Notes: a model not told the origin generated them from the sequence alone. A stretch of 64,000 nucleotides of DNA from Candidatus Nomurabacteria bacterium (GCA_020847275.1 JADLCI010000007.1:27814-91813), one strand, 5' to 3'; positions 1 to 64,000 are shown, counted from the first letter of the stretch. A program made the numbers and translations.

Positions 1-1159
1 TGGTGTTCCTGATCAAGCAAATCAGGGTTCTCCGCGGACTTATACTTTCTCTTGGGATACTGGGCAGCCGCCACTTCGTGGGGGAAATTATACTATTTAC
101 GTTTCAGCCACTGACCACTTCGGTAACACCGTTAATTCAGAGCCTTACTCCGTTACGGTAAAGATTACGGAAAACTCCATTAAATCGCTCAATTTTCTAA
201 CTCCACTGGAGGGCAACAATGTTCGGGGGACCGTGCCGGTTGTGGCGGCTTTGGTTGGTGCCGCCAATACGATTTCTATTAGGCTTGGTGATTTTACGGG
301 GCCAATCATAGGGGCCTTTACCGATGCCAATGGCTCGAATACGCCACCAAACGGAGTTGGATTGCCTAAGACGGGCTCTTCCGAGCGTTCGAAACAGCGT
401 TACTTCTCACTCAATTGGGATACCAAAAATGGGCCATTTGCTGTTCCAAATGGTCAGCGTTACTTGTCGCTAGAAGGGGTTCACACTTCAGGTCAGAGGT
501 TTTTGAGTCAGAGTATCTGGGTAAGAGTTGATAACCCTTCGGAGGGGACACCGCCGGTTAGTGGCTCTTCGGATGATCGTTTTGGTCCGGCCGTGAGAAT
601 TTGGGCTGAACCGTCAAGTTGGAATCCCGGTAGTCAGCAACTTATTTCTTTCAAAACATCGGTCCGCGATCCCGATGGGATCTCCCAGGTTAGTATCAAG
701 GTTGGCAATCTTCCTGCTGCTAATTGTCAGGGTTTCGGCCAGACGGAGTCTTCTTGTCAGGTTTCATCGGTTCGAGCCACGTCTGTGCCCGTTGGCACCA
801 CGGTGACCGTCACCGCTTGGGATAACTCGTCCGCCCGTCGACAAACAGTGTTCTCTACCGAGGTAAAGAATGGGTCGCTTGGTAGTCAATCCAGTGGTCG
901 CCAATCTTCCTCTTGCCAGTCTCAAACTTCTCAGGGACAGAGCTTGCTCCCCAAGAGTTTGTCTGGCGTTGATCGTTCAACCTTGGCAGAGATTTCAGAT
1001 CAAGGAAACTGTCTAGCTATTCTTAGTCCGGCCGAATCTCCCTCAAACATTTCTTTTCCCACCCTTGCGGCGCCAGCGTCTGCACCATCTTCTGTTCTCG
1101 ACATTGGTGGAATTATTTTCCAATTGATACTGAAGATATTAGGTCGGGGGTTGATTTAG
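1..1159 (+). CDS. Large secreted protein with Ig-like (bacterial Ig / cadherin-like) folds; 3' part only, its start lies upstream of the window
   Basis: The frame that holds ORF 233..1159 is open back to nt 2 with no stop. The translation shows repeated beta-sandwich motifs such as YTIYVSATDHFGNTVNSEPYSVTVKI. It is Ser/Thr/Gly-rich and has a C-terminal hydrophobic tail. Confidence 0.6.
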   Translation, partial: GVPDQANQGSPRTYTFSWDTGQPPLRGGNYTIYVSATDHFGNTVNSEPYSVTVKITENSIKSLNFLTPLEGNNVRGTVPVVAALVGAANTISIRLGDFTGPIIGAFTDANGSNTPPNGVGLPKTGSSERSKQRYFSLNWDTKNGPFAVPNGQRYLSLEGVHTSGQRFLSQSIWVRVDNPSEGTPPVSGSSDDRFGPAVRIWAEPSSWNPGSQQLISFKTSVRDPDGISQVSIKVGNLPAANCQGFGQTESSCQVSSVRATSVPVGTTVTVTAWDNSSARRQTVFSTEVKNGSLGSQSSGRQSSSCQSQTSQGQSLLPKSLSGVDRSTLAEISDQGNCLAILSPAESPSNISFPTLAAPASAPSSVLDIGGIIFQLILKILGRGLI

Positions 1160-1165
1160 AGCGGT

Positions 1166-1936
1166 TCATTGTGGAAATTCCATGGCCAGCTCATTGGAGT
1201 GGAAAAACTCATAGGCCAGACGCCCGAAGCTGTAATTATGACCACCAAGTTCTATCTCTGAACCACCAACTTGAGGGTTAATCTTTGGTTGAGAATTAGC
1301 GAAACCAATGTTAAAGAGGGTTGCTAGGATTTCTGGTTGATTTGAAATATCAAAGCCAGCCACTTGCCATTGAGCAATTATTTCCTTGACGTAAATGGCT
1401 GTGTAAAGGTAGGCAAAATAATGATTTTTCTCATCGGCAATTCTCGAGAAACGCTCTTGTCCATAATTTTCAGTGGCAAAGTCCAGCAGATGAGCATATT
1501 TTTCTCCGGGGAAAAAGGGCGAGCTTTTGTCTTGTAAATTTTTTTCAATTTGTTCAGCTGTTTCCGGTTTTAATCCAGCCACTCCCCAAGAAAATTGGGT
1601 TTGGTTGCCCAGAATTTTTAAGGGTAGAAAAACTTGTTTGAAGATTTCTCGCTCGTCGTTGAAGAGGCGCAATTGTTCCGGTATCACCATTGCCACGATT
1701 AGCCGTGGTGAGATGTCTGTTGCCATGGAAGCCTGTTCAATTGCCGATTTGTCTTTAATTAGAGCCACTTTTAGGGTTTGCCATTCTTCGGTATTTATCC
1801 AAATCGGCGATGGTCTGATCTCTAGCTCCACTTCGTCCACCAGGCCAGCTACATTTGTCCAGCCGAATTTCACCGCGAAGAAAACGGAAGCATAGAGAGC
1901 GATAATTGTTGTCACGATACTTATCCCCAGTTTCAT
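1166..1936 (-). CDS. Hypothetical protein with an N-terminal signal-anchor
   Basis: Long ORF 1166..2137. The likely start is the internal Met (MKLGISIVTTIIALYASVFF, nt 1936) that lies just before a TM helix. The ORF-track start at 2137 would overlap the divergent gene at 1988. I do not recognise the family. Confidence 0.5.
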   Translation of the reverse strand: MKLGISIVTTIIALYASVFFAVKFGWTNVAGLVDEVELEIRPSPIWINTEEWQTLKVALIKDKSAIEQASMATDISPRLIVAMVIPEQLRLFNDEREIFKQVFLPLKILGNQTQFSWGVAGLKPETAEQIEKNLQDKSSPFFPGEKYAHLLDFATENYGQERFSRIADEKNHYFAYLYTAIYVKEIIAQWQVAGFDISNQPEILATLFNIGFANSQPKINPQVGGSEIELGGHNYSFGRLAYEFFHSNELAMEFPQ

Positions 1937-1963
1937 GGTGGGTAGCATAACACAGACGCGCGT

Positions 1964-1973
1964 GGGGGGGGGG
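1964..1973. repeat. G10 homopolymeric tract in the divergent promoter region, directly abutting a TATAAT box
   Basis: Ten consecutive G at 1964-1973 are followed by TATAAT at 1974-1979, and the ATG of the PKD protein gene is at 1988. Confidence 0.8.
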
Positions 1974-1979
1974 TATAAT
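1974..1979 (+). promoter_or_regulatory. Candidate -10 box (TATAAT) 8 nt upstream of the start codon; implies a leaderless or near-leaderless transcript
   Basis: Perfect TATAAT at 1974-1979, ATG at 1988. No Shine-Dalgarno sequence would fit between them. Confidence 0.45.
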
Positions 1980-1987
1980 AGTGGTAT

Positions 1988-3646
1988 ATGAAAAAATATA
2001 AATTTCTGGCCAGCCTTGTATTGGCCACGGTCCTTCTTTTCAGTGGTACCCTGGCTCAAGCTCAAGCGATTCCAGCCAATAATATCTGTAGCATTATCGT
2101 TCTTCTCGGCCAGCTGAATGTCATCACACCGCAACAAATCATCACGCTCAATAATGCGCTTGGTTGCGGTAACACTCCTCAGCCACCTGGTCTTCCTCCC
2201 GGCTGTACCAGCACTAGTGGCTTCAGTCCCACGACGGGTCAGTCTTGTGGAGGTGGGTCTACTCCTGATTTAGCCTCTTTTAGTATTGTTTCACCAAATC
2301 GTGACACCATCTGGCGGAATGATACTGCCGGAGAATGGCTAACAATTAAGTGGAAATATGCTCCTGGAAGCATTGACGGATCTGCTCGAGTTCGTGTTGA
2401 TTTAGTGGGAACACGATACGGTCTCGCAAGTGGTCAGAGGGTAGATGAGGGGCAAGTGAGAATTAATATTTCTCCCGATATCCAGCCAGGCAGGTATCAG
2501 ATCAAAATCTCTGACTTCGATAACGGAAAGATTTTTGCTTACAGTGACTACTTTACTGTCACCTCTGGCGGAACGACGGGTAACCGGCCACCAGTAGTCT
2601 CTGGTGTTTCTGGGCCGACAGTCTTGCGGGTGGGGGAGACGGGCACTTGGAGTGTCCGTGCTAGCGATCCGGAGAATCAGTCCTTGAGCTACAGTGTTTT
2701 ATGGGGTGATGAGAATCTGCTTGCCTATAGCGTGGCTGGACCAAGAACAGTTTCGCAGTCAGCTACCTTCACTCACAGTTATGCAACTCCGGGTAACTAC
2801 TCCCCAAATTTCACTGTCACCGACTCTTTCGGCCAATCAGCCAGAACGAGTTTGAGTGTCCAGGTGGGTGGTGGTAATACCCCAATTCCAGCTCCGACGG
2901 TTCTCCTAAATGTAAATGGTCATGTCGCCACTGGCTACGATAGTCCGAGTGTGAATATTGGTAGCATTTCAACCGCCGTGATTAACTGGTCGAGTACTCC
3001 AAATGCCACCAGGTGCAATACTTACGGACAGGGTTCTCTTCGTCTTACTGATGGAACGATGTGGGATTTTTACAACCTGCCAGTCTCTGGTTCACGAACA
3101 TTCCAAACTTCTGGTCAGATTGATGGCTTGGGCAATACGATAACCGCCGCAACTATAGGTATACAGTGCTGGAGTAACGACTTTGCCAGCAGCGACAGTA
3201 AAGGACTCGTGGTCTCTTGGTCTGGCGGCTCGACCCCACCACCTCCGCCACTACCAACCCCACAATCTTCTACCATTTCTGTTGAGAGACCTCGTTCGGG
3301 CGATAATTGGCGCTTGGGTGAGAATAGGGAGATTACTTGGGAAGATAGCGGTTCAACCGGATTCAACTACAAAGTTTATGTTCGTGGAGACAGTCCCGCC
3401 TCCGCTTACCAACTGATTGGTCAAACAGCAACGAATAAATTACGCTGGACAGTTGGTCCTGGCGGACAATTTCCGGTTGGATCTTATAGGGTGGAGGTTA
3501 TAAAAGATGATGGTTTGGGTTACAACAAGAATCTCAGTGGCCAATTCACCATCTCTTCTGGCGGTCATGCTTCAATCTACAATGAAGGCCAGATGGCAAA
3601 CATTTCTTCATCCATTCGTTCGTTACTTCAACTTTTTGGACGGTAG
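1988..3646 (+). CDS. Secreted protein with PKD domain(s) and Ig-like domains
   Basis: Signal peptide MKKYKFLASLVLATVLLFSGTLAQAQA. PKD signature WGDEN...FTHSYATPGNYSPNFTVTDSFGQSA. Ig-like repeats and a proline-rich linker PPPPLPTP. Confidence 0.75.
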   Translation: MKKYKFLASLVLATVLLFSGTLAQAQAIPANNICSIIVLLGQLNVITPQQIITLNNALGCGNTPQPPGLPPGCTSTSGFSPTTGQSCGGGSTPDLASFSIVSPNRDTIWRNDTAGEWLTIKWKYAPGSIDGSARVRVDLVGTRYGLASGQRVDEGQVRINISPDIQPGRYQIKISDFDNGKIFAYSDYFTVTSGGTTGNRPPVVSGVSGPTVLRVGETGTWSVRASDPENQSLSYSVLWGDENLLAYSVAGPRTVSQSATFTHSYATPGNYSPNFTVTDSFGQSARTSLSVQVGGGNTPIPAPTVLLNVNGHVATGYDSPSVNIGSISTAVINWSSTPNATRCNTYGQGSLRLTDGTMWDFYNLPVSGSRTFQTSGQIDGLGNTITAATIGIQCWSNDFASSDSKGLVVSWSGGSTPPPPPLPTPQSSTISVERPRSGDNWRLGENREITWEDSGSTGFNYKVYVRGDSPASAYQLIGQTATNKLRWTVGPGGQFPVGSYRVEVIKDDGLGYNKNLSGQFTISSGGHASIYNEGQMANISSSIRSLLQLFGR

Positions 3647-3652
3647 AATCTG

Positions 3653-3661
3653 TGTTATAAT
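3653..3661 (+). promoter_or_regulatory. Extended -10 promoter (TGnTATAAT) 8 nt upstream of the ATG of the TraD-like gene; leaderless architecture
   Basis: TGTTATAAT spans 3653-3661 and the ATG is at 3670. The spacing is identical to the 1974/1988 case. Confidence 0.45.
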
Positions 3662-3669
3662 CTGGCAAT

Positions 3670-5307
3670 ATGGCGGAAATGCCGATTGTCAAAGATAGAA
3701 CTTACTTTGCCGAAACTGATTTCCGAGGCAAGCGAACGAAGTTTGGCATTAAGTTTGAAGACCGTGCTCGGCATGTCTATGTGATTGGAAAGACAGGCAT
3801 GGGAAAAAGTACCATGCTGGAGAATATGGCCGTCCAAGATATCGCCGATGGGCACGGTATGGCTTTCATCGACCCGCACGGTAGTACGGCCGAGAAGTTA
3901 TTGGAATATGTGCCAGAGCATCGCATTAAGGATGTGATCTATTTTGCACCGTTCGATTTAGAGAATCCGATTTCTTTCAATGTTATGGAGGACGTGGGGG
4001 CCGACCAACGACACTTGGTGGTGAATGGTTTGATGAGCGCGTTTAAGAAACTCTGGGTAGATGCCTGGAGTGCGCGCATGGAATATATTCTAACCAACAC
4101 CTTGCTTGCCTTACTTGAGTATCCCAACTCCACCCTGCTTGGAGTGAATCGGATGCTTGCCGACAAGGTTTATCGCCAGAAAGTGGTGGATAATATCAAG
4201 GATCCCACCGTCCGTTCTTTCTGGGTTGATGAATTTGCCAAGTACACAGAGCGTTTCGCGGCCGAAGCCACGCCGGCGATTCAGAATAAAATCGGGCAAT
4301 TTACGGGGAATCCGCTGATTCGCAATATCATTGGGCAAACAAAATCGTCTTTCAGTTTTCGTCAAGCAATGGACGAACGAAAAATTTTAATCATCAATCT
4401 ATCCAAAGGCAGAATGGGCGAGGGGAATGCCAATCTACTTGGCTCAATGATTATCACTAAGATTTATCTAGCGGCGATGAGCCGAGCCAACTTGTCGCCA
4501 GCCGAGATGCGCTTGGTGCCCCCGTTCTATTTCTATGTCGATGAATTTCAATCCTTTGCCAACGAATCCTTTGCCAACATTCTTTCTGAGGCAAGGAAAT
4601 ATAAATTATCTCTGACAATCGCCCATCAGTATGTAGAGCAGATGTCGGAAGAGGTACAGGCGGCCGTTTTTGGTAACGTTGGGACGACGGTGGCTTTCCG
4701 GGTTGGTCCGCTTGATGCCGAAATTTTCGAGAAGATTTTTGCTCCCACTTTTAGTATGGAGGATATGGTTAATCTCGGCTTCGCTCAGATCTATTTAACG
4801 ATGATGATCGACGGGGTGGGCTCCCAACCATTTTCGGCGATTACTTTACCACCGATCACACCTCTAGCACGTTCCTATCACGATGAAATTATTTCTTGGA
4901 CACGAAAAACCTATGCGCGGCCTCGGGACATGGTTGAGAAGGACATCGGTAATTGGCATGCGACGCCATCTACGCCAAAGACGTTTGTTCCACCTCTTCC
5001 GCCGAGAACGGCTCAAGTTTCACGACCAAATCCACCAGTTTCTCGAGTGGACGCAGTGACGCCAAAAAAATTTATTGAACCGGAGAAGGTTGTTTCCCTC
5101 AAATCGCTTGAGCAGAAGGTGGAGACAAGAGAGAAGAGTACTGGGCGACACAGTGCTGATTTACGTGATGTGATTGCATCGGTTCAGAAGGAAGTTGCCG
5201 GGGGTCAAGCAAAAACCTTAGAAGAAAAAGCGCCAGAGAAGACAGCTGAAAAAAGACCAAGAAACGAAATTCCCGAAAATGAACTGAAGAAGATGTTGGA
5301 AGTATGA
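3670..5307 (+). CDS. P-loop ATPase of the type IV secretion coupling-protein superfamily (TraD/TraG/VirD4-like, DUF87/HerA-like), stand-alone
   Basis: Walker A motif VIGKTGMGKST. The overall layout matches the T4SS DNA-transfer family proteins that are common as orphans in CPR genomes. The C-terminal tail is charged and low-complexity. Confidence 0.6.
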   Translation: MAEMPIVKDRTYFAETDFRGKRTKFGIKFEDRARHVYVIGKTGMGKSTMLENMAVQDIADGHGMAFIDPHGSTAEKLLEYVPEHRIKDVIYFAPFDLENPISFNVMEDVGADQRHLVVNGLMSAFKKLWVDAWSARMEYILTNTLLALLEYPNSTLLGVNRMLADKVYRQKVVDNIKDPTVRSFWVDEFAKYTERFAAEATPAIQNKIGQFTGNPLIRNIIGQTKSSFSFRQAMDERKILIINLSKGRMGEGNANLLGSMIITKIYLAAMSRANLSPAEMRLVPPFYFYVDEFQSFANESFANILSEARKYKLSLTIAHQYVEQMSEEVQAAVFGNVGTTVAFRVGPLDAEIFEKIFAPTFSMEDMVNLGFAQIYLTMMIDGVGSQPFSAITLPPITPLARSYHDEIISWTRKTYARPRDMVEKDIGNWHATPSTPKTFVPPLPPRTAQVSRPNPPVSRVDAVTPKKFIEPEKVVSLKSLEQKVETREKSTGRHSADLRDVIASVQKEVAGGQAKTLEEKAPEKTAEKRPRNEIPENELKKMLEV

Positions 5308-6350
5308 ATCGTCCACGAGTCCTCATTTTTTCACTAGCTTATTTCCCCTTTGTCGGTGGGGCGGAGGTTGCGGTCAAGGAATTAACTGATCGTTTGGGTG
5401 GATATTTTGAATTCGAGATAATTTCAGCTGATATCAAAAACTTCTGGTCAAAATATTTTTTCCCTTTCTGGGCTTCTCGGCAGGCTAAGCGGCAACACAG
5501 GCTAAGAAAATACGATTTAGTCTGGTCGATCATGGCGAATCAGGCAGGGATGGCCGGTGCTTTGTTCAAAAAGTATCATCCGGGGATCCCTTTTCTGCTT
5601 ACCCTCCAAGAGGGGGATGATTTGGACAGTTTTTTTTACCGTCTGCGTTTGCTTGCCCCTAGGTTGTTTGGGGTTTTTGCTCGCCCAGACCAGATTCAGG
5701 TGATTTCAAACTATCTAGCAGGTTGGGCAAAGAAAATGGGTGCCCGTTGTCCCATTGTGGTTATTCCAAATGGAGTTGATCTGAGCAAGTTTGGAAATCG
5801 AGAGGGTAATCTTGAGAAAGTGATTATTACAACATCACGGTTGGTGAAGAAAAACGGAATAGATTCTTTGGTCCGCTCACTCGCTTTTTTACCAGACGAT
5901 GTTAAACTGCAAATCCTTGGCCTTGGGCCAGAGGAGAAAGCGTTGAGGCGCCTGGTTACCAGTCTTCAACTGTCCGCCAGAGTCTCATTTTTGGGCCAGA
6001 TTGAGAGTAAGAACGTGGGTCAATACTTATCTCATGCCACTGTTTTTGCGCGTCCTTCGCGCTCGGAGGGGCTGGGGAACTCCTTTCTTGAGGCGATGGC
6101 GGCTGGATTGCCTGTTATTGCCACACCGGTTGGTGGAATCACTGATTTTTTGAGAGAAGGGGAGACAGGCTGGTTTTGCGAGGTCAACAACCCAAGATCC
6201 ATTTCTGAAAAGGTGAAATTCATTTTAGCGCCAGAGAATCAAGAACAAGTTACTCGGATAGTTAGCAATGCGCGGAAAATGGTTTATGAAAATTACGATT
6301 GGAATAAATTAGCGGAGAGATTTACTGGCTTATTGAAACAAATGTTATGA
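5304..6350 (+). CDS. Glycosyltransferase family 4 (GT-B)
   Basis: C-terminal GT4 signature EGLGNSFLEAMAAGLPVIATPVGGITDFL...GETGWF. The ATGA overlaps the upstream stop. Confidence 0.8.
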   Translation: MNRPRVLIFSLAYFPFVGGAEVAVKELTDRLGGYFEFEIISADIKNFWSKYFFPFWASRQAKRQHRLRKYDLVWSIMANQAGMAGALFKKYHPGIPFLLTLQEGDDLDSFFYRLRLLAPRLFGVFARPDQIQVISNYLAGWAKKMGARCPIVVIPNGVDLSKFGNREGNLEKVIITTSRLVKKNGIDSLVRSLAFLPDDVKLQILGLGPEEKALRRLVTSLQLSARVSFLGQIESKNVGQYLSHATVFARPSRSEGLGNSFLEAMAAGLPVIATPVGGITDFLREGETGWFCEVNNPRSISEKVKFILAPENQEQVTRIVSNARKMVYENYDWNKLAERFTGLLKQML

Positions 6351-6889
6351 GAATAGTAATCGCTACGGGAATTTATCCGCCCCAGATTGGAGGACCAGCG
6401 CAATATGCGAAAAATTTGGCCGAAGAGTTCATCAAAAAGGGACACAGGGTTAAAATTTTGACTTACCGGCTGGAGAAGCACTTACCTTCTGGAGTTAGAC
6501 ATTTTTATTTTTTTGCCAAGTTGATATTTGCCCTCTGGCGAGTTGATTTTATTTTAGCGCTAGATACTTTTTCCGTTGGGTTGCCAGCCGTTTTGGCGGC
6601 TAGATTGGTTGGTAAAAAGATAATGATTAGGACAGGCGGGGATTTTCTTTGGGAAGGTTACGTGGAACGGACTGGTCATTTGGTTTTATTGCGGGAGTTT
6701 TATGAGAATGTTCGGGGAGGGTCAGTCAGGCTAAATTTCAAAGAGAAGGCTATTTTTGGTTTGACAAAATGGGTAATACATAAAGCTCAAATGATAGTGT
6801 TTAGTACCGAATGGCAAAGGGATATTTGGTCTAAACCGTATCAGTTGAGCCGACAGAAGACGAAAATTATTGAAAATTATTATGGCTAA
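6347..6889 (+). CDS. GT4 glycosyltransferase, N-terminal (acceptor) Rossmann half only; split gene
   Basis: MRIVIATGIYPPQIGGPAQYAKNLAEEF is a typical GT4 N-terminus. The ORF ends after 180 aa, where the next ORF continues the same protein family. Confidence 0.55.
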   Translation: MRIVIATGIYPPQIGGPAQYAKNLAEEFIKKGHRVKILTYRLEKHLPSGVRHFYFFAKLIFALWRVDFILALDTFSVGLPAVLAARLVGKKIMIRTGGDFLWEGYVERTGHLVLLREFYENVRGGSVRLNFKEKAIFGLTKWVIHKAQMIVFSTEWQRDIWSKPYQLSRQKTKIIENYYG

Positions 6890-7331
6890 AATATTCATTG
6901 CTGGTACTAGGAAATTAAAATGGAAAAATTTATCTCTACTTGAGCGCGCTTTCGCTTTGGCCCAGAAGGCTCAACCAGAGCTTGTTCTTGATCTTAATAA
7001 CTGGCCTTACGAAGAATTTTTACAGAAAATAGCAGAGGCCTATGCCGTGATTCTTGTCTCACTCGGAGATATTAGTCCTAATTTGGTTTTGGATGCATTA
7101 CGTTTAGGGAAACCGGTTATTTTGACCACAGAAACAGGATTACGGCAGAGGTTGGGGGAGTCAGTAATTTGGGTGAATCCAGAAGACGAGAAAGATATTT
7201 CACAAAAGATCATCTGGTTGTCCGATCCCGAGAATTATCAACACTCTTGCCAACGCGCAAAGATGTTTGATTTGAAGCATTCGTGGTCGGACATTGCCGA
7301 TGAATTTTTAGACCTAGCTAAAGGTTTATGA
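6882..7331 (+). CDS. GT4 glycosyltransferase, C-terminal (donor) half only; split gene, possibly an authentic frameshift or pseudogene
   Basis: KPVILTTETGLRQRLGESVIWVNP is a GT4 C-terminal motif. The ATG at 6882 overlaps the upstream TAA (6887-6889) by 8 nt. The track start is a TTG at 6870. Confidence 0.5.
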   Translation: MAKIFIAGTRKLKWKNLSLLERAFALAQKAQPELVLDLNNWPYEEFLQKIAEAYAVILVSLGDISPNLVLDALRLGKPVILTTETGLRQRLGESVIWVNPEDEKDISQKIIWLSDPENYQHSCQRAKMFDLKHSWSDIADEFLDLAKGL

Positions 7332-8281
7332 AGGTTTTAATGATTTCCACTGATTCAAAAATTTTCGAACCCCTGAGCGAGGTTCGGTTACGGATGATTA
7401 GTCAGGCCGAAAGTTTTGGCAAGCTCACAATTGCGATTATCGGCAAGAAAAGTTTTTTACCACAAGTAATTAACGACAAGCTGACGGTGTTTTCTCTCGG
7501 ACGTCTGGAGTCTTTTTTCTGGTGCCCGATGAGGGATTATGAACTAGTTACGAGTCAAAACCCCTTCGAGCACGGCTTAATTGGCTGGCTGTGGGCCGGG
7601 AAAATAAATGCCAAATTACAGCTTCAGATTCATACAGATTTTCTCAATCCTTATTTTGCCCAGGAGTCTCTTCTGAACAAAATACGGTTGCGACTAGCAA
7701 AGTTTTTATTGCCACGGGCTGACAGCGTTCGAGTTGTTAGCCAGCGAATTGCTGATTCGCTTGTTGGCGCAGGAATCAGATTAAGACAGAAACCGGTGGT
7801 TCAGCCAGTCAAGATTGATCTCGAAAAAATCAAAAATGAACCGATAAAAATAGATTTACATGACAGATATTCGCAGTTTAAGAAAATAGTTTTAATGGCA
7901 TCTCGTCTGACACGAGAAAAAAATATTGACCTAGCCATTCGGGCGATGAATTCGATTATTAAATCAAGGCCTGGCACCGGTCTGGTCATTGTTGGTTCTG
8001 GACCGGAAGAGGGGAGACTAAAACAACTGGTGAAACAACTGAAGCTAGAAAAAAATGTTTTTTTTGAGTCGTGGACCAACAATCTATCGTCTTTTTATAA
8101 AACAGCCGACCTGTTTCTTTTGACTTCATTTTATGAGGGATATGGAAGGACAATTGTGGAAGCAATGGCTTGTGGTTGTGTTGTTGTTTCGACCGACGTT
8201 GGAGTGGCGAGGGAAGTGGGGGCGATTATCTCTGGGGACAACATTACTGACTTGGTGGAGACACTGGAAAAAATATTATGA
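7328..8281 (+). CDS. Glycosyltransferase family 4
   Basis: LTSFYEGYGRTIVEAMACGCVVVSTDVGVAREV is an E-x7-E-type GT4 motif. Confidence 0.8.
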   Translation: MKVLMISTDSKIFEPLSEVRLRMISQAESFGKLTIAIIGKKSFLPQVINDKLTVFSLGRLESFFWCPMRDYELVTSQNPFEHGLIGWLWAGKINAKLQLQIHTDFLNPYFAQESLLNKIRLRLAKFLLPRADSVRVVSQRIADSLVGAGIRLRQKPVVQPVKIDLEKIKNEPIKIDLHDRYSQFKKIVLMASRLTREKNIDLAIRAMNSIIKSRPGTGLVIVGSGPEEGRLKQLVKQLKLEKNVFFESWTNNLSSFYKTADLFLLTSFYEGYGRTIVEAMACGCVVVSTDVGVAREVGAIISGDNITDLVETLEKIL

Positions 8282-10257
8282 AATTACTAATTGTCACGCA
8301 GGTGGTGGATGAGTCGGATTCGATTTTGGGGTTTTTCCACCGTTGGATTGAAGAGTTTTCTAAACATTACGAAAAGGTTACCGTAATTTGTTTGAAAAAA
8401 GGCGAGTACCATCTACCGGTCAATGTCGAGGTGCTAACTCTTGGTAAAGAGGATGGGGCTTCAAGATCCAAGTATCTCTGGCGTTTTTATAAATATATTT
8501 GGAGTGAGCGGAATAATTACGACACGGTATTTGTGCACATGAATCAAGAGTATGTCCTATTGGGTGGTCTTTTCTGGCGTTTTTGGGGTAAACGCGTTCA
8601 TTTGTGGTACACGCACAAGATGGTTAGCGTAAAATTACGTCTGGCCACTCTTCTATCAGACAAGGTCTTCACTGCGTCCGAAGAAAGTTTCAGATTCGAT
8701 ACACCAAAACTACGTATCGCAGGGCATGGCATAGACACAGACTTTTTTTCTCCTGATTCGAGCGTGGTGCGTTCTGATCACGTTCTCTCCGTTGGACGTT
8801 TGATGAAAAGTAAACGCCATGATCTCATCATTCGTGCTGTGGCATTTGCAGGTAAAGAGCTTCGGATCATTGGCGACGGGCCGGAGCGTAAAAATCTTGA
8901 GGCACTCGCCCATATGATTGGGGCAAGGGTTTATTTTCTGGGTGGGCTTAATCAGTCGCAGGTGCGGGATCAATATCAGAAAGCTGCTTTTTTTGTACAC
9001 ACCAGTGAGACCGGAAGCTTGGATAAGGTGACACTTGAAGCCCTTGCGTGTGGCTTATCTGTAGTTACAACAAGTGATGCGTATAGAAATTTTCCAGTAC
9101 GTAAAGTACAGGCAACACCGGAGGCTATTGCCGCGGGGCTGGAAACAACACAAGACGGAAGCGAAAATGCAAAGTTTGTTCGAGAGCACCATAATCTTCG
9201 TCGTTTGATCGTCTATCTATCACGGGAGATGAGTGTATTGGGACCACGTGTCGCTTTTATTTTTACACGATCTCGGAAGGAAATTATACGTGGCGTACAG
9301 ACCGGTCAGTGTGCGGATACGCCCCTTTATGGCATGAATCATATACCCCATGCTGACTATTTTACCTTGGCGTCTAAATCGATGCGCGCCGTGTTTATCA
9401 TTCTGCATCTTTTCCGGTATGACTTTGTTATTGCGCAGGACAATCTCTTACTTGGTTACATTGTTTCTATTTGTTCTCGGACGTTTAATCTTAAGACTCG
9501 GTGGTTGTATGTGGCGATAAATTCTTCCACTCTCATGCGACGACACGCCAAGCATCCGATACGGCTTTTTATCCTTAAAAAGTTTTGGTCGAGTTACTCG
9601 CATATCATCTGCCTTTCTTTCGATCAGCTTAATGATTTTATCCAAATCGGTCTCCCTCAAGCACAACTTTCATTTATTCCATTTGGTGTGGACGCCACTT
9701 TTTTTCAACCTACCGACATTCATCATGATGAAAATTTAATTGTAAGTGTCGGGCGTGACGGTGGCCGTGATTACCGTACACTTTTTTATGTCGCTGGACT
9801 GGTCGGACATCGATTCGTTGTTGTCGCTGGACAGAAAAATATTCCGCATGATGTTTCGATTCCTCCAAATATGTCGATAGTTTATGACCGGAGCATTGTT
9901 GAAGTTCGAGATTTATATACTCGGGCTCGACTCATTGTCGTTGTTTCAAAGGATGCTAGAATTCCGGATGGTTCGGACTGCTCGGGACAGACGGTAATAC
10001 TTGACGCTCTTGCTGCTGGCAAAACCGTAGTTGCAACGCATCGTTCTTGGATTGCGGACTATTTTGTTCCTGGGCGGGATCTTATTGTGGTTGAGCCTGG
10101 TAATTCCGAAGCTGTTGCGACCGCGATTACCACTCTTTGGAACGACGCTGAAAGACGGGGGGAATTATCCGCCTCCGGACGTAACAAGGTGTCTATGTGC
10201 TACACGACAAAAATTTTTGCCACAGCCCTCCTTAAGCTTATGGAATCTATAAAATGA
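8278..10257 (+). CDS. Two-module glycosyltransferase, a fusion of two complete GT4 units
   Basis: N-module motif GSLDKVTLEALACGLSVVTT. C-module motif GQTVILDALAAGKTVVATHRSWIADYF...GRDLIVVEPGN. The ORF is continuous over 659 aa. Confidence 0.7.
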   Translation: MKLLIVTQVVDESDSILGFFHRWIEEFSKHYEKVTVICLKKGEYHLPVNVEVLTLGKEDGASRSKYLWRFYKYIWSERNNYDTVFVHMNQEYVLLGGLFWRFWGKRVHLWYTHKMVSVKLRLATLLSDKVFTASEESFRFDTPKLRIAGHGIDTDFFSPDSSVVRSDHVLSVGRLMKSKRHDLIIRAVAFAGKELRIIGDGPERKNLEALAHMIGARVYFLGGLNQSQVRDQYQKAAFFVHTSETGSLDKVTLEALACGLSVVTTSDAYRNFPVRKVQATPEAIAAGLETTQDGSENAKFVREHHNLRRLIVYLSREMSVLGPRVAFIFTRSRKEIIRGVQTGQCADTPLYGMNHIPHADYFTLASKSMRAVFIILHLFRYDFVIAQDNLLLGYIVSICSRTFNLKTRWLYVAINSSTLMRRHAKHPIRLFILKKFWSSYSHIICLSFDQLNDFIQIGLPQAQLSFIPFGVDATFFQPTDIHHDENLIVSVGRDGGRDYRTLFYVAGLVGHRFVVVAGQKNIPHDVSIPPNMSIVYDRSIVEVRDLYTRARLIVVVSKDARIPDGSDCSGQTVILDALAAGKTVVATHRSWIADYFVPGRDLIVVEPGNSEAVATAITTLWNDAERRGELSASGRNKVSMCYTTKIFATALLKLMESIK

Positions 10258-11372
10258 CGGCGATAAATCAACTTAGACTTTATGTTAACCCTAAGTGGCG
10301 GCGCAAGGGCATTCACACACCCCTTCTTAATCCTTGGTGGGGAAATCCACACGAGGAAGCTTCAATTTTTTCTAAGTTGATGTTCGACAGCTATTCATTT
10401 GACACTAGCCTCTATGTGGTAACTGACGATGTTTCAACAGCAGAGATGGTTTTACCGCCGTATCCGCATCAATGGTTTTTGCGCCACGATACGGAGCTAT
10501 TTGATGAGTGTGTAAAAATTGCTAGCGAATGTAACCTTCCCATTCTAATTGATGGATTGGGGGATATTGAGCACCCAATTGAAGTCAAAAATGCCTATAT
10601 CTTACGTTACGGAGGGTATCATTTTCTTCCTGAGCGCGGTCGTATTGTTGTACCACTCCATGTCGATGATTTACTTGAACGGTGTTGTGGTGGAAGGTTT
10701 GATGTTAGAAAGAAAAAAGTAGGGAAACCAATTATTGGATTTGCGGGGTGGACAGAGCTTTCCTTTTCTCAGTATTTACGTACGATAATAAAAGAGCTTC
10801 CGGTGCGGCTGCTTGGAGTTTTTGATACCCGTTATCGCGCGTGCACTAAGGGAATATTGTGGCGACAGAAGACGATTAAAATTCTTCAAAAATCAGGACA
10901 GGTAAGACTCAATCTTCGTACGCGGCGTTCTTTCTCTGCAAGTCCGAAAACAGCGGAGGGGGATATGAAAAAACTTAGAGAGGAGATGGTAGATGTAATA
11001 TTACAAAGTGATTATGCCCTTGACGTGCGCGGTGACGCAAACAATTCAGCTAGGCTTTTTGAAATACTGTCCCTTGGGCGTATACCGATTATTGTCGATA
11101 CCGAGCGCAATTTTCCCTTTAGTGATAAAATTGATTACGCGTCTTTTGCGGTCATGATTGACTTTCGTGAACTCAATAACTTACCGAGTCGGATAGCTGA
11201 GTTTCACGATAATATTTCTCCAGAACACTTTGAACAAATGCAAAAAAATGCTCGGGAAGTTTTTGTTCGTTATTTTCGTATTGATGCAATCATGCGGTCA
11301 CTCGTGGAAGATCTGCACACAAGGATTTCATCAGGGGCTGGTTCTCTCCAAGGTGAAACAAATAGACCATAA
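10254..11372 (+). CDS. Exostosin-like glycosyltransferase (GT47 family-like)
   Basis: ARLFEILSLGRIPIIVDTERNFPFSDKIDYASFAVMI resembles the exostosin C-terminal motif. Confidence 0.5.
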   Translation: MTAINQLRLYVNPKWRRKGIHTPLLNPWWGNPHEEASIFSKLMFDSYSFDTSLYVVTDDVSTAEMVLPPYPHQWFLRHDTELFDECVKIASECNLPILIDGLGDIEHPIEVKNAYILRYGGYHFLPERGRIVVPLHVDDLLERCCGGRFDVRKKKVGKPIIGFAGWTELSFSQYLRTIIKELPVRLLGVFDTRYRACTKGILWRQKTIKILQKSGQVRLNLRTRRSFSASPKTAEGDMKKLREEMVDVILQSDYALDVRGDANNSARLFEILSLGRIPIIVDTERNFPFSDKIDYASFAVMIDFRELNNLPSRIAEFHDNISPEHFEQMQKNAREVFVRYFRIDAIMRSLVEDLHTRISSGAGSLQGETNRP

Positions 11373-11381
11373 TATTGCATT

Positions 11382-11753
11382 ATGCGTGGGCTGAAATTTT
11401 TTCTCACTGGCTTAGTTGGCCTTAGTGTCAATCTCGGCGTGTTTAATTTGCTGTATCTTTTAGGGTTGCCGTATCTCTATGGGTCGGTTATGAGTTTTCT
11501 TGTTGCAATGGTCGTTGGTTTCCTACTTCAAAAGTATTGGACCTTTGAGGATTGCTCTCGTGAACGCGCATATGTTCAGTTCGCATCATATGCCGCATTG
11601 ACGTCGTGTAATCTTTTATTAAACACATTCATCGTGTACGCGCTTGTTGATTACGCCGATGTTTACTATCTTGTCGCTCAAGCCACAGGGGCAGGGCTGC
11701 TATCTCTCCTTAGTTATTTTGTCTACCGTTTCTACATTTTTAGGGGGTCTTAG
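11382..11753 (+). CDS. GtrA-family small membrane protein (polyprenol-phosphate-sugar flippase-like)
   Basis: The protein is 123 aa with four predicted TM helices. N-terminus FFLTGLVGLSVNLGVFNLL and the WTFE motif are typical of GtrA. Confidence 0.75.
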   Translation: MRGLKFFLTGLVGLSVNLGVFNLLYLLGLPYLYGSVMSFLVAMVVGFLLQKYWTFEDCSRERAYVQFASYAALTSCNLLLNTFIVYALVDYADVYYLVAQATGAGLLSLLSYFVYRFYIFRGS

Positions 11754-12467
11754 TGACATCAGGCGATAACGAAGTATTTGGAGCACCATCTTAAGGCCAA
11801 TTTTTGCTGCCTTTGCCACACTCTCCCCGGTGTACATTGAGGTACCGATGCGCTCTTTATAGATAACGGGGATCTCTATGGGTTTCCATCCGCGACGTAT
11901 TACCCAGATCATGATCTCAATGGAAAAAGCGTCTTTGCCATCAGATAAGTAAAATAAGTCAAAAATACTGTTGAGAACTCCGCGCGAGAAAAGTTTGTAT
12001 GAGCAACTCACGTCAGTCATACTGGGCCCATTATGTAAAACCTCTAGGAATTTTGCCACGGCCCAGTTACCAAGTCGAACTGGAAATGGCATGAATGCTC
12101 CTGACCAAATAGCGGCACGAGATGTCCGTGTTCCAAAAATAACCTCGAAGTCGTCTGTATACGATAGGAATTTGTGAACGTCTTGTGGTAAAAATGTACC
12201 GTCTCCCTCCACTGTTATAACAAGATCACCAGTGGCTTCGTGTAGCCCGCGCATCATGGCGTTTCCGTATCCTTGATGCTCCCTTTCCTCTACTAACCGT
12301 GCTCTTGTTTGTGCTACTTCCATTTTTGTATTGCCAAGTGCGTTGTTGTCAATTACCACAACCTCATCAACCACACCGGTGTCAAAAAGTCCATTTATGA
12401 CGGCACGGATGCTACCCTCCTCATTGTAAGTCGGGATTATAACACTTACGGTCTTACCTCTGTGCAT
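11700..12467 (-). CDS. GT2 polyprenol-phosphate glycosyltransferase (GtrB/DPM1-like)
   Basis: VSVIIPTYNEEGSI...DEVVVIDNNALGNT...GDLVITVEGDG contains DxD-type GT-A motifs. The gene converges on gtrA-like and the two 3' ends overlap by 54 nt. Confidence 0.8.
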   Translation of the reverse strand: MHRGKTVSVIIPTYNEEGSIRAVINGLFDTGVVDEVVVIDNNALGNTKMEVAQTRARLVEEREHQGYGNAMMRGLHEATGDLVITVEGDGTFLPQDVHKFLSYTDDFEVIFGTRTSRAAIWSGAFMPFPVRLGNWAVAKFLEVLHNGPSMTDVSCSYKLFSRGVLNSIFDLFYLSDGKDAFSIEIMIWVIRRGWKPIEIPVIYKERIGTSMYTGESVAKAAKIGLKMVLQILRYRLMSLRPPKNVETVDKITKER

Positions 12468-12596
12468 ACTGGTAAATTATAAGAAAACTTCCGTTTATGA
12501 TTCTTACAAAGAATAGCATGAAAGGCTGTTTTTTGATAAGATGGTTGGCTGTAGATAACAGTGAATTTTGTGACAAGGTATACTATCTTAATTGTG

Positions 12597-14375
12597 ATGA
12601 ATAGATTAAAGGGATTTCTGTTGAGATATCGCTTTTTGGTTGTTCTCGTTGTTGTCACGCTCGCTCTCACTCTTATACCAATAATCGATATTTATATTGT
12701 ACTTGGAGATAAGTGGCAAGGGGTCCCACCGACCTTCACCGATGAAACATTTTATTACGCACGGGTTCAGTCAATAGTGGAGGGGGGATTTGTTGGTGGT
12801 CATCCGTATTTTTTTGAACATCGTCATGATCCACCGCTCGTGGTTTTTGCTGGAGCGTGGGTAAATGCGATTCCTCAGTTACTTGGTCTACCACTCAATT
12901 CTGCATTGTTGGTAAACTTTATTCTGTGGAGTTTATTGTTTGTTTTGTCACTCTATTATTTGTTTAGGGAATTGCTAGTGCCACCCTCTTTATCCGTTTT
13001 TTTCACCCTTCTTATCTATGTTCAGTCGTATGCGCATGTGTGGCGTCCGGTTAATCTTCAGCCGGTGTACCCCCTTTATTTTTTGTTTTATGTCGCCCTC
13101 TTACATCTAATTTGTAAACAGAATCTCCGAAATATTATTTGTCTTGGTTTTGCCGTTGGCGCAACGTTTTATTTTTTTGCTTATCTTTGGCAAGTTGCTG
13201 TAGTGACGCTTGGGCTACTACTTTTTTATACACTTGCTCGTAGGAAGTGGCAATTATTGAAATCCACACTCCTTTCTTTAATTATCGGTGTTGTTATTGG
13301 CCTTCCAGTACTACTCTATGCACTCTGGCTTTCACACGGATCACCATATTTTTGGGAAAGTGTCGGTCGTCTCGGTCTTGTAAATACTCATCTACCTATG
13401 GCTGAAGTAATATATTCGGGCGGGTGGATCGGTCTGGTCTTCGTTTTATTGGTGGTTTTTTATTTAAACGCCCGTGAATTACGAAATGACAAAAACCTTA
13501 TAACGATAAATACGTTTATTGTTATAAGTGGAATGGGGCTTTGGTTAATGCAGGGAAGTAATCTTGTTACTGGTAAGCTACTGGAGACAGGGGAACATAT
13601 TCGCACGTTAATTCTACCGTGGCTCGTATTTTCCACCGTCAGTTTCGGTGTATTGTTCTGGAGACGACGGACACTCGTTTCAATAAGAACACGGGCGCTT
13701 CTGACCATTTCAATTGCGATATTATTTAGTGTTAGTCTGTATTATACCCACTACTATTTCCGTCCCTTTCTTCCTGGAAATGTCGACCACGGGGCATGGC
13801 AAATTGAACAGCTCTACGCCGGGCCATTTTCGTGGTTGCAAAACGAAGAGAAAAATTCTGTGGTTGTGTGGAGTGAGCCACGCGATTATTTAACGACTAA
13901 TTTGCCTATATTTACTAGACATTTCACCCTTTATAATTATTTTGGCATGTTGGAGTTGATTCCTGAGAGCGAAATACGTGAAAGGTATCTTATCTCGCAG
14001 TATTTTAATAGTCCTGCACTCACAGATTTTAAATCTGAACGAGAAATGGAGCTTTACCTTGGCCGTCATGATTTTCCTCATGCGGCGAAAACCATTGAGC
14101 GTGGAATTAAGATTTGTCGTTTACTGTCTTTTTGGAATAAGGGTAAAGATTGTGGCATACCTCCTACACCACAGAGTCTTCTTGGTGATAGGTTTTTTGT
14201 CGATCTTGAGAGTCAGTTTAAAAACGATATCGTGCCAAACATCAGGTCGTATCTTAAAAAATACAATGTTTCTTATATTCTTAAAGATAAGATACTTAAC
14301 CCAAGCTATAGACCAGAAAGCTTGGGGGCGGTACTTGTTTACAGCGACTCTCGCTATGAGATCTACCGTCTTTAG
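12597..14375 (+). CDS. Polytopic membrane protein with a C-terminal soluble domain; putative GT-C type glycosyltransferase or polymerase
   Basis: More than 10 hydrophobic helices are followed by a roughly 200-aa hydrophilic domain. The gene sits with GtrA and GT2. The track start at 12561 is an alternative upstream start. Confidence 0.5.
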   Translation: MNRLKGFLLRYRFLVVLVVVTLALTLIPIIDIYIVLGDKWQGVPPTFTDETFYYARVQSIVEGGFVGGHPYFFEHRHDPPLVVFAGAWVNAIPQLLGLPLNSALLVNFILWSLLFVLSLYYLFRELLVPPSLSVFFTLLIYVQSYAHVWRPVNLQPVYPLYFLFYVALLHLICKQNLRNIICLGFAVGATFYFFAYLWQVAVVTLGLLLFYTLARRKWQLLKSTLLSLIIGVVIGLPVLLYALWLSHGSPYFWESVGRLGLVNTHLPMAEVIYSGGWIGLVFVLLVVFYLNARELRNDKNLITINTFIVISGMGLWLMQGSNLVTGKLLETGEHIRTLILPWLVFSTVSFGVLFWRRRTLVSIRTRALLTISIAILFSVSLYYTHYYFRPFLPGNVDHGAWQIEQLYAGPFSWLQNEEKNSVVVWSEPRDYLTTNLPIFTRHFTLYNYFGMLELIPESEIRERYLISQYFNSPALTDFKSEREMELYLGRHDFPHAAKTIERGIKICRLLSFWNKGKDCGIPPTPQSLLGDRFFVDLESQFKNDIVPNIRSYLKKYNVSYILKDKILNPSYRPESLGAVLVYSDSRYEIYRL

Positions 14376-14384
14376 TCCTACGAC

Positions 14385-15095
14385 ATGAGATACTTACCCG
14401 ACATCCAACGAGATGAAATATTCAATGCTGATAAACTGCAAAGACTATATCAGTCTCGTTTTGGTGGTCGCCTTGAGTACAGAGATAAGGTATGGCGCAT
14501 TCTAGTTAAGGAATATTTTCAGCAGTGGGTTGGTGGCGGTGTCGTGTTGGACTTGGGGGCGGGGTATGGGGAGTTTCTGAATAATATTAAGTGTACAAAG
14601 AAATACGCGATGGATCTGAATCCAGAGACTTCTCTCAGGGTTAATAAAGATGTTGAGGTGTTGGTTCAAAACTGTGCCGATGCGTGGCCTCTTCTGGACG
14701 ACAGTCTCGATGTTGTCTTTACTAGTAATTTTCTGGAACATCTTCCTGACAAACAAACGCTATCAAGAGCACTTAATGAGGCAATACGTTGTTTAAAGCC
14801 AGGTGGGCGAATCGTGGCCATTGGACCTAACATCAAGTATGCCCCCGGTGCTTATTGGGATTACTGGGATCACCATGTCCCATTAACCGAGCAATCTCTT
14901 GCGGAGGCGATGAATCTTGAGGGGTTTGATATAGAAAGATGTATAGACAAATTCTTGCCGTTTACTATGGCAACGGGACCACGCTACCCGACCTTTCTTG
15001 TTGCCGTATACTTGAGATTTCCAATTGTGTGGCGTATTTTCGGGAGACAGTTTTTTGTTGTGGGAAGAAAAAAATTTGCAAGCCATAACACATAA
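14385..15095 (+). CDS. Class I SAM-dependent methyltransferase
   Basis: Motif I VVLDLGAGYGEF and post-I motif LKPGGRIVAIGPN. Confidence 0.75.
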   Translation: MRYLPDIQRDEIFNADKLQRLYQSRFGGRLEYRDKVWRILVKEYFQQWVGGGVVLDLGAGYGEFLNNIKCTKKYAMDLNPETSLRVNKDVEVLVQNCADAWPLLDDSLDVVFTSNFLEHLPDKQTLSRALNEAIRCLKPGGRIVAIGPNIKYAPGAYWDYWDHHVPLTEQSLAEAMNLEGFDIERCIDKFLPFTMATGPRYPTFLVAVYLRFPIVWRIFGRQFFVVGRKKFASHNT

Positions 15096-15099
15096 CAAT

Positions 15100-16215
15100 A
15101 TGAAAATCTATTATGTTGCAAACGCTCGTATGCCGAATGAAAAAGCGCATGGTATACAGATGGCAAAAATGTGTGAAGCGCTGGTTGAATCTGGTGTTGA
15201 CCTAACGCTACTGGTGTCAAACAGGGGATCTGGAAGCCTGAAACAGTTTTATGGTCTCACGTGTGAGATACCGACACGACGATTGCCTGTGGTGGACTTA
15301 CAATTTTTTGGTCCAATCGGTTACCGGGTTACGGCGCTACAATTTATTATCAGGGTGTTACTCTATTTATTTGTGAGATTGTTCAAAGATAAAATGTTTG
15401 TTGTCTACACAATCGACATGGATTCATTTTCTTTTGCTCCGCTAATTTGTATACCGCGCCCAGTTTTTGCAGAGATGCACAGTGTTAAGAAGGTCAACTT
15501 TCTGACAAGGACTTTTTTTAAGCGTGCAAAAATCATTGCAACAAATCAGCCAATTGCCGATGATTTATCGAAAGAATTTAACATTTCCCCACATGGTATT
15601 TCTGTTGAACCAAACGGTGTGGATGAAGCAGCCTTACGAGATTTTATTTCACAACAAGATGCTCGTAGAAAACTTAATTTGCCGTTAGATAAGTCATTTG
15701 CTCTATATGTTGGACGCTTTTACAAGTGGAAAGGCATGGAAATACTCGCAGATGCGGCCACAGATTCTATCCTTCCCATTTATGTTGTTGGTGGTGGGCG
15801 TGATGAGTATGAAAGTGTGACAGGTAGAAGTGGCGAGCGGTTACATTTTGTTGGAGGAAGACCAACTTATGAAATAGTATCGTGGCTTGCCGCGGCGGAC
15901 GTACTAATCGTACTTGGGACCGCAAATAATAAGGAGTCTTACTCTTATACATCCCCCATGAAAATATTTGAGTATCTTGCTGCTGGTAGGCCTACAGTGT
16001 CTTCACGGACGCCCGCTGTAATGAGTATCCTTAGAGAAGGCGTGACTTTTTGGTATGAACCGGACAACGCACAGTCACTGGGAAAAACCATAAGCTTGGC
16101 ATATACCAGTCCAGAATCGAAGGCTAAGGTACAGAAGGGTCGTGAATTGACAGAAAGGCATACCTGGCGTAAGCGTACGGAGCGGATTCTAAATTTTATC
16201 AAGTATGGAAATTAA
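15100..16215 (+). CDS. Glycosyltransferase family 4
   Basis: MKIYYVANARMPNEKAHGIQ is a GT4 N-terminus and GT4 motifs follow C-terminally. The track ORF starts earlier at 15025. Confidence 0.8.
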   Translation: MKIYYVANARMPNEKAHGIQMAKMCEALVESGVDLTLLVSNRGSGSLKQFYGLTCEIPTRRLPVVDLQFFGPIGYRVTALQFIIRVLLYLFVRLFKDKMFVVYTIDMDSFSFAPLICIPRPVFAEMHSVKKVNFLTRTFFKRAKIIATNQPIADDLSKEFNISPHGISVEPNGVDEAALRDFISQQDARRKLNLPLDKSFALYVGRFYKWKGMEILADAATDSILPIYVVGGGRDEYESVTGRSGERLHFVGGRPTYEIVSWLAAADVLIVLGTANNKESYSYTSPMKIFEYLAAGRPTVSSRTPAVMSILREGVTFWYEPDNAQSLGKTISLAYTSPESKAKVQKGRELTERHTWRKRTERILNFIKYGN

Positions 16216-17203
16216 AAAAGCGTTAACGTTCCGGGCATCGTCGATCGGTGATTGTCTGATGGCAAAGTATTTATTGGAAAACATTCATGCGAAGTTTCCT
16301 GGGGCACGTTGTGGGATTGTGATTGCAGGTAGGGGGGCGATGATCCGGGATTTGTTTGCCGCTTATCCGTGGATAGAAATAATTGAGGCCAACCGTCGTG
16401 ATGTGGGTGCAATAGTTCGCTTGTGGCTTAAATATCGTGGTAGTGATTTGGTCGTAACACAATATGCTGGTAAGCCTGGCGGTAGGTTCAGTCTCGCAAG
16501 CAAGCTAATGGGTAGATTGTTAGCACGCCGTGGTGGACTAGTTGGGTTTAGTGATTCTTCCACCTGGAACAAGTTTTTGTTTTCTAAAACCATTTTAGTC
16601 AGGCAAGATCAATCTGTGGTCTGGCATGAACGTGAGATCTTGCGCCTGTTTGACATACCCGTAGTGTTTTCGTTTCCCGTTCTGGTCCCGTTTAAAAATA
16701 CCAATATTCTTAAACGGTTCAACCTTGAAACAGGGCGATTTATAGTTGCACATCTTTTTTCTGGTAACACTATTCGGGGAATGTGTCCGGAGAAGAAGGG
16801 GAAATTACTTGCTACTGTATCTAAAAAATTTCCCGATTTCCAGCTCGTGATTAGTGGTGGAACACAAGACAGGGAAGAGGCATTGTCTGTTGTAGAAAAT
16901 ATCCCGGCCGTTGTTGTCGCTGGCGAGGTGACAATCCAGGAGATGATAAGCCTTATCAGCACAAGTCACGGAGTGGTGAGTCTGGATACTGGTATGGCAC
17001 ATATCGCGGCACAGCTCGGTGTTTCTCTGGTCGTCATGTGCTCGTGTTTTGGACGGAATTGGTGGTTTAGTGACCAATATGGGGTGGGGGCTAAAATTAA
17101 TGTGTTCTCTTGTGAAGAGATGTGCATTGGCGGACACGTAACTAAAAATTATCCCGACTGTATCAATGAAATTTCGATTGAACAAGTCGTGAATGTTATT
17201 TAA
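16205..17203 (+). CDS. Glycosyltransferase family 9 (heptosyltransferase-like)
   Basis: N-terminal SIGDCLMAKYLLENI and C-terminal VVSLDTGMAHIAAQLGVSLVVM match the GT9 donor-binding motif. Confidence 0.7.
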   Translation: MEIKKALTFRASSIGDCLMAKYLLENIHAKFPGARCGIVIAGRGAMIRDLFAAYPWIEIIEANRRDVGAIVRLWLKYRGSDLVVTQYAGKPGGRFSLASKLMGRLLARRGGLVGFSDSSTWNKFLFSKTILVRQDQSVVWHEREILRLFDIPVVFSFPVLVPFKNTNILKRFNLETGRFIVAHLFSGNTIRGMCPEKKGKLLATVSKKFPDFQLVISGGTQDREEALSVVENIPAVVVAGEVTIQEMISLISTSHGVVSLDTGMAHIAAQLGVSLVVMCSCFGRNWWFSDQYGVGAKINVFSCEEMCIGGHVTKNYPDCINEISIEQVVNVI

Positions 17204-17205
17204 CT

Positions 17206-19131
17206 ATGCAAAATCAGTTTAGGCAAGAGGAAAAAGATAACGCCTGCACACTGGCCCTACTCTCTGAGTTGGGACAGGTTGGGGAGTTGGAACGTTTCCT
17301 GTTGGAACAACCAGGGACGGTTACCGACTACTTGATTGTGGCGCTTTCTTTAGAAATTGAGACAAAGTTAGAAGAACGTGGGATTTCTTTTGTTTCGGTG
17401 GGTCGCTATAAAAAGATATTCCCAGATCAATTGATTGATGAAGACGTGATGATGGCGGAATTTTTCTCCGATCAACGGTGGAAAAAATTTAGTTATCGCG
17501 GGATCCCATTACTGATCACGTTCAGATTTATGTTTCGTGCCTATCTTCAGCGAGCGCGCTACTATAGTAATTTGCTTATTTCGATACTGGAAACTCATCA
17601 GGGGGTGAGTCGTCTGGTCCTGTTTTCTCCAAGCGAAAAAATATCTAATACATTTGGCAACCTCGCCAAACGTGAGATTAATGTCGTTGTAGATTGTGCA
17701 AAAACAATAGCGTCTATTCGCGGTATTTCTGTTACGGTTATACAACCCAAATCATTCGCCACACTTCGTGATTCCCTAAGGCCGGTACTTTTCTCGGCCC
17801 AACGGGCGATTTTTGGTTTTTTGTTGATTTTATGGAATGCGGTAGTTGTTACTTCACGACGGTCACGACACCCACGTTTGCTGATAAGTGATCATTGGGG
17901 AAACGTTGGTTCGTCTATAAGGTTGCTTAAATATGGCGAATGTATTTTTTTTGATCGTTCAGAGATCAAATGTATCAACTGGCGGCTACTTCTTCGTTAT
18001 CGGATGCGGTTTGTGCACTTTGAAAATTTTCTAACACATAAGATGTGTGTGCGTGCTAAGGAATGTGGACGAGAGTTTATTGATATATGGAATAAGATGC
18101 GAGGAGGTGTCCCTTCGGTTTTCTCGTTCCAGGGCCATTCCCTCGACCCTCTATTCCTTGGTGTGGTCGATGATGTGGTATATAACCTTGAAAAAACACT
18201 TTATCAGATCGAGGGCGCATATGCGATGTATGAAAAATTACAACCCGATCTGGTTATGTTACGTGCGAGTGTGAGCGGGCAGACACATTTTTCTGTTTTA
18301 CCACTGGTGGCGAAGATGTGTGGTATCCCGTCTCTTGAATTACAGCATGGACTAGAATATCTCGGACCTGGTTCTTGGTCGCGAGAGCATGTTGCTGAAT
18401 ATATTGCAGTTTATGGTTCTCTTGTGAAGAAGGAACTGGTCTCAATTGGTTGTGTGGCAGATAAAATCTGGGAAGTTGGTTCACCTCGTATGGATAATTA
18501 TCCGGTATTCAAAGAGAAAAAGATCAAGGATATTTCACGCGGAAAGTTAACATTACTTTGTATTGCGCCTGATATTCGCCCCTTTGAAATATATGATTCG
18601 TATAGTGCCGAAGAATATTTTAAGGTGATTGCGAGGGCGGTTGAGAAACTGAAGGAGAAACACATTATTGTCAAATTGCGTCCTGGTCCCGCTAATGACG
18701 GGTTGCTTCGTGCAATTATTGCTCGTGCATTTTCTCATATACCTTACACAATAGCGCAGAATGAATCTATCGCCGATTTATGTGTTCGAGCTGATGTTGT
18801 AATTTCATGTTACTCAACCACAATTCTAGAAGTGCTTAGAATTGGTTTGCCTACCATCATTCCAGTGTTGAATCGGGTTGACGCGATGGTGACAGAATTT
18901 CATTTTTCTCGGTACCATGACGCTGGTGCTTTACACATAGTGTCTAACCATCAGGGACTTACGGATATCCTCTTGAGGCTTGTTTCTCACCCGGAATTAC
19001 GTGATGAGTTACGAAAAAATGCTTATTCCTTTATTAGAAACAACTTTTGTTTTGATGGAGACTCTTCTCGTCGACTTACGACACTTGTCCTTGAATTGGC
19101 AGCCAAAAAAGCTTCTCGTAAATTAAGCTAA
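17206..19131 (+). CDS. TagB/TagF-like GT-B transferase (CDP-glycerol glycerophosphotransferase / capsule-synthesis fold)
   Basis: LLCIAPDIRP resembles the TagF AP-T-R motif. DVVISCYSTTILEVLRIGLPTI resembles the TagF ITDYSS...KP motif. The VELQH / GSPRMD motifs are shared with the downstream paralog. Confidence 0.5.
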   Translation: MQNQFRQEEKDNACTLALLSELGQVGELERFLLEQPGTVTDYLIVALSLEIETKLEERGISFVSVGRYKKIFPDQLIDEDVMMAEFFSDQRWKKFSYRGIPLLITFRFMFRAYLQRARYYSNLLISILETHQGVSRLVLFSPSEKISNTFGNLAKREINVVVDCAKTIASIRGISVTVIQPKSFATLRDSLRPVLFSAQRAIFGFLLILWNAVVVTSRRSRHPRLLISDHWGNVGSSIRLLKYGECIFFDRSEIKCINWRLLLRYRMRFVHFENFLTHKMCVRAKECGREFIDIWNKMRGGVPSVFSFQGHSLDPLFLGVVDDVVYNLEKTLYQIEGAYAMYEKLQPDLVMLRASVSGQTHFSVLPLVAKMCGIPSLELQHGLEYLGPGSWSREHVAEYIAVYGSLVKKELVSIGCVADKIWEVGSPRMDNYPVFKEKKIKDISRGKLTLLCIAPDIRPFEIYDSYSAEEYFKVIARAVEKLKEKHIIVKLRPGPANDGLLRAIIARAFSHIPYTIAQNESIADLCVRADVVISCYSTTILEVLRIGLPTIIPVLNRVDAMVTEFHFSRYHDAGALHIVSNHQGLTDILLRLVSHPELRDELRKNAYSFIRNNFCFDGDSSRRLTTLVLELAAKKASRKLS

Positions 19132-19140
19132 CATAGAATC

Positions 19141-20982
19141 ATGTCAATTTTTTCTAAAGAAATATTTGTTGTCTCGGAATTAAGACATATTGACGAAGCT
19201 TGTTTGCAATCTGGACGAGGAAAGACAATCCTCTGTTTTGACTATTTAGTTGAACAGGAACTGATAAAAAAGAATGTCCCACATCTTTCGGCGACAGATT
19301 TCGCAGACCGAGAAGGAGGCGAGGAAGAGTGGTGGAAACTTTCTCACCAGATTGCGGGTGACTGGTATCGTTTACCGACCATGAAGTTTTTCGAGTACCA
19401 GAGTATCCGAATTGCCGAAGCGCCAGAACCACTAATGCAGGCCTATCTGGCAAGGATATTTTATTATGTAAGATTATATTCTGTTCTTAAAAAAGATCGT
19501 CCAGATTCTCAATTGATTATTCCTGTCCCCACCGTCAGTGTATCATCATCACCAGACTGTTTGGCGGCGTTTCACCCGTGGGCAATTATAGACGCAGCAC
19601 GGATGGTGGGTTTGTCGGTTACAACAACAGATAATCGCACAAAAATTCGGTCATATGTATTTCCTAAAACCACGTGGAAGATTTTTATTCTGTGGCTATT
19701 CAATGTTTTTATTGGTTTCGCGCCCCCGCGACGTTTTAAGGTTTATTCCAGTGAATATTGGGCACACCTGTCCTCGGTTGTACCTTATTTAGACGACGCG
19801 GAACTTATACTTTTCGAGAGCAAGGAATTTTATAGGATACCATGGAAAAAAATTCTGAAACATCGTATTCGCGTTCGATATTCGGATGGGATAGTTAGTC
19901 GGTCGGACGAAAACAGAATTAGGAAAATCGCAGAGAAATTTGAAAGTGGTTGGAAGGATGCAAAAAAAGATATCGCACACTATCTTTCTGGTATATGTGA
20001 GAATTTAGAATGGGACCCAATACTCGAGGCCTGCGAACATATTATAACGTATGCGCCACGGGTTGTTGCCGATATAGACTCTCTGCGTAGCATTATGCTA
20101 GAAGAGAAACCAGACATCGTGCTTCAAATGGCATCGGTCGGTGGACCACAGCACTATTTCTTCCTCATGGCCTGTGTTGCGCGACAACTTGGAATAACCT
20201 CTGTTGAATTGCAACATGCGACGGCGACCATTGACCCCCGTTCCGTATTTAGCCGTCTTGAGACGGACTATTTGTTGACTTATGGCCCCGATATTAATTT
20301 GTGGCATGAACGCTTGGGACACGCCCATAATCGACTCGTTGCTGTTGGTTCACCGCGTTTTGATAAATATATTAATGAGCGTGCCCAAGGTCTTGAAAGG
20401 GGGAAAAAATTATTTAGGCAACTCGGTCTTGATGTTCGTAGGCCAGTTCTCTTCGTGGCTGTTCCTTTTTCTGACAACTTTGCGTCGGCGGTTGACTCCT
20501 ATCAGCTTGCCAGCTTTTTTAAGTCGGTCCGTGAAATACAGGACAGAATAAGCGGTCTGCAGATAATTTTTAAATGTCGTGCTCGTAGAGATGTTGCTGT
20601 TACCCAGAAATATCTATACGAATTGTTTCGAGGCGATTGGGTCGTATCTGCTAGCGAAGATATCTTTGCGCTTCTATCTGCGAGCGACGCGGTTGTTTGT
20701 AATAACTCAACGGTGATCTATCAGGCCGTCTTAACGAGAAGGCCGCTCGTTCTCTATCCTTGGAAATTTTTTGATTCATATCATGCACATGTCTACGCAC
20801 CGTTAATCCCTATTTTTTATAACCCAGAAGAGGCTGTCCTTGCGGTCTCGCGTATTTTCACAGACAAGGCATATCGTGACGATCTTCTGTTGCGTCAGGA
20901 ACAGTTTCTCGGGGGGTATTCTTTTGACGGAAAGTCTTCTCAGCGAGTAGCGAAAACTGTTAAGTTGCTTGCGAAAAGATAG
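19141..20982 (+). CDS. TagB/TagF-like GT-B transferase, paralog of the upstream gene
   Basis: VELQHATATIDP, VGSPRFDKY, VLFVAVPFSDN and DAVVCNNSTVIYQAVLTRRPLV share motifs with 17206..19131. Confidence 0.5.
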   Translation: MSIFSKEIFVVSELRHIDEACLQSGRGKTILCFDYLVEQELIKKNVPHLSATDFADREGGEEEWWKLSHQIAGDWYRLPTMKFFEYQSIRIAEAPEPLMQAYLARIFYYVRLYSVLKKDRPDSQLIIPVPTVSVSSSPDCLAAFHPWAIIDAARMVGLSVTTTDNRTKIRSYVFPKTTWKIFILWLFNVFIGFAPPRRFKVYSSEYWAHLSSVVPYLDDAELILFESKEFYRIPWKKILKHRIRVRYSDGIVSRSDENRIRKIAEKFESGWKDAKKDIAHYLSGICENLEWDPILEACEHIITYAPRVVADIDSLRSIMLEEKPDIVLQMASVGGPQHYFFLMACVARQLGITSVELQHATATIDPRSVFSRLETDYLLTYGPDINLWHERLGHAHNRLVAVGSPRFDKYINERAQGLERGKKLFRQLGLDVRRPVLFVAVPFSDNFASAVDSYQLASFFKSVREIQDRISGLQIIFKCRARRDVAVTQKYLYELFRGDWVVSASEDIFALLSASDAVVCNNSTVIYQAVLTRRPLVLYPWKFFDSYHAHVYAPLIPIFYNPEEAVLAVSRIFTDKAYRDDLLLRQEQFLGGYSFDGKSSQRVAKTVKLLAKR

Positions 20983-21034
20983 GGGCTCTCGTTCCCTTGT
21001 TGAGGTGGTATTTTTGTGTATACTTAATTCTGTG

Positions 21035-22054
21035 ATGAGTACCCAACAACTTAACGGTAAAACCGTCCTCATTACCGGAGGGACTGGTTCTTTTGGCAGG
21101 AATTTTTCTGAATATATTCTTGCGAATTCGAAGCTAAAGAAGCTTATTATTTTCTCTCGTGATGAGTTGAAACAATCAGAAATGGCCGCAGAAATGAAGG
21201 ATGAACGTTTGCGGTTTTTTATTGGTTGTGTCCGTGATCTATCTAGGCTTAGACGTGCTTTCACGGGGGTTGATATTGTTGTGCATGCGGCTGCCTTGAA
21301 ACAGGTGCCAGCACTTGAGTACAACCCCTTTGAGGCGGTGAAGACCAATATTCTCGGCAGTCAAAATGTAATTGAGGCGGCGATTGATCAGGGTGTAAAG
21401 AAAGTTCTTTTGGTTTCGACCGACAAAGCAGCAATGCCAGTTAATCTCTATGGTTCCACGAAGTTGTGCGCGGAGAAGCTTTTTATTGCTGGTAACTCCT
21501 ACAGTGCTAATGGAGATACACGTTTCAGTGCTGTTCGTTACGGAAATATTGTTGGTAGCCGGGGAAGTATCGTTGAAAAATTAGTTCTAGAGAAGGGGGC
21601 TCATACCGTTCATATTACTCACGAGAACATGACTCGTTTCTGGATGGATTTAGAACAGGCATTCCAGATTGTCCTAGCTGCGATTGATGCGATGGAAGGA
21701 GGAGAGATTTTTATACCTAAGGCTCCAGCAATGAAGTTAACTGATGTTTTTAATCTCCTGGCGCCTGGTGCTAAGCGTAACATTGTTGGCGTTCGGCCGG
21801 GAGAGAAAATGCACGAAGTTTTATTGACGAAGGAGGAAGCGCGTCACGCGGTTGAACTCAAAGAACATTTTGTTGTCTTGCCCGAAAATGTCAGTTCGTT
21901 GAGACAGAAGAAAGGACTTCAGAAATTTTTGAAACAAGGTAAGCCGCTAGCGACAGACTTTCACTTTTCAAGCAATGAGGGTGCTAGGCAGATGTCTTCA
22001 AAAGCGCTTCTCCAAATGGTGTCTCGTCTAGAAAAAACGATAAGAGACAAATGA
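21035..22054 (+). CDS. pseB: UDP-N-acetylglucosamine 4,6-dehydratase (inverting), PseB/FlaA1 family
   Basis: KTVLITGGTGSFGRNF, IIFSRDELKQSEMAAEM, DIVVHAAALKQVP...YNP, NLYGSTKLCAEKLF and RPGEKMHEVL are collinear with H. pylori FlaA1/PseB as I remember it. Confidence 0.88.
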   Translation: MSTQQLNGKTVLITGGTGSFGRNFSEYILANSKLKKLIIFSRDELKQSEMAAEMKDERLRFFIGCVRDLSRLRRAFTGVDIVVHAAALKQVPALEYNPFEAVKTNILGSQNVIEAAIDQGVKKVLLVSTDKAAMPVNLYGSTKLCAEKLFIAGNSYSANGDTRFSAVRYGNIVGSRGSIVEKLVLEKGAHTVHITHENMTRFWMDLEQAFQIVLAAIDAMEGGEIFIPKAPAMKLTDVFNLLAPGAKRNIVGVRPGEKMHEVLLTKEEARHAVELKEHFVVLPENVSSLRQKKGLQKFLKQGKPLATDFHFSSNEGARQMSSKALLQMVSRLEKTIRDK

Positions 22055-23193
22055 TCCCCTATTCCACCCAAGATATTAATGGGTCTGATATTCGGGCGGT
22101 TGTGAGGGTGTTACGCTCGGGATGGTTGACCCAGGGTCCAGCGGTGGTTAAATTTGAGAAAGCTATTGCAGAGAAGGTTGGTGTGCGCTTTGCTGTAGCG
22201 TTCAATTCTGGTACTGCCGCACTTCACGCAGCATATTTTGCTGCTGGTGTAGGTGGTGGTGATGAGGTTATTGTGTCCGCTCTTTCGTTTGCTGCCACGG
22301 CCAACGCGGCCCTGTATCTTAATGCGAAGCCAATTTTTGTTGATTCTGATATCGTGACTGGCAATATGAGTGTCGCTGATGCTATCAAAAAAATAACAAA
22401 TAAAACTAAGGCAATTGTCCCCGTTGACTATGCTGGTCGACCGGTTGATTTACGGGCATTTCGATTATTGGCAAGGAAACATGGGATAACTTTGATAGAA
22501 GATGCCGCGCAGGCGCTTGGATCAAAGTACGGTGGAAAATTGGTGGGGGTTCAAGCCGACATGACCATGTTCAGTTTCCATCCAGTGAAGTCAATTACCA
22601 CGGGCGAAGGGGGAGTAATTGTCACCGATAATCAGAAATTTGACAAGGCAATGCGCCTGTTCCGTAGTCACGGTATTAGCAGAGATGTAAAAACATTTTC
22701 ACGAAAAAACAACGGGGAATGGTACCAGGAGATGAAAGAACTTGGGTTTAATTATCGCATGCCAGAGATGTCGGCGGCGCTTGGTTGGAGTCAGTTGAAA
22801 CGTCTAGATTCTTTTATTTTAAAACGCCAGCTTGCGGCGGATCGATATCGTAAGTTGTTTGCCGGAGTAAGTAACATCATCATTCCACCAGTTGAGGGTA
22901 TTTATGAAAAGTCGGCATGGCATCTGTATCCTGTTAGACTGTCTCCATCTATTGCAAATAGGCGCGATGAAGTTTTTGCTAAGATGCGCAAGGCCGGAAT
23001 TGGTGTGCAGGTTCATCACCTTCCGATTTATCGCCACCTCTATTACGAGAGATTGGGTTATAAAAAAGGGTCTTGCCCAAATGCGGAAGAGTTTGTTGCT
23101 TCAGAAATATCCATCCCGCTATTTCCAAAGATAACTTTTCAACAGCAGAAATTCATTTCAGTTACACTAAAGAACATAATTGCTTCATTATGA
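22051..23193 (+). CDS. pseC: DegT/DnrJ/EryC1 family PLP-dependent sugar aminotransferase (PseC-like)
   Basis: LTQGPAVVKFEKAIAE...FNSGTAALH. A PLP lysine lies in the SFHPVKSITTGEGG context. The gene follows pseB with an ATGA overlap. Confidence 0.82.
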   Translation: MIPYSTQDINGSDIRAVVRVLRSGWLTQGPAVVKFEKAIAEKVGVRFAVAFNSGTAALHAAYFAAGVGGGDEVIVSALSFAATANAALYLNAKPIFVDSDIVTGNMSVADAIKKITNKTKAIVPVDYAGRPVDLRAFRLLARKHGITLIEDAAQALGSKYGGKLVGVQADMTMFSFHPVKSITTGEGGVIVTDNQKFDKAMRLFRSHGISRDVKTFSRKNNGEWYQEMKELGFNYRMPEMSAALGWSQLKRLDSFILKRQLAADRYRKLFAGVSNIIIPPVEGIYEKSAWHLYPVRLSPSIANRRDEVFAKMRKAGIGVQVHHLPIYRHLYYERLGYKKGSCPNAEEFVASEISIPLFPKITFQQQKFISVTLKNIIASL

Positions 23194-24521
23194 AGAGAGA
23201 TTTCAGAAAAGGCGGGGGACAAAAGCTTTGGCGGAAAGCGAAAGGTCTTATACCTGGTGGAAATCAACTTTTATCAAAAAGAAGTGAAATGTTTTTACCT
23301 GAACAATGGCCTTCCTATTACTCAAAAGCAAAAGGCATTGAGGTCTGGGATTTAGATGGTAACCGCTTTGTTGACATGTCTATTATGGGTGTTGGGGCGT
23401 GTCTTCTTGGCTACGGTGATCCTGATGTTGATCGCGCCGTAAAGAGGGCCGTAGAAACTGGTGTCGCGTCTACTCTCAATGCGCCAGAAGAAGTTGAACT
23501 TGCCGAACTGTTGTGTAAAATCCATCCTTGGGCTGATATGGTTCGTTATGCACGTTCTGGAGGAGAGGCGATGGCAATTGCCATCCGAATTGCGAGGGCG
23601 TCAACGGGCAGGGATGTGATTGCTTTTTGTGGTTATCATGGTTGGTCGGACTGGTATTTATCAGCAAATTTATCTGATGATGACAAGCTCGACGGCCACC
23701 TGCTTCCCGGTCTTGAGCCGAAGGGTGTGCCGCGTGGTCTTAAGGGAACACTCTTTCCATTTCACTATAATTCGATTGAGGAATTGGAAAAAATCGTAGC
23801 AGAACAGGGGCGTAGACTTGCGGCAATTGTGATGGAGCCAATGAAGGGAGAGGAGCCCAAGAATCATTTTTTGCATCAAGTGCGAGATTTGGCAGACAAG
23901 GTGGGCGCTGTCCTTATTTTCGATGAGATTACAATTGGCTTTAAAATGACATATGGTGGCGCTCACTTGCTCTGTGGTGTGAATCCAGATATTGCCGTGT
24001 TTGCTAAGGCGATTAGTAATGGTTATGCCATGGCGGCAATTATCGGGAATAAGAAAGTTATGCAGGCAACACAGACCACCTTTATTTCAAGTACTAATTG
24101 GACGGAACGTATTGGGCCTGTCGCGGCTCTGGCGACTCTTAAAAAAATGAAAAAATTAAATGTTTCTCGACGACTTAAGGAGGTGGGGGAACGTGTTCTG
24201 GAGATTTGGATTAATGCGGCAACACGACACAACCTTGCCATCGCAACCGGTGGCCTCCCGCCCCTGAGAAGTTTTTCTTTTAAATACGGTGAGGATAGTC
24301 AGGCACTGAAGACACTTTTTGTGCAGGAAATGTTACAGAGGGGATTTTTAGCAACCAACATGCTCTTTGCTTCGTATGCCCACACCGACATTTTTTTGGA
24401 TAAGTATGAAAAAGCGATAGACAGAGTTTTTGCTTACATTAAGGATACCCTTGATACTGGAACATTGAAAAAGAGACTCAGGAGCCCTGTAGCCCATACC
24501 GGGTTTTCTCGGCTCAATTAA
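23190..24521 (+). CDS. Class III aminotransferase (glutamate-1-semialdehyde 2,1-aminomutase-like)
   Basis: GSRLWDLDGNRFVDMS-type N-terminus, ARSGGEAMAIAIRIARASTGRD and IFDEITIGFKMTYGGA. The ATGA overlaps the pseC stop. The track start is at 23073. Confidence 0.75.
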   Translation: MKRDFRKGGGQKLWRKAKGLIPGGNQLLSKRSEMFLPEQWPSYYSKAKGIEVWDLDGNRFVDMSIMGVGACLLGYGDPDVDRAVKRAVETGVASTLNAPEEVELAELLCKIHPWADMVRYARSGGEAMAIAIRIARASTGRDVIAFCGYHGWSDWYLSANLSDDDKLDGHLLPGLEPKGVPRGLKGTLFPFHYNSIEELEKIVAEQGRRLAAIVMEPMKGEEPKNHFLHQVRDLADKVGAVLIFDEITIGFKMTYGGAHLLCGVNPDIAVFAKAISNGYAMAAIIGNKKVMQATQTTFISSTNWTERIGPVAALATLKKMKKLNVSRRLKEVGERVLEIWINAATRHNLAIATGGLPPLRSFSFKYGEDSQALKTLFVQEMLQRGFLATNMLFASYAHTDIFLDKYEKAIDRVFAYIKDTLDTGTLKKRLRSPVAHTGFSRLN

Positions 24522-24525
24522 CATC

Positions 24526-25302
24526 ATGATCGCTTCAATCATCCAAGCACGAGTGGGTTCAACAAGATTGCCTGGCAAGATATTAAAGCCAATCTTGGGT
24601 GTGTCGATGCTTGGGCGAATGATTGAGCGAGTAAAGCGTGCGAAAAGGCCTGATGTGATAATCGTTGCGACAACCGAAAAACCAGAGGATGATGTAACGG
24701 TCCGATTGGCGAAGAAATGTGGCGTCATGGTTTTTCGTGGTAGCGAACGGGACGTATTAGATAGGTTTTATGGGGCGGCCAAGGAAGTGGGTGCGGACAT
24801 GGTAGTGCGCCTTACGGGGGATTGCCCCCTTATGGATCCAGCGGTGATTGATTTGGTCATTGATAGTTTTCAAGAATCGAGAAAAATATTCGACTATTGC
24901 AGTACACCAAGCAATTATCCCGAAGGTCTTGATGTGGAGATCTTTACTTTTTCCACGCTTGAAGAAATGGCTCACGAAGCTAGACTACCTTCGGAGCGTG
25001 AACACGTTTCCCTTTTTATTAAGAATCATTCGGACCGCTTCACGAGTAAATCATTGCGCGATGGTGATTCTGATAATTCTTCTATGCACTGGTCGGTTGA
25101 CACTCAAGCGGACTTTGACTTTGTAACGAAAATTTTTGAACGACTTTACCCAACCAATCCTTTTTTCGACAGAGAGGATATTCTTGCATTACTTACAAAA
25201 CATCAGGAAATTTTGGAGATAAATAAAGGCGGGACTGGTTATGAGGGTTTAGCAAAGTCTTTAAGGGAGGATGAAGAAGCCGAGAATAAATTGAAAGTAT
25301 GA
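24526..25302 (+). CDS. Acylneuraminate-type cytidylyltransferase (CMP-nonulosonate synthetase, PseF/SpsF-like)
   Basis: IIQARVGSTRLPGKILKPI is the CTP_transf_3 signature. LTGDCPLMDP is the second family motif. Confidence 0.75.
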   Translation: MIASIIQARVGSTRLPGKILKPILGVSMLGRMIERVKRAKRPDVIIVATTEKPEDDVTVRLAKKCGVMVFRGSERDVLDRFYGAAKEVGADMVVRLTGDCPLMDPAVIDLVIDSFQESRKIFDYCSTPSNYPEGLDVEIFTFSTLEEMAHEARLPSEREHVSLFIKNHSDRFTSKSLRDGDSDNSSMHWSVDTQADFDFVTKIFERLYPTNPFFDREDILALLTKHQEILEINKGGTGYEGLAKSLREDEEAENKLKV

Positions 25303-26225
25303 CCTTGGGGAAAAATAAATTGGTACTTGGTACAGCACAGCTTGGCATGAATTATGGACTTCATAATTCTCATGGGCAACCCTCAAAGGAAGAGTCTTTT
25401 TCTATTTTGGATAGAGCTTTTTCTGTCCATATAAACACTTTTGATACTGCGCATTCTTATGGCGCATCCGAAGATGTAATCGGTGCTTGGGTGCAGGACC
25501 GATCTATGGCTAACAGGGTTAAGTTAATTTCTAAGATGAAACCAGACGCTATAAATGATTACCCTGATGGAATAAAATTCGTAGACGTTGTGCGACGGGA
25601 ATTGGATAAATCTCTCGCACGACTTCAGGTGGAAACTCTCGATGGTTATTTGTTCCATTCGCCACACTATATATATTTTGATCACATGATGGATGGACTA
25701 CAAAAGGTTCAAGATGCTGGGCTAGTGAAAAATATCGGGGTTTCTGTCTATAACGAATTAGACGCATTGCGGGCTGTTGAGCTGGGTGTAAATTATGTGC
25801 AGGTTCCCTACAATGTATTTGATCAACGGCTCCACCGTACCGATTTTTTTGATATTGCAAAAAATAATAAGATCACCATCTTCGCTCGCAGCCCGTTCCT
25901 ACAGGGTCTTTTGCTAATGCAACCCAGTGAATTACCAGGCCATCTTTCTTATTTCTCTTCCCACCTCGAACAGTTCATTGCTCTCACTAAACGCTATAAT
26001 TTGACACAGGTTGAGTGTGCGCTCCGATTCGTCGATGTTATGTGTCCCGCTGAGCACATTGTATTTGGTGTTGATACATTAACACAACTTGACGAGGGTG
26101 TTCGCGTTATGGGGGCGACTACTTCAGGTGCGGACGATGAATGGGTGATTGAAGCGCGGGATATTTTTAAAGACCTTAATTCCGGAATGATTAACCCAAG
26201 TTTGTGGGGTAAAATAAAGCGATAA
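25299..26225 (+). CDS. Aldo/keto reductase
   Basis: LVLGTAQLGMNYG...FDTAHSYGASE is the AKR N-terminal consensus. Confidence 0.8.
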   Translation: MTLGKNKLVLGTAQLGMNYGLHNSHGQPSKEESFSILDRAFSVHINTFDTAHSYGASEDVIGAWVQDRSMANRVKLISKMKPDAINDYPDGIKFVDVVRRELDKSLARLQVETLDGYLFHSPHYIYFDHMMDGLQKVQDAGLVKNIGVSVYNELDALRAVELGVNYVQVPYNVFDQRLHRTDFFDIAKNNKITIFARSPFLQGLLLMQPSELPGHLSYFSSHLEQFIALTKRYNLTQVECALRFVDVMCPAEHIVFGVDTLTQLDEGVRVMGATTSGADDEWVIEARDIFKDLNSGMINPSLWGKIKR

Positions 26226-26296
26226 TTAATTGAAATAGGATGAGACGGTGTAGCCGAAGACAAAAGACGGCTATCGGTGTAAAATGAAACAACGTT

Positions 26297-27331
26297 ATGA
26301 ACAACAAGACTGTCAACATTGGAGGTCGCTGTGTAGGAGAAGGTCAACCTGTTTTTATTATCGCAGAGGTTAGCGCAAACCATCGCGGGAAGATTGAAAC
26401 CGCACTATCTGCTATTGACATAGCGGCAGATGCTGGTGCGGATGCAGTGAAGTTTCAACACCTAACCCATAATAAAATTGCCGCTGAACCGCTTTCTGAT
26501 TTTTATAAGTCTGCAGAATTGCCAGACGGTTGGACAGAAAAACTTGTTGAACGGTCAAAGAAAAAAAATATTTTTTTTCTATCAACGCCATTTGACCTAG
26601 AAGCCGTGGATCTTCTCGATGAAATTGGGGTCCCAGCTTTTAAGGTCGCGTCTTATGAGATGACCGACGATGTTTTGTTGCGACATATTTCTAGAAAGGG
26701 GAAACCGATTATACTTTCTACTGGTATGGCTTATCTTGAAGAAGTTAAACACGCGATTAACGTTATTAAGCAAGAAGATAATGAACAGGTAATTGCGCTC
26801 CATTGCGTTTCTCTCTACCCCCCTGAGTTTAGAGACCTGAATCTCCGAGTAATAGAAACAATGCGTCGAGAATTGGGCTGTCCAATCGGGTATTCTGATC
26901 ATGCGAATCCGTCATCGAATGTGGCAACTCTTGGCGCAATTGCTCTTGGTGCTTGCGTGATTGAACGTCACATAACCGACTCACAAGAAGGTGGCAGTAA
27001 TGATGATAAAAATTCAATGACGCCAGAGCAACTGAAACAAATGGTCATAGAGATTCGTGATCTTTCGGCGGCTCTCTCTGGTGCGGGAGTTAAGGCACCA
27101 GTGTCTGATCCTGGTCGTGGCGTGGACGAGATAAGAGAGCGTAGTACACGTCGTTCACTCTATGCTGTACGCGATATTGTTGAAGGGGAAGCTATGTCTG
27201 CAGACATGATTGTCACATTGAGGCCCATGAAAGGCATTGAACCAAAGGATTTTCAGCAAGTCATGGGTCGAAAGACGCTTCGTGCTATTTCAGCACGTTC
27301 GCCGATTACCTGGCAAGATATAGAGAGATGA
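26297..27331 (+). CDS. Nonulosonic acid synthase (NeuB/PseI/LegI family) with C-terminal SAF domain
   Basis: PVFIIAEVSANHRGKIETAL, AGADAVKFQ, GYSDH and a C-terminal SAF-like domain. Confidence 0.9.
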   Translation: MNNKTVNIGGRCVGEGQPVFIIAEVSANHRGKIETALSAIDIAADAGADAVKFQHLTHNKIAAEPLSDFYKSAELPDGWTEKLVERSKKKNIFFLSTPFDLEAVDLLDEIGVPAFKVASYEMTDDVLLRHISRKGKPIILSTGMAYLEEVKHAINVIKQEDNEQVIALHCVSLYPPEFRDLNLRVIETMRRELGCPIGYSDHANPSSNVATLGAIALGACVIERHITDSQEGGSNDDKNSMTPEQLKQMVIEIRDLSAALSGAGVKAPVSDPGRGVDEIRERSTRRSLYAVRDIVEGEAMSADMIVTLRPMKGIEPKDFQQVMGRKTLRAISARSPITWQDIER

Positions 27332-28215
27332 AAAAACATTCTGGAGAAATTTTAGACAAAAAGGACGGGGCGAAAGTGATTGATTGCGGTCTGTGTGGTT
27401 TTGCTCACGTTTTACCAATTCCCAGTGATGAGAAGCTTAAACATTTTTACGAAAAAGAATTTTATCAACACGAGAGGCCAAATTATTTCAAGGAAACTAA
27501 GGAAGATTTATCTTGGTGGATGTCCACTTATAATAACTATTACCAGCTTTTTGAGCTTAGGACCAAGGGCCGTAAACTTCTTGACATTGGATCTGGACCA
27601 GGACATTTCTTGATGTGTGGCAAAAAACGCGGCTGGGAGACAACCGGGATAGAGCCATCTACTTCGGCAGCCCGCTACAGTCAGAAGCGTGGCCTCGTTA
27701 CATACAATGATTTTTTTAATTATGATCATGTAAAAAACCTGGGATTCTTTGATGTTGTGCATGCGGCGATGGTCCTTGAACACGTGCCACATCCTACGGG
27801 ATTTATTAATGACATGAAAAAAATGTTGAAACATAATGGTCTCATTGCTATTTTTTCTCCCAACGACTATAATCCTCTCCAGACTGTTTTACGTACAGAG
27901 CATAAATTCAAGCCATGGTGGGTTGTACCGAGACATCACCTTAACTACTTTACCGTGAAGAGTATGGCTCATCTGTTGCAACGGCTTGGATTTGTAATTG
28001 AGGATGTCCTTGGAACCTATCCCCTTGAAACTTTTTTACTGGCTGGAAAGAACTACGTTGGTAATCACGGGGTAGGGCGTGCTTGTCACGCGAAGCGTAA
28101 AATTTTTGAGATGGGACTTTATAAAAAAGATCCCACGCTGATTAATGATCTCTATAGAGGGCTGGCCACTGTTGGTCTCGGACGAGAGTTTCTGATTATT
28201 GCCAGAAAGAAATAA
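27328..28215 (+). CDS. Class I SAM-dependent methyltransferase with N-terminal Cys-rich region
   Basis: Motif I LLDIGSGPGHF. An acidic region DVVHAAMVLEHVPHP follows. N-terminal CGLCGF Zn-ribbon-like segment. Confidence 0.7.
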   Translation: MKKHSGEILDKKDGAKVIDCGLCGFAHVLPIPSDEKLKHFYEKEFYQHERPNYFKETKEDLSWWMSTYNNYYQLFELRTKGRKLLDIGSGPGHFLMCGKKRGWETTGIEPSTSAARYSQKRGLVTYNDFFNYDHVKNLGFFDVVHAAMVLEHVPHPTGFINDMKKMLKHNGLIAIFSPNDYNPLQTVLRTEHKFKPWWVVPRHHLNYFTVKSMAHLLQRLGFVIEDVLGTYPLETFLLAGKNYVGNHGVGRACHAKRKIFEMGLYKKDPTLINDLYRGLATVGLGREFLIIARKK

Positions 28216-28221
28216 TAAAAA

Positions 28222-29427
28222 ATGAAAATTTCGACAGACAATAAACCGCCCGCGATATGGTTGATTACTGGAGGGACAATGCAAAGGCCAGTGGTTGAGA
28301 GGGTAAAAAATCGTGGCTATAAACTTATAGTAAGCGACGGTTCTTCGGAGTGCGCACTCCGTTCTTTTGCGGATGAATTTTTGCACCTCGATATTTTTGC
28401 AATCAAAGAGAATGTCGCCGCATCAGATGAACTGAAGAAACGTTACGACATTTGTGCGGTCTTTACATCAGCGTCAGATTGTCACGAAACTGTCGCTACT
28501 GTGGCTCGACACCTGGGACTTCCTGGCATTGATCCCAGTATTTCGCGCGTATGCAGATATAAATATGAGACACGTAGTATTTTTACGAAAGCAGGGATTC
28601 CTCAGCCGAAGTTTAGAATTGTTGGAACATATGATGACGCGCTGAAAGCTCTAGACGATATCGGTATTCCTGCGGCGCTAAAGGCGACAAACAATGCCGG
28701 TAGTCGCGGTTTTGCTCAGATTATGTCGGAATCGGACTTAACCCCAGAAGCGTTTGCGCATTCCGTTAAGAATGGAACAACTGGCTCAGCTATCATCGAG
28801 GAGCTTCTTATCCCCGTGAAAGACGAGATTGCAGAACAATCGGTCGAAACACTTTGGTTTGGTGGGCGAATGTATTGGCTAAATTGGGTTGATAGGATGT
28901 TCCGTCAGGATATGGGGTTTTTTCCAGAGTTTGACGCAGGTGTGTACGGTAATCTTCCTTGGGCGGTGGAAATAGGGCATCTAAATCCAGCGGTACACGG
29001 CTTCGAAACAACAGCAGCCGTGCAGGATATGGTAGAAAAAGCCGGTAAAGCGCTCGGTTTAGATAAACAAAAAGGGGGACACATATTAAAGCACGACATT
29101 ATGCTTACTGAAAAAGGGCCATATATTATTGAGTCTACACCACGTTTATCTGGTGGATGGGATTCTAGTGGCTCGACTCTAATGCGCGGTGCAGACTTTA
29201 TTGATGGTGCAATAGAGATGGCACTAGGTGGTCAGCTGACAGCAGAAATCTTCTACAAATATTTCGTGTACAAGTACCCACAGACATATGTGGCGATGCT
29301 TTCTGAAATACCCAAAGACCCAAAAGATTGTATTGGTAGACGTTTTGCTTTTGATGGTGGTCTCGATCCAGATGAAGCAGTGGCGAAAGCATATGAAAAA
29401 ATAAAAAAAGGAGAATTTATTACATGA
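28222..29427 (+). CDS. ATP-grasp domain ligase
   Basis: The pre-ATP-grasp N-terminus is followed by GIPQPKF...ALKATNNAGSRG, consistent with the ATP-grasp fold. Confidence 0.65.
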   Translation: MKISTDNKPPAIWLITGGTMQRPVVERVKNRGYKLIVSDGSSECALRSFADEFLHLDIFAIKENVAASDELKKRYDICAVFTSASDCHETVATVARHLGLPGIDPSISRVCRYKYETRSIFTKAGIPQPKFRIVGTYDDALKALDDIGIPAALKATNNAGSRGFAQIMSESDLTPEAFAHSVKNGTTGSAIIEELLIPVKDEIAEQSVETLWFGGRMYWLNWVDRMFRQDMGFFPEFDAGVYGNLPWAVEIGHLNPAVHGFETTAAVQDMVEKAGKALGLDKQKGGHILKHDIMLTEKGPYIIESTPRLSGGWDSSGSTLMRGADFIDGAIEMALGGQLTAEIFYKYFVYKYPQTYVAMLSEIPKDPKDCIGRRFAFDGGLDPDEAVAKAYEKIKKGEFIT

Positions 29428-30278
29428 TGAATTTTATGAAATGTGTTTGGTGTGGTAAAACTGGAAAAAAGAACTATCACGCACGTGTCCGGTGGAAAGA
29501 CCTTGATTCTAAATGGTATCGGTGTTCCAGTTGCAGTAGTTTAATGATTTTACCACTCCCGTCCAAGAAGTTAATAAAAAAAGTTTACGAGAACGACTAT
29601 TTGTGTAAAAAATTACAACCACACATTGGCGTAGATAGCAGGGTTAGATATTCGAAAGAATATCGTCCTACGGTTTTTGCTGAGTATGCCATGTCTCTCG
29701 AGGATTTAGGGGTCAAACCCTCAGAGGTAAAATCAATATTAGATTTTGGGTGTGCTGATGGTATTTTTCTTGAATTTTGTGAGAAATACTTTAGCCCAAA
29801 AACCGTGCTTTATGGCGCAGATATCTCGAAAGACATGCTCGAACAGGCAAAAAGAAAGGCTTGGAATGTGGTGCATATCGATGATATTAAAAAACTTAAA
29901 AAGAAATTTGATCTCATTACTCTTTGGGATGTTATAGAGCACGTCGAGGCCCCCGCTGTGGTAATATCTAGCCTGAAGAAGTTTCTTAACCCCAAGGGGA
30001 AAATCTTATTAGAAACACCACGTTTCGGTGTTTTGGCTGAGTTTTCAGGGGAAAATTGGCCGCATCTTTTACCCGTTCAACACCTGAGTGTCGCATCGAA
30101 AGAGGGTATGCAAAAACTTGCTCGGAGAACCGGTTTTAAAATAGATAGACATTGTAGCTTTGGCGCAAATGCGCCAAGTGCCGTCATACCCCAACCATAC
30201 AAAAAAATCTTTGATCAGATGGCCAAAAAACTAGATTTTGGAGATGTGCAAATTTTAACACTAAAACTGGAGAAATAA
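29424..30278 (+). CDS. Class I SAM-dependent methyltransferase with N-terminal CxxC...CxxC zinc ribbon
   Basis: CVWCGK...CSSCSS Zn-ribbon. Motif I ILDFGCADGIF. LITLWDVIEHVEAP. Confidence 0.72.
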   Translation: MMNFMKCVWCGKTGKKNYHARVRWKDLDSKWYRCSSCSSLMILPLPSKKLIKKVYENDYLCKKLQPHIGVDSRVRYSKEYRPTVFAEYAMSLEDLGVKPSEVKSILDFGCADGIFLEFCEKYFSPKTVLYGADISKDMLEQAKRKAWNVVHIDDIKKLKKKFDLITLWDVIEHVEAPAVVISSLKKFLNPKGKILLETPRFGVLAEFSGENWPHLLPVQHLSVASKEGMQKLARRTGFKIDRHCSFGANAPSAVIPQPYKKIFDQMAKKLDFGDVQILTLKLEK

Positions 30279-30280
30279 TT

Positions 30281-31045
30281 ATGAGTTTTTACAAACCAGG
30301 AAACCAAGAGCTTTCTCTCCTAGATTTTGAGTTGTTACAGTTGACGAAGGGGGAGAGTTTAGAGTGGGTGTCGAATGATTTTGAGGTTGTTGCTGTCATA
30401 ATTGAGGGTGAGTGTTCCGTCTCGTCGGAGATGCAGACCTGGAAGTTATCTCGGCAAACGGTGTTTAAGGATGCGGCTTCTGCTGTTTTTGCTTCACCCG
30501 GAGTTAAACTATCCATTATTGCTAACGAGAAAACTACTCTTGCGATGTGTAAGGCGCGCGCAGAGAAAAGATTTCAGACAACTTTTATTCCACCAGAGAA
30601 TGTTAATAGCGAATGGCGAGGTAGGGAAGGTTACAGAAGAAGAGTCTCGAATATTTTAAATACGGAGACGCAAACACAAAGGATTGCGGTGGGTGAGACG
30701 ATCAATGAGCCTGGACAGTGGTCATCTTTTCCCTCACATAAGCACGATACTTACGAAAAGAGTGGAGACAGGACGGTGGAGGTTCCACTTGAAGAAATTT
30801 ATTATTTTAGGTTGGAACCAAAAACTGGTTTTGGTCTCCAGCGTCTATATACCAAGGACGGTTCCTTTGACGAGGCACGCGTGATAAAAGATGGCGATGT
30901 AGTTCAAATTCCCAAGGGCTACCACCCGGTCGCTAGCATTCCTGGCCATAGCTTATATTATCTTTGGATGCTTGGAGGAGAAAATAGAGTCTATATATGG
31001 AACACTGATCCAGGATTACGTTGGTTGGAAAGAAATGGTAATTAA
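30281..31045 (+). CDS. Cupin-fold sugar isomerase of the KduI/IolB family (5-dehydro-4-deoxyglucuronate / 5-deoxyglucuronate isomerase-like)
   Basis: DGDVVQIPKGYHPVASIPGHSLYYLWMLGGEN is the KduI/IolB C-terminal cupin motif. Confidence 0.55.
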   Translation: MSFYKPGNQELSLLDFELLQLTKGESLEWVSNDFEVVAVIIEGECSVSSEMQTWKLSRQTVFKDAASAVFASPGVKLSIIANEKTTLAMCKARAEKRFQTTFIPPENVNSEWRGREGYRRRVSNILNTETQTQRIAVGETINEPGQWSSFPSHKHDTYEKSGDRTVEVPLEEIYYFRLEPKTGFGLQRLYTKDGSFDEARVIKDGDVVQIPKGYHPVASIPGHSLYYLWMLGGENRVYIWNTDPGLRWLERNGN

Positions 31046-31094
31046 AGTTCAGCGTGCTAGTATTTAATCTTATTAATGCGTAATTAATGACCAC

Positions 31095-31673
31095 ATGGCG
31101 TATTCTTGGGTGAATGAAATAAGGTTAGATAATCTTTGTGCCAGCGGTAACGACGAAGTGCTGGTATTTGAGTCATTGGGAGAATGTGCCAAGGTGTATC
31201 TTAAGGGCAACACGATTGAACGGGTTGTTTTTACTCTAGGTGGTGAGGCGCCAGTTACCATTGAGTCTGATAGTGCGCAAGCGATAGTGGTGGGAAATGG
31301 CAATACACAGCGGGATGTTTTTCACTACATAAGACCTGGTGGCCCAGCTCCCACACTACGTCTTGGTATCACGGTTCATCGTGGAGAAGGTTCGTGGTCT
31401 AGTCTGCCACATAATTTTGAACTAAACACGGAGTCTGGATTTGAGGAGGTTTTCTTTTACCTTCTCGAAAACTCAAGTAGACGTGGCATTCAGGTCGGAA
31501 AGGGTGTCTGGTTTGATAACACTCCCGTGGATACGGTTTGGCCAATTAAGGATCGCGCATTTGGCACTGTGCCCATGGGATATCATCCGGTTGTTGGTGA
31601 GCCGGGTGTTAAGGTTTCGTATGTTTGGGCCTATCTTGCAAAGAAGAAGGAATGGGAAAAGGTAAGACAATAG
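31095..31673 (+). CDS. Second cupin-fold protein, related to the upstream KduI/IolB-like gene
   Basis: TVPMGYHPVVGEPGVKVSYVWAY parallels the upstream IPKGYHPVASIPGHSLYYLWML motif. Confidence 0.45.
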   Translation: MAYSWVNEIRLDNLCASGNDEVLVFESLGECAKVYLKGNTIERVVFTLGGEAPVTIESDSAQAIVVGNGNTQRDVFHYIRPGGPAPTLRLGITVHRGEGSWSSLPHNFELNTESGFEEVFFYLLENSSRRGIQVGKGVWFDNTPVDTVWPIKDRAFGTVPMGYHPVVGEPGVKVSYVWAYLAKKKEWEKVRQ

Positions 31674-31687
31674 AACTAAGATAAAAT

Positions 31688-32368
31688 ATGAAAATAAAAA
31701 AAACAGCTGTTGTGGTTGGTGCTACTGGAAACATTGGCACGGCGCTCGTTCAGGCACTTTCAGAAGATGGTTATTTTGTCGATCCAACTTGGCTCGGGGC
31801 CGACCGTCCAGATGTTCGGAATTCGTCGTCATATGATCATTTGCCACCCAAGATTGATCTCGCGGTTTATCTCGCGGGAATAACTCATAACGATGTTGCG
31901 GATGAACTGGACGAAGAAAAATGGGATGAAGTCCTAGACATAAATCTCAAAGGAGCTTTTCTTTTCGCCAAGGCTGCCTTTCCCTCAATGAAAGAGGCGG
32001 GGCAGGCGACGTTTGTTGCAATGTCATCGATAAATGCAACTCATCCCTATCCGCGTCGTGTTGCTTATTCGGCATCAAAAGCTGGTATTGAGGGACTGAT
32101 CCGTCAACTGGCGATAGAGTGGGGAAAATATAATATAGCATCTCATGCTATCCGACTCGGACATCTTTCTGGGGTCATGAAGTCTTCGGTTATGAATATG
32201 GCTGTTCTTGACGCGGTTAAAGCAAAAATTCCCTCTGGCCGATTGATTCCACCCAAGGCGGTTGCCGACTACATCGTTTGGTTGGGGAAGGGAAACGCAC
32301 AATATGTTTCAGGAGGTGTTATTGATTTTGACCCCGCCTATATGATTAACCGTAACCCGTTGATCTGA
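31688..32368 (+). CDS. Short-chain dehydrogenase/reductase (SDR), KduD-like
   Basis: TGATGNIGTAL glycine motif. Catalytic YSASKAG (YxxxK). Confidence 0.8.
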   Translation: MKIKKTAVVVGATGNIGTALVQALSEDGYFVDPTWLGADRPDVRNSSSYDHLPPKIDLAVYLAGITHNDVADELDEEKWDEVLDINLKGAFLFAKAAFPSMKEAGQATFVAMSSINATHPYPRRVAYSASKAGIEGLIRQLAIEWGKYNIASHAIRLGHLSGVMKSSVMNMAVLDAVKAKIPSGRLIPPKAVADYIVWLGKGNAQYVSGGVIDFDPAYMINRNPLI

Positions 32369-32386
32369 TTCATTCTTTCATCCAAC

Positions 32387-33151
32387 ATGCAACAGAGATT
32401 TGGTATCGCGACTCGTTTCTATGGCCTCTCAGAAAAAGATGTGCAACGTCTTGGGGCTTGGGTTGACGCTGCTCTAGGGGTTGTATCTCCAGAAAATGTG
32501 TATGTGGCTATACGTTCAGAATTAGATCTCTCTGGAAGTCAGGACTTTATGCGTCGGAGTTATCCAGGAGTCAATATGTTTCCGGTGACACCTTGGGGCA
32601 AGGTCGTTCAGGCACCAAACGCCCTTCTTCTCAAGTGTGCAGAGCAAAGAATGAGCCATATCCTTTTCGCAAGCACAGAATATACGGTAACAAAGTCCCT
32701 TACCGCACTTCTCATGTCACACCTTGATGAGCAAACGCTGGTCGTTGGCGCGCGTCTGCCCTCACATGACTTTAAGGCTTCATCGGGGGAGAGAATTTTG
32801 GTGAAAAACGCTAGCGGACTCCAGATTCCCTGGAATACCTGTGCCTTGTGGTCTCTTGAACATCTTGTTCACACTGGTTTCGTACTTGCCGCTGACTCAC
32901 TTCATGATCCTGACAATGCGGGAATGGAGGAAATGGGAACCATCGCCGCGCAACAGATTCTGTGGCCAGGTTCGGCCTTGGCCAAACTAGTTTCTCCTCT
33001 CAGTGGAGATATTGTAATGAACACGTACGGATGGGACGTCAAACGACAAGAACGTTATGTTCATAATCTGGAATCAAAGAATTCCCGTTCTACGACCCAA
33101 CTCGAACGTTTAGCCATGTCAGCTCCAGATGTTTATCATATCGACGTGTGA
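32387..33151 (+). CDS. Hypothetical protein; GC is noticeably higher than its neighbours
   Basis: Clean 254-aa ORF with no motif I can assign. The run of 4-nt overlaps ends here. Confidence 0.45.
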   Translation: MQQRFGIATRFYGLSEKDVQRLGAWVDAALGVVSPENVYVAIRSELDLSGSQDFMRRSYPGVNMFPVTPWGKVVQAPNALLLKCAEQRMSHILFASTEYTVTKSLTALLMSHLDEQTLVVGARLPSHDFKASSGERILVKNASGLQIPWNTCALWSLEHLVHTGFVLAADSLHDPDNAGMEEMGTIAAQQILWPGSALAKLVSPLSGDIVMNTYGWDVKRQERYVHNLESKNSRSTTQLERLAMSAPDVYHIDV

Positions 33152-33184
33152 GCACGGGAGATTCCAAGGCCGAAGAGCCCACTA

Positions 33185-33214
33185 TTGACAAGATAGACAT
33201 AATATGCATATACT
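33185..33214 (+). promoter_or_regulatory. Sigma70-like promoter TTGACA-18-TATACT
   Basis: TTGACA at 33185-33190 and TATACT at 33209-33214. Downstream are an AAGGAGA RBS and the ATG at 33288. Confidence 0.5.
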
Positions 33215-33287
33215 TAAGCGGGTGTTTGGGTGAAATGTGAGTAGCCTTGCTTCTGGTCTTTGGAATTGAAAAAAAGGAGATAGTCTT

Positions 33288-33989
33288 ATGGCTGATGACC
33301 AACTTTTCGTGTTGGCCAAGAAACTTCAAGCGGTGTGCATTTTCACGGGTGATATTGTCCCCACAGACGAACCGAGGTACAAAGAGGTCGGTGGTTTTCG
33401 CTCATCGTATGGACTTGAGTCCGATGCAACCGGACCAGTGTTTAGCTACCAACGTGTTCTTGCTGCCGCTAACCTCTGGGATCTAAATCGTCTTCTCAAG
33501 ATTGTTCCTTCAGGAGGGCCCACCAATATTGCGGGTAAGGAGAATGTGACCATCAGTGACGTGGTCTCGTTCGAGCTTACACGGATGCTGGGTGTATCGC
33601 GGGATTCAATCGTAGAAGAGCCGCGGGCTTCCAATACCATGGAGCAAGTGATGTATTGCGGGGACAAGGTTCTAGAACAAGGTTGGTCTTCGCCACGAGT
33701 GGCTATCCTTGCTCCTTGCTGGCAGTTTCCTCGGATCAGTGCGATGCTCACACTGACGAGACACCACCGTTCGCCCCTTCTCCCTGGTGTGACTCAGTTC
33801 GTTTCGATGGAAAGAGTGCTTGCGGCCTTTGATCCAAAGTGGAACGACATTTTCGTCGAATGGTACTCTGATTCGAAAGCAAGAGAAATGTTTGCTAAGG
33901 AGGCGTTGGGTACCGGTCAGCTTTGGACTGGACACCAACCCCAGTATCCGGGGCCATTTCGTGGTTTCGACGATCCGTTGACCATTTAG
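33288..33989 (+). CDS. Hypothetical protein, possibly DUF218/YdcF-ElyC-like
   Basis: EEPRASNTMEQ and VAILAPCWQFPRIS loosely match DUF218 motifs. It has its own promoter and RBS. GC is higher than the flanks. Confidence 0.4.
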   Translation: MADDQLFVLAKKLQAVCIFTGDIVPTDEPRYKEVGGFRSSYGLESDATGPVFSYQRVLAAANLWDLNRLLKIVPSGGPTNIAGKENVTISDVVSFELTRMLGVSRDSIVEEPRASNTMEQVMYCGDKVLEQGWSSPRVAILAPCWQFPRISAMLTLTRHHRSPLLPGVTQFVSMERVLAAFDPKWNDIFVEWYSDSKAREMFAKEALGTGQLWTGHQPQYPGPFRGFDDPLTI

Positions 33990-34069
33990 AGACTGTTCGC
34001 TCACTGGCTCCCAGAAATGGGGGCCAGTTTTTTTAATACCTTATCCAGGTTATAATCAGAATCACCGCC

Positions 34070-35830
34070 ATGAATGGTACGATAAGGACGCTTTGGGGTA
34101 CATTTAGTAGATATCGCTGGCATGTTATCGCGCTGGTTCTTTTTGCTGTGCTAAGCCCCCTTCTTGAGGGTATTGGCATCAACGCTGTTATTCCACTCAT
34201 GTCTTTTTTTATGGGTGGTGGCGTGGCGTCCAACTTCATTACAGAGATGATTCAGGGGTTTTTTGTTTTTTTACACATACCGTTCAGCTTTCGTTATCTG
34301 CTCGGCTTCATTTTTGGTCTCTTCATACTTCGAGCAGTTTCTGTTGTCGTGTTCGGATATATTAGGGGTTGGATAAATGCCGACTTTCTTGGCAAGGAAA
34401 GCGAAGATATTATGCAACGAGCACTCCGGTCTTCTTGGTCTTTTTCGCGAAAGCAAGAAATGGGCACGATGCACAATACACTTGTGCGCGATGTTCAGCA
34501 AACCGGTGGCCTCTTGGGGGCAATAGTTCAGGTTATCCAGTCTTTTAGCGGTTTTCTCATGTATTTTCTTGTGGCAATAAATATTTCAGCCGTAATGACC
34601 TTATATGCTGTTGGCGGTGGAATCATTTTACTCCTTGTTTTGTGGCCACTCATCCGTCGCACAGAGCATATCGGGCAGCAAACCTCTGGAGTAGAGAAAC
34701 AGTTCGCTCAATTTTTGAGTGAACATATGGTTGGTATGAAGTCCATTAAAGCCGCGGGTGTTGAGAGTAGCGCCATTAGAAACGGTGCAATGCACATTAG
34801 ACTTCTTCGTCACCTCTCAATTCGACAATCTCTTGTGGGGACGGTGAGTACAAGCTTTTTCCAGCCATTTGCAATCGTTCTTGTTGTTTTGCTTTTCTTT
34901 CTGACATATCATACGCCTGGATTCAATATAATTTCCTTTACCGCTTCTTTGTATTTGATACAAAAAATTTTTACTTATATTGAGTCTGGGCAAAACGCCA
35001 TGCAATCGGTGAGCGGACTACTACCATATGCTAAAAATTTAGCAAGACTTAAACACAGTCTTCAGACTCATCGTGAGCCATCTGGGGGGACAATGCCATT
35101 TGTTTTCAATAAAGAACTTTCATTTAAAGAAGTTTCATTTGGATATGATGATGGCAGACCAGTTATTGATGGAATCGATTTCTCAATTCGTGTCGGAGAA
35201 ACAGTTGGACTTATCGGTCCATCCGGTGCGGGGAAGACATCGATTGCCGATCTTCTTTTGCGTCTCTTTAGACCAGATCGTGGCGCCGTACTCTTAGATG
35301 GTGTATCTAGTGATTTAATTAGTCTTGAGGAGTGGCGAGCACGCATTGGTTACGTATCTCAAGATGTCTTTCTTCTGAATGGTACGATTGAAGAAAATAT
35401 TAGGTTTTATAACAAAACATTGACGACAGAAGATATCGAGCTTGCCTCCAAACAAGCAAATATCTACGACTTCATAATGGGTTTACCTGAAGGTTTCCAA
35501 ACAAAGACTGGTGACAGGGGAGTGATGCTCTCTGGCGGACAACGCCAACGTATTGCGCTCGCCCGCGCGCTCGCTAGCAAACCATCACTTATCATTCTTG
35601 ATGAAGCCACGAGCGCTCTTGATTCAGTCTCAGAGAAACTAGTACGGGAGTCTATCCGAGATCTACACGGTTCTGCGACGGTACTAATTATTACGCACAG
35701 ATTGAATACCGTAGAACATGCAGACCGTCTGTTGGTACTCAGTGATGGGAAGATTATTGAACGTGGCACACCACAAGAGCTCTTGGCGCGGTCTGACTCC
35801 TATTTCTCGAGACACTTTGGGAACCGATGA
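34070..35830 (+). CDS. ABC transporter, fused permease-ATPase exporter (MsbA/type I exporter-like)
   Basis: Six N-terminal TM helices. Walker A GPSGAGKTS, signature LSGGQRQRIALARAL, Walker B IILDEATSALD. Confidence 0.9.
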   Translation: MNGTIRTLWGTFSRYRWHVIALVLFAVLSPLLEGIGINAVIPLMSFFMGGGVASNFITEMIQGFFVFLHIPFSFRYLLGFIFGLFILRAVSVVVFGYIRGWINADFLGKESEDIMQRALRSSWSFSRKQEMGTMHNTLVRDVQQTGGLLGAIVQVIQSFSGFLMYFLVAINISAVMTLYAVGGGIILLLVLWPLIRRTEHIGQQTSGVEKQFAQFLSEHMVGMKSIKAAGVESSAIRNGAMHIRLLRHLSIRQSLVGTVSTSFFQPFAIVLVVLLFFLTYHTPGFNIISFTASLYLIQKIFTYIESGQNAMQSVSGLLPYAKNLARLKHSLQTHREPSGGTMPFVFNKELSFKEVSFGYDDGRPVIDGIDFSIRVGETVGLIGPSGAGKTSIADLLLRLFRPDRGAVLLDGVSSDLISLEEWRARIGYVSQDVFLLNGTIEENIRFYNKTLTTEDIELASKQANIYDFIMGLPEGFQTKTGDRGVMLSGGQRQRIALARALASKPSLIILDEATSALDSVSEKLVRESIRDLHGSATVLIITHRLNTVEHADRLLVLSDGKIIERGTPQELLARSDSYFSRHFGNR

Positions 35831-35905
35831 TTGTTTGTGTAGCATTTACTGGCGGTTATTTTTTTCGGACAAATCTTGTTCTGGTCTTGCTAAATCATCC
35901 AGATC

Positions 35906-38029
35906 TTGCTTGAATTATCTATTATTGATATGGCACTAAATAAAATCTTTTCTTTGGCCGTCATTTCTGGTCTCTTCTTGCTTCTGCTAACGCCGTTGCT
36001 AATCTCTCGCTCGCTCCTCTTTCCATTCATCACAGGGAAGGCTTTCTTTTTTAGGATATTGATTGAGGTTGTTTTTTTTCTCTGGATCGTGCTTCTGTGG
36101 CGTGAGCCAACCTATCGCCCAAGAAAGTCTTGGTTGCTTTTGAGTGTTGTCGGGTTGGTCGCGGTAAGTGCTCTAGCGACAATTTTTGGTCAGAATCCTT
36201 ATCACAGCTTCTGGTCCAATTTTGAACGGATGGACGGGCTGATCAGTTATCTTCATTTGTCTGCTTACTTTTTGGTTATCGCAAGCACATTTAGAACAGA
36301 AAAGATCTGGCAGTGGTTTTTTCATTCATCAATTGGCGTTAGTTTGGTCGTTGCGTTTTATTCGCTCGCTCAAATTGCCGGTGCCATACCGATTAGTCAG
36401 GGGCGTTTGGACTCAACGCTTGGTAATGCGATTTATCTGGCTGTCTATATGCTTTTTCATGTTTTTCTAACGACCTTTCTTCTCGTTAAGCATTGGCGGC
36501 ATTTTTGGTTACGGTTTGTTTATGTCCCTATTATAATTTTACAGACTTTTATTCTTTATAAAACAGCGACAAGGGGGGCCATCATCGGTTTTTTGGTCGG
36601 CATTGGAGTTTCAACCCTGCTTATTATGATCAAGAAATGGTCGGACAGGAGGATTCGTGTGATCACTCTTGGTGTAGTTGGGGCCTTCGTTTTACTGGTT
36701 GGCGGTTTCTGGTTTAGTCGCCATTCCGATTTTGTCGTCAAGAGTCCGGTTCTTTCTCGCTTTGCCAGCATTTCCCTTACTGACGCCACGACGGATTCTC
36801 GTCTGACTATCTGGCAGATGAGCCTACGTGGATTCCGCGAGCATCCAATTCTTGGTTGGGGCCCAGAAAACTATAACTTGGTTTTTAATAAATATTTTGA
36901 ACCAAAGCTCTGGCGACAGGAACAATGGTTTGACCGTTCGCACAATATTTTCTTAGATTGGATGATTGATGCGGGTGTTCTTGGCCTACTTTCATATCTA
37001 TCACTTTTTGTCACGGCAATCTATTATCTCTGGCGGTCTCGTCAAACGGTGATAATTAAGAGTTTGTTTACTGGTCTTCTCGTGGCTTATTTGGTCAATA
37101 ATTTCTTTGCCTTCGACAATCTCACAAGTTATCTAGTTTTCTTTTCTTTTCTGGCGTATTTGCATTATCTGAACTTCTCGGAAGATGCTGTGGCTGTTGG
37201 TAAGTTTTCAAGGTACTTATCATGGAACAATGGTCACACGGCGGGGGTGATTATTTTGGTTTTCCTGCTCTCTGGGTCACTTTATTATTTCAACCTCCGA
37301 CCAATTTCGGCTAGCACGACGCTGATTCAGGCTATTGGTGATAGTGGTTCTGGTCTTCAACCAGAAAATGTGGCGAGTAGAAGACTGGCTTTGTTTAAGA
37401 AGGTTTTTGCTGCGGGGACTTTTGCTAATCGTGAAAGTACAGAACAACTTTTTGGCCAGGTGATGAATATTGTTGGTAACCCCATTGTTTCGGACACAAC
37501 TAAACAAGAGTTTGTTAACCTAACAGTTGATGAGATGAAGAAAGAAATTAAGACGGCCCCGGAAGATGCTCGTGCACATCTCTTGCTTGGCTCGATGTTG
37601 GTAAATATTGGAAAGTTTCCTGATGCTTTACCGGTTCTTGTTCGAGCAAGTGAGTTGTCGCCCAAAAAACAAACAATTCGTTTTCAACTCGCATCGGCCT
37701 ATTTGAACAGTGGCGAAAAAAAGAAAGCATTGGATATTGCCGAAGAAACCTTCCGTTTGGATGAGAATTTTCCAGAAGCAAGAAAATTATATGCGCTTAT
37801 TGCTCTCTACAACAATGATATTAAGTTGGCGAACGCTTTACTCGAGTCGTTTGTGACCTCTTTTCCGTCAGAACTTTTAGACGAGAGACTGGTACAAGCT
37901 TATGGAGTTGTTCGTGATGCAAATTCTTTGGGTCTTTTGTGGCAGAGAGCGGTTCAGCGTGACCCACTGTTCGAGCAAGATGTTAATACTTTTTTAGTGA
38001 GACTCAGGAAAGAGGGTGTTATTGAGTAA
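35906..38029 (+). CDS. O-antigen ligase/polymerase family membrane protein (Wzy_C-like) with C-terminal TPR repeats
   Basis: About 12 TM helices are followed by TPR-like repeats (ASAYLNSGEKKKALDIAEETFRLDENFPEARKLYA). Confidence 0.72.
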   Translation: MLELSIIDMALNKIFSLAVISGLFLLLLTPLLISRSLLFPFITGKAFFFRILIEVVFFLWIVLLWREPTYRPRKSWLLLSVVGLVAVSALATIFGQNPYHSFWSNFERMDGLISYLHLSAYFLVIASTFRTEKIWQWFFHSSIGVSLVVAFYSLAQIAGAIPISQGRLDSTLGNAIYLAVYMLFHVFLTTFLLVKHWRHFWLRFVYVPIIILQTFILYKTATRGAIIGFLVGIGVSTLLIMIKKWSDRRIRVITLGVVGAFVLLVGGFWFSRHSDFVVKSPVLSRFASISLTDATTDSRLTIWQMSLRGFREHPILGWGPENYNLVFNKYFEPKLWRQEQWFDRSHNIFLDWMIDAGVLGLLSYLSLFVTAIYYLWRSRQTVIIKSLFTGLLVAYLVNNFFAFDNLTSYLVFFSFLAYLHYLNFSEDAVAVGKFSRYLSWNNGHTAGVIILVFLLSGSLYYFNLRPISASTTLIQAIGDSGSGLQPENVASRRLALFKKVFAAGTFANRESTEQLFGQVMNIVGNPIVSDTTKQEFVNLTVDEMKKEIKTAPEDARAHLLLGSMLVNIGKFPDALPVLVRASELSPKKQTIRFQLASAYLNSGEKKKALDIAEETFRLDENFPEARKLYALIALYNNDIKLANALLESFVTSFPSELLDERLVQAYGVVRDANSLGLLWQRAVQRDPLFEQDVNTFLVRLRKEGVIE

Positions 38030-38206
38030 GTCATATTTGACTTTTGGGATCAGTTTCGATAAACTACTTTTTGTGGGTGCGATGTTGGCTTCGGTCAGCA
38101 CTGCTCCGCTAAATGTAAATGTCTGCGTAAGTCCCGTCCAGCTTTATTGTTGCGACGGGATTTGCGTGTCCATTGGTTTCATAATAAACTAAAAAAAGTT
38201 TATGCC

Positions 38207-38277
38207 CAGTTGTGGTCAGCGGTCGCACTCACATAGACATTTAGTTTTTTGGAGACAGCACCCGCTGACCACAACTG
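38207..38277. repeat. Perfect 16-bp inverted repeat (stem) with a 39-nt loop in the secA upstream region
   Basis: CAGTTGTGGTCAGCGG at 38207-38222 and its exact reverse complement CCGCTGACCACAACTG at 38262-38277. Confidence 0.8.
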
Positions 38278-38423
38278 AGTGGAAACATTTTTTGAAAAAG
38301 TTATCCACATTTTTCTGAAAAAGTAATTGTATCGCGCACATTTTTGTCCGATAATTATATGGAAGAACAACAACCAGTAGTCGAGGATGTTGTATTAGCT
38401 TTTAAAAATAATTTTTACGGTTC

Positions 38424-38519
38424 ATGAAGAAAAAGAAAAAAGCGGTAGCAAAGAAGCGCAAGACCACGAAGCGCAAGACCACGAAGAAGGCGACGAAGAG
38501 AAAGAAATCTCGCCGATAG
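38424..38519 (+). CDS. Candidate micro-ORF encoding a 31-aa extremely basic Lys/Arg-rich peptide
   Basis: Translates to MKKKKKAVAKKRKTTKRKTTKKATKRKKSRR. It contains a 15-nt tandem repeat (GCGCAAGACCACGAA twice). No obvious SD is present. It is shorter than the ORF-track cutoff. Confidence 0.3.
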   Translation: MKKKKKAVAKKRKTTKRKTTKKATKRKKSRR

Positions 38520-38566
38520 TCTTGTAATTGTTTTTTCGCTTCAAAAAAGGCATAATGCTATGCATT

Positions 38567-40966
38567 ATGCCTTTTTGGTCGAAAATTTTCGGAGATCAGA
38601 GTACTGGTTATATTAAGACACTTGGGCCGATTGTTGCGCGCATTAATGAGTTGGAGGCGGAATTTTCCACGCTTGATTTAGCTGGTTTCCCTTCAAAAAC
38701 TGCCGCTTTTAGGCAGCGCCTCACTGACGGGGAAACTTTAGATGATCTTTTACCAGAAGCGTTTGCGTTGGTGCGGGAAGCGTCTCGTCGTACTCTCAAT
38801 CAGCGTCATTACGATGTTCAGTTGCTTGGAGGGGTAATTCTTCATCAGGGTAAAATTGCTGAAATGAAAACTGGTGAAGGTAAGACTTTGGTTTCTACAC
38901 TGCCAGCTTATCTAAACGCGCTCACCGGACGCGGGGTTCATTTGGTGACAGTTAATGATTATCTCTCTCGGCGTGATGCTGTTTGGATGGGACAGATCTA
39001 TGCTGCCCTGGGGTTATCGGTTGGCGTTATCAATCATGAGACCTCTTTTCTCTACGACCCAGGACATAAGGAGGTAGACGAGAAAAGAGATGCAGAAGGT
39101 TTGTTTCGAGTTTTTTATGAATTCTTAAAACCGTGTTCAAGGCGTGAAGCTTACGCTGCGGATATTACTTACGGGACCAACAATGAGTTTGGTTTTGACT
39201 ATCTGCGTGACAACCTATCTCGTAACCCTGAACAGGTGTCACAGATTAGTTTACCAGAACGATCATATCACAATTTTGCCATTGTTGACGAAGTGGATTC
39301 TATTCTAATTGACGAAGCACGAACGCCACTCATTATATCCGCACCAGTTGCTGACGCGGATTCTCTCTACATGCAATTTGCTCAAATTGCCAAAGGTTTT
39401 ACTCGTGACACTGATTACACCACTGAAGAGAAGAGTAAGACGATCGCTCTCTTGGATGAGGGAATATCGAGGGCCGAAAAATCTTTGGGAGTAGAAAACA
39501 TCTATACGGATAAGGGTATCAAGTACGTTCATCATTTAGAAACGGCTGTTCGTGCTCAAGCATTGTTTGAACGAGACCGCGATTACGTGGTGCGCGGGGG
39601 TGAGGTGGTGATTGTTGATGAATTCACTGGACGCCTTCAACCTGGGCGACGCTGGAGTGAGGGTTTGCACCAAGCAATCGAAGCCAAGGAGGGCGTGATG
39701 GTGAAGCAAGAATCGAGAACACTAGCCAGCGTTACATTCCAAAATTATTTCAAGCTCTATCGGAAAGTGGCGGGGATGACTGGCACGGCGCTAACTTCTG
39801 CCGAGGAGTTTCTCAGGGTATATGGTTTGGACACAATCGCCGTTCCCACCCATCGATCGAATGCGCGACGCGACCTAAACGATCTAATATTTCAAACCGA
39901 GAAAGGTAAAATTCAGGCAGTGGTGCGGAAAATTAAGGCGATTAATGAGACGGGGCAACCAGTTTTGGTGGGGACGATTTCTATCGAAAAAAACGAAATG
40001 CTCGCGGCTTATCTAAAGCGCGAGGGAATTGCTCACAACCTACTTAATGCTAAAAATAATGAGCAAGAGGGAGCGATTATTGCTGAAGCTGGCCGTCGAG
40101 GGAGTGTTGTCATTGCCACCAACATGGCTGGTCGTGGTGTGGATATTAAGCTCGGTGGACCGAGTGCGAGTGAAATGGAACGCGAAGAGATTAAGAAACT
40201 CGGTGGTTTGTATGTTATTGGAACGGAGAGACATGAGGCCAGACGCATTGATAATCAGCTTCGTGGGCGCGCTGGGCGGCAAGGTGATCCTGGGGTAACC
40301 CAATTTTTTATCTCACTTGAGGATGATCTGGCACGCGTTTTTGCTGCCGAGAGAATTAAGGGCATGATGGGACGGTTTGGCATTCCAGAAGATGAACCAA
40401 TTGAGGCACGTTTGGTCTCGCGGGCAATTGAGGGGGCGCAGGGGAAAATTGAGGGTTTAAATTTTGACGTCCGTAAACATTTGCTTGATTACGATAATGT
40501 TCTAAACCATCAACGCACGACCATTTATGAGCGTCGTCGTCGCCTGCTTTTTGGGGATATTGTTTTTCTTGATGAGTGGCTATTGAATAGCCTTCCAGAA
40601 GCACAAGTACTTGATCAGGAGAAAAAGTTACTTCTTTGCCGAGCAATTTTGCAGGTGATCGATCTAAATTGGTTGGAACATCTGGAGGCGATGGAATATA
40701 TGCGCAGTAGTGTTGGTTTGCGGGCTTATGGTCAGCGTGATCCGTTGGTGGAGTACAAACGCGAGGGCTTAAAAATGTTTAAAGAAATGGAGTCGAATAT
40801 CTTGGAAGAAATCAAACGTCTTCTGCCGAACATTGGTGAAGGTTTCAAGGATGAGGTAACGGTGCCACTTGCGACCGTTGCATCGGGTAATCCCACCGAA
40901 GTTGGACGGAATGACCTCTGCCCCTGTGGCTCTGGTAAAAAATATAAAAAATGTCATGGAAAATAA
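38567..40966 (+). CDS. secA: Preprotein translocase ATPase SecA
   Basis: DEAD-like motor motifs MKTGEGKTLV and DEVDSILIDEARTPLIIS. HWD and scaffold domains. C-terminal zinc-binding tail CPCGSGKKYKKCHGK. An alternative in-frame ATG lies at 38555 and the track start at 38528. Confidence 0.95.
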   Translation: MPFWSKIFGDQSTGYIKTLGPIVARINELEAEFSTLDLAGFPSKTAAFRQRLTDGETLDDLLPEAFALVREASRRTLNQRHYDVQLLGGVILHQGKIAEMKTGEGKTLVSTLPAYLNALTGRGVHLVTVNDYLSRRDAVWMGQIYAALGLSVGVINHETSFLYDPGHKEVDEKRDAEGLFRVFYEFLKPCSRREAYAADITYGTNNEFGFDYLRDNLSRNPEQVSQISLPERSYHNFAIVDEVDSILIDEARTPLIISAPVADADSLYMQFAQIAKGFTRDTDYTTEEKSKTIALLDEGISRAEKSLGVENIYTDKGIKYVHHLETAVRAQALFERDRDYVVRGGEVVIVDEFTGRLQPGRRWSEGLHQAIEAKEGVMVKQESRTLASVTFQNYFKLYRKVAGMTGTALTSAEEFLRVYGLDTIAVPTHRSNARRDLNDLIFQTEKGKIQAVVRKIKAINETGQPVLVGTISIEKNEMLAAYLKREGIAHNLLNAKNNEQEGAIIAEAGRRGSVVIATNMAGRGVDIKLGGPSASEMEREEIKKLGGLYVIGTERHEARRIDNQLRGRAGRQGDPGVTQFFISLEDDLARVFAAERIKGMMGRFGIPEDEPIEARLVSRAIEGAQGKIEGLNFDVRKHLLDYDNVLNHQRTTIYERRRRLLFGDIVFLDEWLLNSLPEAQVLDQEKKLLLCRAILQVIDLNWLEHLEAMEYMRSSVGLRAYGQRDPLVEYKREGLKMFKEMESNILEEIKRLLPNIGEGFKDEVTVPLATVASGNPTEVGRNDLCPCGSGKKYKKCHGK

Positions 40967-41429
40967 ATATCTACACGAAGTAGCTATTACCGCGATAATC
41001 TTGAAGGATGGTAAGTATCTAATCACCAGACGTTCGGTAAATAAGAAACGCTGGCCGGGGATGTGGACGGTGCCGGGCGGTAAACTAGAAACAGGAGACT
41101 ATATTAATTCACCGAAGGATACGCACGGATATTGGTACAATGTTTTAGAAAAAGTTTTACGACGAGAAGTAAAGGAAGAGGTTGGTTTGGAGATCTCTAA
41201 TATCGAGTATCTAACTAGTCTCGCCACAATTCACGAAGGGAATAATCCTTCTCTCGTAATATCATGTATTGCCGACTACGCTGGGGGGGAAGTGGTCTTG
41301 CAGGAGGAAGAGGCAGACCTTTTTTCTTGGGTTAATCTCGATGAGGCCAGGGAATATGAATTAATTGATGGCATCTATGATGAGCTTATTCTCGCCGAGA
41401 ATAGGAGATTGGGTATTAAAAACGAGTAG
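40956..41429 (+). CDS. NUDIX hydrolase
   Basis: Nudix box GGKLETGDY...LRREVKEEVGLEI. The ATG overlaps the secA 3' end by 11 nt. Confidence 0.85.
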   Translation: MENKYLHEVAITAIILKDGKYLITRRSVNKKRWPGMWTVPGGKLETGDYINSPKDTHGYWYNVLEKVLRREVKEEVGLEISNIEYLTSLATIHEGNNPSLVISCIADYAGGEVVLQEEEADLFSWVNLDEAREYELIDGIYDELILAENRRLGIKNE

Positions 41430-41441
41430 TCGCCCGGGGTT

Positions 41442-41470
41442 CTAAAGGACAAGCCGTCCTTGTCCTTTAG
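41442..41470. terminator. Perfect 12-bp hairpin (loop 5 nt) after the NUDIX gene; atypical terminator with no T-tract
   Basis: CTAAAGGACAAG-CCGTC-CTTGTCCTTTAG. Confidence 0.4.
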
Positions 41471-41613
41471 AAAGTGGGCCCAAAAACCGACCGTTTGGTC
41501 TAGGCTTTAGTCTCAGTTACTTGCTTTTTTGGGCTCATTGTGATAGTTGTGAGGGTAGTTATTGCACATTGACTGGCTCTTTTGGTTTGTGAATTCTTTA
41601 TTCAGTTAATTCC

Positions 41614-42987
41614 ATGTCCACAAAGAGCTGTCGTCTAGCGACAATTACTCCAATTGTGATTACCCTAGCTTTGCTCGGGTTCTTTTTCGTGGCAGGAACT
41701 CGTTCGGTAGGTGCCGAGGAAATTGTAACGGAAACTGTATCTGAGGTTAAGGAAATTGTGATTGAGGAGGAAAACACAGTGATCGAAACAATACCGGCGC
41801 CGATAATCGAAGAGATAAAGGTCGAGGCAGAAGACGCTACTGCGACTGAAGAAACAGCGACTGACACCGGTGACTCAGACCAGAGTCCGGTGACAGAGGT
41901 TATTCCCGAAACTATTGTCGAGACTGGTTTGCCTGCCGGCCCTGTTTCTGAGGTCACAACAGTAGTGTCGTCACTTGCTATTAGTGACGAGTTCGGTGGT
42001 AATTCGGCGGGTGTTACTAGTTCTAGTTCTGGTGGTGGACTCGCAATCAGTGACGAATTTGGCGGTAGTTCATCCATTCCTGCAGTATCTGAGGGGTCGT
42101 TTACTACCGGTAGTACGAGTGAAGGGACTTTCAGTACAACATCTCTGGGTGAAAATACCTTCACGACGCTATCTAACGGCGGTGAGCCTGGCTGTACTGT
42201 AAATTGCGGCGGTGGTGGAGGAGGAGGAAGTACTGGAGGCAATCGTAGTGGTGGTGGCTTCGTGCCCGCATCTACGATAACGGTTGTGCCATCACCTTGT
42301 CCTCTCTATCTCAAGGAGTTCATTCGTCTTGGACAAACAAATGATTCATTTGAGGTGCGCAAGCTTCAGGCTTTCTTGAATGTTTTCATGGGGGAAAGTT
42401 TACCAATCACCGGATTCTATAGTCAGGCGGACTTTGAGGCGGTGTCACGAATGCAAGCTCGGTATTTGTCAGATGTCCTAACTCCATGGGGGATTGATGA
42501 ATCTACCGGCTACGTCTTTATTACTACTCGTCTGGCGATTAACAATATTTATTGCAACCGTAGCACCGCCAATGATCTTGATTTGCGGAACTATTATCCA
42601 GAAATTGGTGGCGAAATTACTTTGAATCAAACTGACGAGCCGTCTGGTTTGGTGCTTGGTGTCGAGGGGGGAGATTTTGTCGCCACGTCCAGTCTGGCTG
42701 TTGCTACCAGTTCGAATATTTTCCAAACCGCGATGGTTGGTTTACTTAATTTTTTCAAACTTAATCCGGGTAGTGTTCTAGTTAGCTTACTTTCTCTGGC
42801 CATTCTTTTCATGTTTTTCCTTGTTTGGAAGCTTAGCGGTTACGATGATACAAAGGAACCAGAATCTGATGATTTCTGGCCACCGGTCGGTGGTGAGCCG
42901 GAGGAAGAGGTTATTATTGAAGATGATATGAACTCAGAACTTGATACCTCGGACGAAGATCCTACCCAACCGCCATTGACAGTATAG
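41614..42987 (+). CDS. Acidic low-complexity surface protein with N-terminal signal/TM, Gly-rich region and C-terminal TM anchor
   Basis: N-terminal hydrophobic segment ITPIVITLALLGFFFVAG. Glu/Thr/Ser-rich repeats such as AISDEFGG. A GGGGGGSTGG tract. C-terminal helix LLSLAILFMFFLVW and an acidic tail. Confidence 0.55.
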   Translation: MSTKSCRLATITPIVITLALLGFFFVAGTRSVGAEEIVTETVSEVKEIVIEEENTVIETIPAPIIEEIKVEAEDATATEETATDTGDSDQSPVTEVIPETIVETGLPAGPVSEVTTVVSSLAISDEFGGNSAGVTSSSSGGGLAISDEFGGSSSIPAVSEGSFTTGSTSEGTFSTTSLGENTFTTLSNGGEPGCTVNCGGGGGGGSTGGNRSGGGFVPASTITVVPSPCPLYLKEFIRLGQTNDSFEVRKLQAFLNVFMGESLPITGFYSQADFEAVSRMQARYLSDVLTPWGIDESTGYVFITTRLAINNIYCNRSTANDLDLRNYYPEIGGEITLNQTDEPSGLVLGVEGGDFVATSSLAVATSSNIFQTAMVGLLNFFKLNPGSVLVSLLSLAILFMFFLVWKLSGYDDTKEPESDDFWPPVGGEPEEEVIIEDDMNSELDTSDEDPTQPPLTV

Positions 42988-43087
42988 GCTTGTTCTGATA
43001 GATGTTAATTTGATAGGTCTTTGAGTTTGTAAATTGAGTTGTTGAACTAATTAGACCGCTTCGCCGGTCAGAGAGGAGCAGTTTATT

Positions 43088-43867
43088 ATGCTTCAGAGAG
43101 GTTTGTTTGTCTTGGGGGCTGCCGTACTCTGTGGTGGGATGATGGGAACAAGTTGTGGGGTCACTCCTGTTGGCGGCTTCACCAGTGGTCAAGAAGGTTC
43201 TTGCATTGTCAGCCCACTTGGTATTGTCTGTTGGTCTGACGAGGGTCAGACAAATGGGAGCGGGCAACATGGGCCAGTGGTCTCGGGTGGAACAGTTGGT
43301 CCCGATGGTTCAATTACGGTTGTTGCGGATGGGTCGTTGATGTTGGATTGGTCCAGCTTTAACTTCTCTAGTTTCTGGCCAAGCGCAGTTCCACCGTTTC
43401 GTCTCGAGATTGAAGGGCCGAGTGGACTTGTGGTCATCCAACCAGTTTCTGTTGGGAATGGACTTGTATTCATCTGGACACCGAATGTCTCTGGTACATT
43501 TACGATTTGGTTGGTGGATAGAGATGGACGTCGTTTCCAGTTACCACCAATCGTAATTGTGGTACTGGGTGTTGAGCCACCAGCACCCAGTGTTAGTCCT
43601 CTTGCTCTCAGTTTGGTTACTCCGAGCGATGGGGCGACACTGGTTTCTGGGACAACGCAAGTGCCTTTCACCATTGCGGTTTCTGGCGGAACGGGACCCT
43701 ATCAGTTCGTCTTCCATTTTTACGATGGACAGATCATTCCCAGCGTAGGACCAACCGTTTATCGGTCACTGGTTACTACTGGCGGTCAGTTGATGTCTAA
43801 CCTGGTCCGGGTTACCTCTTCGGATGGCCAAGTTCGTGACATCAGTTTCGGTATCCGGGTTAACTGA
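43088..43867 (+). CDS. Secreted hypothetical protein (Ig-like/beta-rich)
   Basis: Signal peptide MLQRGLFVLGAAVLCGGMMG. The protein is Gly/Ser/Thr/Val-rich and beta-strand-like. Confidence 0.5.
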   Translation: MLQRGLFVLGAAVLCGGMMGTSCGVTPVGGFTSGQEGSCIVSPLGIVCWSDEGQTNGSGQHGPVVSGGTVGPDGSITVVADGSLMLDWSSFNFSSFWPSAVPPFRLEIEGPSGLVVIQPVSVGNGLVFIWTPNVSGTFTIWLVDRDGRRFQLPPIVIVVLGVEPPAPSVSPLALSLVTPSDGATLVSGTTQVPFTIAVSGGTGPYQFVFHFYDGQIIPSVGPTVYRSLVTTGGQLMSNLVRVTSSDGQVRDISFGIRVN

Positions 43868-43960
43868 CAAGTATGGGAATCACCAAAGCCGTTCTTTCCA
43901 CCAAGTGTGGGGGAGCGGCTTTTTATAACCCTTGCTTTTTTGCCAGGGATATGATAGTTA

Positions 43961-44863
43961 ATGAGTTATATGAAAAATTATATGATTCGTTTGGTGTTTC
44001 TGGGCCTGGTTTTAGGTGGGCTTGTTAATGTTGGGTATACAGAAGTTTATGCCCAGATGGCCCTAACTTCAGTGATCAATTCTCCAACCGAAGGGCAAAC
44101 TGTTCTTGTCAACCAGCCGTTAACATTTTCTGGTTCGGCGACGGGTGGCAACCCCACTTTCTATGGTTATCTGTGGAATTTTGGGGATGGAACTTTTGCT
44201 GGTGCTACCAATTTTAGTAAAACCTACAACACCGCGGGCCCCAAGACAGTTTCTTTGACGGTCACTGATTTCACTGGCGCTCAAGCGATTACCACACGAC
44301 ACATTATTGTGAACCCCGTTGTTAATCCTGATGCACCGACAGTAGACCTTATGGTGAATGGCGGCAATGGCCCCTTAACTGTTGATACCGGCGCTAGTCC
44401 CACCCTTACCTGGACATCGACGAACGCAACTTCCTGCACTGCCTCCAGTGCTTGGTCTGGGAGTAGGGAATTAAATGGTAGTGAGTCAGTTGGCCCACTT
44501 AGTACCAGCGGTACGTTTGTTTATACGCTTTCTTGTGCTGGCGCAGGAGGGTCAGCTTCCGATAGTGTTACCGTTAATGTTGGTACACCGGGTGGTCCCG
44601 TTACGCCTGTTATCAGTAATATTCAGGTAACGAATGTTACCCAGACGGGAGCCACGATTACCTGGGATACTAATATTTTGGCTGACAGTCGTGTAATCTA
44701 TGATACTGTTTCTCACCCCACACTTGGAACAGCGCCTAACTTTGGTTACGCATTCACTACCGACACTCTCAATGTCAGTCCAAAAGTGACCGCACACTCA
44801 GTGTCTGTCACTGGTCTTACACCCAATACCCAGTATTTTTTCCGAGTACTGTCCCAATCATAA
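43961..44863 (+). CDS. Secreted protein with PKD domain and a fibronectin-III-like C-terminal domain
   Basis: Signal/TM MIRLVFLGLVLGGLVNV. PKD motif GYLWNFGDGTFAGATNFSKTYNTAGPKTVSLTVTD. Fn3-like segment ITWDTNILADSRVIYD...TPNTQYFFRV. Confidence 0.65.
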   Translation: MSYMKNYMIRLVFLGLVLGGLVNVGYTEVYAQMALTSVINSPTEGQTVLVNQPLTFSGSATGGNPTFYGYLWNFGDGTFAGATNFSKTYNTAGPKTVSLTVTDFTGAQAITTRHIIVNPVVNPDAPTVDLMVNGGNGPLTVDTGASPTLTWTSTNATSCTASSAWSGSRELNGSESVGPLSTSGTFVYTLSCAGAGGSASDSVTVNVGTPGGPVTPVISNIQVTNVTQTGATITWDTNILADSRVIYDTVSHPTLGTAPNFGYAFTTDTLNVSPKVTAHSVSVTGLTPNTQYFFRVLSQS

Positions 44864-44890
44864 ACTGTTGTAATTTGTCTGATTTTGGGA

Positions 44891-44945
44891 GAAAATAGCG
44901 CTGATGTTGTTTATTCAAGTCAGCGCTATTTTCTTGTCACTTTTG
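44891..44945 (+). terminator. Rho-independent terminator (14-bp perfect stem, T-rich tail)
   Basis: GAAAATAGCGCTGA at 44891-44904 pairs with TCAGCGCTATTTTC at 44920-44933, followed by TTGTCACTTTTGG. Confidence 0.7.
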
Positions 44946-45015
44946 GTTATTATCGGCCTAATTTACGGTTACGCCCACCATTTTTAATTTTAAAAAAAAT
45001 GTTCCCCTTGGGAAG

Positions 45016-45903
45016 TTGACCACCTTTGGTATTGGTGGTTACGCTGCCTACTATATTCGTGTCGTTGAGCCAGAAGAACTAGCTTTTGTGGTTCGTGAGA
45101 CGCGTAAATTGCGGATTCCATTTCGTCTGATTGCGGGTGGAAGCAATGTTGTTTTCTCGGATGAAACTTTTGTCGGCCTAATAATTCATTTTGTTCAAAA
45201 TAACTCCAAAATTTTTAGTAAAAAAGGAACTTTGGATGTGGCCGCTAATCTTGGTTTGATGAAGTTGATTCAAAGTAGCATCAAGGATGGGTTGGCGGGA
45301 TTGGAATCATTGTCTGGGATTCCTGGTTCCGTGGGCGGTGCGATTGTCGGTAATGCTGGCGCATACGGTCAAAGTATCTCGGATCATCTTACCGAGGTCC
45401 AGATTTTTGACGGAAGGAACGTGCGGTGGTTGAAAAAGAGCGAGTGCCACTTTGCTTATCGTGATAGCGCCTTTAAACGAGAAAAGAGAAAATGGTTGGT
45501 TCTGCGTGCCAGGTTTAAATTGAAGAATGGCGATAGTAAGAAGTTGCTGAAGAAATCGCAACAAATTATCACCACGAGAAATATGAAATATAATCCAAGC
45601 ATGAAGTGTCCTGGGAGTTTCTTTAAGAATGTGCAAGTGAAGAACATTTCTACGTCTGCTTTAAATAAGATAGATAAAAATAAAATTCGGGACGGGAAGA
45701 TTCCTGCCGGGTACTTATTAGAAGTGGTTGGCGCTTGTGGTATGAAAATGGGTAAAATTGAAGTAGCAAGTTTCCACGGCAATTTACTGATAAACAGGGG
45801 CGGAGGTAAATTTGCTGATGTGAAAAAGTTGTCTAGGGCACTTAAAAATAGGGTTTATAAAAAATTTGGCATAAGATTAGAAGAAGAAGTGAGATATCTG
45901 TAA
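45016..45903 (+). CDS. murB: UDP-N-acetylenolpyruvoylglucosamine reductase MurB (short form, apparent TTG start)
   Basis: TTFGIGGYAAY FAD-binding motif and GGSNVVFSD. MurB C-terminal domain. There is no in-frame ATG upstream; the ATG at 44999 is out of frame. Confidence 0.75.
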   Translation: MTTFGIGGYAAYYIRVVEPEELAFVVRETRKLRIPFRLIAGGSNVVFSDETFVGLIIHFVQNNSKIFSKKGTLDVAANLGLMKLIQSSIKDGLAGLESLSGIPGSVGGAIVGNAGAYGQSISDHLTEVQIFDGRNVRWLKKSECHFAYRDSAFKREKRKWLVLRARFKLKNGDSKKLLKKSQQIITTRNMKYNPSMKCPGSFFKNVQVKNISTSALNKIDKNKIRDGKIPAGYLLEVVGACGMKMGKIEVASFHGNLLINRGGGKFADVKKLSRALKNRVYKKFGIRLEEEVRYL

Positions 45904-45944
45904 TCTTTTTTTATCCCAAAAATCGTGGTAGAGTTGGAGGTCAA

Positions 45945-47339
45945 ATGTCCGAATTAATTCCTACAATTGGGCTAGAAATTCATGCCGAGCTGAAGACGCA
46001 AACTAAGATGTTTTGCCGTTCCAGGAATGACCCAGATGAGAATCGGCCGAATGTGAATGTTTGTCCAGTTTGTCTCGCGCATCCTGGGGTTCTTCCGACC
46101 ATTAATAAGAAGGCGGTTGAGCATGTTTTACGCACGGGTGTGGCGCTCGGCGGGACGCTCGCTGATTACACGGAGTTTGATCGCAAGAACTATTTCTATC
46201 CCGACATTCCTAAGGGTTATCAGATTAGTCAGTATCAGTTTCCCCTCATTTCTGGTGGTGCTTTGCAGGGGGTTCAGTTGACTCGGATTCATCTAGAAGA
46301 AGACACAGCTAGTAATCAGCACTCGGATTCCGCTGATGAGAGTTTGGTGGATTTCAACCGTGCGGGTGTTCCACTAATGGAGCTGGTAACCGAGCCGGTG
46401 ATAACTTCCGCAAAACAGGCCGTGGATTTTTCACGGGAGTTACAATTATTATTACGTTATCTCAATGTAAGCGAGGCGAATATGGAGAAAGGTGAGATGC
46501 GGGTGGAGGCGAATATTTCTATCGCCCGAGCTGGAGAGAGGGGGACGAAGGTAGAAGTAAAAAATCTAAACTCATTCCGTGCAGTGGAAAGGGCGATTGA
46601 TTATGAGTTATTGAGACAGAGGAAGATTGTCGAATCTGGCGAAAGGGTGGCTCAAGAGACTCGAGGGTGGGATGAGGTCAAACAAAATACTTTCTCGCAG
46701 AGGAAAAAAGAATCATCTCATGACTATCGTTATTTTCCAGATCCAGATTTACCAAAACTGAGGATTTCTGAAATCCCAGGATTTAGTAAAGATAATTTAC
46801 AAAAGACAATTCCTGAATTACCGTGGCAGAGGAGAGAGAAATTGTTGGGGTTGGGGATCCAGAGACAGGACGCGGAACAGTATGTGGCTGATTTGGGGCT
46901 GGGTAACTATTTTGAGAAAGTGGTTAATGAGCTGGGAGAAGCGAGTTTGCTGAAAATAGCGTCTAATTTTATCTCAAACGACATTGTTGGTTTATTGAAA
47001 AGGGAGAAGAATCTCAAATTGCCGACGGTTTCCAGTTTTGTGAAGATTGTGAGATTGTTTAGTGAAAAGAAATTTAATTCGCGACAGGCGAAAGATGCGA
47101 TCGAAAGTCTGGTGAAAGAGGGGAAGGAAGCGGAAGAGGTGCGCGGCACTGATTTAAGCGAAGTTGTTGCAAAAGTGATTGCCGATAATCCTAACGTGGT
47201 TACTGACTACAAAAGCGGCAAGGAGTCAGCCCTGCAGTTTCTCATTGGTCGGGGGATGAAAGAAAGTAAGGGCAGCGCAAACCCTGAGGCGTTGAAGGAG
47301 TCACTTATCAACTCTTTATCCACTGGTTCTGCACTTTAA
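45945..47339 (+). CDS. gatB: Asp-tRNA(Asn)/Glu-tRNA(Gln) amidotransferase subunit B
   Basis: IGLEIHAELKTQTKMFC...VCPVCLAHPGVLP N-terminus. C-terminal GatB/YqeY domain. Confidence 0.95.
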   Translation: MSELIPTIGLEIHAELKTQTKMFCRSRNDPDENRPNVNVCPVCLAHPGVLPTINKKAVEHVLRTGVALGGTLADYTEFDRKNYFYPDIPKGYQISQYQFPLISGGALQGVQLTRIHLEEDTASNQHSDSADESLVDFNRAGVPLMELVTEPVITSAKQAVDFSRELQLLLRYLNVSEANMEKGEMRVEANISIARAGERGTKVEVKNLNSFRAVERAIDYELLRQRKIVESGERVAQETRGWDEVKQNTFSQRKKESSHDYRYFPDPDLPKLRISEIPGFSKDNLQKTIPELPWQRREKLLGLGIQRQDAEQYVADLGLGNYFEKVVNELGEASLLKIASNFISNDIVGLLKREKNLKLPTVSSFVKIVRLFSEKKFNSRQAKDAIESLVKEGKEAEEVRGTDLSEVVAKVIADNPNVVTDYKSGKESALQFLIGRGMKESKGSANPEALKESLINSLSTGSAL

Positions 47340-47590
47340 GCCAGATTTTGTCTCTTGACGTCTAGAATGGCGGCGCGATAATTGGGACAGTTCACTGGAG
47401 TGGTAGGGGACATTCCTAGCATAGAAAATAAAAAGGTTCCCAAATCGTCACGTTGTAGCTTTGGTTGCAACGCGTCTGCAGGAACCAACTTGTCTAAACG
47501 AGGACATTCCTCCACTTCACTCTGGTGAGCGAGGTAACGCACCAAGATCTGGCCTTTGGGCCGGGTCTTGGTGTCTCTTTGTCTTCGCAC
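47336..47590 (-). CDS. Orphan 84-aa ORF in the gatB-RRM intergenic region; doubtful
   Basis: ORF-track entry only. No recognisable motif. It is antisense to the promoter/5' UTR region of the RRM gene. Confidence 0.2.
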   Translation of the reverse strand: MRRQRDTKTRPKGQILVRYLAHQSEVEECPRLDKLVPADALQPKLQRDDLGTFLFSMLGMSPTTPVNCPNYRAAILDVKRQNLA

Positions 47591-47598
47591 TAATTCGC

Positions 47599-47626
47599 TT
47601 GACTTTTTCTTTCACCTGTGTATACT
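47599..47626 (+). promoter_or_regulatory. Sigma70-like promoter TTGACT-16-TATACT upstream of the RRM protein gene
   Basis: TTGACT at 47599-47604 and TATACT at 47621-47626. The leader to the ATG at 47706 is about 75 nt. Confidence 0.5.
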
Positions 47627-47705
47627 TGATAGCGTAAGTGTTTTCTCTCGCGATCTTCGCGGGGAAGGTCGCCCTTACACAAGCTAGTGAAAGAATAGAA
47701 GATCA

Positions 47706-48008
47706 ATGGCTAAGAAATTGTATGTTGGCGGGTTGCCTTACACAACCACTGAAGATGCGCTGAAGAGTGCATTCGCTCAGGCTGGTGCTGTGGAGACAGC
47801 CAACATCATCATGGATCGTATGACCGGTCGCTCTAAGGGCTTCGGGTTCGTGCAGATGACTGATGATGCTGAAGCTGACAAAGCGATTGAGATGTGGAAT
47901 GGGAAAGAATTTGAGGGTCGTAAACTGACCGTCAATGAAGCTCGTCCGCTGGAGGCTCGTCCTCCTCGCCGAAATGGCGGTTTCGATCGCGGTGGCAACA
48001 ACTGGTAA
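47706..48008 (+). CDS. RRM-type RNA-binding protein (glycine-rich C-terminus)
   Basis: RNP2 KLYVGGL and RNP1 KGFGFVQM. C-terminal RRNGGFDRGGNNW. Confidence 0.85.
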   Translation: MAKKLYVGGLPYTTTEDALKSAFAQAGAVETANIIMDRMTGRSKGFGFVQMTDDAEADKAIEMWNGKEFEGRKLTVNEARPLEARPPRRNGGFDRGGNNW

Positions 48009-48028
48009 TTAATCAGTTTTGCTGAAGA

Positions 48029-48058
48029 AAAGCCCCGCCTTACGGCGGGGCTTTTCTG
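48029..48058 (+). terminator. Rho-independent terminator
   Basis: AGCCCCGCC-TTAC-GGCGGGGCT followed by TTTCT. Confidence 0.75.
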
Positions 48059-48105
48059 TGCTAGAGTTAATTTCGGTTGTTCTTTCTATACAAGGAGAAA
48101 ATGAT

Positions 48106-48972
48106 ATGAGTAAGTCAGCACAGGTTTTCGTTTTTTTTGTCGTCGTCGTCCCGTTCGTTGCACTTGGTCTGGCGGTTTGGCTCTGGTTAAGTCGGGGGTT
48201 AGACTCATTCTATCTCTGGCTGTTTCTTGGGAGGTATCTGGCTACTGGTTTTGGGATTACAGTTGGGTTTCACCGATTGTTTACACACCGTTCTTTCGAG
48301 ACCACCAAGGTAATTAGATTTCTGCTAGCCGTCCTTGGATCAATGTCGGTTCAGGGTCCGATCATTCAGTGGGTGGCTGCGCACCGCAGACATCATGAAC
48401 ACAGCGATAAGGAGGGTGATCCACATTCTCCCAATCTTCACGCGAAAGGTTTATGGGGATTTCTTGGTGGTCTGTGGCACGCCCACACTGGATGGCTTTT
48501 CACTTTTCCAGCCCAGAAGTATCAACGGTACGCCAATGATTTGGTGAAGGATAGGATGATAAATCGGATTAGTCGACTTTTTCCGCTGTGGGTTGTGCTT
48601 GGTCTCGTCATACCGGCAGCAATCGGTGGCTTGGTCAGTAGCACTTGGCAAGGCGTAGGTCTCGGTTTCCTTTGGGGTGGATTGGTGGGGGTTTTCTTCG
48701 TCCATCATGTCACCTGGAGCGTAAACTCGGTCTGCCATTTATGGGGGACACGACCTCATGAAACAACAGATAAGAGTCGCAACAACCCAATCTTTGCGCC
48801 ACTGGCTTGGGGCGAGGGTGCTCATAACACCCATCATGCTTTTCCCCAATCTGCGCGCCACGGCTTTCGTTGGTGGGAGTTTGATTCTAGTTACCTTATA
48901 ATTAAGTTGCTTGCTTATCTCAAGCTTGCCTGGGATATTAAATTACCCCGACAAGCGACCCCGCCCAACTAG
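48106..48972 (+). CDS. Membrane fatty-acid desaturase (acyl-lipid/acyl-CoA delta-9 type)
   Basis: Three His boxes: HRLFTHRSF, HRRHHEHSD and HNTHHAFP. AAGGAG RBS at 48092-48097. The track ORF starts at 48019. Confidence 0.85.
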   Translation: MSKSAQVFVFFVVVVPFVALGLAVWLWLSRGLDSFYLWLFLGRYLATGFGITVGFHRLFTHRSFETTKVIRFLLAVLGSMSVQGPIIQWVAAHRRHHEHSDKEGDPHSPNLHAKGLWGFLGGLWHAHTGWLFTFPAQKYQRYANDLVKDRMINRISRLFPLWVVLGLVIPAAIGGLVSSTWQGVGLGFLWGGLVGVFFVHHVTWSVNSVCHLWGTRPHETTDKSRNNPIFAPLAWGEGAHNTHHAFPQSARHGFRWWEFDSSYLIIKLLAYLKLAWDIKLPRQATPPN

Positions 48973-48990
48973 GGCGGGGTTCTTATTTGC
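48957..48990 (+). terminator. Rho-independent terminator overlapping the desaturase stop codon
   Basis: ACCCCGCCC-AACTAG-GGCGGGGT followed by TCTTATTTG. Confidence 0.65.
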
Positions 48991-49045
48991 CAAAAATATT
49001 TTTATCTGCTATATTTTACGTTCGCCTATTTCTGGCGAAATTTTT

Positions 49046-50863
49046 ATGAAAATTAGGAATGTCGCAATTATCGCCCACGTCGACCACGGCAAGACCACAC
49101 TTGTGGACGCTCTTTTACGCCAGTCAAAAACGAAAATTTCTAAGGAAACCGTGGAGAAGGGTGACCTGATCATGGATTCCAATGATCTAGAGCGGGAGCG
49201 GGGTATTACAATTTTTTCAAAAAACGCGAGTGTTAATTGGGACGGAGTGAAGATAAACATCATTGATACTCCTGGTCACGCGGATTTCGGTGGAGAGGTG
49301 GAACGCGTTTTAAAAATGGCGGATGGAGCACTTCTTCTAGTCGACGCAAAAGAGGGCCCAATGCCCCAAACAAGGTTTGTTCTTAAGAAAGCCCTCAACC
49401 TCGGTTTAAAGGTCATTGTCGTTGTGAATAAGATTGATAAACCCGGAAGTCGTCCAGATTGGGCTCTAGAAGAGACGCTCGGTCTTTTCTTGGATCTGGG
49501 TGCAAACGATGAGCAGGCGGACTTTCCGGTACTTTATGCCTCTGGGCGTGCCGGCGTGGCAGGTGTGACACCAAAACTAGAAGAGATGAAGGATATCGCG
49601 CCTGTTTTTGATACGATCTTGAAGGAAATTAAAGCGCCGGAGGGTGATGTTGACGGGTCGCTCCAAATGCTTGTCACCACCGTCTTTGCTGATGAATGGA
49701 AGGGGCGTATTGCTACGGGTCGTATCTATCGTGGAACGATTCGGGCCGGACAAGAAGTTGCGCATATCAATCGAGAGGGCTTGGTTTCGAAAGAGCGCCT
49801 GGTTTCTCTTATGACATTCGATGGTCTTGGCCGTATTGAAACGGCAGAGGCGCAGGTGGGAGATATTGTCGCGATTGCTGGGTTGCCGGATGTGACGATT
49901 GGTGAAACGATTGCTGATATTGCTAACCCAGAGGCGCTACCATTGTTATCGATTGAAGAGCCAACTGTGAAAGTAACTTTTCTGCCTAACGATTCACCTT
50001 GGGCTGGTCGCGAAGGTCAATTTACCACTTCGCGTGAACTGCGTGAACGACTTTATAAAGAGTTGGAGAATGATATGGCGTTAAGGGTTGACGATATTGC
50101 TGGCGGTAAGGGTTGGATTGTGTCTGGAAGAGGGGAACTACATCTTGCGATTTTAATAGAAAGATTGCGTCGGGAGGGCTATGAGTTGCAGGTTTCCCGA
50201 CCACAAGTAATTACAAAGGTGGAGAATGGTGTAGAGGTTGTACCGTTTGAAGAAGTGTTTGTCGAAACACCGGAGGCCTATTCTGGCGTGGTGATTGAGA
50301 AGATGGGTAAACGGCATGGACAGATGGCAGACTTCCGACTAGAGAACGGAATTGCTCATCTCAAATTTACCATTCCCACCCGCGGACTTTTTGGCTATCG
50401 AAATGAGTTTCTCACCGACACCAAGGGTTTGGGGATTATGAATACTCTTTTTCTCGATTATCGTGAAGATAAGCAAACCTGGAGTGAGAAGGAGCGTGGC
50501 TCTCTGGTGGCGAGCGACGCGGGACAGACGCTTCTCTATTCGCTTGTTAGTCTTCAGGAACGGGGAACCCTTTTCTATGGCCCTGGGGCGCAGGTTTATG
50601 TGGGTCAAGTGGTGGGCGAGCATTCACGGTCGGGGGATTTACGGGTGAATCCATGTAAAGCTAAACAATTATCTAATATGCGGTCCAAAGGTGATGGTGG
50701 GACGGAACACTTTGACAAGCCACATACGATGAATCTGGAAGAAGCTCTAGAGTATATCGGGGGCGATGAATTGGTGGAGGTAACTCCCAAGAATGTTCGT
50801 ATTCGCAAGATAATTCTTGATGAAGCTGAGGCGCGTCGCTTGGCGAGAGGAATTAAGAATTAA
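49046..50863 (+). CDS. typA: Translational GTPase TypA/BipA
   Basis: IRNVAIIAHVDHGKTTLVDALL, DTPGHADFGGEVER, NKIDK. BipA-type C-terminal domain. The track ORF starts at 48911. Confidence 0.93.
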   Translation: MKIRNVAIIAHVDHGKTTLVDALLRQSKTKISKETVEKGDLIMDSNDLERERGITIFSKNASVNWDGVKINIIDTPGHADFGGEVERVLKMADGALLLVDAKEGPMPQTRFVLKKALNLGLKVIVVVNKIDKPGSRPDWALEETLGLFLDLGANDEQADFPVLYASGRAGVAGVTPKLEEMKDIAPVFDTILKEIKAPEGDVDGSLQMLVTTVFADEWKGRIATGRIYRGTIRAGQEVAHINREGLVSKERLVSLMTFDGLGRIETAEAQVGDIVAIAGLPDVTIGETIADIANPEALPLLSIEEPTVKVTFLPNDSPWAGREGQFTTSRELRERLYKELENDMALRVDDIAGGKGWIVSGRGELHLAILIERLRREGYELQVSRPQVITKVENGVEVVPFEEVFVETPEAYSGVVIEKMGKRHGQMADFRLENGIAHLKFTIPTRGLFGYRNEFLTDTKGLGIMNTLFLDYREDKQTWSEKERGSLVASDAGQTLLYSLVSLQERGTLFYGPGAQVYVGQVVGEHSRSGDLRVNPCKAKQLSNMRSKGDGGTEHFDKPHTMNLEEALEYIGGDELVEVTPKNVRIRKIILDEAEARRLARGIKN

Positions 50864-50878
50864 TTTTTTCAAAAAAAG

Positions 50879-50915
50879 AACCGCCACGGTGAAGACCGGG
50901 GCGGTTTTAGTTTGA
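50879..50915 (+). terminator. Probable rho-independent terminator after typA
   Basis: AACCGCC...GGCGGTT stem followed by TTAGTTTG. Confidence 0.5.
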
Positions 50916-50930
50916 TGCCGGGGTTAACTG

Positions 50931-51281
50931 TTAGTCAACACAGACAAGACAATCGACAGGAACGTGAGTTGTTTGGTTCGGGTGTACGCCCTCGATTCTT
51001 GCGTCGTCTCCCAAGAAGCCAATAAGGCAGAAAACGCCACCCGGAGACTTTCCTGGTAAGTTCGCCAGAATTTTTGCTCTGGCCTCAGCTGTCCTGGGGT
51101 GCTTTTGGTCTAATCTAACCACAAATGGACTCGGGGCAAAATCACGAAGTTCTGTTCTCTCTTGTCCAGCAAGCATCAGCATCTGCCTCCATAAAAGAAA
51201 ATAAGGAACTCCCCAATGGGAGATATTATCATATGGTATAATAAAGTCCAATATGGATGAACAAATTAAGGATTTCAGCAA
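50931..51281 (-). CDS. Orphan 116-aa ORF between typA and the PGI/PMI gene; doubtful
   Basis: ORF-track entry only. Its 5' end overlaps the divergent PGI/PMI start by 29 nt. No recognisable family. Confidence 0.25.
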   Translation of the reverse strand: MLKSLICSSILDFIIPYDNISHWGVPYFLLWRQMLMLAGQERTELRDFAPSPFVVRLDQKHPRTAEARAKILANLPGKSPGGVFCLIGFLGDDARIEGVHPNQTTHVPVDCLVCVD

Positions 51282-52188
51282 GCAGTTGGCCTGGCGACCG
51301 GAAATTGTAAATCATGATAGATTGGAGAAGAGAACAAAATTTATTCTTTGTGGTATGGGCGGGTCGACATTGGCCGCTGGCTTATTGAAGGTTGCTGAAC
51401 CCAAGTTGGATCTATTGATCCACCGCGATTATGGCTTGCCACGTGTACCAGATTATTTTCTCCACGAGAGTGTAATCATTTTGAGTTCTTACTCTGGTAA
51501 TACTGTGGAGGTGCTAGATGTTGGACGAGAAGCATTAGAATTCGGCTTACATCTCGCCGTCGTCACTAGCGGTGGAAAGTTATTGGATTGGGCGAAGAAA
51601 AATGATTTGCCCTACATTGTTTTGCCGTCCGGTTCACAACCACGGATGGCGCTGGGGTATTTCTGTAAAGCTTTAGCCATGTTGTTGGGCGACAGTCGTC
51701 TATTGGCGACATTGGGCACGACGACGATTTCTTCTGCGTTGCTTGAGGCGGCCGGGGAGACATTGGCCAATAAATTGAGAAATAAAATTCCCGTTATTTA
51801 TTCTTCGACACTAAACTACCCACTTGCCTATCACTGGAAAATTTCTTTCAACGAGACGGCGAAGGTCTCTGCCTTCGCCAACGCTTTCCCCGAACTCAAC
51901 CATAATGAAATGCAAAGTCAGTTTGACCCGAATCAATTCAGTTTCATTTTCTTACGCGACGGCAGTCATGACCCCAGAATTGAAGACCGGCTGGATAAGC
52001 TCAAGGTGCTTTATGAGCGCGCGGGTCTGGGAGTTGAAGTGATTCAAATCACCGGCACGACGGTCTGGGAAAAAATTTTCCACTCCGTTATTCTTGCCGA
52101 ATGGACGGTGCTTCACCTTGCCCGCGTCCGCCAAGTTGATCCCGAAACCGTGCCGTTGATTGAGGAGTTTAAGAAGTCGCTGGTGTAG
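51253..52188 (+). CDS. Bifunctional phosphoglucose/phosphomannose isomerase (SIS domain, archaeal-type PGI/PMI)
   Basis: FILCGMGGSTLAAGLL and SYSGNTVE SIS motifs. Length about 310 aa, typical of the family. Confidence 0.72.
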   Translation: MDEQIKDFSKQLAWRPEIVNHDRLEKRTKFILCGMGGSTLAAGLLKVAEPKLDLLIHRDYGLPRVPDYFLHESVIILSSYSGNTVEVLDVGREALEFGLHLAVVTSGGKLLDWAKKNDLPYIVLPSGSQPRMALGYFCKALAMLLGDSRLLATLGTTTISSALLEAAGETLANKLRNKIPVIYSSTLNYPLAYHWKISFNETAKVSAFANAFPELNHNEMQSQFDPNQFSFIFLRDGSHDPRIEDRLDKLKVLYERAGLGVEVIQITGTTVWEKIFHSVILAEWTVLHLARVRQVDPETVPLIEEFKKSLV

Positions 52189-52978
52189 AAGTAGCGGTGA
52201 GGCGAAAGGTGGAGAGGATTTTGTTGAATATCTCTTCTTTCTCCTCCAGCTCAGTCTCATTTGTGTAGCCCGCAACTATAATCTGATTCTCGTTTAGATT
52301 AAAGACAGACAAGAATACATAATTGTCATGACCATCTGAGTATTCTGTGCCTTCTGCGTATTTCAAATACTGGATTGACGTTTCGACACCAAACACAACT
52401 ATTTGTTTTCTGGGTTTATAGTCTATCCACCCAGCGAATCCTATCGCAGCTAGATCAATTTCCAAGTTCACCGAGAGGTTGGGTTCTTGACTTTTTATTT
52501 TTAATCCAAATTTCCTAATCATCACAGGAGATGGTTCCATTAACGCAATCTCACCCGGATACTCGAATTCAAATCCGTACTCTTCGTTGCGATAAGTCTG
52601 CCAACCCGCCGTCTCGTCAATAACTGGTTCTGGTAGATAAGTTGTTGGTTCGGTGGTCACAGTTATGTCTTGGAAGGTTTCTGGATTGTTACCTAGCCAC
52701 CTGCTCAATAAATTCGGCTGATAGAACGCGACATAAGCACCCGCACCAGAAGCAAGCAAGAGTAGGACAAGGAAGGTAATCAAAACGGGGTGAGACTTAC
52801 TCGTCCGGATGGTGGGCGAGGGAACATTTTGTTCTTTTTGCCATTCGGCCGCATTGAAGGCAATCGCAATTTCCTTCTCGTTAATATTATTAAGCCGAAG
52901 GATCTGCTCAATTTCCACCCGACTCTTGCCCTGAATAAGTTGCGAGCGGATAAACTCAATTAGTTGTTCGGGGTTCAT
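52169..52978 (-). CDS. Hypothetical membrane-anchored protein
   Basis: Start MNPEQLIEFIRSQL. A single TM helix VLITFLVLLLLASGAGAYVAF. The 3' end overlaps the PGI/PMI 3' end by 20 nt. The track start is at 53014. Confidence 0.5.
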   Translation of the reverse strand: MNPEQLIEFIRSQLIQGKSRVEIEQILRLNNINEKEIAIAFNAAEWQKEQNVPSPTIRTSKSHPVLITFLVLLLLASGAGAYVAFYQPNLLSRWLGNNPETFQDITVTTEPTTYLPEPVIDETAGWQTYRNEEYGFEFEYPGEIALMEPSPVMIRKFGLKIKSQEPNLSVNLEIDLAAIGFAGWIDYKPRKQIVVFGVETSIQYLKYAEGTEYSDGHDNYVFLSVFNLNENQIIVAGYTNETELEEKEEIFNKILSTFRLTATSTPATS

Positions 52979-53027
52979 TTTTTTGGTTTTATTATTTCTA
53001 ATTCTATTATACACTTAAAACAAGTTT

Positions 53028-53798
53028 ATGTATCTAATATTCGATATTGGGGCGACAAAGATGCGCATTGCCGTTTCCGCAGATGGGGCGAGTTTCTCTG
53101 AACCGAAAGTGTTACCGAGTCCTGAGGGGGCAGCAGAATTGGTGTCGACTTTTGCGGATGTGGCGCAAGAATTGCTTGGGGGAAAAAAGCCAAAAGCAAT
53201 TTGTGGTGGCGTGACGCGTAAACACTACGACGCAAGAAAGGGGTTAGCAGAAATTTTTGATTGCCCGACTTATTTTGAGAACGATGCCGCCTTGGCGGCT
53301 TTGGGTGAAGCGCGCGTAGGTGCTGGTAGGGGAAAAAATATTGTTGTGTACCTGACGATCTCAACCGGTGTCGGCGGTGCACGCGTGACGAATGGACGAA
53401 TCGATGAGTCGGCTAATGGTTTTGAGCCTGGTTCGCAGATATTAAATCTAGATAATGAACAGAAAACACTGGAACAACTAGTTTCTGGTCGGAGTCTGGC
53501 AAAGAGATTTGGTAAATCACCCAAAGAGGTTTCGGATCCGGTCATTTGGGATGAGTTGGCCAGATTATTGGCACACGGTTTATACAACACCGCTGTTCAC
53601 TGGTCACCGGAGGTCATTATTTTGGGCGGGAGTATGATTCTCGGTGACCCGCGTATTGATTTGATTACGCTTGAGAAACATTTACGAGGAATTCCAAGTA
53701 TATTTTCAGATTTTCCCACTATTGCCTCGGCAGAGCTCGGTGATTTTAATGGTTTACACGGCGCTCTTCACTTTCTTCAACAAAAGCTTTCTAATTAA
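53028..53798 (+). CDS. ROK-family / BadF-type sugar kinase (glucokinase-like)
   Basis: LIFDIGATKMRIAV is the phosphate-1 motif and ISTGVGGARV is the phosphate-2-like motif. Confidence 0.65.
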   Translation: MYLIFDIGATKMRIAVSADGASFSEPKVLPSPEGAAELVSTFADVAQELLGGKKPKAICGGVTRKHYDARKGLAEIFDCPTYFENDAALAALGEARVGAGRGKNIVVYLTISTGVGGARVTNGRIDESANGFEPGSQILNLDNEQKTLEQLVSGRSLAKRFGKSPKEVSDPVIWDELARLLAHGLYNTAVHWSPEVIILGGSMILGDPRIDLITLEKHLRGIPSIFSDFPTIASAELGDFNGLHGALHFLQQKLSN

Positions 53799-53861
53799 CA
53801 GTTATCCACTGTTTTCTGCTGTTTTATTTTTTGTTGTTTTTGGTCTAAAATAGAGTCTTCT

Positions 53862-56150
53862 ATGACCGCTGCCAAAAATTCACTAAAACAAATTAAGAAA
53901 CGTGATGGCTCGGTTGTCCCTTTCGATCAGTCTCGTATTGTAATTGCCGTACAGAAGGCCATGAGAGCCTCTGGTGAGGGTGACGAGGGGGTTGCGGTTA
54001 AACTGGCCACCGCTGTTACCCGCGATCTTGAAAAACAAATGAAAAAGGCCGGGAGAGAATATGTTCCTGCGGTGGAGGAAGCTCAAGATTTGGTTGAGAA
54101 ACAGTTAATTGCTCACAATCTTGCTGCCGTGGCAAAAGCGTACATCCTCTATCGCCAGCGTCGTACCGAATTGCGTCAGGAGAAAGGAGAAGTTCCTAAG
54201 GAGGTGAGAGAGTTGTCGGCTAAGAGTAAGCAATATTTCCGTAACCAACTTTCGGAGTTTGTTTATCACACTACCTACTCGAAATGGATTCCAGAAAAAA
54301 GACGTCGTGAGACCTGGGTGGAGACGGTTGAGCGTTATATGAGTTTCATGCGGGAGAATCTGGGTAATAAGTTGAAGGAAAGTGAGTACGCTGAAATTCA
54401 ACAATCAATACTAGAGATGAAGGCGCTTGGTTCCATGAGACTTCTTTGGTCAGCTGGTTCTGCGGCACGCAAAACCAATGTGGCCGCCTATAATTGCTCT
54501 TTCACGGCACCATCGAAGTGGCAGGATTTCGCCGAAGTGATGTATATCTTGATGTGTGGCACTGGGGTCGGTTTTTCCGTAGAACATCAAACGGTCGAAA
54601 TGCTACCAATGATCAAGCGACAGACGGGTAAAAAAATATCAACTTTCACCATCCCCGATTCAAAGGAGGGTTGGTGCGATGCCTTTTCTCTTGGTCTGGA
54701 GACTTGGTCCTCGGGGCAGGATATCGAATTTGATTATTCCGCAATTAGACCTCAAGGTTCGCGTTTGGTTACCATGGGTGGGCGTGCTTCGGGGCCAGCG
54801 CCGCTCCGGGCCCTCTTGGATTTCTCACGGGAAAAGATGTTAGCACGCCAAGGTCGCCGACTTTCCACTCTTGATGTCCACGATATTCTTTGTAAGACCG
54901 GTGAAGTTGTGGTGATGGGGGGCGTTCGTCGTTCAGCTCTAATATCCCTCTCGGATGTTGATGATCAAGATATGCGTGAAGCAAAGAATGGACAGTTTTA
55001 TCTTAATCAGCCACAGCGAAGCATGGCCAATAATTCAGCTGTTTATAATGAAAAACCGACGGTGCCACAGTTCTTGGACGAGTGGGTCAATTTGGTTAAA
55101 TCAGGTTCTGGCGAGCGGGGTGTTTTCAATCGCGGTAGCTTGAAGCAGCAGTTGCCAGATAGACGTTGGAAGGTTTTCGAGAAAGATGCTTGGTCTTCAG
55201 GTACTAATCCTTGTGGTGAAATAATTTTGAAATCTAAACAATTTTGTAATCTGTCAGAGGTTGTGGCTCGCGCAGAAGATACGGAGGCGACCCTGGTGAA
55301 GAAGGTTCGTGTGGCTACAATTCTCGGTACTTATCAAGCTACTCTGACTAAGTTTCCTTATTTGTCTAAAGAATGGAAGAAAAATTGCGAGGAGGAGGCC
55401 TTGCTTGGTGTTTCCATCACGGGGCAGTTTGATTCTAAGGTTGTCCGCAATCCAGATGTTTTGCGAAAATTGAAGGAGGTGGCGATTGAAACAAATCGTG
55501 AATATGCCTCTCGCTTTGGTATCAATCCATCCACCTGTATTACCTGTGTTAAGCCATCCGGTAATGGCTCACAACTCTTCGATTCCTCTTCGGGAATGCA
55601 TCCGCGTCATGCGCCCTACTACATTCGCCGTATTCGGATTGAGAATCACAATCCACTTTTCCATATGCTCCGCGATCTTGGAGTGCCGCATCAACCAGAA
55701 GTAGGACAAACTCACGAAACAGCGACAACCTATGTACTGGAGTTCCCGGTGAAAGCGCCAAAAGGGTCTGTCTATAAAGATGAGATTAGCGCCCTTGCTC
55801 AGTTGGAGCACTGGAAGATGCTGAAAGAAAATTTTACCGAACACAATCCATCGACCACGATTTCTGTAGGGGAGGATGAGTGGTTGCAAGTCGGCAACTG
55901 GGTTTATCACCATTGGGATATTGTTGGTGGACTTTCTTTTTTGCCACGGAGCGAGCATGTTTATCGGTTAGCTCCATACGAGGCAATTACCGAGGAACAT
56001 TACACTAAACTAGTAAAAAGTTTTCCGCAGATTGATTTTTCTAAGGTTGTACTTTACGAGTATGATGACGAGACTAGTGGTTCTAAAGAATTGGCCTGCG
56101 TTGCTGGAACCTGCGAGATTGATTTGACTCCAAAAGAGAAGGTTGTATAA
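53862..56150 (+). CDS. nrdJ: Adenosylcobalamin-dependent (class II) ribonucleotide reductase with N-terminal ATP-cone
   Basis: ATP-cone VIKRDGSVVPFDQSRI. The class II core has active-site Cys in NPCGEIIL and FCNLSEV contexts. Confidence 0.88.
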   Translation: MTAAKNSLKQIKKRDGSVVPFDQSRIVIAVQKAMRASGEGDEGVAVKLATAVTRDLEKQMKKAGREYVPAVEEAQDLVEKQLIAHNLAAVAKAYILYRQRRTELRQEKGEVPKEVRELSAKSKQYFRNQLSEFVYHTTYSKWIPEKRRRETWVETVERYMSFMRENLGNKLKESEYAEIQQSILEMKALGSMRLLWSAGSAARKTNVAAYNCSFTAPSKWQDFAEVMYILMCGTGVGFSVEHQTVEMLPMIKRQTGKKISTFTIPDSKEGWCDAFSLGLETWSSGQDIEFDYSAIRPQGSRLVTMGGRASGPAPLRALLDFSREKMLARQGRRLSTLDVHDILCKTGEVVVMGGVRRSALISLSDVDDQDMREAKNGQFYLNQPQRSMANNSAVYNEKPTVPQFLDEWVNLVKSGSGERGVFNRGSLKQQLPDRRWKVFEKDAWSSGTNPCGEIILKSKQFCNLSEVVARAEDTEATLVKKVRVATILGTYQATLTKFPYLSKEWKKNCEEEALLGVSITGQFDSKVVRNPDVLRKLKEVAIETNREYASRFGINPSTCITCVKPSGNGSQLFDSSSGMHPRHAPYYIRRIRIENHNPLFHMLRDLGVPHQPEVGQTHETATTYVLEFPVKAPKGSVYKDEISALAQLEHWKMLKENFTEHNPSTTISVGEDEWLQVGNWVYHHWDIVGGLSFLPRSEHVYRLAPYEAITEEHYTKLVKSFPQIDFSKVVLYEYDDETSGSKELACVAGTCEIDLTPKEKVV

Positions 56151-56158
56151 TCAGAGTA

Positions 56159-56463
56159 GTCTGGTGTCGGGTAGTTGCTCTCGTTTCGGAATTTGAGACG
56201 GGAGAGGAAAGTCCGAACACTTATCCATCAAAAGGTGGATTAAAATGGTAGCGGGTAATGCCCGTCCGGAGCAATCCGTGAGGTGCGAACAGAGACGAGC
56301 TCCTTCAGTGGAGGTGAAACGGCTAAATCCTTACCCAAGTGCAAGGTCGTGCCCCGCTATTTGCGGGGAGTGCCGCTAGAGGCTAATGGTGACATTAGTC
56401 CCAGATAAATAACTATCTCCTTGTCTAAGATAGGGAACAGAATTCGGCTTATAGACACCAGAC
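56159..56463 (+). ncRNA. rnpB: RNase P RNA (bacterial type A-like, reduced)
   Basis: P4 strands GGAAAGTCCGAAC (about 56208) and ACAGAATTCGGCTTATAG (about 56437). Conserved AGTGGAGGTGAAACGGCTAAATCC... region. P1 helix GTCTGGTGTC at 56159-56168 pairs with GACACCAGAC at 56454-56463. Confidence 0.85.
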
Positions 56464-56474
56464 AAAGAGTCAAA

Positions 56475-56502
56475 AATCCTCGCCACAAGCGGGGATTTTT
56501 GC
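56475..56502 (+). terminator. Rho-independent terminator after the RNase P RNA
   Basis: AATCCTCGC-CACAA-GCGGGGATT followed by TTTT, with one G-U pair in the stem. Confidence 0.6.
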
Positions 56503-56524
56503 TACGATTAGAGACTAAATTATA

Positions 56525-58204
56525 ATGGTCAAACACGTTTGGCGATTACTCAATAAGGAATGGTCCGGCCTGCACGAGGCGGCATATCTCCTTGGTTTTT
56601 TTGCCCTTTTTTCGCAAATGCTTGCCCTTGTGCGGGATCGTTTATTTGCCTACACCTTTGGCGCTTCGCACACGCTTGATCTTTATTACGCCGCTTTTCG
56701 GATTCCTGATTTCATCTTTGTTTCACTTGGCTCGTTAGTTTCCCTTTCTGTCCTCATCCCTTTTTTGTTGGAGAAAATTGATCAATCAGACAGCGAGGCG
56801 CGCTCTTTTCTCAGTCAACTTTTTTCGTTCTTTCTTATCCTAATGGTTGTTGTTGGTGTGACTGCCTGGTTTCTCACACCTCGTTTATTGCCATGGCTAT
56901 TCCCAAGCTACGTTGGTGGAGAATTTTATTCGGAATTGGTCGCAATGAGTCGGATTCTACTGCTCTCGCCGATTTTGCTTGGTCTCTCAAACTTTCTTGC
57001 AAGCATTACCCAGATCTATAAGAGGTTTTTCATCTATGCGATTTCGCCACTGCTCTATAACCTTGGAATTATTATCGGTATTCTCTTCCTCTATCCATTT
57101 TTTGGACTTAGTGGTCTTGCTTGGGGTGTTGTGCTTGGGGCATTTTGCCACCTGCTGATTCAAGTTCCTTTTGTGATCCAACAAGGACTATGGCCACGTT
57201 TCCGTTTTCGGGTTGATTTTCGATCCATTAGACGGGTCATGACCGTCTCGCTGCCTCGCACTATCACTCTTTCGGCAAACGAGCTGTCAAAGCTCTTTTT
57301 AATAGCACTTGCTGCCACTCTTGCGACCGGCTCGATATCTGTTTTCAGTTTTGCCTTCAATCTTCAGGCGGTGCCACTATCTATTATTGGTGTTTCTTAT
57401 TCTCTCGCCGCCTTCCCGTCACTTACGCGATTCTTTTTGCGGGGAGAACATGAGCAGTTTATCAAACAGATGATCACTTCGGCCCAACACATTATTTTCT
57501 GGATCCTACCAGCCACGGTGCTTTTCATCGTTCTTCGGGCGCAGATTGTTCGTACCATTCTCGGTTCTGGTCAATTTGATTGGTCTGATACACGTCTCAC
57601 GGCAGCCACACTTGCTCTTTTCGCGGTGTCGCTCGTTCCCCAGGCATTAGCACTTCTTTTTGTCCGGTCCTATTATGCTCGCGGCAAAACTTGGCAACCG
57701 CTTCTTTGGAATAGTGTTGCTTCCGCGGTCGTTATCATTGGGAGTTACATTTTAATTCAAGTCTTTCAACAGGCACCGATTTTTCGTTATTTTATAGAGT
57801 CTCTTTTCAAGGTTGATGATATTTCTGGTGGAGAAGTCTTAATGCTTCCGCTTGCCTTTTCTTTCGGGCTTTTTGTTAATCTGTTTGCGCACTGGCGTTC
57901 TTTCCATTATGACTTCCCGAGCTTTTCTCGTCCGGTTTTGCGTACATTTTGGCACAGTTTTTCTGCTTCTGTTCTTGCGGGCGGTGTGGCTTACCTGGGT
58001 CTAAATCTTTTCAGCACCGTTTTTGACCTCAACACCTTCTGGGGGATTTTCTTGCAAGGACTGCTGTCCGGGATTATGGGTATTATTGCAGCGATTATCG
58101 TTCTTGGTTTAATGAAAAGTCATGAGTTGAAAGAGATTTGGCAAACACTTCACCGTCGGATCTGGGGGGTGCAGATTATTGGTCCCGACCCTGATATGAT
58201 TTAG
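56525..58204 (+). CDS. murJ: Lipid II flippase MurJ (MviN)
   Basis: About 14 TM helices. N-terminal LALVRDRLFAYTFGAS...DLYYAAFRIPDF is the MurJ signature. Confidence 0.9.
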   Translation: MVKHVWRLLNKEWSGLHEAAYLLGFFALFSQMLALVRDRLFAYTFGASHTLDLYYAAFRIPDFIFVSLGSLVSLSVLIPFLLEKIDQSDSEARSFLSQLFSFFLILMVVVGVTAWFLTPRLLPWLFPSYVGGEFYSELVAMSRILLLSPILLGLSNFLASITQIYKRFFIYAISPLLYNLGIIIGILFLYPFFGLSGLAWGVVLGAFCHLLIQVPFVIQQGLWPRFRFRVDFRSIRRVMTVSLPRTITLSANELSKLFLIALAATLATGSISVFSFAFNLQAVPLSIIGVSYSLAAFPSLTRFFLRGEHEQFIKQMITSAQHIIFWILPATVLFIVLRAQIVRTILGSGQFDWSDTRLTAATLALFAVSLVPQALALLFVRSYYARGKTWQPLLWNSVASAVVIIGSYILIQVFQQAPIFRYFIESLFKVDDISGGEVLMLPLAFSFGLFVNLFAHWRSFHYDFPSFSRPVLRTFWHSFSASVLAGGVAYLGLNLFSTVFDLNTFWGIFLQGLLSGIMGIIAAIIVLGLMKSHELKEIWQTLHRRIWGVQIIGPDPDMI

Positions 58205-58272
58205 GCTCCATTCTAGAAAATGCGACCAGGTGTTTTTTTGCGTTTTATCAGATTTACTATAGAGTTTAACAA

Positions 58273-60072
58273 ATGGATTTATCCCACATCAGAAACTTTT
58301 CAATTATTGCCCATATTGATCACGGCAAGTCTACTCTGGCGGATAGGTTGTTGGAGTTAACGAATACGGTTGAGAAACGTAAGATGCGAGCGCAGGTGTT
58401 GGATATGATGGAGCTTGAACGGGAACGGGGAATTACCATCAAGATGCAACCCGTTCGAATGAAGTATCAAACTGGCGGTGGGGATTATTTATTGAATTTA
58501 ATTGATACGCCCGGGCATATCGACTTCTCCTACGAAGTTTCGCGGGCGCTTCAGGCGGTGGAGGGGGTTCTTCTGCTTGTGGACGCCACTCAGGGTGTGC
58601 AGGCGCAGACTTTCACTGTTTTGAACATGGCTCGTGAGTTCAATCTTGTGATTATTCCAGTAATCAACAAAATTGATTCACCAATCGCCCGGCTTCATGA
58701 GACCGAACAAGAAATCATGGAATTGTTAAAGTGCTCATCGGCGGAAATTTTGCGGGTGTCGGGAAAGACGGGTGAGGGGGTGGGCGAGTTGTTGGAAAAA
58801 ATTGTGACGAGAATTCCTGCGCCCAAAACAGAGTTTGTTGGTAACGATCCTCGTGCCCTAGTTTTTGATTATTCTTACTCAAACCACCAGGGTGTTATTA
58901 TTTACGCCAGAGTGTTTGATGGCGAAATTAGGAGGGGGTCGGAGCTAAGCTTTAGTGCTACGGGTGACAAGTTCGTGGTGCTAGAGGTCGGGTCTTTTTT
59001 ACCGGAGAAGCATTCCCTTGCTAGTTTGGTGGCGGGAGAGATTGGTTATATTGTGACGGGTTTGAAGCGGGCTGGACAGGCTAAGGTGGGTGATACGGTT
59101 ACGAGTGTTTCGCGAGCGCTACCCGCTTTTCCCGGATATCGTGAACCAGAGCCGGTTGTTTGGGCCAGCGTTTATCCCGAGAATGCTGATGATTTTACAT
59201 TACTTCGGCAATCATTGGAGCGGTTACGGCTTTCCGATGCCGCTTTGTCGTTCGTCGAAGAGTCCTCTGGTTCGCTGGGGCGTGGTTTTCGAGCGGGATT
59301 CTTGGGTTTACTACATTTGGAAATTATCGTCGAAAGACTGAAGAGAGAATTTAATCTCACTCTAGTTGTTACCACCCCATCTATTGGTTATGAGGTGAAA
59401 GATTTAGCAACCGGGAAGACAACCTTAATCTACGCGCCGCATCTCTTCCCTGCCGACACACGTGGTTATGAGGTGATGGAGCCGTGGGTCAGCGCTTCCA
59501 TCATTTTGCCACCGAGCTATCTTGGGAATGTCATTAAATTATTTAACAGTCACGAAGTTTTATTACTGACAACCAATAATTTTAGCGAGGATCGTTCGGT
59601 CTTGGAGGTAGAGCTTCCTCTCCGAGAACTGATGAGGCACTTTTTTGATGAGTTGAAAAGTGTCTCATCAGGCTTCGCCTCTTTCTCCTATCAATTATGT
59701 GGGTTACGACGCGCTGAGGTGGTGAGGCTCGATGTTTTGGTCGGGGGCGAGACTGTGGCCCCCTTTGCTCGGGTGGTCTCCCGGGCCAAAATGGAAGAAG
59801 AGGCTAAGGCGGTTGTGGAAAAGTTGTTCAAAGTTTTACCACGTCAATTAATTACGATTAAAATTCAAGCTCAGGCACTGGGACGGATAATTTCCTCACG
59901 GACTATCTCTGCTCTCCGTAAGGATGTGACCGACTATCTATACGGTGGGGATATTACTCGGAAGATGAAATTGCGCGAGAAGCAGAAGAAGGGAAAGAAA
60001 AAAATGCAGAACATTGGCTCGGTGAATATTCCACCAGAAGTTTTCCTTCGGATGGTCGGTTCAGACAAATAG
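58273..60072 (+). CDS. lepA: Elongation factor 4 (LepA)
   Basis: IRNFSIIAHIDHGKSTLADRLL, DTPGHIDFSYEVSR, NKID. LepA-specific C-terminal domain. Confidence 0.95.
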   Translation: MDLSHIRNFSIIAHIDHGKSTLADRLLELTNTVEKRKMRAQVLDMMELERERGITIKMQPVRMKYQTGGGDYLLNLIDTPGHIDFSYEVSRALQAVEGVLLLVDATQGVQAQTFTVLNMAREFNLVIIPVINKIDSPIARLHETEQEIMELLKCSSAEILRVSGKTGEGVGELLEKIVTRIPAPKTEFVGNDPRALVFDYSYSNHQGVIIYARVFDGEIRRGSELSFSATGDKFVVLEVGSFLPEKHSLASLVAGEIGYIVTGLKRAGQAKVGDTVTSVSRALPAFPGYREPEPVVWASVYPENADDFTLLRQSLERLRLSDAALSFVEESSGSLGRGFRAGFLGLLHLEIIVERLKREFNLTLVVTTPSIGYEVKDLATGKTTLIYAPHLFPADTRGYEVMEPWVSASIILPPSYLGNVIKLFNSHEVLLLTTNNFSEDRSVLEVELPLRELMRHFFDELKSVSSGFASFSYQLCGLRRAEVVRLDVLVGGETVAPFARVVSRAKMEEEAKAVVEKLFKVLPRQLITIKIQAQALGRIISSRTISALRKDVTDYLYGGDITRKMKLREKQKKGKKKMQNIGSVNIPPEVFLRMVGSDK

Positions 60073-60192
60073 CGGGGAACTATAAAGTAAGACCATTCCC
60101 AAAATAACAATAATGCCCACTATCGTCCAGACTAGTTGCAATCCTTTTCGATGTCTTTTATTTAAAATCATTTCCAGTTAGTATAAAGCAGA

Positions 60193-60552
60193 ATGATTAA
60201 ACGGCCAAGTAATCTCGGTTGGCGGCGCTGGCTCTATACTCGAGTGTCAATCGTCGCTATTGCACTCGTCGCGCTTCTACTTGGACGGGCGGGCTGGCAA
60301 GTTTTCTGGAAACAGCGCCTGGTGATAAATGATCGGGCGCAGGTGGAGAGCGAGCTCTCGGCGCTAATGGCCCGAGAACAGAAATTGCGGGCGGAAATCG
60401 ACCTCTTAAAAAGCGAGTCAGGGTTAGAGGGGAAGATTCGAGAGAAATTCTCGGTTGTTAAAGAAGGAGAGAAGGTGATTGCAATCGTTGCCAGAGATAA
60501 GGCCACAACAAGCACTACGACGGCGGAGAGGAGGTCGTGGTGGCCTTTTTAG
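60193..60552 (+). CDS. FtsB/DivIC-like septum-formation initiator (single TM plus coiled coil)
   Basis: N-terminal TM VSIVAIALVALLL, then a heptad-rich segment ESELSALMAREQKLRAEIDLLKSE. Confidence 0.55.
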   Translation: MIKRPSNLGWRRWLYTRVSIVAIALVALLLGRAGWQVFWKQRLVINDRAQVESELSALMAREQKLRAEIDLLKSESGLEGKIREKFSVVKEGEKVIAIVARDKATTSTTTAERRSWWPF

Positions 60553-60562
60553 ATCTTTATTT

Positions 60563-60633
60563 GCGGGGTTAGTTCAGTGGCAGAATGAGTGCTTCCCAAG
60601 CATTAGACGCGAGTTCGATTCTCGCATCCCGCA
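60563..60633 (+). tRNA. tRNA-Gly (anticodon CCC)
   Basis: Cloverleaf: acceptor GCGGGGT/ATCCCGC, D-arm GTTC-AGTGGCA-GAAT, anticodon arm AGTGC-TTCCCAA-GCATT, T-arm GCGAG-TTCGATT-CTCGC. No CCA is encoded. Confidence 0.9.
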
Positions 60634-60717
60634 CTTGCAAGTTTAGGATAACCATGTTACTTTCTTGGTAGTCGTTTTTTTGGTGTTTTCGGTGCTTTCA
60701 CGAACAGGAGAAAACAA

Positions 60718-60999
60718 ATGGAATTGAATCGGGATTCAGTCAAGGATACCGTGTTAAAGATTGTCGCTGATCATCTGGGTAAGGATAAAAATATCATTAC
60801 CGAAGAGAGCAATTTTGTCGAAGATCTTGATGCTGATTCTCTGGATACGGTTGAAATCGTCATGTCGTTTGAAGACGAGTTTGAGATTTCCGTTCCTGAC
60901 GAGGAGGCCGAAAAATTGACCACCGTTGGTTCGGTGATTGAGTACATTTGTGTCAGTCTGCGCAAGGCAGAAAATTATGAAAAGGCCGACCCGCCATAG
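60718..60999 (+). CDS. acpP: Acyl carrier protein with a roughly 15-aa C-terminal extension
   Basis: Phosphopantetheine-attachment motif DLDADSLDTVEIVM. AGGAG RBS. Confidence 0.85.
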   Translation: MELNRDSVKDTVLKIVADHLGKDKNIITEESNFVEDLDADSLDTVEIVMSFEDEFEISVPDEEAEKLTTVGSVIEYICVSLRKAENYEKADPP

Positions 61000-61012
61000 G
61001 GCGGCCTTTTTT
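60984..61012 (+). terminator. Rho-independent terminator (GC hairpin plus T6) overlapping the ACP stop
   Basis: GGCCGACCCGCC-ATAG-GGCGGCC followed by TTTTTT. Confidence 0.75.
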
Positions 61013-61055
61013 CTTGCAAAATCAAATTTTTCTGTTAGAATTGGTTTCTTAAATT

Positions 61056-62969
61056 ATGCCCCCCCTTTCTACTAAACCAAACCGTTCACCACGCCAGATT
61101 ATGACTCAATTCGGCGGGCAAATTATCCTGACAATTCTAATTCTGTTTGTTCTTATCGGCGCCTATTCTTCTTTGAAAAATAATGAAACCACAATACGAG
61201 AAGTACCCATCTCCGAATTGGCGAAATCAATTACAGAAGGCGTGGTTACGGAGGTCTCTGTTAGTGGCGATACACTGGAGGCGACGCTTCAGTCGGGCGA
61301 GATGGTAAGGTCCAAGAAAGAAACCGAGACCGCTCTCTCCAGCGCCCTCCAGAATTACGGCGTGACTTCAGATAAGTTGGCCGCGGTAACAGTGAACGTG
61401 AAAGAGCCCAGCGGCCTTTCTTTCTGGGTCGCAAATCTATTACCGTTTCTTATTCCTCTGGTTTTTATCCTTTTTTTGTTTTGGTATATTTCGCGTCAGG
61501 TGAAGGGGGCTTCAATGCAGGCACTCTCTTTCGGCCAGTCGAAGGCGAAGATTATTGACCCGAACGATTCTGGGCAGCGCATCACTTTCAAGGATGTCGC
61601 TGGTGTTCGTGAGGCCAAGGAGGAACTTCTAGAGATTGTCGACTTTTTGAAAAATCCAAAGAAGTTTCTAGATATTGGGGCTCGGATTCCAAAAGGGGTC
61701 CTTTTGATGGGTGCCCCCGGTACTGGTAAAACTTTGCTTGCTCGAGCGGTGGCTGGTGAGGCGCAGGTTCCTTTTCTCTATCTTTCTGGCTCCGACTTCG
61801 TGGAGATGTTTGTGGGTGTTGGTGCTTCTCGGGTGCGTGATTTATTTCGTCTGGCGAAGAAGTTGGCCCCGTCAATTATTTTCATTGATGAAATTGATGC
61901 CATTGGTCGACATCGGGGGAGTGGCATGGGTGGAGGCAACGATGAACGAGAGCAAACCCTTAATCAAATTTTGGTCGAGATGGACGGTTTTGAGCCAAAT
62001 GAGAAATTGATTGTAATGGCGGCCACCAACCGACCGGATGTTCTTGACCCAGCTTTGCTTCGTCCGGGGCGCTTTGATCGACGTGTTGTTCTGGATAATC
62101 CAGACATCCGTGACCGAGAGGAAATTCTTCAAATCTACGCGCGACAGAAACCACTTGGGCCAGATGTTAACTTGCGCATTATTGCTGAGCGGACACCGGG
62201 GTTTTCTGGTGCCGATCTTGCGAACCTAATGAATGAGGGAGCAATTCTGGCGGCCCGGGAGAGTCGTTCGGAGATTACCCAGTTTGATTTAATCAGAAGT
62301 GTGGAGAAGGTGATGCTTGGCCCAGAACGCAAGAGCCACATTCTTTCCATTAAGGAAAAGAAAATTACCGCTTATCACGAAATGGGGCATGCTTTGGTTG
62401 CGAGTGTTCTGCCTGACGCTGACCCGGTTCATAAAGTTTCAATTATTTCTCGTGGGCATGCCGCTGGATATACCCTCAAGCTTCCACTAGAAGATCGCAA
62501 ATTACAGTCGCGCCAGGAATTCTTGGATGATATCGCGATGTCGCTTGGTGGTTACGCCGCCGAGCAGCTCATTTTCGGTGATATTACCACTGGAGCCTCT
62601 AACGATATTGCGGTGTCCACATCTCTGGCCAGAAGCATGGTGACGAAATATGGAATGAGCGATAAACTTGGACCAATCGCTTTTGACTCCGGTGGAAGTA
62701 AAATGTGGTGGGGTGGGGCGACGGGGAGTGAGACTTATTCGTCAGAGACTGTCCAGACGGCCATTGATGGTGAGGTGGCCAAGATTATGACCGAAGCCCT
62801 CACGCGGGCGAAAAAAGTTTTAAACGAAAATCGCAAGGCGCTAGATAAGATGTCGGAGGAGTTAATTAAGGTGGAGACGATTGATCGGGAGGATTTCGAC
62901 AAACTCCTTATCCTCAATGGCATCAAGCCGAAAGTCGCCGATCTCGCCGATGGTGCTAAAATAGGTTAG
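61056..62969 (+). CDS. ftsH: ATP-dependent zinc metalloprotease FtsH
   Basis: Walker [22 protein letters not shown] region. HEMGHAL zinc-binding motif. Confidence 0.95.
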
Positions 62970-62979
62970 CCTCGGCCCG

Positions 62980-63053
62980 GCACGCGTAGCTCAGTTGGTT
63001 AGAGCACCGAGCTTATACCTCGGCGGTCCTTGGTTCGAATCCAAGCGCGTGCA
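62980..63053 (+). tRNA. tRNA-Ile with genomically encoded UAU anticodon
   Basis: Acceptor GCACGCG/CGCGTGC, D-arm GCTC-AGTTGGTTA-GAGC, anticodon arm CCGAG-CTTATAC-CTCGG (U33, TAT at 63014-63016, A37), T-arm CTTGG-TTCGAAT-CCAAG. Confidence 0.82.
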
Positions 63054-63072
63054 CAGAGTCTCTTTTCCCCTA

Positions 63073-63101
63073 TTGACAAACAGTTTCCACTATGCTAGAC
63101 T
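63073..63101 (+). promoter_or_regulatory. Strong sigma70-like promoter TTGACA-17-TAGACT downstream of tRNA-Ile
   Basis: TTGACA at 63073-63078 and TAGACT at 63096-63101. Confidence 0.5.
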
Positions 63102-63256
63102 CTAGCCAGTAGTCCTTTTACACCTAACTTGCATTTCGCCATAGCAGAAAGTGGCTCAACCCAGGGCTATTCTCTGCTGTGGCGAAGAACCCAGCGAACA
63201 ATAAACCAGAGCATGCTGCGTAGTCAGCGAGCTCACAACACGAAAGGACATGCTAT

Positions 63257-63979
63257 ATGAATAGCGAGTTCACACTCAGTCAGGGATCAGGACAGAAACT
63301 GGAGTTTGCCGTTCAGCGTAACGGCGGCACCACCGAAGACATCGAATACTTGAGCACCGGCGACAACTTCCGTGCGGTCTCACTGCTGCGGACAGGGAAA
63401 GCCAAACTCGTCGAAGTCTCCGAGAACGGGTCCGAAGGCGCGGTCATTCCGACTGCTCCGACACTCGTCGAATGGACCACCGACAGCGACGGCATCATCC
63501 ACTTCACGCTCATCTCAAATGGCCTTACCCGCAAACAGTGGGAACGTCACCTCGAAAGCCGTGGCTTCCGTCTCTCCGATTGGGCTCGCAATGTGCTCCG
63601 TCGCGCGAGCGAAGCTCCGACCAACGGCGTGGCCTATCACATCGTCGTTCGCCCCGGCAGCAAGATCGCTTCACGCAATCGCGTCACGAAGAAGATTCGT
63701 GCTCACGCTGCCGACAAGGGCTGGAAGACTCCCCATTGGGAAGTCGCTTGCCTCATCCGCGATAGGTTCTCGGATGAACAGCTCGAGAAGATGGGACTGT
63801 GGTGGATCGTCACCATGCACGAACCCATCACTGATTCCGACGGCGATCCGTACTTGCTCTACTCCTGCCGGCTCGCTGGTGGTCGTTGGCTCTTCGCCCA
63901 CTATTTCAGGCCTGACGTCGAGTGGGATGCCCCCGGTGGGTTTGCGTTCGTTGTCTCGCAAGTCAGTCCTCAAACCTAA
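63257..63979 (+). CDS. Hypothetical protein, GC-rich (about 58 to 60 %), likely horizontally acquired
   Basis: 240-aa ORF with codon usage and GC clearly different from the rest of the window. It lies directly downstream of a tRNA gene with its own promoter and a long structured 5' UTR. Confidence 0.55.
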   Translation: MNSEFTLSQGSGQKLEFAVQRNGGTTEDIEYLSTGDNFRAVSLLRTGKAKLVEVSENGSEGAVIPTAPTLVEWTTDSDGIIHFTLISNGLTRKQWERHLESRGFRLSDWARNVLRRASEAPTNGVAYHIVVRPGSKIASRNRVTKKIRAHAADKGWKTPHWEVACLIRDRFSDEQLEKMGLWWIVTMHEPITDSDGDPYLLYSCRLAGGRWLFAHYFRPDVEWDAPGGFAFVVSQVSPQT

Positions 63980-64000
63980 GCAACTTTGGACTCCGGTCCT

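Follow-up and report, generated by a model that had tools for sequence, protein, structure and literature searches.

What kind of gene stands directly behind the tRNA-Ile gene at the right-hand end of this Candidatus Nomurabacteria sequence, and does it mark the edge of an integrated element? The window, by which we mean the whole 64,000-nt stretch of DNA analysed, carries near this end a FtsH-type ORF of 637 aa (61056-62969), whose translation contains a Walker A motif (GAPGTGKT) and a zinc motif (HEMGHA). It ends 10 nt before a tRNA-Ile gene with anticodon TAT on the plus strand (62980-63054; ARAGORN; Rfam RF00005, 73.6 bits). An Rfam 'Plastid-ycf2' hit antisense to this tRNA was discarded as a sub-threshold artefact. 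Between the tRNA and the window end, a single gene is visible, a plus-strand ORF of 240 aa (63257-63979) with an ATG start and a TAA stop at 63977-63979. A reading made earlier from the sequence only (hereafter the sequence-only reading) had located this ORF correctly and had described it as a GC-rich, foreign-looking gene of no recognised family, at the border of an integrated island or prophage.

The ORF product is identical to IT398_01810, a protein of a Candidatus Nomurabacteria MAG. Searches of Pfam, PHROGs and NCBIfam with the protein gave zero matches, and a Pfam search with 96 members of its family returned only noise. To this extent the gene does lack a recognised family. The lack of a profile-library match, together with the atypical composition, would suit an ordinary conserved hypothetical gene that came from a GC-rich donor and has no link to a retroelement. 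The remote homology search recommended in the sequence-only reading gave a different answer. It retrieved 189 homologues with 49-87% identity, and all those with a named source belong to Patescibacteria lineages. In protein alignments, the family shows a strongly conserved body followed by 45 C-terminal residues in which discrete variable positions are set among invariant ones, with the pattern ..LL.S.R...GRWL.A.Y.RP...W...GGFAF.V. In two homologues, bAvd and RVT_1 genes were found directly downstream.

At two related loci (L001 and L003), the last ~128 nt of the ORF are repeated 463-464 nt downstream, counted from the start of the variable region (VR), and every mismatch between the two copies (19 of 19 and 13 of 13, respectively) falls on an adenine of the downstream copy. 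Such adenine-only mismatches are the signature of a diversity-generating retroelement (DGR), a known system that generates huge numbers of protein variants by rewriting the end of a gene, with the VR in the gene and the template repeat (TR) downstream. The pattern holds more widely. Among 79 loci, taken from contigs of one genome per species, 41 carry a downstream TR copy, and 665 of the 712 repeat mismatches in these 41 (93%) are on TR adenines. The relatives' cassettes share one order: target gene (+), hairpin, terminator, a promoter-like TTGCAT..TATACT, about 230 nt, TR (+), avd (-) and RT (+). The RTs are RVT_1 ORFs of 333-345 aa. The Avd proteins are bAvd (PF22296), and their match to the NCBIfam model NF033474 DivGenRetAVD (E = 4.4e-17) lies below the curated cut-off. 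This arrangement appears to correspond to the B3 architecture described for the 'CPR set' of DGRs (Wu et al. 2018, PMC5758913); CPR DGRs have also been assigned to DGR clade 2 (Roux et al. 2021, PMC8144416). One locus (L019) has two different targets with one RT.

In the window, the VR spans 63834-63961 (+; codons about 193-235), as delimited by alignment to the relatives' TRs. The closest relative for which DNA is available (L163) has 91-92% nucleotide identity to the window from 63168 to the last base, a span that takes in 39 nt after the VR. Compared with the TR of L163, the window VR shows 25 mismatches, which affect 20 of 33 adenines and 5 of 95 other bases (Fisher p = 1.4e-10); the five non-adenine differences are expected from the ordinary 8% divergence of the two sequences (92% nucleotide identity outside the VR). 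When only the columns invariant in nine related TRs are considered, the window VR departs from them at 14 of 23 A columns and 4 of 61 others. These comparisons are indirect, being made with the relatives' TRs, because the gene's own TR would lie past position 64000; TR, RT and Avd were sought across the whole 64-kb window, and none is present. By analogy with the relatives, we expect the window's TR from about 64298 on (464 nt after the VR start), with the terminator, avd (-) and RT also just past 64000.

In the reading frame of the gene, the VR contains about 22 diversifiable codons, 10 of them templated by AAY (AAC or AAT), so that about 1e19 proteins could arise from its diversification. 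We conclude that the ORF is, very probably, the variable-protein (target) gene of a cellular DGR of a type restricted to Patescibacteria/CPR. An ordinary hypothetical gene with no retroelement link is extremely improbable, given the adenine-specific VR/TR pattern in the relatives and in the window VR, the Avd and RT neighbours of the relatives, and a GC excess that is family-wide across hosts of 28-56% GC and is thus not the trace of one donor. The gene is therefore not of an unknown kind, even though the profile libraries do not recognise it: the VR/TR repeats and Avd/RT neighbours of its relatives identify it as a DGR target.

Whether the retroelement that diversifies this gene lies next to it is a separate question. 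Related loci without a TR indicate that remote or orphan targets exist, and the window's gene could be one, with a VR diversified formerly or in trans and an RT that is elsewhere or lost. Of the related loci whose downstream sequence exceeds 5 kb, about half have no nearby TR for their VR, among them L012, L020, L040, L054 and L060 (about 6 kb downstream), which have no matching TR yet retain the hairpin that follows the VR. Two such targets share one contig (L054, L061), and the combination of two targets per RT at L019 points in the same direction. However, the closest relatives with enough sequence (L163, L004/L001, L005 and L006; 79-87% amino acid identity) all have a TR 463-464 nt past the VR start, and the 3' flank of the window is identical to that of L163 up to its last base. 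We therefore consider an orphan target improbable here, and favour a complete cassette in which the TR, avd and RT would follow immediately.

The 3' boundary of the VR has the features expected of a DGR target. Its last 27 nt (63935-63961, +) match the adenine-free stretch that closes the related TRs (…GGTGGGTTTGCGTTCGTTGTCTCGC then AA). In the relatives, VR and TR are identical over this adenine-free stretch, and the VR/TR similarity stops at ...CGCAA (63961). The 3' end of the VR would thus play an IMH-like role, providing invariant homology for cDNA integration. It is followed by a GC-rich hairpin, GGAC-TCCG-GTCC (63988-63999, +), 26 nt past the end of the VR/TR similarity and 8 nt past the stop codon, and the window's flank is identical to that of L163 through this hairpin. 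Most related loci keep it as GGAC-TTCG/TCCG-GTCC or GGGAC-TTCA-GTCCC. Efficient retrohoming of phage DGRs requires an inverted repeat that has a 4-nt loop and lies 4-34 bp past the VR (PMC3240598), a range into which the hairpin of the window falls. We regard this hairpin as a candidate target-recognition hairpin or cruciform; since its stem, with only 4 pairs, is shorter and its loop unlike the phage version, an equivalent role in CPR is putative.

The properties of the protein are in line with this assignment. A profile search against PDB sequences gave a single weak match, Ig-like, over residues 63-133 (E = 1.5e-4), and Foldseek found nothing in the PDB. We looked for a hydrophobic or membrane segment and for a signal-like N-terminus, and neither is present. 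The modelled C-terminal domain adopts a C-type-lectin (CLec) fold, and the VR maps onto this CLec/FGE-like domain. With moderate confidence, we consider the protein to be a divergent CLec-fold variable protein. Roux et al. described the CPR DGRs as a cellular clade whose targets lack recognisable domains, including membrane domains, and predicted that CPR targets comprise unrecognised CLec variants (PMC8144416).

Upstream of the gene, the sequence-only reading had noted a consensus-like promoter after the tRNA, TTGACA-17-TAGACT, and a structured leader with a 14-bp hairpin. Both are present. The sigma-70-type promoter (63073-63101, +) has its -35 box TTGACA at 63073-63078, a 17-nt spacer and a TG-extended -10 box TAGACT at 63096-63101. 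A consensus scan of 60000-64000 ranks it first, with 10 of 12 consensus positions matched. Six such promoter-like matches were found against 3.2 expected, so they are not rare by themselves, and the real evidence for the promoter is therefore its conservation at a fixed distance: a site scoring 9/12 or better stands at this position in 67 of 69 related loci, its -10 box ending about 31 nt before the first leader hairpin (P1). The -35 box, 19 nt past the tRNA, is also where similarity to the other cassettes begins.

The 163-nt leader has a predicted folding energy of -62.2 kcal/mol (z = -6.7), and none of 200 shuffled sequences was equally stable. The 14-bp hairpin (TTCGCCATAGCAGA...TCTGCTGTGGCGAA) proved to be the base of a longer helix, P1 (63134-63187, +), which has 23 pairs, including G.U pairs, and a conserved A/C internal mismatch. 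A second hairpin, P2 (63209-63234, +; GAGC-A-UGCUG ... CAGCG-A-GCUC), lies closer to the start codon and shows compensatory changes in relatives. It is followed by the Shine-Dalgarno (SD) region GAAAGGA and the start codon ATG 63257-63259 (63242-63259, +), a segment almost unchanged across 11 to 22 relatives. A box between the -10 and P1 is conserved in most loci (GUUCUUUGAUA..ACUUGCGA); in the window it reads GUCCUUUU (63112-63119, +) and is predicted to pair with the SD region GAAAGGAC (63242-63249). This pairing, P0, is a candidate anti-SD interaction and encloses P1 and P2 in both the MFE and the centroid fold of the window leader. P0 is found in the MFE of just 25 of 63 loci, and for this reason we treat its anti-SD function as putative; elsewhere, a CCUCC-containing hairpin lies beside the SD.

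Comparative analysis shows that the leader structure is real and conserved. A strict pattern search detected P1 upstream of 81 of 147 loci. In 69 unique P1 sequences, the 21 consensus pairs are 95% paired, and compensatory changes occur at 16 of them; one pair alone alternates between C-G (25 sequences), G-C (21), A-U (13) and U-A (4). In an alignment of 13 full-length leaders, pairing is 97% over the 29 consensus pairs, and 12 of these pairs show compensatory changes. None of 500 shuffles reached the observed level, and slid controls were 37-47% paired. Within P2, one pair changes from U-A to C-G in 6 of the 13 sequences, and this hairpin is found in all close relatives, including those without the 5' arm of P1. 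With a covariance model of the leader, the window copy reaches 127 bits. The model also detects the leader before distant family members that align to the window protein at residues 76-240 only, and before the different target gene of L019.

The conserved G.U pairs make P1 strand-specific, which identifies it as an RNA structure. A DNA operator or cruciform is unlikely for the same reason, and minus-strand scores of the covariance model are far lower. We also considered an alternative pairing of the palindromic GCAUGC of P2 with the start-adjacent CAUGCU and dropped it on inspection, since relatives in which it is changed show no compensation. Neither the window leader nor a distant copy of it has a relevant Rfam 15 match at E <= 10, and the whole L004 cassette has none at E <= 1. 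The RT-associated motifs reported by Weinberg et al. lie near RT genes and not before targets (PMC5737381). The promoter-leader module comprises a conserved 5' box, P1 with its A/C mismatch and downstream hairpins beside the ribosome-binding site, and it precedes at least two unrelated target families. Our preferred reading is that the leader would control translation or mRNA stability. A more specific proposal, to which we give somewhat less than even chances, is that the module represents an undescribed class of cis-acting RNA of CPR DGR targets that gates the translation or stability of the hypervariable protein's mRNA.

The feature that first set the gene apart was its composition. The ORF was said to have a GC content near 58 to 60% against about 45% for the window, and these values hold (0.584 against 0.451 in the rest of the window); in 200-nt windows, GC is 0.585-0.60 from 63300 on, after an abrupt rise at about 63300. 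The deviation is strongest at third codon positions, where the ORF is an outlier by 6-7 standard deviations: its GC3 is 0.69, against 0.43 +/- 0.04 (maximum 0.53) in the window's 50 other long ORFs, and its C3 is 0.46, against at most 0.25 in the same ORFs. The excess is a property of the family. The homologous gene exceeds its flanks in GC at every one of the 79 loci (means of 0.579 and 0.447), in hosts that range from 0.28 to 0.56. Averaged over 41 cassettes, it is limited to the target ORF (~700 nt; 0.56-0.61) and, in part, the TR (0.50-0.53), whereas avd and RT have 0.38-0.43; in 33 complete cassettes the target has 57.3% GC, avd and RT 40.6% and the flanks 44.1%. The target family has a GC3 of 0.685, with third positions distributed as C 0.40, G 0.28, T 0.19 and A 0.12, and its GC excess lies at synonymous sites, evenly along the gene. 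At L019, the unrelated second target has a GC3 of 0.66, against 0.35 for the RT of the same cassette.

Since the excess is confined to the target ORF and its synonymous sites, and is absent from avd and RT, which are at or below the GC of the flanks, the jump is not an island signature, and the sequence-only reading was mistaken in taking it as the hallmark of one. More generally, a local GC jump need not imply an island. Adenine avoidance was examined as a cause of the bias and rejected, because A and T are about equally frequent on the sense strand (152 and 146) and T3 is depleted like A3. Candidate causes of the codon bias are translational selection, biased gene conversion and a separate mobility of the target.

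There remains the position of the gene. It could be the edge of an island, or of another integrative element, that entered at the tRNA-Ile 3' end with the DGR as cargo; its integrase and a direct repeat of the tRNA end would then lie past position 64000. This is compatible with a DGR target and competes with our interpretation solely on the meaning of the GC jump and of the location. The cassette occurs in unrelated contexts: it follows tRNA-Ile and FtsH in the window, stands between genes for a pseudouridine synthase and IleRS in L003, and in L001 adjoins an R-M system, a transposase and a serine recombinase. In at least nine loci from several CPR lineages (L004, L084, L037, L039, L040, L041, L056, L067 and L071), a tRNA-His(GTG) gene lies upstream of the target on the same strand, within 5 kb, and other tRNAs lie within 1 kb of the target in L025 and L034. 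In L041, the DGR module has the 3' end of tRNA-His on one side and a 19-nt direct copy of this end on the other; such copies (19-20 nt) stand right after the DGR RT and again after a Fic/AEP-primase module. A large serine recombinase abuts tRNA-His in L004. The varied contexts, the recurrent tRNA adjacency, the L041 repeats and the L004 recombinase make a tRNA-linked integrative module plausible, and the start of cassette similarity at the -35 box, so close behind the tRNA, also fits an insertion at this point.

Several observations argue against an island edge. The GC anomaly does not extend beyond the target ORF. The window contains no integrase and no att repeat, and a copy of the tRNA-Ile 3' end (GGTTCGAATCCAAGCGCGTGCAC) was sought elsewhere in it and none was found. 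At L037, where, as in the window, the target promoter lies no more than ~40 nt past the tRNA, no att-like repeat was found within 5 kb downstream. Moreover, the association seen in the relatives is with tRNA-His and not with tRNA-Ile. Relatives of the target were absent from 2.9 million IMG/VR contigs and from 50,697 GenBank phage records, which agrees with the cellular CPR clade of Roux et al.; together with the lack of a PHROG match, this leaves the suggested prophage edge unsupported. Of the suggested tRNA-adjacent island, the argument from composition fails, and what stands is the occurrence of the cassette in differing contexts and the recurrence of neighbouring tRNAs. We judge an island edge at this tRNA to be unlikely, though distinctly less so than an orphan target, and regard the tRNA-Ile as a possible attachment site that is not part of the retroelement. 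Our reading of the gene as a DGR target is the same in either case.

Everything on the target side lies within the window, from the promoter and the structured leader through the ORF and its VR to the hairpin. If the system works as other DGRs do, the downstream TR would be transcribed, as is established for DGRs, and the DGR reverse transcriptase together with Avd would copy it into cDNA, misincorporating opposite template adenines. This cDNA would replace the VR (63834-63961) at the 3' end of the gene, guided by the adenine-free 3' end of the repeat and by the short hairpin after the stop codon. About 22 codons on the ligand-binding face of the CLec-fold domain would thereby be rewritten while the scaffold stays constant. 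The conserved promoter and the leader (P0/P1/P2) would most likely set and gate the expression of the variable protein.

One practical consequence is that the target side by itself can suffice to identify a tRNA-adjacent gene that looks foreign and family-less as a DGR target, even when the RT falls outside the available sequence. In unculturable organisms, the leader and the consensus promoter offer a handle on how the expression of a hypervariable protein is controlled. Should the proposed RNA class be confirmed, it would imply, in combination with the codon bias, that the target mRNA or gene is under selection at the nucleic acid level linked to the retroelement, either for the control of expression or because the target transcript takes part in retrohoming. 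The codon bias of the target and the recurrent site downstream of tRNA-His, with its tRNA-end repeats, also bear on how these cassettes move and are maintained.

One system for comparison is the DGR of Bordetella phage BPP-1 (Mtd, TR, Avd and bRT). Shared features are the adenine-directed mutagenesis of the VR by the TR, a repeat whose 3' end does not vary, AAY codons in the TR and, shortly past the VR, an inverted repeat with a 4-nt loop; in both systems, the target gene codes for a CLec-fold protein and has its VR at the 3' end. The two differ in that the system here is cellular and not phage-borne, and the target is no tail fibre and has no known partner. The hairpins also differ, with a stem of 4-5 bp and a TTCG, TCCG or TTCA loop here and a stem of 7-10 bp with a GRNA loop in BPP-1 and other phages. 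Treponema denticola TvpA and other FGE-type CLec variable proteins are alike in bearing the VR on a C-terminal CLec/FGE-like fold, and the motif ...GG.W......R.......GGFAF.V of the target family resembles the GFR..-type endings of these proteins.

The leader recalls those that sequester the SD, such as fourU and ROSE RNA thermometers and ribosomal-protein leaders, in having a U/C-rich stretch predicted to pair with the SD and conserved hairpins between this stretch and the start codon. In contrast to these, it has no Rfam match, and the putative anti-SD pairing is long-range and predicted in 25 of 63 loci. With tRNA-linked integrative islands, the locus has in common its position directly 3' of a tRNA gene and, among its relatives, tRNA-end repeats (L041) and a recombinase (L004), but the compositional deviation does not span the element.

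The closest parallel is with the cellular DGRs of CPR, from which we find no essential difference. Both belong to the same group of hosts, and both have a small target that carries a C-terminal VR and lacks a membrane anchor or any domain that can be recognised. The mismatches are A-specific in both; in the relatives of the window's gene, as in the published systems, the TR lies beside the target, Avd is present, and some genomes have multiple or remote targets. The key CPR paper is that of Paul et al. 2017. The DGR target gene in the window is, in these respects, an ordinary example for CPR, a known type seen from its target side. In the CPR DGR literature that we compared, which leaves aside Paul et al. 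2017, the leader with its promoter, the C3-rich codon usage restricted to the target and the recurrent site downstream of tRNA-His are undescribed, and all three may therefore be new features of a known kind of retroelement.

In nine loci from several CPR (Patescibacteria) lineages, a tRNA-His(GTG) gene lies within 5 kb upstream of a homologous diversity-generating retroelement (DGR) target gene and on the same strand. These tRNA-His genes are located at 1329–1403 in L004, 5581–5655 in L037, 4881–4954 in L039, 4485–4557 in L040, 5230–5304 in L041, 3610–3681 in L056, 4303–4375 in L067, 5062–5133 in L071 and 616–687 in L084, and tRNA-Leu(GAG) or tRNA-Arg(TCT) is often found on their 5′ side. In L041, the 3′ end of the tRNA-His (ATTCCCGTTGGCCACCCCA) recurs as direct repeats at 8954–8972 and 12038–12057, each preceded by an identical stretch of 40 nt, with further partial copies at 8760–8773 and 11833–11857. 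The repeats bound two modules, the first being the DGR and the second comprising a fragment of an AEP-primase (TOTE) together with a Fic/HTH gene; the L041 stretch examined contained no visible integrase. The recurrence of tRNA-His in the nine loci suggests that variable DNA has a conserved hot spot downstream of this tRNA gene.

The target gene of the window (63257–63979, plus strand) shows extreme C-ending codon usage, with a GC3 of 0.69 and a C3 of 0.46, as do its homologues in the related loci L004–L082, and the family mean GC3 is 0.685. The bias is confined to the target, whereas avd and the reverse transcriptase (RT) gene of the same cassettes, as well as host genes, have GC3 values of ~0.35–0.45, and this pattern holds across hosts of 28 to 56% GC. 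The same codon bias is found in an unrelated second target in the related locus L019. This 193-aa gene (7283–7864, = L095) sits between the first target gene and the RT gene (8750–9751) and has a C-terminus rich in W, D and Y. It is preceded by a further copy of the leader motif (7114–7287). L019 thus appears to be a single DGR in which the leader stands in front of both of two unrelated targets. The first target appears to be frameshifted.

Two homologous target genes (L054 and L061) are located ~32 kb apart on contig CAYRZH010000003.1, with no matching template repeat (TR) detected within 6 kb of either and the hairpin that follows the variable region retained at least in L054. Both genes are therefore candidates for remote targets that undergo diversification in trans. 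In relatives, avd lies antisense directly after the TR. Upstream of the TR, L004 (6790–7041) and L163 (1690–1933) contain a promoter-like TTGCAT-17-TATACT followed by ~230 nt of conserved sequence, so that the TR transcript has a leader of its own. A search of the entire cassette against Rfam returned no match.

Residues 63–133 of the target protein gave a weak family-profile match to repeated Ig-like domains (PDB 9ncf chain S, E = 1.5e-4), so the middle of the protein may be a small beta domain, separate from the modelled C-type-lectin (CLec) domain. The start codon sits in the loop of a small putative hairpin, GCUAU-AUGA-AUAGC (63252–63265), whose sequence is conserved among the closest relatives. 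Across positions 1–63000 of the window, 47 of 51 long ORFs are on the plus strand and the cumulative GC skew climbs steadily, which suggests that the genes form a single long, co-oriented leading-strand block. The Rfam 'Plastid-ycf2' match antisense to the window tRNA-Ile (62980–63054) was sub-threshold and was discarded as an artefact of tRNA similarity. This tRNA-Ile has a TAT (UAU) anticodon, unlike the usual bacterial arrangement of CAT plus lysidine.
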